Shown here in pieces: positions 1 through 12,501 of a stretch of 12,501 nt of DNA; positions within the stretch are counted from its first letter, which is position 1, and each line of letters starts with the position of its first letter. This DNA is from a virus, in the UHGV virus genome UHGV-1654647. One strand, written 5' to 3'. Both the position numbers and the translations under genes were made by a program. Below the pieces are notes generated by a model. The model searched no databases. It saw only the letters and a program-made list of their open reading frames with translations, and was not told the DNA's origin.

Positions 1-606
1 TCCGAAATCACAGAGAGCCGGGCAGGTGGGAACCGGTATGGAACCGGTTTTCAGGGCGCGCAGCAGCGCCTCGCGGGAAAAATAAAACGTCGCGCCAATC
101 TGGCGGGATTTCAGGATATCGCGGATGCGGTGCTCAAGCCCGGCGCGATACCAGTGCAACTGATAGTCGAAAGACTGCTCAAAGAAAATCTGCTCCAGCT
201 TTTCGATGGCCTCGTCACTGAAAAAATTCTTTTTCGGTTTGCGGCGCCCGCCTTTGTTGCGGTTAGCGACGTTCGGATTAAGGTCTGCTTCGTTGCCGGT
301 CTGGCTGTAGCGGTTGACCCGTGCCAGTCGTTCAATCTGGCGTCCGAGCAGGTCAATTTCCTTGAAGTCACCGCCGGTTTTCTGCGGTTTGATGATGAGC
401 TGGGTCAGCCGCGCTTCCAGGCTCATTTCGACACGGCTGATGGGGGCAACGCTGTCCCAGCCGTCGCGCTGTTTCCAGCTCTGCACCGTCGGGCGTTTCA
501 TCTGCAACATGGCGGCAATCTGCGGCACGGAAAACCCCTGCCAGTACAGCAGCGCCGCCTGACGACGCGGGTCGTGTAAAAGAGTGGTGTCTGTGGTGAT
601 GGTCAT
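1..606 (-). CDS. P: Terminase large (ATPase) subunit, N-terminal 202 codons; 3' part lies beyond the window start
   Basis: Minus-strand frame is open from ATG at 604-606 down to position 1 with no stop (MTITTDTTLLHDPRRQAALLYWQGFSVPQIAAMLQMKRPTVQSWKQRDGWDS...). Divergent from the O-N-M-L operon exactly as in the P2 Q-P / O-N-M-L layout. Absent from the ORF track because it has no stop inside the window. Confidence 0.8.
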   Translation of the reverse strand, partial: MTITTDTTLLHDPRRQAALLYWQGFSVPQIAAMLQMKRPTVQSWKQRDGWDSVAPISRVEMSLEARLTQLIIKPQKTGGDFKEIDLLGRQIERLARVNRYSQTGNEADLNPNVANRNKGGRRKPKKNFFSDEAIEKLEQIFFEQSFDYQLHWYRAGLEHRIRDILKSRQIGATFYFSREALLRALKTGSIPVPTCPALCDFG

Positions 607-779
607 GAATACCTCGCCGTGATGAATACACGGCAAGGCTACTGAGTCGCGCCCCGCGATTCGCTAAGGTGCTGTTGTGTCAGTGATAAGCCATCCGGGA
701 CTGATGGCGGAGGATGCGCATCGTCGGGAAACTGATGCCGACATGTGACTCCTCTAATCACTATTCAGGACTCCTGACA
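607..779. promoter_or_regulatory. Divergent intergenic region between P (leftward) and O (rightward); expected site of two activator-dependent late promoters
   Basis: 173-bp non-coding gap between two divergently oriented start codons; AGGA Shine-Dalgarno at 767-770 ahead of O ATG 780; direct repeat GACTCCT at 747-753 and 769-775. In P2 the P and O late promoters (Ogr-activated) lie in this position. Exact -10/-35 and activator boxes not resolved by eye. Confidence 0.5.
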
Positions 780-1634
780 ATGGCAAAAAAAGCATCAAAA
801 TTCTTTCGTATCGGCGTTGAGGGTGACACCTGTGACGGGCGTGTCATCAGTGCGCAGGATATTCAGGAAATGGCCGAAACCTTTGACCCGCGAGTCTATG
901 GTTGCCGCATTAACCTGGAACATCTGCGCGGCATCCTGCCTGACGGTATTTTTAAGCGTTATGGTGATGTGGTCGAACTGAAGGCCGAAAAGATTGACGA
1001 TGATTCGGCGCTGAAAGGCAAATGGGCGCTGTTTGCGAAAATCACCCCGACCGATGACCTTATCGCGATGAACAAGGCCGCGCAGAAGGTCTATACCTCA
1101 ATGGAAATTCAGCCGAACTTTGCCAATACAGGCAAATGTTATCTGGTGGGTCTGGCCGTCACCGATGACCCGGCAAGCCTCGGCACGGAATACCTGGAAT
1201 TCTGCCGCACGGCAAAACACAACCCTCTGAACCGCTTCAAATTAAGCCCTGAAAACCTGATTTCAGTGGCAACGCCTGTTGAGCTGGAATTTGAAGACCT
1301 GCCTGAAACCGTGTTCACAGCCCTGACCGAAAAGGTGAAATCCATTTTTGGCCGCAAACAGGCCAGCGATGACGCCCGTCTGAATGACGTGCATGAAGCG
1401 GTGACCGCTGTCGCTGAGCATGTGCAGGAAAAACTGAGCGCCACTGAGCAGCGCCTTGCTGAGATGGAAACCGCCTTTTCCGCACTTAAGCAGGATGTGA
1501 CTGACAGGGCGGATGAAACCAGTCAGGCATTCACCCGCCTGAAAAACAGCCTCGACCATACCGAAAGTCTGACCCAGCAGCGCCGCAGCAAAGCCACCGG
1601 CGGTGGCGGTGACGCCCTGATGACGAACTGCTGA
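780..1634 (+). CDS. O: Capsid scaffolding protein (284 aa)
   Basis: ORF 714..1634; start chosen at internal ATG 780 (MAKKASKFFRIGVEGDTCDGRV...) which has an SD and gives the 284-aa length I recall for P2 gpO; first gene of the head operon, upstream of the major capsid gene. Confidence 0.88.
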   Translation: MAKKASKFFRIGVEGDTCDGRVISAQDIQEMAETFDPRVYGCRINLEHLRGILPDGIFKRYGDVVELKAEKIDDDSALKGKWALFAKITPTDDLIAMNKAAQKVYTSMEIQPNFANTGKCYLVGLAVTDDPASLGTEYLEFCRTAKHNPLNRFKLSPENLISVATPVELEFEDLPETVFTALTEKVKSIFGRKQASDDARLNDVHEAVTAVAEHVQEKLSATEQRLAEMETAFSALKQDVTDRADETSQAFTRLKNSLDHTESLTQQRRSKATGGGGDALMTNC

Positions 1635-1692
1635 CCGGCGTCAGTCAGTCCGGGAAAACCTTCACGATTAACCCTTAATTTCAGGAAAAACT

Positions 1693-2766
1693 ATGCGCCA
1701 GGAAACCCGCTTTAAATTTAATGCCTACCTGTCCCGTGTTGCCGAACTGAACGGCATCGACGCCGGTGATGTGTCGAAAAAATTCACCGTTGAACCGTCG
1801 GTCACCCAGACCCTGATGAACACCATGCAGGAGTCCTCTGACTTTCTGACCCGCATCAACATTGTGCCGGTCAGCGAAATGAAAGGGGAAAAAATTGGTA
1901 TCGGTGTCACCGGCTCCATCGCCAGCACCACCGACACCGCCGGTGGCACCGAGCGTCAGCCGAAGGACTTCTCGAAGCTGGCGTCAAACAAGTACGAATG
2001 CGACCAGATTAACTTCGATTTTTATATCCGCTACAAAACGCTGGACCTGTGGGCGCGTTATCAGGATTTCCAGCTCCGTATCCGTAACGCCATTATCAAA
2101 CGCCAGTCCCTTGATTTCATCATGGCCGGTTTTAACGGCGTGAAGCGTGCCGAAACCTCTGACCGCAGCAGCAATCCGATGCTGCAGGATGTGGCGGTCG
2201 GCTGGCTGCAGAAATACCGCAATGAAGCCCCGGCGCGCGTGATGAGCAAGGTCACTGACGAGGAAGGGCACACCACCTCTGAGGTCATCCGCGTGGGTAA
2301 GGGCGGTGATTATGCCAGCCTTGATGCACTGGTGATGGATGCGACCAACAACCTGATTGAGCCGTGGTATCAGGAAGACCCTGACCTTGTGGTGATTGTG
2401 GGACGTCAGCTACTGGCGGACAAGTATTTTCCCATCGTCAACAAGGAGCAGGACAACAGCGAAATGCTGGCCGCTGACGTCATCATCAGCCAGAAACGCA
2501 TCGGCAACCTGCCAGCGGTACGCGTCCCGTACTTCCCGGCGGATGCGATGCTCATCACGAAGCTGGAAAACCTGTCCATCTACTACATGGATGACAGCCA
2601 TCGCCGCGTGATTGAGGAAAACCCGAAACTCGACCGCGTGGAGAACTACGAGTCAATGAACATTGATTACGTGGTGGAAGACTACGCCGCCGGTTGTCTG
2701 GTGGAAAAAATTAAGGTCGGTGATTTCTCCACACTGGCTAAAGCGACCGCAGAGCCGGGAGCGTAA
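1693..2766 (+). CDS. N: Major capsid protein (357 aa)
   Basis: ORF 1693..2766, MRQETRFKFNAYLSRVAELNGIDAGDVSKKF...; recognised as the P2 gpN major capsid protein; length and position after the scaffold gene fit. Confidence 0.93.
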   Translation: MRQETRFKFNAYLSRVAELNGIDAGDVSKKFTVEPSVTQTLMNTMQESSDFLTRINIVPVSEMKGEKIGIGVTGSIASTTDTAGGTERQPKDFSKLASNKYECDQINFDFYIRYKTLDLWARYQDFQLRIRNAIIKRQSLDFIMAGFNGVKRAETSDRSSNPMLQDVAVGWLQKYRNEAPARVMSKVTDEEGHTTSEVIRVGKGGDYASLDALVMDATNNLIEPWYQEDPDLVVIVGRQLLADKYFPIVNKEQDNSEMLAADVIISQKRIGNLPAVRVPYFPADAMLITKLENLSIYYMDDSHRRVIEENPKLDRVENYESMNIDYVVEDYAAGCLVEKIKVGDFSTLAKATAEPGA

Positions 2767-2769
2767 CCG

Positions 2770-3513
2770 ATGACGAGTCCCGCACAGCGCCACATGATGC
2801 GGGTCTCGGCAGCGATGACCGCGCAGCGGGAAGCCGCCCCGCTGCGACATGCAACTGTCTATGAGCAGATGCTGGTTAAGCTCGCCGCAGACCAGCGCAC
2901 ACTGAAAGCGATTTATTCAAAAGAGCTGAAGGCCGCGAAAAAACGCGAACTGCTGCCGTTCTGGTTGCCGTGGGTGAACGGCGTGCTGGAGCAGGGCAAA
3001 GGTGCACAGGATGACATTCTGATGACGGTCATGCTGTGGCGTCTGGATACCGGCGATATTGCCGGTGCGCTGGAGATTGCCCGTTATGCCCTGAAGTACG
3101 GTTTGACCATGCCGGGTAAACACCGCCGTACCCCGCCGTACATGTTCACCGAGGAGGTAGCGCTTGCGGCCATGCGCGCTCACGCTGCCGGTGAGTCTGT
3201 GGATACCCGCCTGCTGACGGAGACCCTTGAACTGACCGCCACGGCTGACATGCCTGATGAAGTGCGCGCAAAGCTGCACAAAATCACCGGTCTGTTTCTG
3301 CGTGACGGTGGTGATGCCGCCGGTGCGCTGGCTCACCTGCAACGTGCGACACAGCTCGACTGTCAGGCAGGCGTCAAAAAAGAGATTGAACGACTGGAGC
3401 GGGAGCTGAAACCGAAGCCGGAGCCGCAGCCCAAAGCGGCCACCCGCGCCCCGCGTAAGATCCGGAGCGTGACACCGGCAAAACGTGGACGCCCGAAAAA
3501 GAAAGCCAGTTAA
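2770..3513 (+). CDS. M: Terminase small (endonuclease) subunit (247 aa)
   Basis: ORF 2770..3513, starts 1 nt after N stop; basic K/R/P-rich C-terminus (KPKPEPQPKAATRAPRKIRSVTPAKRGRPKKKAS); position and length match P2 gpM. Confidence 0.88.
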   Translation: MTSPAQRHMMRVSAAMTAQREAAPLRHATVYEQMLVKLAADQRTLKAIYSKELKAAKKRELLPFWLPWVNGVLEQGKGAQDDILMTVMLWRLDTGDIAGALEIARYALKYGLTMPGKHRRTPPYMFTEEVALAAMRAHAAGESVDTRLLTETLELTATADMPDEVRAKLHKITGLFLRDGGDAAGALAHLQRATQLDCQAGVKKEIERLERELKPKPEPQPKAATRAPRKIRSVTPAKRGRPKKKAS

Positions 3514-3612
3514 CAACCGAATGCGCCCCGCGCCAGGGCGGCACGCCGGTCAGTGAGGGTGAATCACCTGACACTGCACCGGCGTCCACCGCCCGACTTT
3601 TCAGAGGTAGTC

Positions 3613-4122
3613 ATGATGACGCTGATTATTCCGCGAAAGGAGGCTCCCGTGTCCGGTGAGGGTACGGTGGTCATCCCGCAACCGGCAGGCGACGAGCCGG
3701 TGATTAAAAACACGTTCTTTTTTCCCGATATCGACCCGAAGCGCGTCCGGGAACGTATGCGCCTTGAGCAGACCGTCGCCCCCGCCCGTCTGCGTGAGGC
3801 CATCAAGTCAGGCATGGCGGAGACGAATGCGGAGCTGTACGAGTACCGCGAACAGAAAATTGCCGCCGGTTTTACGCGTCTGGCGGACGTCCCGGCGGAC
3901 GACATCGACGGTGAAAGCATCAAAGTTTTTTACTACGAGCGCGCCGTGTGTGCGATGGCGACCGCGTCGCTTTATGAACGTTATCGCGGTGTGGATGCCA
4001 GTGCGAAAGGCGACAAGAAGGCCGACAGCATTGACAGCACCATTGATGAGCTGTGGCGGGATATGCGCTGGGCAGTGGCGCGCATCCAGGGCAAGCCGCG
4101 CTGCATCGTGAGTCAAATCTGA
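3613..4122 (+). CDS. L: Head completion/stabilisation protein (169 aa)
   Basis: ORF 3553..4122; start placed at ATG 3613 (MMTLIIPRKEAPVSGEG...), giving 169 aa as I recall for P2 gpL; stop overlaps X start (TGATG). Confidence 0.88.
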   Translation: MMTLIIPRKEAPVSGEGTVVIPQPAGDEPVIKNTFFFPDIDPKRVRERMRLEQTVAPARLREAIKSGMAETNAELYEYREQKIAAGFTRLADVPADDIDGESIKVFYYERAVCAMATASLYERYRGVDASAKGDKKADSIDSTIDELWRDMRWAVARIQGKPRCIVSQI

Positions 4123-4325
4123 TGAAGACCTTTGCGCTACAGGGCGACACGCTCGACGCCATTTGTGTCCGGTATTACGGGCGCACTGAGGGCGTGGTTG
4201 AGACCGTGCTCGCCGCAAATCCGGGACTGGCTGAACTGGGTGCGGTGCTGCCACACGGCACCGCCGTCGAACTGCCCGACGTTCAGACCGCGCCCGTGGC
4301 TGAAACTGTCAATCTGTGGGAGTAA
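4122..4325 (+). CDS. X: Tail protein X (67 aa, LysM-like fold family)
   Basis: Internal ATG 4122 of ORF 4053..4325 (MKTFALQGDTLDAICVRYYGRTEGVVETVLAANPGLAELGAVLPHGTAVELP...); start overlaps L stop; size and position match P2 gpX. Confidence 0.85.
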   Translation: MKTFALQGDTLDAICVRYYGRTEGVVETVLAANPGLAELGAVLPHGTAVELPDVQTAPVAETVNLWE

Positions 4326-4328
4326 CGC

Positions 4329-4610
4329 ATGACAGCAGAAGAAAAAAGCGTCCTGTCGCTTTTCATGATTGGGGTGCTGATTGTTGTCGGCAAGGTGCTT
4401 GCCGGTGGTGAACCCATCACCCCGCGTCTGTTTATCGGGCGCATGTTGCTCGGTGGTTTTGTCTCGATGGTTGCCGGTGTTGTTCTGGTGCAGTTTCCTG
4501 ACCTGTCACTGCCTGCGGTGTGCGGTATCGGCTCCATGCTGGGTATCGCCGGTTATCAGGTGATTGAGATTGCCATTCAGCGCCGCTTTAAGGGCAGGGG
4601 GAAACCGTAA
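4329..4610 (+). CDS. Y: Holin (93 aa)
   Basis: Small protein with hydrophobic transmembrane stretches (LSLFMIGVLIVVGKVLAGG..., GGFVSMVAGVVLVQF...) and charged C-terminus; sits immediately upstream of the endolysin; stop overlaps K start (TAATG). Confidence 0.88.
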   Translation: MTAEEKSVLSLFMIGVLIVVGKVLAGGEPITPRLFIGRMLLGGFVSMVAGVVLVQFPDLSLPAVCGIGSMLGIAGYQVIEIAIQRRFKGRGKP

Positions 4611-5107
4611 TGCCGGTTATTAACACGCATCAGAATATCGCCGCCTTTCTCGACATGCTGGCCGTGTCCGAAGGGACGGCAAACCATCCGCTGACGAAAA
4701 ACCGGGGCTATGACGTGATAGTCACCGGACTGGACGGGAAGCCGGAAATTTTCACCGACTACAGTGACCACCCGTTCGCACATGGCCGACCGGCGAAGGT
4801 GTTTAACCGTCGCGGTGAAAAATCCACGGCCTCCGGTCGCTATCAGCAGCTTTACCTGTTCTGGCCGCATTACCGCAAACAGCTTGCCCTGCCGGATTTC
4901 AGTCCGTTGTCACAGGACAGACTTGCCATTCAGTTGATCCGCGAACGCGGTGCACTGGATGACATCCGGGCGGGACGCATTGAGCGCGCCATTTCACGCT
5001 GTCGCAATATCTGGGCGTCCCTGCCGGGTGCCGGTTACGGTCAGCGTGAGCATTCACTGGAAAAACTGGTCACCGTCTGGCGTGCCGCTGGCGGCGTACC
5101 GGCTTAA
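4610..5107 (+). CDS. K: Endolysin (lysozyme/muramidase-like, 165 aa)
   Basis: ORF 4610..5107, MPVINTHQNIAAFLDMLAVSEGTANHPLTKNRGYDVIVTG...; second gene of the lysis cassette; length matches P2 gpK. Confidence 0.88.
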   Translation: MPVINTHQNIAAFLDMLAVSEGTANHPLTKNRGYDVIVTGLDGKPEIFTDYSDHPFAHGRPAKVFNRRGEKSTASGRYQQLYLFWPHYRKQLALPDFSPLSQDRLAIQLIRERGALDDIRAGRIERAISRCRNIWASLPGAGYGQREHSLEKLVTVWRAAGGVPA

Positions 5108-5121
5108 ACGGAGTAAACACC

Positions 5122-5547
5122 ATGAAGAAATTATCCCTTTCACTGATGCTGAACGTGTCGCTGGCGCTGATGCTGGCACTGTCCCTGATTTACCCGCAGA
5201 GCGTGGCCGTCAATTTTGTCGCCGCCTGGGCGATTCTGGCGACGGTTATCTGTGTGGTTGCCGGTGGTGTCGGCGTGTATGCCACTGAGTATGTGCTGGA
5301 ACGCTACGGGCGGGAGCTGCCGCCGGAATCGCTGGCCGTGAAGATTGTCGCGTCGCTGTTTTTGCAGCCGGTGCCGTGGCGCAGACGGGCGGCGGCTCTG
5401 GTGGTGATGGTGGCGACGTTTATCTCGCTGGTCGCTGCCGGGTGGATTTTTACCGCGCTGATTTACCTCGTGGCGTCGGTGTTCTTCCGGTTGATACGCA
5501 CGGCCTGTCGTCAGCGTTTTGAGGGGCGGGAACCATGTCAAAGCTGA
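5122..5547 (+). CDS. lysA: Lysis timing/regulator membrane protein LysA (141 aa)
   Basis: ORF 5122..5547, strongly hydrophobic with multiple predicted transmembrane segments; located between endolysin and spanin genes as in P2. Confidence 0.8.
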   Translation: MKKLSLSLMLNVSLALMLALSLIYPQSVAVNFVAAWAILATVICVVAGGVGVYATEYVLERYGRELPPESLAVKIVASLFLQPVPWRRRAAALVVMVATFISLVAAGWIFTALIYLVASVFFRLIRTACRQRFEGREPCQS

Positions 5548-5960
5548 TGATTGTGCTGGTTGTGTTGTTATCACTGGCGGTGGCCGGTCTGTTTCTGGCG
5601 AAGCATGAAAACGCCAGCCTGCGCACCTCGCTGGACAGGGCGAACAACGTCGCCAACGGGCAGCAGACGACCATCACCATGCTGAAAAATCAGCTTCATG
5701 TTGCCCTCGCCAGAGCAGACAAAAACGAGCTGGCGCAGGTGGCACTGCGTCAGGAACTGGAGAACGCGGCGAAGCGTGAAGCACAGCGCGAGAAAACCAT
5801 CACGAGGTTACTGAATGAAAACGAAGATTTTCGCCGCTGGTACGGCGCTGGCCTGCCTGATGCTGTGCGCCGGTTGCACCAGCGCCCGGCCTGCACCGAC
5901 GCCAGTGATTGTCGCCAACGCCTGCCCGAAAGTGAGCCTTTGCCCGATGCCGGGCAGTGA
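5535..5960 (+). CDS. lysB: Inner-membrane spanin (Rz-like) LysB (141 aa)
   Basis: ORF 5535..5960; N-terminal TM anchor (MSKLMIVLVVLLSLAVAGLFLA) followed by a charged, coiled-coil-like periplasmic region; start overlaps lysA end by 13 nt. Confidence 0.83.
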   Translation: MSKLMIVLVVLLSLAVAGLFLAKHENASLRTSLDRANNVANGQQTTITMLKNQLHVALARADKNELAQVALRQELENAAKREAQREKTITRLLNENEDFRRWYGAGLPDAVRRLHQRPACTDASDCRQRLPESEPLPDAGQ

Positions 5961-6105
5961 CCCGGAGACGAACGGCGATTTAAGTGCCGATATCCGACAG
6001 CTTGAGAACGCGCTGGCACGCTGTGCCAGCCAGGTAAAAATGATTAAACACTGTCAGGACGAAAACGATGCTCAAACCCGACAGCCTGCGCAGGGCGCTG
6101 ACTGA
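5815..6105 (+). CDS. lysC: Outer-membrane lipoprotein spanin (Rz1-like) LysC (96 aa), in +1 frame overlapping lysB 3' end and R 5' end
   Basis: ORF 5815..6105; signal peptide with Cys-containing lipobox-like motif (MKTKIFAAGTALACLMLCAGC) then Pro-rich mature part (TSARPAPTPVIVANACPKVSLCPMPGSDPE); overlapped architecture as in P2 lysB/lysC. Confidence 0.75.
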   Translation: MKTKIFAAGTALACLMLCAGCTSARPAPTPVIVANACPKVSLCPMPGSDPETNGDLSADIRQLENALARCASQVKMIKHCQDENDAQTRQPAQGAD

Positions 6106-6535
6106 TGCCGTCACGGTGCTGAAAACCAGTCCCGAGATGCTGCGGATATTCGTTGATAACGGGAGTATTGCCTCCACGCTGGCGACGTCGTTGTCATTCG
6201 AAAAGCGTTACACGCTCAATGTGATTGTGACCGACTTTACCGGTGATTTTGACCTGCTCATCGTGCCGGTGCTGGCGTGGCTGCGGGAAAATCAGCCCGA
6301 CATCATGACCACCGACGCAGGCCAGAAAAAGGGCTTCACGTTTTATGCAGACATCAACAATGACAGCAGCTTTGATATCAGCATCAGCCTGATGCTGACC
6401 GAGCGCACGCTGGTCAGTGAGGTGGACGGCGCACTGCATGTGAAGAATATCCCGGAACCCACGCCGCCGGAGCCGGTCACCCGCCCGGTGGAGCTTTATA
6501 TCAATGGCGAACTGGTGAGCAAGTGGGATGAATGA
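6068..6535 (+). CDS. R: Tail completion protein R (155 aa)
   Basis: ORF 6068..6535; position after the lysis cassette and length match P2 gpR; stop overlaps S start (ATGAATGA). Confidence 0.87.
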   Translation: MLKPDSLRRALTDAVTVLKTSPEMLRIFVDNGSIASTLATSLSFEKRYTLNVIVTDFTGDFDLLIVPVLAWLRENQPDIMTTDAGQKKGFTFYADINNDSSFDISISLMLTERTLVSEVDGALHVKNIPEPTPPEPVTRPVELYINGELVSKWDE

Positions 6536-6980
6536 GTTTAAGCGTTTTGAAGACCGGCTGACCGGACTGATTGAATCGCTGTCACCGTCAGGGCGTCGGC
6601 GACTGAGCGCCGAACTGGCGAAACGTCTGCGGCAGAGTCAGCAGCGTCGGGTGATGGCTCAGAAAGCCCCGGACGGCACACCCTACGCGCCACGCCAGCA
6701 GCAGAGCGCCAGAAAAAAGACTAGTCGTGTTAAGCGAAAAATGTTTGCGAAACTTATCACCAGTCGTTTTTTGCATATCAGCGCCAGCACGGAACAGGCA
6801 TCAATGGAATTTTACGGCGGAAAGTCACCGAAAATTGCGAGCGTGCATCAGTTCGGTCTGTCGGAAGAAACCCGGAAAGACGGTAAGAAAATTGATTATC
6901 CGGCGCGTCCCCTGCTCGGCTTTACCGGTGAGGATGTGCAGATGATTGAAGAGATTATTCTGGCGCACCTCGACCGTTAG
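6528..6980 (+). CDS. S: Tail completion protein S (150 aa)
   Basis: ORF 6528..6980, MNEFKRFEDRLTGLIESLSPSGRRRLSAELAKRLRQSQ...; position and length match P2 gpS. Confidence 0.87.
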   Translation: MNEFKRFEDRLTGLIESLSPSGRRRLSAELAKRLRQSQQRRVMAQKAPDGTPYAPRQQQSARKKTSRVKRKMFAKLITSRFLHISASTEQASMEFYGGKSPKIASVHQFGLSEETRKDGKKIDYPARPLLGFTGEDVQMIEEIILAHLDR

Positions 6981-7046
6981 TTGTGCCATTCCCGACACCT
7001 CATCGTCACATTGCCGCCGGTATGACCCGGCGGCATCCTTCCCGTT
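6981..7046 (+). promoter_or_regulatory. S-V intergenic region with a perfect GC-rich hairpin (7013-7034) immediately before V; probable location of the V-operon late promoter or a 5' leader structure
   Basis: 66-bp gap; GCCGCCGG (7013-7020), loop TATGAC, CCGGCGGC (7027-7034) is a perfect 8-bp inverted repeat ending 12 nt before the V ATG; no obvious SD for V; no T-run after the stem. P2 has a late promoter in front of V. Confidence 0.35.
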
Positions 7047-7682
7047 ATGAACACTCTCGCAAATATTCAGGAACTCGCGCGCGCACTGCGCAACATGATC
7101 CGCACCGGCCTTGTCGTCGAAACCGACCTTGACGCCGGTCGTTGCCGTGTGCAGACCGGCGGCATGTGCACTGACTGGCTTCAGTGGCTGACCCATCGCG
7201 CCGGACGTTCGCGCACATGGTGGGCGCCTTCCGTGGGGGAACAGGTGTTGATTCTGTCCGTGGGCGGTGAACTCGACACGGCGTTCGTTCTGCCGGGGAT
7301 TTATTCCGGCGATAACCCTGCGCCGTCTGCGTCGGCGGATGCACTGCATATCCGTTTCCCTGACGGGGCGGTGATTGAGTATGAACCCGAAACCAGTGGA
7401 CTCACGGTAAGCGGAATTAAAACGGCCAGCGTGACGGCTTCTGATTCTGTTACTGCCACGGTGCCGGTGGTCATGGTGAAAGCATCAACCCGCGTCACCC
7501 TGGACACACCGGAGGTGGTCTGCACCAACAAGCTGATTACCGGCACGCTGGAAGTGCAGAAGGGCGGGACGATGCGCGGCAACATTGAACACACCGGCGG
7601 TGAACTCTCATCAAACGGTAAGGTACTGCATACCCATAAACACCCCGGCGACAGCGGCGGCACAACCGGGAGTCCTTTATGA
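7047..7682 (+). CDS. V: Baseplate central spike protein (211 aa)
   Basis: ORF 7047..7682; length and position match P2 gpV; stop overlaps W start (ATGA). Confidence 0.88.
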   Translation: MNTLANIQELARALRNMIRTGLVVETDLDAGRCRVQTGGMCTDWLQWLTHRAGRSRTWWAPSVGEQVLILSVGGELDTAFVLPGIYSGDNPAPSASADALHIRFPDGAVIEYEPETSGLTVSGIKTASVTASDSVTATVPVVMVKASTRVTLDTPEVVCTNKLITGTLEVQKGGTMRGNIEHTGGELSSNGKVLHTHKHPGDSGGTTGSPL

Positions 7683-8026
7683 CAGCGCGTTATCTCGGAA
7701 TGAATCGCAGTGATGGCCTGACTGTCACTGACCTTGAGCATATCAGCCAGAGTATCGGCGATATCCTGCGTACCCCCGTCGGCTCACGGGTGATGCGTCG
7801 TGATTACGGCTCGTTGCTGGCGTCAATGATTGACCAGCCGCAGACCCCGGCGCTTGAGTTGCAGATTAAGGTCGCCTGTTACATGGCGGTGCTGAAATGG
7901 GAACCCCGCGTAACCCTGTCATCCGTCACCACTGAGCGCAGTTTTGACGGGCGAATGACTGTCACTTTGACCGGCCAGCACAACGACACCGGCCAGCCAC
8001 TTTCGTTAACCATCCCTGTGAGTTGA
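7679..8026 (+). CDS. W: Baseplate wedge protein (T4 gp25-like, 115 aa)
   Basis: ORF 7679..8026, MTARYLGMNRSDGLTVTDLEHISQSIGDILRTPVGSRVMRRDYGS...; length and position match P2 gpW. Confidence 0.88.
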   Translation: MTARYLGMNRSDGLTVTDLEHISQSIGDILRTPVGSRVMRRDYGSLLASMIDQPQTPALELQIKVACYMAVLKWEPRVTLSSVTTERSFDGRMTVTLTGQHNDTGQPLSLTIPVS

Positions 8027-8030
8027 AACC

Positions 8031-8939
8031 ATGCCGATTATCGACCTGAACCAGCTACCCGCACCGGATGTGGTCGAGGAGCTGGACTTTGAAACCATTC
8101 TCGCCGAACGCAAGGCGACACTGATTTCCCTTTACCCGGAAGACCAGCAGGAGGCGGTCGCCCGTACCCTGACGCTGGAATCCGAGCCTCTCGTCAAACT
8201 GCTGGAGGAAAATGCTTATCGTGAGCTTATCTGGCGTCAGCGTGTGAATGAGGCTGCACGGGCGGTAATGCTGGCCTGTGCCGCCGGTAATGACCTTGAT
8301 GTGATTGGTGCCAATTACAACACCACGCGCCTGACTATCACCCCGGCAGATGATTCGACCCTCCCGCCGACACCGGCCGTGATGGAATCTGACACCGATT
8401 ACCGTCTGCGTATTCAGCAGGCGTTTGAAGGTTTAAGCGTCGCCGGGTCGGTGGGAGCCTATCAGTATCATGGTCGCAGTGCCGACGGGCGTGTCGCGGA
8501 TATTTCTGTAACCAGTCCGTCTCCGGCCTGCGTCACCATCTCTGTGCTGTCACGTGAAAATAACGGTGTTGCATCCGAAGACCTGCTGGCCGTGGTGCGT
8601 AACGCCCTTAATGGTGAGGACGTCAGGCCGGTGGCCGACCGCGTGACCGTGCAGTCTGCCGCCATCGTTGAATACCAGATAAACGCCACGCTTTACCTTT
8701 ACCCTGGTCCCGAAAGCGAACCCATCCGCGCTGCTGCCGTGAAAAAACTGGAAGCGTACATCACGGCACAGCACCGGCTGGGGCGTGACATCCGTCTGTC
8801 TGCCATTTATGCCGCTTTGCATGTGGAAGGCGTGCAGCGTGTCGAACTGGCTGCACCACTGGCCGACATCGTGCTCAACAATACGCAGGCGTCTTTCTGT
8901 ACCGAATACAGCGTCGTGACCGGAGGCTCGGATGAGTGA
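8031..8939 (+). CDS. J: Baseplate assembly protein J (302 aa)
   Basis: ORF 8031..8939; length and order match P2 gpJ; stop overlaps I start (ATGAGTGA). Confidence 0.88.
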   Translation: MPIIDLNQLPAPDVVEELDFETILAERKATLISLYPEDQQEAVARTLTLESEPLVKLLEENAYRELIWRQRVNEAARAVMLACAAGNDLDVIGANYNTTRLTITPADDSTLPPTPAVMESDTDYRLRIQQAFEGLSVAGSVGAYQYHGRSADGRVADISVTSPSPACVTISVLSRENNGVASEDLLAVVRNALNGEDVRPVADRVTVQSAAIVEYQINATLYLYPGPESEPIRAAAVKKLEAYITAQHRLGRDIRLSAIYAALHVEGVQRVELAAPLADIVLNNTQASFCTEYSVVTGGSDE

Positions 8940-9543
8940 TTCGCGACTGCTGCCGACCGGCTCATCACCGCTTGAAGTTGCCGCCGCAAAAGCCTGTGCG
9001 GAAATTGAAAAAACGCCGGTCAGTATTCGTGAGCTGTGGAACCCGGACACCTGCCCGGCAAATCTGCTGCCGTGGCTGGCGTGGTCATTTTCGGTTGACC
9101 GCTGGGATGATAAGTGGCCGGAAGCGACAAAACGCGCTGTTATCCGCGATGCGTATTTCATTCACTGCCATAAGGGCACTATAGGCGCAATCCGACGTGT
9201 GGTGGAGCCGCTCGGCTATCTGATTGAGGTGAGGGAGTGGTGGCAACTCAACGAGGAGCCGGGGACGTTCCGTATCGTTGTTGGCGTGCTTGAGCAGGGT
9301 ATTACCGAGGAAATGTATCAGGAGCTGGAGCGCCTCGTTGCTGATGCAAAACCGGCAAGCCGCCATCTGACGGGACTGGCTATCAGTTTAAGTACAACCG
9401 GCAACATTTTTGCCGGTGCGGGATGCTATCACGGCGACGCCCTGACGGTTTATCCCTACACCCCGGAGGCCATTATTGTCGGAGGGGATTATTTCCCGGC
9501 CTCGGCCATTCATTTAATTGATAACCTGAGAGTAAACGCATGA
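8932..9543 (+). CDS. I: Baseplate protein I (203 aa; apparently longer than the 176 aa I recall for P2 gpI)
   Basis: ORF 8932..9543, MSDSRLLPTGSSPLEVAAAKACAEIEKTPVSIRELWNPDTCPANLLPWLAWSF...; start overlaps J stop, stop overlaps H start (ATGA). Confidence 0.82.
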   Translation: MSDSRLLPTGSSPLEVAAAKACAEIEKTPVSIRELWNPDTCPANLLPWLAWSFSVDRWDDKWPEATKRAVIRDAYFIHCHKGTIGAIRRVVEPLGYLIEVREWWQLNEEPGTFRIVVGVLEQGITEEMYQELERLVADAKPASRHLTGLAISLSTTGNIFAGAGCYHGDALTVYPYTPEAIIVGGDYFPASAIHLIDNLRVNA

Positions 9544-11087
9544 CAGTGAAATACTACGCCATTCTGACTAATCAGGGCGCGGCACGGCTGGCTAACGCGA
9601 CGATGCTCGGCAGTAAGCTGAATCTGACGCAAATGGCCGTTGGTGATGCGAATGGTGTCTTGCCGACACCAGACCCGGCACAGACAAAACTGATTAATCA
9701 GAAACGCATTGCACCGCTGAATCTTCTGAGTGTTGACCCGAACAACCAGAGCCAGATTATTGCGGAGCAAATCATCCCTGAGAACGAGGGCGGATTCTGG
9801 ATCCGTGAGATTGGGCTTTATGATGATGAAGGCGTACTCATTGCGGTGGCGAACTGCCCGGAAACGTACAAACCGCAGTTGCAGGAAGGCAGCGGTCGTA
9901 CCCAGACTATCCGCATGATTCTGGTTGTCACGAATACCGAAGCCATCACGCTGAAAATCGACCCGTCGGTGGTACTGGCGACCCGTAAATACGTGGATGA
10001 TGAAGTTCTGGAATTAAAGCTGTATGTGGATGACCAGATGAGAAACCACATTGCCGCACAGGATCCTCATACCCAGTATGCACAGAAACATAATCCGACA
10101 TTTACCGGAGAACCAAAAGCGCCGACGCCTGCCGCAGGAAATAACACCACGCGGATTGCGACCACTGAGTTTGTTCAGGCCGCTATTACCGCTCTGATTA
10201 ACGGTGCGCCAGCCACGCTGGACACACTGAAAGAAATTGCCTCAGCCATTAACAATGACCCGAAATTCAGCACCACCATTAACAATGCGCTGGCACTGAA
10301 AGCTCCGCTGTCGAGTCCCGCACTTACCGGAACGCCAACAGCACCTACTGCGGCACAGTCGGTCAACAATACACAGATTGCCACCACGGCTTTTGTGAAA
10401 TCAGCAATTGCGGCAATGGTGGGTTCTGCCCCTGCGGCACTGGATACACTGAATGAACTGGCGGCGGCGCTGGGGAATGACCCTAACTTTTCAACAACAG
10501 TGCTTAATGCACTGGCAGGCAAACAACCGCTGGACAATACGCTGACTAATTTGAGTGGAAAGGATGTTGCCGGTCTTCTCGCATACCTTGGTTTGGGAGA
10601 AGGCTCTGCATTACCTGTTGGTGTCCCTGTTCCGTGGCCTTCAGCCACTCCGCCAACAGGCTGGCTGAAATGCAATGGTGCAGCTTTTTCTGCTGAAGAA
10701 TACCCGGAACTGGCAAAAGTTTACCCGACAAATAAATTGCCTGATTTACGTGGTGAGTTTATTCGTGGCTGGGATGACGGGCGGGGGATTGATACAGGTC
10801 GCTCTATTTTAAGTATTCAGGGATATGCAACGGAGGATCATGCTCATGGATTACCGTCAAGATCCACGATTGTGACTGATGCAACTATTAATTTCTATTT
10901 TGATGAAAGCTGGGTAAATAGTGGCACTGACATTATCAAAAGAGGAAACACAAACGATGCCGGATTACCAGCACCGGATTATGGAACCTTTAAAACATAT
11001 AAACAATCAGTGGCTGGTTTAGGTGCCGCAGCCTCAGAAACGCGTCCGCGTAATATTGCATTTAACTATATCGTGAGGGCAGTCTGA
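9540..11087 (+). CDS. H: Tail fibre protein (515 aa): baseplate-attachment N-terminus, two tail-fibre repeats, crossover site, then collar-like receptor-binding C-terminus
   Basis: ORF 9540..11087. N-terminus has P2 gpH-like motifs (EGGFWIREIGLYDDEGVLIAVANCPETYKPQLQEGSGRTQT). C-terminus has tail-collar-like motifs (PVGVPVPWPSATPPTGWLKCNGAAFSAEEYPELAKVY, LPDLRGEFIRGWDDGRG). Much shorter than the 669 aa I recall for P2 gpH. Confidence 0.88.
   Translation: MTVKYYAILTNQGAARLANATMLGSKLNLTQMAVGDANGVLPTPDPAQTKLINQKRIAPLNLLSVDPNNQSQIIAEQIIPENEGGFWIREIGLYDDEGVLIAVANCPETYKPQLQEGSGRTQTIRMILVVTNTEAITLKIDPSVVLATRKYVDDEVLELKLYVDDQMRNHIAAQDPHTQYAQKHNPTFTGEPKAPTPAAGNNTTRIATTEFVQAAITALINGAPATLDTLKEIASAINNDPKFSTTINNALALKAPLSSPALTGTPTAPTAAQSVNNTQIATTAFVKSAIAAMVGSAPAALDTLNELAAALGNDPNFSTTVLNALAGKQPLDNTLTNLSGKDVAGLLAYLGLGEGSALPVGVPVPWPSATPPTGWLKCNGAAFSAEEYPELAKVYPTNKLPDLRGEFIRGWDDGRGIDTGRSILSIQGYATEDHAHGLPSRSTIVTDATINFYFDESWVNSGTDIIKRGNTNDAGLPAPDYGTFKTYKQSVAGLGAAASETRPRNIAFNYIVRAV
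10092..10307 (+). repeat. Tail-fibre repeat unit 1 (protein-level, about 72 aa) within H
   Basis: NPTFTGEPKAPTPAAGNNTTRIATTEFVQAAITALINGAPATLDTLKEIASAINNDPKFSTTINNALALKAPL aligns residue by residue with unit 2; the DNA copies are diverged. Confidence 0.7.
10311..10532 (+). repeat. Tail-fibre repeat unit 2 (protein-level, about 74 aa) within H
   Basis: SSPALTGTPTAPTAAQSVNNTQIATTAFVKSAIAAMVGSAPAALDTLNELAAALGNDPNFSTTVLNALAGKQPL; same motif order as unit 1 (Pro/Thr linker, NNTxIATTxFV, APAxLDTLxEuAxAuxNDPxFSTTuxNALAxK). Confidence 0.7.
10576..10601 (+). repeat. Left crossover site of invertible segment (gix/hix/cix-like 26-bp site) inside H
   Basis: TTCTCGCATACC-TT-GGTTTGGGAGAA: two imperfectly palindromic 12-bp half-sites around a central TT; resembles recalled gixL TTCCTGTAAACCGAGGTTTTGGATAA and hixL. 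Its 3' 15 nt are repeated exactly, inverted, at 12447-12461. Encodes LLAYLGLGE in the H frame. Confidence 0.7.
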
Positions 11088-11689
11088 TGCATAAAGCAAT
11101 ATTAAATAGTGAGCTCATTGCAACAAAGGCAGGGGATGTTACCGTTTATAACTATGATGGTGAAACACGGGAATATATTTCCACTTCAAATGAATATCTT
11201 GCCGTTGGTGTCGGCATTCCGGCATGTTCCTGTTTAGATGCCCCTGGCACACATAAGGCTGGTTATGCAATCTGCCGTTCTGCAGATTTTAACTCATGGG
11301 AATATGTGCCAGACCATCGCGGTGAAACGGTCTATAGCACCGAAACAGGAGAATCAAAAGAAATCACCGCTCCGGGTGATTACCCTGAAAATACAACCAC
11401 TATCGCCCCATTAACGCCATATGATAAATGGGATGGTGAGAAATGGGTGACGGATACCGAGGCACAGCATAGCGCCGCAGTAGATGCAGCAGAAGCACAG
11501 CGCCAGTCGCTGATTGATACTGCAATGGCTTCCATCAGTCTGATTCAACTGAAATTGCAGGCCGGACGTAAACTGACGCAGGCAGAAACAACCCGGCTTA
11601 ACGCTGTGCTGGATTACATTGACGCGGTGACGGCAACAGATACCAGCACCGCGCCGGATGTCATCTGGCCTGAACTGCCGGAGGCGTAG
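11087..11689 (+). CDS. G: Tail fibre assembly chaperone (Tfa family, 200 aa), partner of the currently expressed H C-terminus
   Basis: ORF 11087..11689; start overlaps H stop (TGATG); C-terminal Tfa-type motif (NAVLDYIDAVTATDTSTAPDVIWPELPEA); position equivalent to P2 gene G, but 200 aa versus the 175 aa I recall. Confidence 0.85.
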   Translation: MHKAILNSELIATKAGDVTVYNYDGETREYISTSNEYLAVGVGIPACSCLDAPGTHKAGYAICRSADFNSWEYVPDHRGETVYSTETGESKEITAPGDYPENTTTIAPLTPYDKWDGEKWVTDTEAQHSAAVDAAEAQRQSLIDTAMASISLIQLKLQAGRKLTQAETTRLNAVLDYIDAVTATDTSTAPDVIWPELPEA

Positions 11690-12104
11690 GCCATTCAATA
11701 TCTGGCGCACCGGAAGTATCGACCAGTTCCAGTGCGTCCAGGTAATCCAGCCACAAATTATATTGCGCCAGTTCGTCACCTTTCAGACGACCAATAGCTG
11801 CTTTGCCAGGCCATTGCTTACTGTTCATATATTCGTTGGCATTATCAATAAGATTTTGCTTTTGAGCTGTGGCAAGGAGTATTGCTTCTTCAGGAGCCAT
11901 TGGTGGAATATCAACCCACTCAGGTTGTCCATCATCATTTGCACCGCGCGCTTTCCCTTCAGGTGGTGTTCCTGAATAAGTCAAAAATATTTCATCAGAT
12001 ACTGGCGTAATATCATCCGGTAAGCTGTCATATGAGCGATATAGCTCCAGCATATCTACCGGATAAAAAGCTAACGTCGTCCGTGAAAAATAATAATTAC
12101 TCAT
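11661..12104 (-). CDS. Alternative tail fibre assembly chaperone (Tfa family, 147 aa), convergent with G
   Basis: ORF 11661..12104 minus; MSNYYFSRTTLAFYPVD...; C-terminus YNLWLDYLDALELVDTSGAPDIEWPTPPAVQAR carries the same Tfa motif as G; 3' ends of the two chaperone genes overlap by 29 nt (11661-11689). Confidence 0.8.
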   Translation of the reverse strand: MSNYYFSRTTLAFYPVDMLELYRSYDSLPDDITPVSDEIFLTYSGTPPEGKARGANDDGQPEWVDIPPMAPEEAILLATAQKQNLIDNANEYMNSKQWPGKAAIGRLKGDELAQYNLWLDYLDALELVDTSGAPDIEWPTPPAVQAR

Positions 12105-12105
12105 A

Positions 12106-12501
12106 TCAGCACCCTATTGCAAACCAGCGAAAATTATAATTGCCACCAGAAGCATCACAGCGTAGAAGAAATCCTGTTCTGGTCATATTCCCTGCTGCCC
12201 CGGCAACAATTTTTCCGCCACCATTATCGTAGGACGTCACCACCTGAAAACATTGTGACGGAAAAGCGATTGTGAAATTCATCTCATTGCCTGTCGAGCC
12301 TACATAACCCGTACCTGCATCTCCTGCCCCCCATTGGATAATCAATCCTCCCGGTAACTTCTGATATCCCTTGCTGGCAATACTGTCAGAAAAAGAACTC
12401 ATATCCGGTATCTGACCTGAACCTGTTCCCACATCCCGTTTTGCCGCTTCTCCCAAACCAACGTTTATGAAAATGCAGAGATAACGGGCAAGTGGCATCA
12501 T
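12106..12501 (-). CDS. Alternative tail-fibre C-terminal receptor-binding cassette; probably start-less and expressed only when inversion fuses it to the constant part of H
   Basis: Minus-strand ORF running from the window edge to a stop at 12106-12108, 1 nt upstream of the alternative chaperone start; crossover site lies at codons NVGLGE; downstream Gly-rich sequence (AAKRDVGTGSGQIPDMSSFSDSIASKGYQKLPGGLIIQWGAGDAGTGYVGSTG...) unrelated to the plus-strand H C-terminus. The ATG ATG at 12496-12501 may be fortuitous. Confidence 0.65.
   Translation of the reverse strand: MMPLARYLCIFINVGLGEAAKRDVGTGSGQIPDMSSFSDSIASKGYQKLPGGLIIQWGAGDAGTGYVGSTGNEMNFTIAFPSQCFQVVTSYDNGGGKIVAGAAGNMTRTGFLLRCDASGGNYNFRWFAIGC
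12448..12473 (+). repeat. Right crossover site of invertible segment (inverted relative to 10576-10601)
   Basis: TTCTCCCAAACC-AA-CGTTTATGAAAA; its reverse complement TTTTCATAAACG-TT-GGTTTGGGAGAA shares the central dinucleotide and the whole right half-site with the left site; half-site TTCTCCCAAACC resembles the gix half-site TTATCCAAAACC. Confidence 0.7.

Follow-up and report, generated by a model that had tools for sequence, protein, structure and literature searches.

Known Invertible Tail-Fiber Segments

In the G segment of phage Mu (S/U, S′/U′, gin) a crossover site lies inside the fiber gene, behind a constant part of the fiber, two tip-chaperone pairs are encoded on opposite strands and the invertase gene is located just outside the segment. 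The C segment of P1 (cin) is named alongside Mu as having the same architecture; the direct comparison made here is with Mu only. In E. coli K-12 the cryptic prophage e14 harbors the P segment (stfP-tfaP/tfaE-stfE, pinE), the inversion of which by PinE and PinQ has been shown experimentally (PMC12529663). For P2-like prophages of EPEC, inversion was shown by sequencing and PCR (PMC4272514). P2-like elements with invertible fiber segments are found in EPEC E2348/69 (Goldberg et al., 2014), T22 (KC618326, Peduovirus magyaro), S164, pro483 and AH01. Canonical P2 lacks crossover sites, a second cassette and an invertase, and in its genome gene G is followed by fun(Z).

Here we describe the fiber module in a stretch of 12,501 nucleotides from the virus genome UHGV-1654647 (the window). 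The module is very probably an invertible host-range switch of the Gin/Cin/Pin (Din) type in a P2-like prophage. The coordinates of the features are collected in Table 1.

TABLE 1. Features of the fiber module in the window, and gene lengths of the P2 reference.
Feature	Position	Strand	Basis
O 284, N 357, M 247, L 169, X 67, Y 93 aa			P2 reference NC_001895
K 165, lysA 141, lysB 141, lysC 96, R 155, S 150 aa			P2 reference NC_001895
V 211, W 115, J 302, I 176, H 669, G 175 aa			P2 reference NC_001895
Gene I, 203 aa	8932..9543	+	Pfam PF09684 (E 3e-56), TIGR01634; alignment with the I proteins of P2, Wphi and T22
Transition zone and left mosaic breakpoint in I	9220..9368	.	About 70% identity to P2/Wphi; identity profile, alignment
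Gene H as assembled, 515 aa (constant part plus StfE-type tip)	9540..11087	+	ORF, Pfam, PDB sequence matches
Constant part of H, residues 1-349, Peduovirus-type shaft	9540..10587	+	Protein comparison, collinearity with S164
Left 26-bp crossover site, TTCTCGCATACC-TT-GGTTTGGGAGAA, H codons 346-354	10576..10601	.	Inverted repeat I1, consensus scan
Invertible segment, 1874 bp with both central dinucleotides	10588..12461	.	Reverse-complemented in AH01, identical flanks
Expressed variable tip, StfE type, tail-collar domain	10588..11087	+	97.6% identity to e14 StfE residues 13-177
Gene G, TfaE-type tail-fiber assembly chaperone, 200 aa	11087..11689	+	97.5% identity to e14 TfaE over 200 aa
Second chaperone, U′-like, 147 aa, for the silent tip	11661..12104	-	Pfam Caudo_TAP (E 1.5e-28)
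Silent alternative tip, Gp53-like_C domain	12106..12461	-	Pfam PF21882 (E 1.9e-18); in-silico inversion
Right 26-bp crossover site, TTCTCCCAAACC-AA-CGTTTATGAAAA	12448..12473	.	Inverted repeat, consensus scan

The P2-Type Backbone and Its Limits

The window corresponds to the late-gene region of a P2-like (Peduovirus) prophage. An earlier note on this DNA, made from the sequence alone, had given the lengths of 18 P2 genes, and all 18 agree with those in NC_001895; its lengths for I, H and G of the window (203, 515 and 200 aa) are those of the ORF list. From O through J the ORFs of the window fit the P2 lengths, and from I onward they depart from them. The ORF list gives 306 aa for O, 189 aa for L and 66 aa for X, which reflects alternative upstream or downstream start codons. 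The gene order O-N-M-L-X-Y-K-lysA-lysB-lysC-R-S-V-W-J-I-H-G is retained, the exception being orf30, which in P2 lies in the S-V interval and is missing from the window, a point that had been overlooked. In blastn alignments nucleotide identity to P2 is 97.7% over 43-6982 and 94.7% over 7047-9368, in full synteny.

Beyond 9368 there is no nucleotide homology to P2 except for a 73% patch at 10314-10529, and neither the tip of H nor G is related to its P2 counterpart. The GC content is 0.574 in 43-9368, 0.523 in 9369-10587, 0.451 in 10588-11400 and 0.456 in 11866-12461, and no backbone window of equal length has a GC content as low as that of any of the three module segments. GC3 decreases in steps along the module, from 0.58-0.74 in the backbone via about 0.54 to 0.31-0.38 (0.319 in the expressed StfE-type tip). 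The AT-rich shift that had been suspected is thus real and far beyond the variation within the backbone, from 0.574 via 0.52 to 0.45, and a uniform GC content is ruled out. Positions 10585-11865 are 94% identical at the nucleotide level to the stfE/tfaE cassette of e14, an unrelated lambdoid element, from which one of the two cassettes originates. The end of P2 identity at 9368, the match to e14 and the GC3 steps together support the horizontal exchange of a host-range module proposed in the earlier note. The foreign DNA does not end with gene G at 11689, as had been assumed, and continues on the minus strand as far as 12473 or further.

The Joint Inside Gene I

The left break had been placed at the start of gene I (8932). 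In a 100-nt profile the identity to P2 remains at 96-98% up to about 9046, falls to 92%, 88% and 69%, and is lost only after 9368, which is codon 146 of I, where the blastn pieces against P2 stop; most Peduovirus records stop at 9362-9368. Residues 7-143 of gpI are the P2-like Tail_P2_I core, and residues 147-203 (approximately) are a replaced C-terminal tail 27 aa longer than in P2. The left boundary is therefore not the start of a gene; it is the junction of the baseplate-embedded core of gpI and the tether that holds the fiber. According to a cryo-EM preprint on P2, gpH is held by the C-terminus of gpI, from R153 onward. In 77 related loci, which are not phylogenetically independent, the identity of the I tail tracks that of the H adaptor (r 0.87; partial r 0.80 given the I core) and the I core contributes nothing (partial r −0.15), a co-variation not separable from simple physical linkage. 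We infer that the joint lies inside I because the C-terminal tail of gpI grips the N-terminal adaptor of gpH, so that tether and fiber travel together. The replaced unit comprises the C-terminal tether of gpI, gpH and the chaperone, all of an alternative lineage.

The N-terminal part of H is more similar to that of P2 than had been stated in the earlier note, which had conceded only motif-level similarity: residues 26-332 align with residues 27-329 of P2 gpH at 50.6% identity (312 aa, E 1.6e-85), and Pfam finds a full Phage_tail_fib N-terminal domain (residues 1-150) in addition to a Collar domain (residues 361-408). In a PDB sequence search residues 356-513 match a short tail fiber (9cuy) and the tip of T4 gp37 (2xgf). 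NCBIfam gave no match for H, G, U′ or the silent tip.

Crossover Sites and the Two Fiber Cassettes

When the window was scanned with TTCTCNNAAACCNNGGTTTNNGANAA, allowing up to three mismatches, only the sites at 10576 and 12448 were found, in inverted orientation, with 0.00 expected by chance; further crossover sites, as in a multi-inversion shufflon, are absent from the window. The central dinucleotides (TT and AA) are complementary, and the arms of the two sites share 15 identical nt. In the left crossover site the left half is off consensus (GCATACC vs. CCAAACC), and the right half is the published repeat of the e14 P segment, TTGGTTTGGGAGAAGG (PMC12529663). The left crossover point is at codon 350 of H. 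Inversion in silico keeps the frame and yields a 467-aa protein H′ with a Gp53-like_C tip, followed by the Caudo_TAP gene U′. The locus thus has two features of the Din family, namely a pair of imperfectly palindromic inverted sites of about 26 bp with matching cores, and a tip that is swapped in frame, each tip with its own downstream chaperone.

Both chaperone genes are located directly 3′ of a fiber tip, as Caudo_TAP (PF02413) genes are, and both proteins score far above the cut-off of 22.1 bits, G with 115 bits (E 3.5e-33) and U′ with 99.9 bits. A PDB sequence search with G gave no match. The C-terminal 70 aa of U′ are 77% identical to e14 TfaP, and its gene, which is convergent with G, overlaps the stop region of G by 29 nt. 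An 18-nt inverted repeat there (11608-11625/11734-11751) was considered as a terminator and rejected, since it reflects the conserved LDYIDA/LDYLDA motif of the opposed chaperones. In a scan of 8900-12501 promoter-like sites were at chance level and terminator-like matches fell inside coding sequence.

After inversion the silent tip is joined in frame to residue 349 of H, and it is this 467-aa fusion that is annotated in AH01. Among phage isolates nothing matches the alternative cassette (11866-12446) closely; the highest value is 67.5%. The open frame of the silent tip extends to an ATG at 12501; with an ATG of its own, the frame 12106-12501(-) is built like e14 StfE2, as a leader followed by a tip.

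Both Orientations Are Found in Nature

The prophage of E. coli AH01 (NZ_CP055251) aligns with window positions 37-10602 at 99.98% identity on the plus strand, with 10588-12464 at 99.95% on the minus strand and with 12447-12501 at 100% again on the plus strand. The window inverted in silico aligns with AH01 in one piece, with 100% identity and 100% coverage. The two differ only in the orientation of 10588-12461, and both orientations thus occur in nature. Since the segment is flipped in a prophage that is 99.98% identical, inversion at these sites must have been very recent. None of the complete E. coli genomes has the full region in the present orientation at ≥99% identity.

In AH01 an invertase gene encoding 197 aa begins 28 nt past the position of the window end. 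Its product can be aligned over the full length with Mu Gin and e14 PinE, and the motif YVRVS(9)TNDQ is part of the alignment; the same gene is also annotated in SCU-316, phage T22-P2 and S164. The Fis-dependent recombinational enhancer, which as a rule is located near the 5′ end within the invertase gene, falls outside the window; in a crude scan of the 5′ regions of the AH01 gene, gin and pinE for G-N13-C pairs, the right spacing was found only in gin.

Of the replaced I-H-G module proposed in the earlier note the exchange stands, but it is not just a static replacement: the sites, the two tips with their two chaperones and the AH01 isomer mark the module as a programmed inversion switch. 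The simpler picture, one past replacement of I-H-G, the inverted repeats being fossils and no switching taking place at present, is nevertheless worth weighing, because a single exchange would account for the composition steps and the lost P2 homology, site-like sequences are kept in many related loci that lack an invertase (an invertase is encoded within 6 kb in only 8 of 79 species-level loci) and P2 gpH retains a homologous EYLGLQE motif. With both cassettes, chaperones and sites intact, an invertase gene in all close relatives and exactly the inter-site segment flipped in the 99.98% identical AH01 prophage, we regard it as improbable. That the different orientation in AH01 reflects an assembly choice, or RecA recombination at short repeats rather than an invertase, is hardly credible. 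Assemblers do pick one orientation of a heterogeneous locus, and several related contigs end within H (L011-L013, L036), but where there is a choice between orientations, both must have been among the reads. The 15 nt identical between the arms are too short for efficient homologous recombination by RecA. Moreover, the joint is located exactly at the canonical Din site common to e14, at which Pin-dependent inversion has been measured (PMC12529663).

The left end of the window raises the question whether the prophage is defective and domesticated, the switch being kept because a fiber-tip product benefits the host, either as a receptor blocker like e14 StfE2 (the free 131-aa ORF 12106-12501(-)) or in a tailocin-like tail. 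P homology stops at codon 187, the terminase gene is broken at 43, and positions 1-43 are unrelated DNA; the silent ORF combines, as StfE2 does, a StfE-type leader with a StfP-related tip (38% identity to StfP), and StfE2 has been reported to block T2 adsorption (PMC12529663). We nonetheless hold a host-serving role to be very unlikely: the head, lysis and tail genes of the window are intact and 99.98% identical to those of the apparently complete AH01 prophage, an identity of only 38% to StfP is low, and the promoter scan of 8900-12501 revealed no promoter for the silent ORF. Because the foreign DNA interrupts the terminase gene, this copy may be a defective one, or else the contig may be a chimera. 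For the left junction there are matches in 19 gut-metagenome contigs without prophage sequence, which argues for chimerism rather than biology; positions 1-55 have no exact match in IMG/VR.

Proposed Switch and Its Meaning

We propose that the fiber module operates as a Din-type switch as follows. The constant shaft (H residues 1-349) would end at the crossover site, and a serine invertase would recombine this site with its inverted partner 1.87 kb downstream. The enzyme could be encoded by the gene that in the closest relatives directly follows the segment, shortly beyond the end of the window; Pin enzymes from other prophages can act in trans, as shown for e14. In the present orientation the shaft would carry the StfE-type tail-collar tip, followed by the TfaE chaperone, and in the inverted orientation the Gp53-like tip, followed by the TfaP-related chaperone. 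With two alternative tips formed by inversion, one lysogen population would release two virion types, and if these differ in receptor specificity, as the two tips probably do, the outcome would be host-range bet-hedging. The present copy probably still switches.

Going beyond this, it is doubtful that the silent 12106-12501(-) frame is made as a free protein and/or that tether and fiber are obligatorily transferred together in Peduovirus swaps. A free protein, if produced, could modify the cell surface or act against superinfecting phages by blocking them, and the switch would serve the lysogen, too; if co-transfer were obligatory, the joint at I codons 146-153 would be a rule for engineering the host range of P2-type phages. 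Already now the joint between gpI core and tether, together with the co-variation of tether and adaptor, is a practical hint for fiber swaps in P2-type phages and tailocins. For annotation the locus is an example of a host-range module that covers both strands and reaches beyond gene G; because the orientation differs between otherwise identical prophages, the H gene calls differ (515 vs. 467 aa), and assemblies tend to break at this locus or to freeze one isomer of it.

Comparison With Known Systems

The locus is an ordinary addition to the documented inversion switches; its discovery value is small, since both invertible fiber segments in P2-like phages and the e14 cassette were already known. 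With Mu it shares the layout, and its 26-bp sites share the core design AAACC-NN-GGTTT with Mu-type sites. The segment of 1.9 kb is shorter than that of Mu (about 3 kb), and S, U, S′ and U′ of Mu have no similarity to H, G, U′ or the tips at E 1e-3, so that the link to Mu is architectural only. With canonical P2 the locus has in common the I core, the N-terminal collar-fiber domain of H and a Caudo_TAP chaperone, in the same order; in P2, however, the I tail is 27 aa shorter, H (669 aa) has a fixed tip and G is only 175 aa long.

With its inverting P2-like relatives the locus shares the backbone, the I tail, the constant part of H, the left site and the position of the invertase gene. T22 phage ‘P2’ (from E. 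coli O157:H43) is 96.6% identical over 93% of the window. The cassettes differ among the members: phage S164 follows the window with 97% identity exactly to 10602 and right after it carries another cassette, and T22 differs at 10821-11036 and after 11840.

Closest in the module itself is the P segment of e14. The right site is identical in 26 of 26 positions to the site beside pinE, the two chaperone genes converge in both with the same 29-nt overlap, and in both the invertase gene lies directly outside the right site. The shaft, however, is here a long Peduovirus gpH (349 aa) on a P2 baseplate and in e14 the short lambdoid N-terminus of StfP; the second tip is, as mentioned, only distantly related to StfP, and the similarity of the second chaperone to TfaP is confined to its C-terminal half. 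With 1874 bp the segment is slightly longer than in e14 (1797 bp), and the StfE cassette, which in the e14 of MG1655 is in the silent position, is here in the expressed one.

The P2-like backbone

An ORF map and a megablast search against phage records identify the window as late-gene DNA of a prophage of the P2 type (Peduovirus). The top records are T22 (KC618326), a P2-like phage of E. coli O157:H43 that matches 93% of the window at 96.6% identity, followed by MET_P1_103_31, S164 and pro483. In blastn the P2 reference (NC_001895) is 97.7% identical at 43-6982 and 94.7% identical at 7047-9368; past 9368 its sole match is a 73% patch at 10314-10529. The P2 gene lengths given in the earlier note agree with this reference in 18 of 18 cases, and the lengths it gave for I, H and G of the window (203, 515 and 200 aa) are those of the ORF map. 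The window (6981-7046) lacks orf30, a minus-strand gene of 786 nt that P2 has between S and V; the S-V gap is 66 nt, and it is so too in T22, S164 and the E. coli genome AH01 (NZ_CP055251).

Positions 1-43 are not prophage sequence. The P frame is P2/AH01-like to codon 187 and unrelated beyond; the first 42 nt had no match in any complete E. coli genome, and an exact 36-mer of this stretch was found in 19 human-gut metagenome contigs (L088-L106), which share nothing else with the window. This suggests either that the source is chimeric or concatenated, or that the prophage is truncated.

Features of the late region and of its invertible tail-fibre module
Feature	Position	Strand	Description
P, 5' part	start at 606	minus	terminase ATPase gene (ORF map)
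O, N, M, L, X, Y, K, lysA, lysB, lysC, R, S, V, W, J, I, H, G		plus	in this order (ORF map)
H constant part	9540-10587	plus	H residues 1-349
Left crossover site	10576-10601		H codons 346-354
Invertible segment	10588-12461		between the crossover sites
H tip (StfE-type)	10588-11087	plus	inside segment; Pfam Collar; PDB sequence similarity to T4 gp37 tip and short tail fibre
G		plus	inside segment; Caudo_TAP chaperone
Second chaperone	11661-12104	minus	Caudo_TAP
Second (silent) tip	12106-12461	minus	Gp53-like_C
Right crossover site	12448-12473		within minus-strand open frame

The left joint

Per 100 nt from 8947 onward, identity to P2 is 97, 92, 88, 69 and 58%, and the homology stops at 9368, at residue 146 of I; the megablast matches of most other Peduovirus genomes likewise end at 9362-9368. 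The break is therefore inside I and not at its start, where the earlier note had placed it. The Tail_P2_I domain (Pfam) spans residues 7-143 of I, and the tail beyond differs from that of P2 and is 27 aa longer. A cryo-EM preprint on P2 reports a wedge containing gpJ2-gpI and a flexible gpI C-terminus that, starting at R153, serves as a tether for the N-terminal adaptor of trimeric gpH (10.64898/2026.09.14.750843, 2026). Across 77 species-level loci encoding a relative of the H constant part, identity in the I tail and identity in the H adaptor were correlated (r 0.87; partial r 0.80 when controlling for the I core), to which the I core added nothing further (partial r -0.15). We infer that the exchanged unit comprises tether and fibre together. 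The correlation is consistent with co-adaptation without proving it, because the two genes are physically adjacent and the loci are non-independent.

The crossover sites and the invertible module

A repeat search revealed a 27-nt inverted repeat (10576-10602 / 12447-12473), the arms of which have 15 nt identical and both fit the design of Gin/Cin/Pin crossover sites, TTCTCNNAAACC-NN-GGTTTNNGANAA. Nothing else in the window matches this design (chance expectation 0.00), and the central dinucleotides of the two arms, TT and AA, coincide when the sites are compared in inverted orientation. If 10588-12461 is inverted in silico, the frame is preserved and H becomes a 467-aa protein, H', with the second chaperone directly after it. 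The feature is a Din-type invertible tail-fibre host-range switch, of a known kind, in a P2-like prophage.

Horizontal exchange, as first proposed, was right as far as it goes, but the foreign module does not stop at 11689; it goes on along the other strand. Nor is the N-terminus of H similar to P2 gpH merely at the level of motifs: residues 26-332 are 50.6% identical, and H holds a complete Phage_tail_fib N-terminal domain. The claimed shift towards AT is real and far beyond backbone variation: GC is 0.574 at 43-9368, 0.523 at 9369-10587, 0.451 at 10588-11400 and 0.456 at 11866-12461, no backbone window of equal length being as low as the fibre-module segments, and GC3 goes stepwise from 0.58-0.74 via about 0.54 to 0.31-0.38.

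The chaperone genes converge with a 29-nt overlap at 11661-11689. An 18-nt inverted repeat nearby (11608-11625 / 11734-11751) was rejected as a terminator, being a by-product of the LDY(I/L)DA motif on both strands.

Evidence for inversion

When the in-silico inverted sequence was used as query against complete E. coli genomes, AH01 matched the full query (100%) in one piece at 100% identity. To the window itself AH01 aligns at 37-10602 (99.98%, plus), 10588-12464 (99.95%, minus) and 12447-12501 (100%, plus); the two prophages therefore differ essentially just in the orientation of the segment between the sites. Starting 28 nt past the position of the window end, AH01 has a recombinase gene whose 197-aa product, aligned over the full length to both Mu Gin and e14 PinE, contains the catalytic motif YVRVS(9)TNDQ; SCU-316, T22 and S164 have the same gene annotated. 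Inversion has been demonstrated by sequencing and PCR in P2-like prophages of EPEC E2348/69 (PMC4272514), and for the e14 segment it has been quantified, with PinE and, in trans, PinQ as the invertases (PMC12529663). Since the window contains no invertase gene, we can only infer that the window's own copy switches.

A purely static mosaic without switching is unlikely, given the AH01 isomer and a module of which every component is intact. It is extremely unlikely that the difference in orientation reflects homologous recombination on the 15 identical nt, or an assembly choice, and two orientations in cells would still be needed. A role of the switch in serving the host is very unlikely. The silent frame does share the architecture of e14 StfE2, a protein reported to block T2 adsorption (PMC12529663); however, the silent-frame tip is only 38% identical to StfP, and a promoter for this frame was looked for and none found.

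The silent tip frame (12106-12501, minus) runs open through the right crossover site and reaches an ATG at the edge of the window (MMPLARYLCIFINVGLGE...), forming a free ORF of 131 aa composed of leader and tip. Several draft-genome contigs with related loci (L011, L012, L013 and L036) end inside or just past the H constant part, as assemblies would be expected to do at an invertible or repeated fibre cassette.

Mosaicism and distribution

S164 follows the window collinearly as far as exactly 10602, where the left site ends, and has another cassette beyond, while T22 matches to 10820, differs at 10821-11036, resumes at 11037-11840 (91.7%) and differs again after that. Homologues of the StfE-type tip were found in 764 phage records from very different groups (P1-sized, lambdoid, T4-like gp37, cyanophage, Ralstonia P2-like). 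The alternative cassette (11866-12446) had no close match among phage isolates (best 67.5%) and was found in a few E. coli chromosomes. Thus exchange occurs at the crossover site and at the tip itself, which fits the classical shuffling of tail-fibre genes reportedly described by Haggard-Ljungquist and coworkers in 1992 and by Sandmeier in 1994.

Within the expressed tip, 10821-11036 has the lowest GC of the window (about 0.40) and is the sole part of the StfE cassette where window and e14 differ from phage T22-P2. This patch is probably the hypervariable region that contacts the receptor.

Of 5426 complete E. coli genomes, 3561 match some part of 8932-12501. Among 79 loci that come from different species and encode a protein related to the constant part of H, 8 carry a Pin/Gin-like gene at most 6 kb downstream (Kluyvera, an Escherichia sp., Dryocola, Pseudocitrobacter, Mixta, Enterobacter soli and two Pantoea). 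Six other loci (L019, L046, L063, L073, L074 and L077) have site-like sequences at the junction of constant and variable H (around locus positions 6596-6815) and no invertase within 6 kb; P2 gpH retains the homologous peptide EYLGLQE. Either fossil sites or a conserved motif of the coding sequence may explain these site-like sequences.

Comparison with Mu and e14

The G segment of Mu and the P segment of e14 have the same anatomy as the window's module. The published e14 P-segment repeat TTGGTTTGGGAGAAGG is the arm sequence of the window (PMC12529663), and the e14 site adjoining pinE is identical to the right crossover site in 26/26 positions. TfaP resembles the second chaperone only in the C-terminal 70 aa (77%), StfP is 38% identical to the second tip, and e14 is without a counterpart of the H constant part or the I tail. 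The stfE/tfaE half has 94% nucleotide identity to window 10585-11865, StfE being 97.6% identical to H residues 350-514 and TfaE 97.5% identical to G; tfaP and tfaE converge with exactly the 29-nt overlap of the window's chaperone genes. One cassette of the window's switch is thus shared with e14.

Follow-up and report, generated by a model that had tools for sequence, protein, structure and literature searches.

The stretch of DNA analysed here (12,501 nt of the virus genome UHGV-1654647, hereafter the window) ends in a tail-fibre locus in which the fibre gene, H, is divided by a crossover site (Table 1). The constant N-terminal part of H, carrying the Phage_tail_fib domain, ends at the left site and lies outside a segment with a GC content of 0.467, versus 0.569 for the remaining window. 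Two alternative C-termini, each with its own chaperone gene, lie inside this segment: a plus-strand cassette with Collar and Caudo_TAP domains, which is joined to the constant part in the window's orientation, and a minus-strand cassette with Gp53-like_C and Caudo_TAP domains, the two convergent chaperone genes overlapping by 29 nt. Most of this layout had been anticipated in a sequence-only reading of the window, which placed the constant part of H outside, a variable C-terminus with its chaperone inside on the plus strand, and a convergent chaperone with a second fibre C-terminus on the minus strand; profile searches for tail-collar and resolvase domains returned Pfam Collar in H and Resolvase in the adjacent gene. 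What did not hold was the description of the second C-terminus as start-less, since the minus-strand fibre open reading frame (ORF) reads through the right site to ATG codons, giving a full ORF at 12106-12501.

Table 1. Features of the tail-fibre locus, in coordinates of the window.
Feature	Position	Strand	Description
Gene H, whole	9540-11087	+	515 aa; Pfam Phage_tail_fib N-terminus, Collar aa 361-408
Constant N-terminal part of H, outside the segment	9540-10587	+	aa 1 to ~349; Phage_tail_fib aa 1-150
Left 26-bp crossover site (pix/cix/gix type)	10576-10601	+	TTCTCGCATACC TT GGTTTGGGAGAA, centre TT 10588-10589
Invertible segment	10589-12460	none	1,872 bp, site centre to site centre
Variable C-terminus of H, now joined to constant H	10602-11087	+	aa 355-515, Pfam Collar
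Chaperone of active cassette (tail-fibre assembly)	11087-11689	+	200 aa, Pfam Caudo_TAP
Chaperone of alternative cassette (tail-fibre assembly)	11661-12104	-	147 aa, Pfam Caudo_TAP
Alternative C-terminus of H	12106-12461 (12106-12447 up to right site)	-	Pfam Gp53-like_C
Right 26-bp crossover site	12448-12473	-	TTTTCATAAACG TT GGTTTGGGAGAA on minus strand, centre 12460-12461
Leader outside the segment (MMPLARYLC...)	12474-12501	-	in-frame ATG ATG 12496-12501

The genomic setting is that of a P2-type prophage. Judged from the RefSeq annotation of Escherichia coli AH01, Pfam searches of the public contig L010 and the P2 reference (NC_001895), the gene order is that of P2, with scaffold, capsid, small terminase, head completion, X, holin, lysozyme and lysA/B/C, followed by R, S, V, W, J, I, H, an accessory slot and then FI/FII. 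The late order through J, I and H is alike in P2, and the pF/FI region resumes directly after the invertase gene at 98% identity to P2. H itself shares 51% of its residues with P2 H between aa 26 and 332, the homology stopping about 14 aa before the crossover site. P2, in contrast to the element studied here, has neither an invertase nor inverted sites; its H (669 aa) and G (175 aa) are fixed, and a terminator and the oppositely oriented fun(Z) precede FI. The description of canonical P2 in the sequence-only reading (fixed H and G followed by Z/fun) is thereby borne out, and the invertase and cassettes do occupy the G-Z/fun position at which it had proposed a module exchange. The chaperones were also considered as relatives of P2 G, a relationship that is marginal or non-existent (E = 0.007 and 0.44).

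A repeat search of the window returned an inverted repeat with 27-nt arms (10576-10602 and 12447-12473) that are 81% complementary. A degenerate site pattern matched the window exactly twice, at the positions of the two crossover sites, and occurred 0 times in 200 dinucleotide-preserving shuffles of the window, the chance expectation being 0. The right site is identical to the right site of the P segment in the K-12 prophage e14 at 26 of 26 positions, the left site to its e14 counterpart at 23 of 26, and both align with the annotated cixL and cixR of P1 and gix of Mu as imperfect dyads whose 12-bp half-sites enclose a 2-bp centre; the TT/AA centre is common to the window sites and the annotated cix sites. 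Within the left site is also found the e14 repeat TTGGTTTGGGAGAAGG, which has been reported as the inversion site of that prophage (PMC12529663). The gix-like inverted sites that the sequence-only reading placed around the unit are thus real and homologous to known crossover sites, and a chance inverted repeat can be dismissed on the shuffles and on the homology to the e14 and P1 sites. The central dinucleotide matches in both sites in opposite orientation (TT on the plus strand on the left, AA on the plus strand on the right), so that religation is possible only as inversion. A third site was absent from the window, and from 27 kb of a relative, even when up to 7 mismatches were tolerated. 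With two sites only in the window, two variants are expected and not a shufflon-like arrangement of four, such as that of one P2-like prophage of enteropathogenic E. coli (EPEC); an actual shufflon (Rci tyrosine recombinase with multiple sfx sites) was likewise rejected, as there are only two sites and the neighbouring recombinase is a serine enzyme.

This recombinase gene lies beyond the end of the window and is known from public sequences that are identical or nearly identical to it. L010, in which the segment lies the same way round as in the window, covers positions 5540-12501 with 100% identity, and past this region a further 2,586 nt of the contig show no difference from AH01; in both sequences, a gene for a 197-aa serine invertase begins 28 nt past position 12501, which agrees with the prediction of an enzyme of about 180-200 aa just past that point. 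The product contains Resolvase (E = 3e-52) and HTH_7 domains (Pfam) and the N-terminal motif MLIGYVRVSTNDQ, which includes Ser9. It matches the sequence of the Gin crystal structure (PDB 3uj3) with E = 6.6e-95, and shares 88% of its residues with PinE and 81% with each of Gin and Cin. Nucleotides 19-90 of the gene align without gaps to the annotated enhancer in P1 cin, with identities of 81% to cin, 85% to pinE and 75% to gin compared with 68-78% elsewhere; however, this stretch is coding, and the modest excess in conservation is therefore not decisive for an enhancer. Promoter and terminator scans of the segment, and of the short gap before the invertase gene, returned nothing relevant to the switch above shuffled expectation.

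Inversion in silico anywhere in the perfect 15-nt core common to both sites keeps the frame of H and converts the 515-aa protein to a 467-aa H', and AH01 has an intact coding sequence (CDS) of 1,404 nt annotated for the fused H', consistent with the earlier expectation that both orientations maintain the frame across the crossover. AH01 carries the flipped form: it is identical at 2962 of 2962 nt to the reverse-complemented segment in the same flanks, and the remaining window (e.g., 37-10602) is matched in direct orientation at 99.98% identity. A related segment in O157:H7 strains ATCC 43890 and BB24-1 is 100% identical in reverse complement, the two strains having opposite orientations, and the identity breaks at the site centres. 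Among near-full-length relatives, the window's orientation is seen in three genomes and the flipped one in five. Both orientations of the segment are thus found, between separate genomes and assemblies, and the absence of any substitution in the segment between independent assemblies of opposite orientation indicates recent flipping. Since the 15-nt core is identical in the two sites, the sequence of the products alone cannot separate site-specific inversion from RecA-dependent recombination between the repeats, and an assembly error could also place the segment the other way round. We consider either of these a highly improbable source of the orientation differences: 15 nt is far below the length of an efficient RecA substrate, a Gin-family invertase is encoded 28 nt away, the sites are homologous to the experimentally defined pix and cix, and unrelated strains and assemblies share the same break points.

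The closest known counterpart is the P segment of e14, which also consists of a fibre constant part, two convergent tip and chaperone cassettes and an invertase gene directly downstream, and in which inversion at the repeat shared with the left site has been measured by qPCR (PMC12529663). The plus-strand cassette shows 94% DNA and 97.5% protein identity to StfE/TfaE, with H aa 350-514 being 97.6% identical to StfE and the 200-aa chaperone 97.5% identical to TfaE over 200 aa. The second cassette differs: its Gp53-like_C tip is 38% identical to the C-terminus of StfP, and the resemblance of its 147-aa chaperone to TfaP is confined to the C-terminal half (77% identity over the C-terminal 70 aa). 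Further differences are seen in the constant part (here a P2-type H of full length, set in a P2-type late operon that is otherwise complete, and in e14 a truncated lambdoid Stf), in the length of the segment from centre to centre (1,872 bp versus 1,827 bp in e14), and in the longer C-terminal tail of the invertase (197 aa, versus 184 aa in PinE). The G segment of Mu and the C segment of P1 are alike in plan, with a constant Sc joined to either Sv/U or Sv'/U', 26-bp sites built around a 2-bp centre and an adjacent invertase gene. The stretch of the present invertase gene that aligns with the annotated enhancer of P1 is conserved as well, though in coding sequence this does not by itself establish an enhancer. 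The Mu and P1 segments differ in their host phages, which are not of P2 type, in the size of the segment (about 3 kb in Mu and 4.2 kb in P1 versus 1.9 kb here) and, for Mu gix, in a TC/GA centre in place of TT/AA. A kinship of the cassettes with Mu S and U was dropped, as BLASTP of the cassette proteins against these gave no match at E<1e-3.

Taken together, we are confident that the region is a site-specific inversion switch of the Pin/Gin/Cin type in the tail-fibre gene of a P2-type E. coli prophage. By this reading, the serine invertase encoded 28 nt past the window would pair the two inverted sites, cut at the central TT/AA dinucleotides and turn round the 1,872-bp segment. In the present orientation, the constant part of H would carry the StfE-like collar-domain tip, followed by the TfaE-like chaperone, and after inversion it would carry the gp53-like tip, followed by that tip's own chaperone; dependence on Fis and an enhancer may be presumed from the G segment of Mu and the C segment of P1. 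The two states of those segments give particles with different receptor or host specificity. By analogy, particles from the two states of the present switch would probably adsorb to different receptors, and hence differ in host range. Such an arrangement is ordinary: it is widespread across E. coli, and P2-like prophages that carry it have been reported before (PMC4272514; bioRxiv 10.1101/2024.10.15.618418). The P2-like loci of EPEC E2348/69 likewise have an invertase gene by tail-fibre and chaperone genes in the G-FI interval, with coexisting orientations; a two-variant and a four-variant tail-fibre locus are known there, the phase variation having been seen by sequencing and, for the four-variant locus, also by PCR (PMC4272514). 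P2-like phages frequently carry, at their Z/fun hotspot, a DNA invertase together with inverted genes beside it (bioRxiv 10.1101/2024.10.15.618418).

A different question is whether the switch still operates in its host, as the sites and cassettes could have been inherited by a decaying prophage, for instance, in which inversion has been lost. Nucleotides 1 to about 43 of the window interrupt the homology to the terminase gene, the junction being found in none of 5,426 complete E. coli genomes; given this break, the prophage copy may be defective and produce no virions. The cassette genes of the close relative SCU-316 are also annotated as frameshifted, which would fit such decay. Both sites, the four cassette ORFs and the invertase gene are nevertheless all intact, independent assemblies show both orientations without a single substitution in the segment, and in e14, itself a defective prophage, the switch still inverts (PMC4272514, PMC12529663). 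A locked relic is therefore improbable, and a working inversion switch remains the preferred reading.

The ATG codons of the minus-strand ORF raise a further scenario, in which the switch would also, or mainly, serve the lysogen: the invertase-proximal ORF would yield a small free tip protein that blocks the adsorption of superinfecting phages, carrying the gp53-like tip in the window's orientation or the collar tip in the other. The two ATG codons are in frame and, in the identical contig, follow a GGAG; e14 stfE and the O157 prophage retain the leader (M(M)P..Y..IFINVGLGE), and RefSeq carries the invertase-proximal fibre ORF as a CDS. A precedent is provided by the e14 chimera StfE2 (start of stfE joined to the C-terminus of StfP), which blocks the adsorption of T2 (PMC12529663), and the ORF of the window shares the architecture of StfE2, with a tip 38% identical to StfP. 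At that level, however, the tip is no more than a distant relative of StfP, the GGAG lies at a poor spacing of 0-3 nt from the ATGs, and the promoter scan found no promoter-like site in the 27-nt gap to the invertase gene. Moreover, the outer half of the crossover site largely fixes the sequence of the leader, whose conservation need not therefore reflect a function of the protein. We regard a role of the switch in the lysogen as unlikely, and as slightly less likely again that the ORF at 12106-12501 is expressed there as a free receptor-binding-domain protein blocking the adsorption of other phages. If this were true, a single flip would toggle both the future host range of the prophage and the resistance profile of the lysogen, and the StfE2 mechanism of the cryptic e14 would extend to intact and widespread P2-type prophages.

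For the tail-fibre switch itself, the practical consequence is that two assemblies of one prophage may both be correct and yet show this 1.9-kb segment in opposite orientations, the annotated tail fibre then being 515 aa in one and 467 aa in the other, each with its own tip. As orientation changes the tip that is annotated, predictions of host range for P2-type prophages should weigh both cassettes. Beyond correct annotation the importance of the locus is slight, but the presence of a cassette with 97.5% amino acid identity in both a P2-type prophage and the lambdoid remnant e14 makes it a clean worked example, and this nearly unchanged sharing illustrates the horizontal exchange of tip and chaperone modules via common crossover sites.

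The window is the late region of an Escherichia coli P2-type prophage, and the inverted repeat in its tail-fibre region is confirmed: its 27-nt arms (10576-10602 and 12447-12473, 81% complementary) lie exactly where the sequence-only reading had placed them. The left and right sites share 15 nt, comprising the inner half-site and centre, and their outer half-sites are unlike. A degenerate pattern covering both sites matched only these two positions in the window and had no match in 200 dinucleotide-preserving shuffles, and no third copy appeared when up to 7 mismatches were tolerated. On the plus strand the centres are opposed (TT at 10588-10589, AA at 12460-12461) and thus match the requirement for inversion. 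Comparison with characterized systems indicates that the sites, earlier described as gix-like, are homologous to known crossover sites. In e14, the defective prophage of K-12 MG1655, StfP, TfaP, TfaE, StfE and PinE are laid out as in the window; the right site is identical to the e14 site adjoining pinE (26/26), and the left site matches that within stfP at 23/26 positions. The e14 P segment was found by qPCR to invert at the repeats TTGGTTTGGGAGAAGG / CCTTCTCCCAAACCAA (2025; PMC12529663), of which the first occurs exactly at 10588-10603 and the second is matched at 15/16 positions. In the GenBank record of P1, cixL and cixR are annotated together with their crossover points; when aligned on these points, P1 cix, Mu gix and the window sites follow a common pattern (TTnTCnnAAACC-NN-GGTTTnnGAnAA), with the TT/AA centre common to P1 and the window.

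Crossover sites and cassette genes in the window
Feature	Position	Strand	Description
Left 26-bp site	10576-10601	+	TTCTCGCATACC TT GGTTTGGGAGAA
Right 26-bp site	12448-12473	-	TTTTCATAAACG TT GGTTTGGGAGAA
H	9540-11087	+	515 aa; Phage_tail_fib N-terminus; Collar domain aa 361-408
Active-cassette chaperone	11087-11689	+	200 aa; Caudo_TAP
Alternative-cassette chaperone	11661-12104	-	147 aa, convergent; Caudo_TAP
Alternative fibre tip	12106-12461	-	Gp53-like_C

The coding layout proposed earlier, with H, a plus-strand chaperone, a convergent chaperone and a second tip, is present. The active cassette shows 94% DNA and 97.5% protein identity to e14 StfE/TfaE; StfP/TfaP are no more than distant relatives of the alternative cassette. 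The segment between the site centres (10589-12460) is distinctly lower in GC content (0.467) than the remaining window (0.569), consistent with a horizontally exchanged or acquired module. A 29-nt overlap (11661-11689) between the convergent chaperone genes leaves no space for an intergenic terminator, and an 18-nt inverted repeat (11608-11625 / 11734-11751, 89% complementary) is due to their homologous C-termini being encoded on opposite strands.

The claim that the reading frame is kept across the crossover both ways holds, as the in-silico reverse complement of the segment yields an open H' of 467 aa with the junction ...AGLLAYLGLGEAAKRDVG... in place of the 515-aa H. The flipped 2,962 nt from the H start to the window end occur in the strain AH01 with 100.0% identity and 100% coverage, the fused fibre gene being an intact annotated CDS of 1,404 nt. 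No comparably perfect match to the unflipped window was found among 5,426 complete E. coli genomes; its orientation is represented at 100% identity by the ENA assembly contig ERZ1745005 NODE_719 (L010), which matches window 5540-12501 and extends beyond its end. The 2,586 nt compared downstream of the segment show no difference between L010 and AH01. Independent assemblies thus carry one and the same prophage sequence in opposite orientations, its segment free of substitutions. From the AH01 match, the exchange must lie rightward of 10587, in the centre or the shared core: any cut to the left of that would alter the junction residues. In a related O157:H7 prophage, the segment of ATCC 43890 is the 100% reverse complement of that of BB24-1, and at either end the identity is lost at the site centre. 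Among near-full-length relatives, three genomes have the window orientation and five are flipped. The closest same-orientation RefSeq relative, SCU-316 (L001 12001-14966; 96.8% identity), has H and all four cassette genes annotated as frameshifted pseudogenes; the frameshifts might stem from sequencing errors or from a switch that is genuinely decaying in this strain.

The serine invertase predicted just beyond 12501 was found outside the window in both L010 and AH01, where a 594-nt ORF begins 28 nt further on; the gene is likewise found at this position in SCU-316 and both O157 strains. The 197-aa product combines Resolvase (E = 3e-52) and HTH_7 domains, has the N-terminal motif MLIGYVRVSTNDQ including Ser9, matches the crystallised Gin sequence (E = 6.6e-95), and is 88% identical to PinE and 81% to both Cin and Gin. 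It is 4-13 aa longer than these three proteins. The enhancer annotated within P1 cin has a gap-free alignment to nucleotides 19-90 of the gene; though coding, these are somewhat more conserved (75-85%) than the remaining gene (68-78%), consistent with a candidate enhancer.

The second fibre C-terminus had been taken to lack a start, which proved incorrect: its ORF runs past the right site to an in-frame ATG ATG (12496-12501) beyond the segment boundary, in the stretch at L010 6935-6990. These codons and the invertase gene are divergent, with 27 nt between the two starts, and L010 has GGAG just upstream of the ATGs. The leader (MMPLARYLCIFINVGLGE; 12474-12501, minus strand) is kept in e14 stfE and the O157 prophage. 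The window as given is in a state analogous to the e14 StfE2 arrangement, and StfE2 (stfE start with StfP tip) is reported to block adsorption of phage T2 (PMC12529663). A lysogen-side function of the alternative ORF is conceivable but unsupported, and we consider it improbable.

The AH01 chromosome (NZ_CP055251.1) matches window 37-10602 with 99.98% identity, and its RefSeq annotation there follows the P2 gene order (scaffold, major capsid, small terminase, head completion, X, holin, lysozyme, lysA/B/C, R, S, V, W, J, I, fibre gene). The P2 layout given earlier was accurate: the reference has a fixed H of 669 aa and a G of 175 aa, followed by a terminator, by fun(Z) on the other strand and then by pF and FI. 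P2 H and the window H share 51% identity, confined to aa 26-332 and ending ~14 aa before the crossover site, and P2 G is essentially unrelated to the window chaperones. P2 similarity (98%, continuing into FI) returns within the pF control region, 21 nt short of the stop codon of the invertase gene. The cassettes and invertase thus fill the H-tip/G/Z-fun slot, in line with the proposed module exchange. Since these last 21 nt (L003 14563-14583 in AH01; about 7563-7583 in L010) are already pF-region sequence, the invertase 3' end overlaps the P2-annotated activator-binding site of the F-operon promoter. Within the constant H shaft, a ~72-aa tandem duplication (about 10095-10530; aa about 186-330) with the pattern ...TGxPxAPT...NNTxIATTxFV...AP..LDTL.E.A.A..NDP.FSTT..NAL..K.P also appears as a second BLASTP alignment to P2 H. 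At the other end, window 1-43 does not match the terminase ATPase gene encoded by 44-606 (minus strand), whose ORF departs from the AH01 version after codon ~187; the junction at ~43 occurs in 0 of the 5,426 genomes. A contig-end artefact, a rearrangement or an insertion boundary might account for the mismatch; if it is genuine, this copy of the prophage is without an intact terminase.

Inversion switches of this kind are textbook knowledge, and the element itself is already known. Invertible arrangements in P2-like prophages have been published: both orientations coexist in two such prophages of EPEC E2348/69 (PMC4272514), a survey of P2-like phages often met DNA invertases flanked by inverted genes at the Z/fun hotspot (bioRxiv 10.1101/2024.10.15.618418), and a domain-wide screen found neighbours of programmed inversions enriched for phage tail protein I and tail fibre assembly proteins (PMC9881135). 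The locus is matched in part by 3,020 of the 5,426 genomes, and the junction of constant H with the StfE-like tip occurs at at least 80% coverage in 373; only this particular gp53-like allele is uncommon (near-full-length matches in about 8).

Interpretation of the locus as an inversion switch is supported, with the sites, the reading frames, the enzyme and naturally occurring flipped forms all evident in the sequences compared. The invertase would synapse the two sites and cut their central dinucleotides with a stagger, and the segment would be rotated, with Fis predicted, by homology to Mu, P1 and e14, to be bound at the candidate enhancer in the 5' end of the invertase gene. The flip would swap the tip and chaperone read from the late V-operon transcript and, by analogy with the same three elements, may thereby switch the receptor recognized by the phage.

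Follow-up and report, generated by a model that had tools for sequence, protein, structure and literature searches.

A pix-like 26-mer in the tail fibre gene H of a P2-like Escherichia coli prophage as the left crossover site of an invertible segment

The evidence assembled here supports the assignment of a 26-base-pair element in the tail fibre gene H of a P2-like (Peduovirus) prophage of Escherichia coli as the left (H-proximal) crossover site of an invertible tail fibre segment of the Hin/Gin family (Din). The analysis covers a 12,501-nucleotide stretch of DNA (hereafter the window) and its relatives, including a prophage of E. coli AH01 in which the segment is found in the opposite orientation. 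We consider it very likely that a Pin-type, probably Fis-dependent serine invertase inverts this segment and thereby swaps the tip of the tail fibre. The relevant features, with positions in the window, are listed below.

9540 to 10575, + strand: constant N-terminal part of H, comprising the baseplate attachment and a repeat-containing shaft (Pfam Phage_tail_fib at amino acids 1-150)
10576 to 10601, + strand: left crossover site, pixL-like, 12-2-12 (matrix score 28.1 bits; 23/26 to published pixL)
10590 to 12459, no strand: invertible segment from core to core (interior 100% identical to AH01 in reverse complement)
10602 to 11087, + strand: variable C-terminus fused to H, a receptor-binding tip of the StfE type, ON cassette (Pfam Collar at amino acids 361-408)
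11087 to 11689, + strand: TfaE-like assembly chaperone, ON cassette (Pfam Caudo_TAP, E=3.5e-33)
11661 to 12104, - strand: assembly chaperone, silent cassette (Pfam Caudo_TAP, E=1.5e-28)
12106 to 12447, - strand: silent alternative C-terminus, gp53-like_C (Pfam Gp53-like_C, E=1.9e-18)
12448 to 12473, inverted, listed on the + strand: right crossover site (26/26 to published pixR of e14; 25.6 bits)
12474 to 12501, + strand: start of the spacer leading from the right site to the invertase gene (100% identity to AH01, locus L002)

The left site, TTCTCGCATACCTTGGTTTGGGAGAA, lies on the + strand and is the sole match to this sequence in the window when up to three mismatches are allowed. It has the 12-2-12 layout that the original prediction had described. 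An outer half-site, TTCTCGCATACC, is followed by a TT core at 10588-10589 and by an inner half-site that reads TTCTCCCAAACC when inverted, giving TTCTCGCATACC-TT-GGTTTGGGAGAA as written on the + strand. The two half-sites agree at 10 of 12 positions. Together with the preceding base at 10575, the same nucleotides form codons 346-354 (LLAYLGLGE) of the 515-amino-acid open reading frame (ORF) at 9540-11087.

The match to the family consensus was scored with a half-site position weight matrix. It was derived from the hix, gix, cix, mix and bix sites in the literature (PMC3241671 Table 3), and pix was deliberately excluded. The 26-mer at 10576 scores 28.1 bits and that at 12448 scores 25.6 bits, whereas the third-best 26-mer in the window reaches 8.6 bits and the maximum across 100 shuffles of the window is 17.0 bits. 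The left site thus matches the consensus beyond chance. As a control, the matrix picked out exactly the annotated G-segment boundaries (gix) of Mu and both cixL and cixR of P1.

Judged by its nucleotides, the site is of the pix type known from e14. When read on the other strand, it matches e14 pixL at 23 of 26 positions: the inner half is identical to the pix inner half at 12 of 12 and the outer half differs from that of e14 pixL at three. Identity to gix and hixL is just 17-19 of 26. The half-site that the original prediction used for comparison, TTATCCAAAACC, is indeed the outer half of gix, but the window's half-sites are nearer to pix than to gix or hix. The suggested alignment to known invertase sites did uncover identity beyond chance, both for the left site and for its partner.

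The position of the site within H is consistent with a boundary between a constant and an exchangeable part of the fibre. The H ORF is 51% identical to gpH of P2 over amino acids 26-332, and this homology stops just ahead of the site. A 71-amino-acid tandem repeat (amino acids 189-259 and 263-333) lies just upstream, and the Pfam Collar domain begins at amino acid 361, as anticipated for a change from shaft to receptor-binding domain. The predicted shift in base composition is also present, with GC falling from 53.7% to 47.0% across the site and GC at third codon positions (GC3) falling from 54.5% to 32.3%. The ORFs neighbouring H are the P2 baseplate genes J and I, and the nearest E. coli loci have the usual P2 order of lysis genes, R, S, V, W, J, I and H.

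Downstream of the site are two tip cassettes that face each other. The ON tip cassette is 94% identical in nucleotides to stfE/tfaE of e14, and an invertible locus of EPEC E2348/69 is 94.8% identical to window positions 10586-11863. The start of the ON chaperone gene overlaps the H stop codon (TGATG). The two chaperone genes are convergent, and their 3′ ends overlap by 29 nucleotides. The silent tip shares 38% identity with the StfP C-terminus of e14, and the alignment begins at N-[VL]-GLGE. When the segment is inverted in silico, the silent tip joins LLAYLGLGE in frame to yield an H protein of 467 amino acids.

The partner site at 12448-12473 has the inverted orientation and reads TTCTCCCAAACC-AA-CGTTTATGAAAA, with the AA core at 12460-12461. 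Aligned as inverted repeats, the sites have one and the same core dinucleotide (TT and AA), and they form the longest inverted repeat (I1) in 9500-12501. A distance of 1846 bp separates the two 26-mers, corresponding to a segment of about 1.85 kb. The GC content of the invertible segment is 46.7%, compared with 57% in the upstream prophage genes. Over 12447-12501, the window differs from e14 at five positions, all of them outside the right-site 26-mer. A matrix scan of the window for further crossover sites, such as a multi-inversion system would have, found only these two above background. The element does not belong with the multiple-inversion systems (Min of p15B and the Rci shufflons), which have at least three crossover sites and more than two arrangements and, in the shufflons, a tyrosine recombinase. 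Only two sites in the window stand above background, and the AH01 recombinase is of the serine type.

Support for inversion comes from a natural isolate. E. coli AH01 contains the predicted inverted junction, which matches at 100% over 300 nucleotides to either side. The AH01 prophage is 100% identical to the window over 4302-10602 and 12447-12501, and positions 10588-12461 are present there as the exact reverse complement. When the alignment is extended, a single mismatch appears, at 12462, where the outer half-sites first diverge. The left breakpoint lies within 10588-10602 and the right breakpoint within 12447-12461. Because the flanks are identical and the interior is an exact reverse complement, the exchange is confined to the 15-nucleotide stretch that is common to both sites and includes the core (TTGGTTTGGGAGAAG). 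The annotated H gene of AH01 is 1404 bp long and codes for 467 amino acids, as predicted for a flipped window. This comparison points to at least one inversion event and does not give a rate.

Both orientations also occur among relatives. We counted 36 IMG/VR loci that carry the exact 26-mer and at least 4 kb of downstream sequence. An inverted partner is found 1.1-5.2 kb away in 30 of these 36, and in 28 of those 30 at 1.5-2.0 kb. In 28 loci a partner and an invertase are both present; H is fused to the Collar-type tip (ON) in 14 of these and to the gp53-type tip in nine. The tips of these loci are only 30-60% identical to those of the window. The orientation counts were taken from IMG/VR loci because the cassette pair is too rare in complete E. 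coli genomes: in that collection, three records match 80% or more of the arrangement in the window, and the flipped junction is covered by two. A scan for the exact 26-mer in one genome per species matched a single Escherichia sp. genome, a result that says little about taxonomic range.

An invertase gene presumably adjoins the right site, as it does in the AH01 prophage. Window positions 12447-12501 are 100% identical to positions 8146-8200 of the AH01 locus, and the recombinase coding sequence follows at 8228-8821. In AH01 the gene starts 28 nucleotides past the window end, after a spacer of 54-55 nucleotides from the right site. A 197-amino-acid recombinase likewise follows the right site after a spacer of about 55 nucleotides in SCU-316, pro483 and Peduovirus magyaro. 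The AH01 recombinase has the Resolvase and HTH_7 domains, matches the Gin structure 3UJ3 with E=6.6e-95 and is 88%, 78% and 80% identical to PinE, Gin and Cin, respectively. It carries Ser9, K46/K47/R50 and Q150/R153/L154, the latter two sets equivalent to Hin residues 47/48/51 and 151/154/155. These two sets are described as specific to invertases that depend on Fis and an enhancer (PMC3798978). A search for promoters and terminators near the right site and the start of the invertase gene gave hits that were not meaningfully above those in shuffles, and none of them was a sigma-70-like promoter for the invertase.

The 5′ part of the invertase gene may contain a Fis-bound recombinational enhancer. 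The centres of the Fis sites in such an element are expected to lie 48 bp apart, and the AH01 gene has G-N13-C cores at nucleotides 22-36 and 71-85, which are 49 bp apart. The Cin enhancer is annotated at nucleotides 19-90 of cin in the P1 record, and the same interval of the AH01 gene is identical to it at 58 of 72 positions. We treat the enhancer as a candidate because the core spacing is 49 rather than 48 bp and because the first core of the cin enhancer is without the terminal C. About 96 bp separate the proximal Fis-like core from the right-site centre; for Hin, the corresponding distance between site and enhancer is about 100 bp (PMC3798978).

With an inverted partner that has the same core, alternative C-termini that fuse in frame, an AH01 prophage flipped at the sites and a Gin/Pin-type invertase adjoining in AH01, the original prediction of a left recombination site of the Hin/Gin family has held up well. 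In the mechanism that we propose, an invertase of the Gin/Pin family, whose gene would lie immediately beyond the window end, would bind as dimers at 10576-10601 and at the inverted partner. By analogy with Hin and Gin, both sites would be cut at the central TT/AA dinucleotide, rotated and religated, and the 1.85-kb segment between them would flip. The crossover point is internal to the H coding sequence, where the LGLGE junction is conserved, and a flip would therefore exchange the receptor-binding tip: the Collar/StfE-type tip and its chaperone would give way to the gp53-like tip with its own chaperone. The presumed outcome is an altered host range of the virions.

The presence of the 26-mer alone is no proof of activity, because the exact sequence is kept in two P2-like contigs (L067 and L068) in which the H C-terminus and Tfa are followed by the sheath gene without a partner or an invertase. 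P2 has a lone gix-like 26-mer at the same junction, also without a partner (L004 13857; 23 bits; 23/26 to gix; encoding IEYLGLQE), and lambdoid HK106 has a degenerate single copy there, consisting of the core and inner half only. The 26-mer can thus persist after the switch is lost, either because it encodes protein or simply as a relic, and the copy in the window might be read as merely a conserved coding junction (a YLGLGE linker between shaft and tip) or as the remains of a past switch that no longer recombines. We judge this to be very improbable, given that the window has a full partner identical to pixR and a second in-frame cassette with its own chaperone. In addition, the identical AH01 prophage has an intact invertase and differs from the window by exactly this inversion, with an interior that is 100% identical. 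The original prediction had named H homologs with the same 26-mer and no partner as evidence against a recombination site. Such genes were found in L067 and L068, but their existence does not discriminate between the readings and the evidence for function in the window stands. As to how the segment was flipped, the comparison of two genomes reveals only an inversion between identical 15-nucleotide repeats and not the enzyme, so general (RecA-type) or illegitimate recombination between short inverted repeats might be proposed in place of the invertase. We give this explanation almost no weight. Repeats of fifteen nucleotides would be very short substrates for homologous recombination, and these repeats coincide exactly with the window's two Din-consensus 26-mers. 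An intact Pin-like invertase adjoins them in AH01, and both orientations are common among relatives (14 versus nine). Moreover, inversion of the homologous e14 segment needs Pin recombinases (PMC12529663).

A further function of the site might be as a junction for the exchange of receptor-binding cassettes among unrelated phages, either by an invertase acting in trans or by short-homology recombination. This role would be additional to inversion, not an alternative to it, and we regard it as possible but on balance doubtful. Nucleotide homology to e14, the EPEC locus, lambdoid HK106 and other phages begins at window positions 10582-10588, which correspond to the site core; for HK106 it starts exactly at the core and inner half of the left site. 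The same 26-mer also flanks C-termini that are just 30-60% identical to that of the window, and the drop in GC3 noted above falls at the site. However, this evidence is purely comparative, with no intermolecular event observed, and selection for a functional fibre junction would put mosaic joints here too. Since the window has the partner and second cassette, and AH01 has the adjoining invertase and is itself flipped, neither the relic nor the mosaic-joint observations weaken the case for a working inversion system in the window.

As the window stands, the silent-tip ORF continues through the right site to an ATG at 12501. In this orientation the right site links the silent gp53-like tip to a leader of 18 codons (MMPLARYLCIFINVGLGE), creating a free-standing ORF of 131 amino acids (12106-12501, - strand). 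This ORF is a structural analogue of StfE2 of e14, which was reported in a 2025 paper to block adsorption of phage T2 after inversion of the P segment. It is conceivable, but in our view rather unlikely, that the switch also toggles the phage resistance of the lysogen and responds in trans to Pin-family invertases of other prophages. If true, the switch would affect lysogen resistance as well as virion host range.

For a common P2-like prophage of E. coli, the result identifies both sites of crossover, the segment that inverts and the two alternative forms of the fibre protein, and it matters little beyond annotation. The arrangement explains why the silent cassette is automatically annotated as a separate “gp53-like domain-containing protein” or as a pseudogene, and why assemblies of such prophages break or fold back here. 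For host-range work and tailocin engineering, the site marks an exact in-frame joint for natural exchange of receptor-binding tips.

Among the classic systems, the G segment of Mu with Gin and the C segment of P1 with Cin share with the window the mechanism class, a constant N-terminus and a crossover within the fibre gene at LGL[GQ]E. They also share the two cassettes of tip and chaperone, and an adjoining invertase gene, whose 5′ coding region has an enhancer in Mu and P1 and a candidate enhancer in AH01. Their segments are longer, at 3.0 and 4.2 kb. The Mu gix core is GA instead of AA and the identity of its sites to that of the window is just 17-18 of 26. For P1, cix identity is 18-21 of 26, long flanking repeats are present and cin is located on the other side. 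The Salmonella H segment with Hin (hixL and hixR) has 26-bp sites, an AA core, an invertase of the same serine subfamily and a distance between site and enhancer similar to that of the candidate enhancer in AH01. It differs in that a promoter is flipped and not a coding cassette, in that hin lies inside the segment, and in a site identity of 15-19 of 26.

The closest known system is the P segment of e14, a defective lambdoid prophage of E. coli K-12, with its Pin system (pinE, pixL and pixR). The right site is identical to pixR at all 26 positions, and the inner half-site and core are identical to those of both pix sites. The P segment of e14 inverts at TTGGTTTGGGAGAAGG (PMC12529663), and this 16-mer is present at window positions 10588-10603. 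The layout is also shared, with two convergent cassettes of tip and chaperone and a 29-nucleotide overlap of the chaperone 3′ ends (tfaP/tfaE in e14). In both systems the invertase gene lies about 55 nucleotides beyond the right site, and the two invertases are 88% identical in amino acids. In contrast to e14, the window's carrier has the whole tail module of a P2-like myovirus, and its fibre has a constant part that resembles gpH of P2 and not StfP. The second cassette is without a nucleotide match to e14, its tip being 38% identical in amino acids to StfP, and the invertase of the window type, as seen in AH01, has a C-terminal tail that is longer by 13 amino acids. We rejected the possibility that the element is e14 itself, given that homology is limited to one cassette, the right site and the invertase, that the carrier is P2-like and that the left outer half differs. 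On these comparisons, the window system is homologous to the e14 P segment and is not the same element.

Comparable invertible tail fibre loci occur in other P2-like prophages. Fels-2 of Salmonella with Fin, the P2 loci of EPEC E2348/69, Peduovirus pro483 and Peduovirus magyaro share the same invertase type and the same position between H/G and the sheath gene FI, which is the Z/fun hotspot of P2. A survey found that this hotspot often holds an invertase (bioRxiv 10.1101/2024.10.15.618418), and Fels-2 has been described with fin and a flipped fibre gene (PMC7953296). A report on the P2-like coliphages P88 and pro147 (PMC5285337) does not mention an invertase. The identical 26-mer is present in H of pro483 and magyaro. 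Cassette content differs between these phages. The two sites of magyaro are perfect reverse complements of each other, unlike those of the window, and three repeats with four variants are present at one EPEC locus. At the EPEC locus with 94.8% identity to the window, the inner half-sites are the same and a Pin-like recombinase is present, but the N-terminal part of H has been lost and the outer half-site is degenerate. Sequencing and PCR have demonstrated that two P2 loci of EPEC E2348/69 phase-vary (PMC4272514), and a phase-varying cassette there is the one that is 94.8% identical to that of the window (PMC4272514 Table S1). Inversion in P2-like prophages of E. coli is already known experimentally, and the window is a further example of it.

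Phage P2 (L004, NC_001895) carries one gix-like 26-mer, TTATCGAATATCTCGGTTTACAGGAA, at positions 13857-13882, within H at the junction equivalent to that occupied by the left site of the window. This sequence encodes IEYLGLQE, matches gix at 23 of 26 positions, and scores 23 bits with a weight matrix derived from published hix, gix, cix, mix and bix sites, pix being left out. P2 has no invertase, and the whole P2 genome holds no partner for the 26-mer. The single copy is apparently either a relic or a remnant kept under coding constraint. Two P2-like IMG/VR contigs (L067 and L068) have the exact 26-mer of the window in H, where a single cassette of tip and chaperone is followed directly by the sheath gene FI. 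Both lack a partner site and an invertase, and they are therefore locked relatives.

The side tail fibre gene of the lambdoid phage HK106 retains just the core and the inner half-site (3995-4020), ACCTTGGTTTGGGAGAA, which encodes NLGLGE, with neither a partner nor an invertase within 4 kb. Nucleotide homology between HK106 and the window, at 94%, begins precisely at the crossover. The comparison of HK106 with the window shows the crossover site as a point at which myovirus and siphovirus fibres are joined in a mosaic.

Four contigs, three of them from IMG/VR (L072, L064 and L024), fold back on themselves, such that a flank is followed by the segment and then by the reverse complement of the same flank. 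The inverted repeat of L072 extends over 5002 nt at 99.98% identity and ends at the site, and the fourth contig (L011, Escherichia sp. MOD1-EC7003), which is 1860 nt long, has terminal inverted repeats of 76 nt. These fold-back contigs are most likely assembly artefacts from cultures in which both orientations were present when sequenced. Another short IMG/VR contig (L054, 5839 nt) has four matrix-positive sites and a scrambled gene order: an H N-terminus, reversed sheath and invertase genes, a tip, a chaperone, a second H N-terminus and further genes. The contig could be misassembled, or could stem from prophages in tandem or from an arrangement with multiple sites.

Among complete E. coli genomes, only that of strain SCU-316 (L001, 5001-7963; 96.8% identity) has the entire arrangement of the window. 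Its invertase is intact, while the annotation marks H, the silent tip and both chaperone genes as pseudogenes with frameshifts. This may point to decay of the copy or to poor quality of the assembly.

Two features of the window have counterparts in the lambdoid E. coli prophage e14.

11661-11689, 29-nt overlap of the 3' ends of the two convergent tail-fibre chaperone genes
12106-12501, minus strand, silent tip ORF, which crosses the right site and reaches an ATG at the end of the window

The overlap is exactly the same in e14 tfaP/tfaE, and in the window it lies between the arms (11608-11625 and 11734-11751) of an inverted repeat of 18 nt that is 89% complementary. The silent tip ORF encodes 131 amino acids, comprising an 18-codon leader and gp53-like_C, and in relatives it is a separate protein in the PGAP annotation. 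Its analogue in e14 is 'StfE2', which is reported to block T2 adsorption (PMC12529663). Relative to P2, the window lacks orf30 between S and V (6980-7047), leaving a gap of only 66 nt, and the invertible cassette and the invertase, which falls in the region past 12501, lie between H and the sheath gene FI, where P2 has G and fun(Z).

Follow-up and report, generated by a model that had tools for sequence, protein, structure and literature searches.

Described inversion systems and the present locus

In the Hin and Gin systems, an invertase dimer binds each recombination site, an invertasome is assembled with a Fis-bound enhancer, double-strand cleavage takes place through phosphoserine linkages, and a 180-degree rotation is followed by religation (PMC3798978; PMC3575834). 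The closest described relatives of the locus analysed here are (i) the P-region of e14, a cryptic prophage of E. coli K-12, with its invertase PinE; (ii) the C-segment of phage P1, with Cin; (iii) the G-segment of phage Mu, with Gin and (iv) the switches of the P2-like prophages of EPEC E2348/69 (Goldberg et al. 2014, PMC4272514). The e14 region has the gene order stfP–tfaP–tfaE–stfE–pinE and the sites CTCTCGAAAACC-TT-GGTTTGGGAGAA and TTTTCATAAACG-TT-GGTTTGGGAGAA, whose outer halves differ at 5 of 12 positions. The P1 record (AF234173) holds curated cixL (CAATCCTAAACC-TT-GGTTTAAGAGAA) and cixR (TTATCCAATACC-TT-GGTTTAAGAGAA) sites with mapped crossover points and a curated 72-bp enhancer inside cin; here, too, the two sites share one inner half and diverge in the outer half (4 of 12). 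In the EPEC prophages, a two-repeat version has been described and coexisting orientations were shown by reads and by PCR (PMC4272514). Inversion at the level of sequencing reads has been published both for P2-like prophages and for e14 (PMC4272514).

The window referred to below is the whole 12,501-bp stretch of virus genome UHGV-1654647. From the annotation of a near-identical copy in the prophage of E. coli AH01, which lists a GPO scaffold, P2-family capsid, terminase, lysis genes and baseplate V, W, J and I, it is the late region of a P2-like prophage. Positions 12448–12473 of the window are a 26-bp serine-invertase crossover site, TTCTCCCAAACC-AA-CGTTTATGAAAA, and we are highly confident that it is the invertase-proximal site of a Din-family (Pin/Cin/Gin/Hin-type) inversion switch in an E. 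coli P2-like prophage.

This site is identical at 26 of 26 positions to the site beside pinE in e14. The inner halves and TT centre, the extent of outer-half divergence, the gene order and the spacer between site and invertase gene are also the same in the two systems, both have a collar-type StfE-like fibre variant with a TfaE-like chaperone, and the invertases are 86% identical. They differ in that e14 is a lambdoid remnant, whereas the late region here is that of an intact-looking P2-like (Peduoviridae) phage; in the left outer half, which is TTCTCGCATACC here (P2 gpH-type constant region) and CTCTCGAAAACC in e14 and in the second cassette, which is gp53-like with a 147-aa chaperone instead of StfP/TfaP. 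The P1 system has the same 12-TT-12 layout, an invertase that is 80% identical and a cargo that likewise consists of alternative fibre C-termini with chaperones, but cin flanks the segment at its opposite end and is read towards it, cixL overlaps the end of cin, the segment is 4.2 kb long and the inner half is GGTTTAAGAGAA rather than GGTTTGGGAGAA. In Mu, the order S-U-U′-S′-gin likewise places the invertase gene downstream and pointing away from the segment, Gin is 79% identical and has a solved structure (3UJ3), and the spacer upstream of the invertase gene is homologous; the two gix sites, however, are fully identical and have TC at the centre, the segment is 3 kb long and the phage is of another type. 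The EPEC loci share their published design with the window, in that an invertase and inverted repeats switch fibre C-termini, but one of them has three repeats and four variants (PMC4272514) where the window has two sites. The switch is an ordinary system that has already been described, and it adds nothing new to DNA-invertase biology; both the protein accession and the segment can be found in RefSeq genomes.

Crossover sites

Written as its reverse complement, from outer half through centre to inner half, the right site reads TTTTCATAAACG-TT-GGTTTGGGAGAA. Its partner at positions 10576–10601, TTCTCGCATACC-TT-GGTTTGGGAGAA, lies inside a P2 gpH-like tail-fibre gene and within the fibre reading frame (..LLAYLGLGE..), and the right site itself is placed at the 5′ end of a reversed, headless fibre fragment. 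The two 26-bp sites are in inverted orientation, and in each a 2-bp core separates two half-sites of 12 bp that form an imperfect inverted repeat, as in the Din family. Inner halves and centre are identical between them. The preliminary description had reported an exact 15-bp inverted copy, a divergent outer half and identical central dinucleotides, and all three hold: the reverse complement of 12447–12461 is TTGGTTTGGGAGAAG, which is also the sequence of 10588–10602; the outer halves TTTTCATAAACG and TTCTCGCATACC have 5 mismatches in 12 positions and the central dinucleotides are asymmetric, identical and inverted (TT at 10588–10589; AA, TT on the other strand, at 12460–12461). The interval 12448–12473 that it had delimited coincides exactly with the 26-bp site. 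The central TT is the dinucleotide found in P1 cix and in e14.

Beyond the 15 bp, a repeat finder extends the match to an imperfect 27-nt inverted repeat (10576–10602 and 12447–12473, 81% complementary). The 15-mer TTGGTTTGGGAGAAG matches the window only at these two places, even when up to three mismatches are allowed, and the core GGTTTGGG/CCCAAACC occurs exactly at just the same two.

To score complete sites, a half-site weight matrix was built from the Mu gix and P1 cix half-sites only; the sites of the window were left out, so that the test is not circular. Both sites fit this model, the left with 23.4 bits and the right with 20.5 bits, compared with a maximum of 16.3 bits in 100 shuffles and 7.7 bits for the third-best position of the window. 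The small model is not very specific when taken alone, because 1 of 40 shuffles of the 31.8-kb AH01 prophage reached 20.0 bits. The bare repeat is likewise weakly significant by itself: an exact inverted repeat of at least 15 bp arose in 32 of 300 first-order Markov simulations of the window (about 11%; p about 0.1). Non-overlapping arms were required in these simulations, and a run without that rule, inflated by local palindromes, was discarded. The case for the sites is carried by context, and we consider the repeat to go beyond chance because both copies are complete 12-2-12 sites and because the joints of a natural inversion fall exactly there.

The invertible segment and its cargo

Between the two central dinucleotides lies a segment at positions 10590–12459, with a centre-to-centre distance of 1872 bp. 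Outside it is the constant N-terminal part of the P2 gpH-like fibre gene (9540–10587, plus strand; Pfam Phage_tail_fib, E=1.7e-62), which in the window runs into a collar-domain, StfE-like C-terminus (10602–11087, plus strand; Pfam Collar, E=1.4e-14) to form a 515-aa ORF at 9540–11087. This is the variant that is now fused and expressed, and it is followed by its chaperone gene, which is TfaE-like, encodes 200 aa (11087–11689, plus strand; Pfam Caudo_TAP, E=3.5e-33) and is called tfaE in the annotation of related genomes. The minus strand carries a silent alternative, made up of a gp53-like fibre C-terminus without an N-terminal part (12106–12446; Pfam Gp53-like_C, E=1.9e-18) and its own 147-aa chaperone (11661–12104; Pfam Caudo_TAP, E=1.5e-28). 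The two chaperone genes are convergent and overlap by 29 bp (11661–11689).

When the segment is inverted in silico, the gp53-like C-terminus is joined in frame to the constant part, and a 467-aa ORF results, which is the length of the fibre annotated in AH01 (L002 5519–6922). As in other tail-fibre switches, the fibre is intact and in frame in both states, with 515 and 467 aa.

Two further repeats were seen in this part of the window. An 18-nt inverted repeat inside the segment (11608–11625 and 11734–11751, 89% complementary) is not a recombination site: on both strands it encodes the conserved C-terminal motif of the Tfa chaperones, which reads (V)LDYIDA(V) in the plus-strand tfa gene and (W)LDYLDA(L) in the convergent minus-strand one. 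A 33-nt direct repeat in the constant part of the fibre gene (10094–10126 and 10316–10348, 73% identical) encodes a shaft motif (..PTFTGEPKAPT.. and ..PALTGTPTAPT..) and is the ordinary internal repetition of a tail fibre.

Inversion between related genomes

AH01 and the window are 100% identical in each of three pieces, namely 1048 bp on the left side of the core, the 1844 bp that separate the two cores and 40 bp on the right side. In AH01, however, the 1844-bp middle piece is inverted relative to both flanks, and the joints, at the left site as at the right, fall inside the 15-bp core. The constant fibre part is fused to the other variable part in AH01. Both 27-nt sites are unchanged in the flipped prophage (27 of 27 positions each). 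Window positions 37–10602 align to AH01 with no mismatches and one gap, and the inversion is essentially the sole difference between the two prophages over 12.5 kb, so the flip must be very recent. On these alignments the segment is one that inverts by crossover within the sites. The two-site serine-invertase switch that had been proposed from the window is thereby borne out, with a flipped segment in a 100%-identical prophage and an invertase gene in near-identical relatives.

We also note that the first ∼44 bases of the window (1–44) diverge completely from AH01, which marks a joint of mosaic recombination within the minus-strand gene for the terminase ATPase.

The AH01 comparison bears on two other accounts of the repeat. 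One is that the 15 bp are a by-product of the fibre peptide LGLGE on both strands, or of chance, with no recombination. The peptide L-G-L-G-E is indeed encoded by the 15 bp in both fibre variants, a repeat of this length is not rare in the simulated windows and the 11608–11625/11734–11751 pair is truly nothing but the Tfa motif LDY(I/L)DA on both strands. All of the synonymous positions are identical, however, the similarity continues in an outer half that is non-coding and agrees with the gix/cix model, the homology shared with an unrelated prophage (see below) stops exactly at the sites, and the precise inversion at these joints in AH01 refutes the account, to which we assign a negligible probability. 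The preliminary description had named a conserved protein motif as a possible source of the match; the motif is real, but recombination occurs there regardless.

The other account is that the genomes came to differ through RecA-dependent homologous recombination between short inverted repeats, which can in principle support inversion. An identity of 15 bp is shorter than the length needed for efficient RecA recombination, and the repeats are bona fide invertase sites that adjoin an invertase gene. Moreover, switches of the same design invert at measurable frequency in clonal cultures (PMC4272514). RecA-mediated inversion is therefore, in our judgement, extremely improbable, and we retain site-specific inversion by the invertase.

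Both states are common. In a survey of junctions in 5426 complete E. coli genomes, counting those with at least 80% coverage, the constant part was joined to the collar type in 345 genomes and to this gp53-like variant in 3 (many more have other gp53-like variants), while at the other end of the segment the gp53-like cassette was silent beside the invertase gene in 29 genomes and the collar-type cassette in 943. No orientation bias can be read from these counts, because they are confounded by P2 relatives that have no invertase and by the much greater sequence diversity of gp53-like cassettes.

At the same coverage (at least 80%), SCU-316 (NZ_CP054371.1, L001 3541–6503) is the only complete E. 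coli genome with the full 2.5-kb region in the orientation of the window. Its copy is 94.6% identical, and the annotation treats the fibre gene, the two chaperone genes and the silent cassette alike as frameshifted pseudogenes, which suggests either decay or a low-quality assembly.

A copy of the segment also occurs in a prophage of another type. In E. coli SW071614 (NZ_CM129856.1), L003 4001–5879 corresponds to window 10588–12464, and the segment is 99.6% identical over 1844 bp. The surrounding prophage is unrelated, being integrated at dusA, with Mu-like baseplate and ymfQ genes and an invertase that is only 53% identical, and the homology ends exactly at the crossover sites. This pattern suggests a recent cassette exchange between different prophage types, and there is a small chance that the exchange was an intermolecular reaction mediated by an invertase at these sites.

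Number of sites and orientation

The absence of a third site, claimed earlier for the window, is confirmed by the two cores and two model hits found there. The search of a full prophage that the preliminary description had proposed was run on the AH01 prophage (31.8 kb, from integrase to ogr), where no third core or model hit was present, and no further sites were found within 4 kb downstream in the SCU-316 and AH01 loci (L001 and L002). With two sites both in the window and in the AH01 prophage, the locus is set apart from multi-site systems with three or more sites, such as Min of p15B and the EPEC three-repeat locus. The phrase 'two-site, not a multi-site shufflon' applied to it is accordingly correct as to the two sites but loose in its last word, as the recombinase is of the serine type. 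In a true shufflon, the tyrosine recombinase Rci acts on multiple 19-bp sfx repeats in genes of the pilV type; the locus here combines a serine recombinase and two sites with a phage-fibre cargo.

It had also been suggested that the divergence of the outer halves could bias orientation. We find no support for this. Because the crossover is central and the inner halves are identical, inversion leaves the sequence of each site as it was, as seen in AH01, where both sites emerged unchanged. As the sites do not change and the predicted enhancer is located outside the segment, the reaction has the same sites and the same geometry in either direction. The divergence of outer halves, which the classical systems of e14 and P1 display to a similar degree, would therefore not by itself favour one orientation. 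Unequal orientation ratios have been measured in loci of this kind, one EPEC P2-like locus being about 90% forward (PMC4272514), and a bias can exist for reasons other than outer-half divergence.

A probable invertase gene beyond the window

The right site is followed by a 55-bp spacer towards the invertase gene, of which the window contains the start (12474–12501, plus strand); the ATG of the gene would fall at the window-equivalent position 12529, outside the window. Positions 12447–12501 are 100% identical to AH01 20022–20076, and the recombinase CDS of AH01 starts at 20104. In both AH01 and SCU-316, the two nearest relatives, the gene thus begins 28 bp past the point where the window ends, and the spacer in front of it shows homology to the corresponding spacers of pinE and gin. 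The product, WP_010835463.1 ('recombinase family protein'), is an intact protein of 197 aa in AH01, and the same protein is present in SCU-316. It contains Resolvase (E=3e-52) and HTH_7 (E=5e-13) domains, and residues 1–182 match the crystal structure of Mu Gin (3UJ3, E=7e-95). The N-terminal YVRVS motif is kept, with Ser9 at the position of Gin Ser9, which we take to be the catalytic residue. By these relatives, both identical to the window over its last 55 bp, a small serine recombinase adjoins the segment, as it does in Din-family systems.

We infer that the invertase gene is present and intact in UHGV-1654647 as well, from the 55 bp of identical flank and the two near-identical relatives. 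It is conceivable instead that the sites are genuine Din-type sites in a switch that is locked in this genome, the invertase beyond the window being missing or inactivated and the site a fossil. The gene does lie outside the visible window, the related P2-like phage NC_041848 has a frameshifted invertase gene and several genes are frameshifted in the SCU-316 copy of the segment. Against this, the identity to AH01 is complete over the 55 bp to the end of the window, the intact 197-aa invertase follows 28 bp on in both nearest relatives, and AH01 differs essentially by the inversion alone across 12.5 kb, so that the flip is very recent. We regard a locked switch as very unlikely here, and a working one as the preferred reading.

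In the phage just mentioned, Peduovirus magyaro (NC_041848.1, L008 4930–5530), the right site, TTCTCCCAAACC-AA-GGTATGCGAGAA, repeats the left one perfectly in inverted orientation and is followed by 16 extra bp and then by the CGTTTATGAAAA of the window. The invertase ORF of this phage runs for about 129 residues before a frameshift, and the switch is probably locked.

The 5′ end of the invertase gene may contain an enhancer, which in the Din family acts in cis and has two Fis sites. In an ungapped alignment, nucleotides 19–90 are 81% identical to the curated P1 enhancer, compared with 68% for the rest of the gene, which is consistent with a Fis-bound enhancer at this position. The same stretch, however, codes for the peptide that is most conserved in the family, and its synonymous sites show no significant extra constraint (5 of 19 versus 15 of 97, p=0.20). 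No sigma-70-like promoter that could serve the invertase gene turned up in a simple scan of the region around the right site and the start of the gene.

Model for inversion

By homology to the characterized systems, the reaction at this locus would proceed as follows. An invertase dimer would bind each 26-bp site and the two sites would then synapse, on supercoiled DNA, together with the Fis-bound enhancer predicted in the 5′ end of the invertase gene. Double-strand cuts with a 2-bp stagger would be made around the central TT/AA with formation of phosphoserine linkages, and half of the tetramer, one subunit pair, would rotate by 180 degrees before religation. The product would be an inversion of about 1.87 kb because the asymmetric central dinucleotide gives each site a polarity and the two sites are inverted. 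Since the left site is inside the fibre gene, inversion replaces the receptor-binding C-terminus: the collar/StfE-like C-terminus and its TfaE-like chaperone would be exchanged for the gp53-like C-terminus and its own chaperone, with a predicted change in host range. The cleavage chemistry, the dependence on Fis and enhancer and the consequence for host range are carried over here from what holds for the family.

An ORF through the right site

The window ends in an ATG-ATG on the minus strand (12501–12496), from which an ORF beginning MMPLARYLCIFINVGLGE extends out of the spacer, through the right site and, in frame, into the silent cassette (12501–12106). Its start and leader peptide are conserved in e14 (MPFACYFFIFINVGLGE...), and a GGAG lies directly upstream of the start, at a poor spacing. 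The equivalent ORF is annotated as a 178-aa CDS in AH01, and annotation pipelines call it either a CDS or a pseudogene. There is a slim chance that the 'silent' cassette is not fully silent, and that this ORF reads into whichever fibre C-terminus is parked there. If it were translated, a free receptor-binding fragment of the non-displayed variant would be made in each orientation.

Implications

The switch explains the gene layout at the window's right end, in which the fibre operon is followed by a chaperone gene in reverse orientation and a fibre C-terminus that has no promoter. The 131-aa 'gp53-like' ORF should accordingly be annotated as a cassette and not as a stand-alone gene. The practical value of recognizing the switch lies in such correct annotation and in the reading of assembly differences between strains, because the orientation of the segment differs between prophages that are otherwise identical. 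For the biology of the phage, the prediction is that lysates of this prophage would contain two host-range types.

Follow-up and report, generated by a model that had tools for sequence, protein, structure and literature searches.

A probable silent C-terminal cassette of tail-fibre gene H in an invertible segment of a P2-like Escherichia coli prophage

Gene layout and crossover sites

The window, i.e. the whole 12.5-kb stretch of DNA that was analysed, corresponds to the late genes of an E. coli prophage of the P2-like (Peduovirus) type. Its genes, named after annotated relatives, run from the capsid scaffold through lysis and baseplate functions to the tail fibre. Many E. coli prophages match most of the window at about 97-98% identity, and a P2 record is 96.6% identical to it. 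In the lysis part, a lipoprotein-like ORF (5815-6105, MKTKIFAAGTALACLMLCAGC...) begins in another frame within a 141-aa ORF (5535-5960) and runs past its end, as is usual for the Rz/Rz1-type (LysB/LysC) genes of P2-like lysis cassettes.

The tail-fibre genes end the window (Table 1). The fibre gene H is composed of a constant N-terminal part, whose DNA is about 97% identical to that of P2-like prophages and of P2, and of a C-terminal cassette of the collar type. H also includes an internal tandem repeat of about 66 aa (10113-10310 and ~10329-10526, residues ~192-257 and ~264-329), the two copies being 61% identical (BLASTP E 5e-25). A second cassette, probably silent, stands on the other strand. 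Each cassette is followed by a Caudo_TAP chaperone gene of its own, the start of the 200-aa chaperone overlapping the H stop by 1 nt (TGATG) and that of the 147-aa chaperone lying 1 nt past the stop of the silent cassette, in line with the cognate chaperone that the initial annotation had attributed to each tip. The two chaperones share 38% identity over 85 aa. Their convergent genes have 29 nt in common at their 3' ends (11661-11689), and the conserved C-terminal motif LDYIDA/LDYLDA also corresponds to an inverted repeat of 18 nt (11608-11625 paired with 11734-11751).

In Din-type systems (Gin/Cin/Pin/Hin), a crossover site comprises a 2-bp core flanked by two 12-bp half-sites, and the sites form an inverted pair with matching cores. 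In these systems, the segment adjoins the gene of a small serine recombinase including a Resolvase catalytic domain and an HTH, and a Fis-dependent recombinational enhancer acts in cis, located, in those that have been studied, within the 5' portion of the invertase gene. The segment described here is bordered by inverted sites of this type and exists in both orientations. Indeed, the best inverted repeat of the region pairs 10576-10602 with 12447-12473 and includes the two 26-bp sites, whose inner half-sites are complementary at 12/12 positions and whose cores, TT and AA, are in inverted orientation. The 14-mer TTCTCCCAAACCAA, consisting of the inner arm and the core, has exactly two copies in the window, at 10588-10601 and 12448-12461, on opposite strands and with 0 mismatches, so that the inverted segment initially proposed is found with a site at both ends. 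No further crossover site, as in multi-cassette, shufflon-like arrangements, was found across the window; as the 14-mer is present only twice there, the arrangement points to a two-state switch and not to a multi-cassette one.

The invertible segment spans 1.87 kb and carries, between the sites, the collar tip fused to H, its chaperone gene, the second chaperone gene on the other strand and the silent cassette. The crossover lies inside the fibre ORF and gives an in-frame fusion in either orientation, of 515 aa as found and of 467 aa after in silico inversion. The site sequence is that of the e14 P-segment repeats, both in the form quoted by PMC12529663 and in K-12 itself.

Table 1. Coordinates of the features in the tail-fibre region of the window
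Feature	Position	Strand	Remarks
Tail-fibre gene H, 515 aa	9540-11087	+	PF12571 N-terminal fibre domain and PF07484 Collar
Constant N-terminal part of H (residues 1 to ~349)	9540-10587	+	Common to both fibre forms; PF12571 Phage_tail_fib, E 1.7e-62
Left 26-bp crossover site, TTCTCGCATACC-TT-GGTTTGGGAGAA	10576-10601		Within H; core dinucleotide 10588-10589
C-terminal cassette of H now expressed, collar type, 161 aa after GLGE	10588-11087	+	PF07484 Collar, E 1.4e-14; 97.6% identical to e14 StfE cassette
Tail-fibre assembly chaperone for collar cassette, 200 aa, TfaE-like	11087-11689	+	PF02413 Caudo_TAP, E 3.5e-33; 97.5% identical to e14 TfaE
Tail-fibre assembly chaperone for silent cassette, 147 aa, TfaP-like	11661-12104	-	PF02413 Caudo_TAP, E 1.5e-28
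Probable silent alternative C-terminal cassette of H, 118 aa and stop	12106-12462	-	PF21882, E 1.9e-18; fibre C-terminus expressed in AH01 and SW071614
Right 26-bp crossover site, TTCTCCCAAACC-AA-CGTTTATGAAAA	12448-12473		Core dinucleotide 12460-12461; identical to e14 site next to pinE
13 codons outside the segment (MMPLARYLCIFIN), extending the cassette frame to ATG-ATG (12496-12501)	12463-12501	-	Counterpart of e14 StfE/StfE2 N-terminus
TGGCAT, -24-like element of a sigma-54-type site before the invertase gene	12493-12498	+	Remainder of site and gene beyond window end

The probable silent cassette and the two orientations of the segment

The minus-strand translation of 12109-12462 is VGLGEAAKRDVGTGSGQIPDMSSFSDSIASKGYQKLPGGLIIQWGAGDAGTGYVGSTGNEMNFTIAFPSQCFQVVTSYDNGGGKIVAGAAGNMTRTGFLLRCDASGGNYNFRWFAIGC, 118 aa, with the stop codon at 12106-12108. 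This translation equals the string quoted in the initial annotation, which had placed the cassette at 12106-12461. The location and the stop were correct, but the upper end is out of frame, being one base short of the codon boundary (12461 is the last core base, and 12462 is needed), and a literal translation of 12106-12461 runs into stops. The cassette had been described as Gly-rich and Cys-containing and is so, with 23 Gly among 118 residues (19.5%, versus 7.4% in the whole of H) and three Cys. It is also shorter than the collar cassette as announced, although the figures of 118 and 161 aa mixed two counting methods, the lengths being 113 versus 161 aa after the common GLGE or 118 versus 166 from the core codon. 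Complete fibres measure 467 aa with the silent cassette and 515 aa with the collar one. The two domains are indeed unrelated, as BLASTP reveals no similarity between the cassettes beyond the crossover-encoded residues and their Pfam families differ.

The cassette starts with a linker, GLGEAAKRDVGTGSGQIPDMSSF, followed by a Gp53-like_C lectin-type foot domain at 12109-12360. The first ~25 residues after the crossover, those of the linker, are nearly invariant across otherwise different cassettes. The domain family PF21882 is recognised at residues 48-131 of the ORF 12106-12501 with 67.2 bits (curated cut-off 24.9 bits), the full 84-position profile being covered, and 97 homologues were retrieved from databases. 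Sequence matches in the PDB are 9zd7, 6cxb, 6cl5, and 4mtm, of which the best is the short tail fibre gp92 of Pseudomonas phage P7-1 (9zd7, E 1.7e-6), while 6cxb and 6cl5 are R1 pyocin fibres and 4mtm is AP22 gp53.

An AlphaFold2 monomer model built from 62 homologues is almost entirely composed of beta-strands, with a mean pLDDT of 86.9. The top five Foldseek matches of this model in the PDB are 4mtm, 6cxb, 6cl5, 6ct8, and 6cl6 (E 5e-7 to 3e-5, query-normalised TM 0.62-0.67, probability 1.00), followed by SLL-2, Helix pomatia agglutinin, the phi297 tailspike, and discoidin II. The same list of structural neighbours has been reported for the R-pyocin foot domain, which has a jellyroll lectin fold (PMC6363177). 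As modelled, the cassette has the jellyroll, lectin-like fold of AP22 gp53 and of the R-pyocin foot. The relation to a fibre or adhesin fold that had been anticipated is found at both levels, the matches to AP22 gp53 and to the R1/R2 pyocin foot coming from the model as well as from the sequence.

Exchanging the segment between the cores in silico yields an uninterrupted 467-aa H, which corresponds to the annotated fibre of E. coli AH01 (WP_176285434.1) at 467/467 residues. The same prophage is found in AH01, its I, H, invertase and sheath genes standing in the same order, but the segment is flipped, with 99.9-100% identity, the alignment breaking at window positions 10588 and 12464. The constant part of H is identical in this strain and is fused there to the gp53-like cassette, a 300-nt synthetic junction of both parts finding a 100% match. 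The collar cassette of AH01 is the silent one, adjoining the invertase gene behind the same short leader. The two orientations are thus documented by comparison of different strains and not by switching within one culture.

The same segment, with 99.5% identity, is also present in E. coli SW071614, in a prophage located at dusA, where the cassette forms the expressed C-terminus of a fibre of 214 aa. That prophage is unrelated to the one of the window, having baseplate genes of the Mu/e14 type and a short fibre. Finding the same segment in it implies that whole switch modules move between phage types. In complete E. coli genomes, the exact cassette is joined to a P2-type H in only 3, versus 345 for the H::collar junction, many of which may belong to non-invertible prophages.

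Some assemblies display a further peculiarity near the invertase gene. Contigs end 67-205 nt upstream of this gene in 11 of about 33 invertase-relative loci (L008, L012, L013, L015, L018, L019, L022, L023, L024, L025, and L034), and in at least eight of them (L008, L012, L013, L018, L019, L022, L024, and L025) the crossover-site sequence is found at or near the contig end. Contig ends at crossover sites are the outcome expected from an assembler when a culture holds both orientations.

The invertase-proximal region and alternative readings

The invertase gene itself lies outside the window, starting about 28 nt past its end according to the closest relatives, E. coli SCU-316 (L001) and L002. 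The protein of these relatives counts 197 aa, includes Resolvase and HTH_7 domains, and shares 88% identity with PinE. In relatives of the invertase from about 30 genomes, the regions preceding the gene were compared, loci L038-L084 (~64% identity) being left out. In this set, TGGCAT is conserved exactly 35 nt before the invertase start and is mostly followed by GC at the -24/-12 spacing of sigma-54 (TGGCAT-N5-xxGC). The element is shared by e14 pinE and by relatives from Citrobacter, Enterobacter, Kluyvera, Trabulsiella, Mangrovibacter, and Dryocola, whereas the -12 of the prophage type studied here is GG and not GC. The sigma-54-type element was also located at 6098-6113 of L001 and at ~4651-4666 of L004. 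A low-stringency sigma-54 ChIP-seq peak with the motif ATGGCATCATTCCTGCTT has been recorded upstream of pinE and is marked as predicted in EcoCyc; pinE appears in S2 Table of that study only, the main text being without it (PMC4591121).

This region also bears on the claims that the cassette has no start of its own inside the segment and is expressed only after inversion. The first of these stands, because none of the in-frame internal start codons of the cassette has a usable ribosome-binding site. The second has to be qualified in view of the in-frame ATG-ATG located outside the segment. The cassette could indeed be other than silent, the 131-aa ORF 12106-12501 being translated from this ATG and acting alone on the adsorption of T2 and other phages, like the claimed e14 StfE2. 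Such a function would be compatible with the cassette role. StfE2 is the e14 leader joined to the gp53-like cassette after inversion of the P segment; with its gp53-like domain at residues 47-125, it has been reported to block T2 adsorption when made from a plasmid (PMC12529663, 2025). The 131-aa ORF, with its domain at a comparable position (residues 48-131), is the structural counterpart of StfE2, and the e14 layout is identical. Moreover, an in-frame TAA stands 4 codons upstream of the ATG in L001 and L002, GGAG abuts the ATG, RefSeq annotates the 130/131-aa ORF as a 'gp53-like domain-containing protein', and dozens of database homologues of 116-146 aa carry the same MP... leader.

Several features nevertheless argue against translation from this position. 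GGAG is separated from the ATG by only 0-3 nt. The scans of the segment and of the invertase-proximal region for sigma-70 promoters gave as many sites as shuffled sequence, none of them reading into the cassette from outside. The leader, MPFACYFFIFIN in e14, is mostly set by the crossover site, and its other residues vary non-conservatively (LARYLC, VSRNRC, DKEEIF, FERLTI). In addition, ATG-CCA is the reverse complement of the conserved TGGCAT. Among 11 relatives with this motif, 4 (Citrobacter sp. wls619, Mangrovibacter phragmitis, Trabulsiella odontotermitis, and Citrobacter pasteurii) preserve it although their leader frame runs into a stop after 5-10 codons. These sequence comparisons make it most likely that the ATG arises incidentally from the control region of the invertase and is not kept as a start codon. 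Independent expression is not supported, since no sigma-70-like promoter reads in from outside and the ATG is retained despite a stop 5-10 codons on. A fibre tip devoid of the baseplate-attachment part cannot join the virion, no conserved export signal is evident by eye in the 131-aa ORF, and the published StfE2 activity is that of plasmid expression. By analogy with StfE2, lysogens with this orientation would use the ATG at 12496-12501 to make the cassette as an independent protein of 131 aa, masking receptors as a defence against other phages; we consider both this role and the translation on which it would depend improbable. If it were true, inversion would toggle an anti-phage factor as well as the fibre tip.

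Somewhat less probable still is the view of the cassette as a frozen relic, drifting and never expressed beside a dead switch. It would agree with the window holding no visible invertase, with the GG at -12 of the sigma-54-like site, and with the frameshifted fibre, chaperone and cassette genes of the best full-length relative, SCU-316. However, the window has uninterrupted ORFs for H, the cassette and both chaperones, the two sites share identical inner arms, and the invertase (WP_010835463.1) is intact and identical in SCU-316 and AH01. Furthermore, the AH01 prophage differs by nothing but the flip, from which a recent inversion is deduced. The frameshifts of SCU-316 are annotated between 3141 and 6103 of this locus, in H, both chaperone genes and the cassette, with intact neighbouring genes, and could be either a homopolymer assembly error or real decay. 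Finally, a chance antisense frame deprived of coding meaning, which only the mechanical nature of ORF lists would suggest, is refuted by the Pfam score (E 1.9e-18), the 97 homologues, the confident model with its Foldseek matches to fibre feet, and the expression of the cassette as a fibre C-terminus in other genomes.

Proposed mechanism and comparison with known systems

The preferred reading, to which we give a probability of about 0.9, sees in the cassette a silent, alternative C-terminus for the fibre protein H of a P2-like prophage, borne by an invertible segment of the e14 P, Mu G, and P1 C type. In the proposed mechanism, a Pin-type serine invertase, presumably encoded just past the window end, would pair both 26-bp sites, cut their 2-bp cores (TT at 10588-10589, AA at 12460-12461) and flip the segment. 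In the present orientation, H would be made of the constant part and the collar tip (515 aa) and be co-translated with the 200-aa chaperone, whereas after inversion, the constant part would be ended by the Gp53-like lectin-type foot (467 aa), with its own 147-aa chaperone 1 nt on. As inversion gives two tip states, the phages released from a lysogen population would carry either one or the other and adsorb to different surface structures.

Because the invertase, as well as the enhancer, lies outside the window, we can only infer that this copy still inverts. The fibre is presumably trimeric and chaperone-dependent, and the difference in fold suggests that the two tips bind different receptors, probably carbohydrates. 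For R-pyocins, truncated fibres with the foot domain bind target strains by subtype, the foot has been proposed to hold LPS-binding sites, and the fibre is soluble only when the chaperone is co-expressed.

An invertible fibre cassette of this kind is already known, the domain family being curated and the expressed fusion protein being present in RefSeq. Invertible fibre tips became textbook matter with Mu, P1, and e14, and measurements of inversion already exist for P2-like prophages, so the present case is of little importance beyond correct annotation. In this respect, the 130/131-aa 'gp53-like domain-containing protein' entries located beside invertase genes in many enterobacterial genomes would be silent fibre cassettes and not stand-alone genes. 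The P2 pseudotyping paper makes no mention of invertible cassettes; the cassette together with its chaperone would represent a ready-made natural module for retargeting P2-type particles. Also, as the fibre exists in two states, a single assembly does not suffice to deduce the host range of such a prophage.

In the Mu G segment (S/U, S'/U', Gin) and the P1 C segment (Cin), a serine invertase flips two alternative fibre C-termini, each with its chaperone, behind a constant N-terminus, which results in two host ranges. The phage backbone and the cassette sequences differ from those of the window, and the likeness is one of principle only.

The foot of R1/R2 pyocins and the C-terminal domain of gp53 of Acinetobacter phage AP22 belong to the same Pfam family as the cassette (PF21882), with the same jellyroll lectin-like fold, and are similarly located at the distal end of a myovirus-type fibre with a chaperone gene next to it. 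However, identity is only 21-32%, the loops forming the binding surface are not conserved, and these fibres, unlike the one described here, do not switch by inversion.

For P2-like prophages of EPEC and for e14, inversion has been shown by sequencing and PCR, the orientations coexisting (PMC4272514). The P2-like prophages of EPEC E2348/69 are of the same type and have the same type of switch. One of their loci displays three repeats and three alternative C-termini, whereas the window has only two sites (PMC4272514).

The e14 P segment of K-12 (stfP-tfaP/tfaE-stfE, pinE) is a close counterpart. Its crossover sequence is identical to that of the window, and its four genes are arranged likewise, the invertase gene being divergent from the silent cassette. 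The short leader ORF and the TGGCAT ahead of the invertase gene are also common to both; stfE of e14 is annotated as a pseudogene. The collar cassette and TfaE are about 97.5% identical in protein to those of the window. At the DNA level, 94% identity to the P segment is found over 1281 bp (~10585-11865), which include the collar cassette, its chaperone gene and the 3' part of the second chaperone gene, whereas the remainder of this last gene and the gp53-like cassette (11866-12447) have no DNA match in e14. As its ends match e14 unequally, the segment is a mosaic, related to the P segment and lodged in a fibre gene of the P2 type, and the position of the boundary implies recombination within the second chaperone gene. 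Accordingly, the C-terminal 70 aa of e14 TfaP and of the 147-aa chaperone are 77% identical, whereas their N-terminal halves differ. The homology to e14 fibre variants that had been envisaged is partly borne out: the cassette can be aligned with that of e14 StfP, but with 38% identity it represents a different allele. The host element also differs, being here a full P2-like prophage with a 350-aa constant part of H, whereas the constant part of e14 StfP has about 97 aa. Lastly, the tip expressed is the gp53-like one in K-12 and the collar one here.
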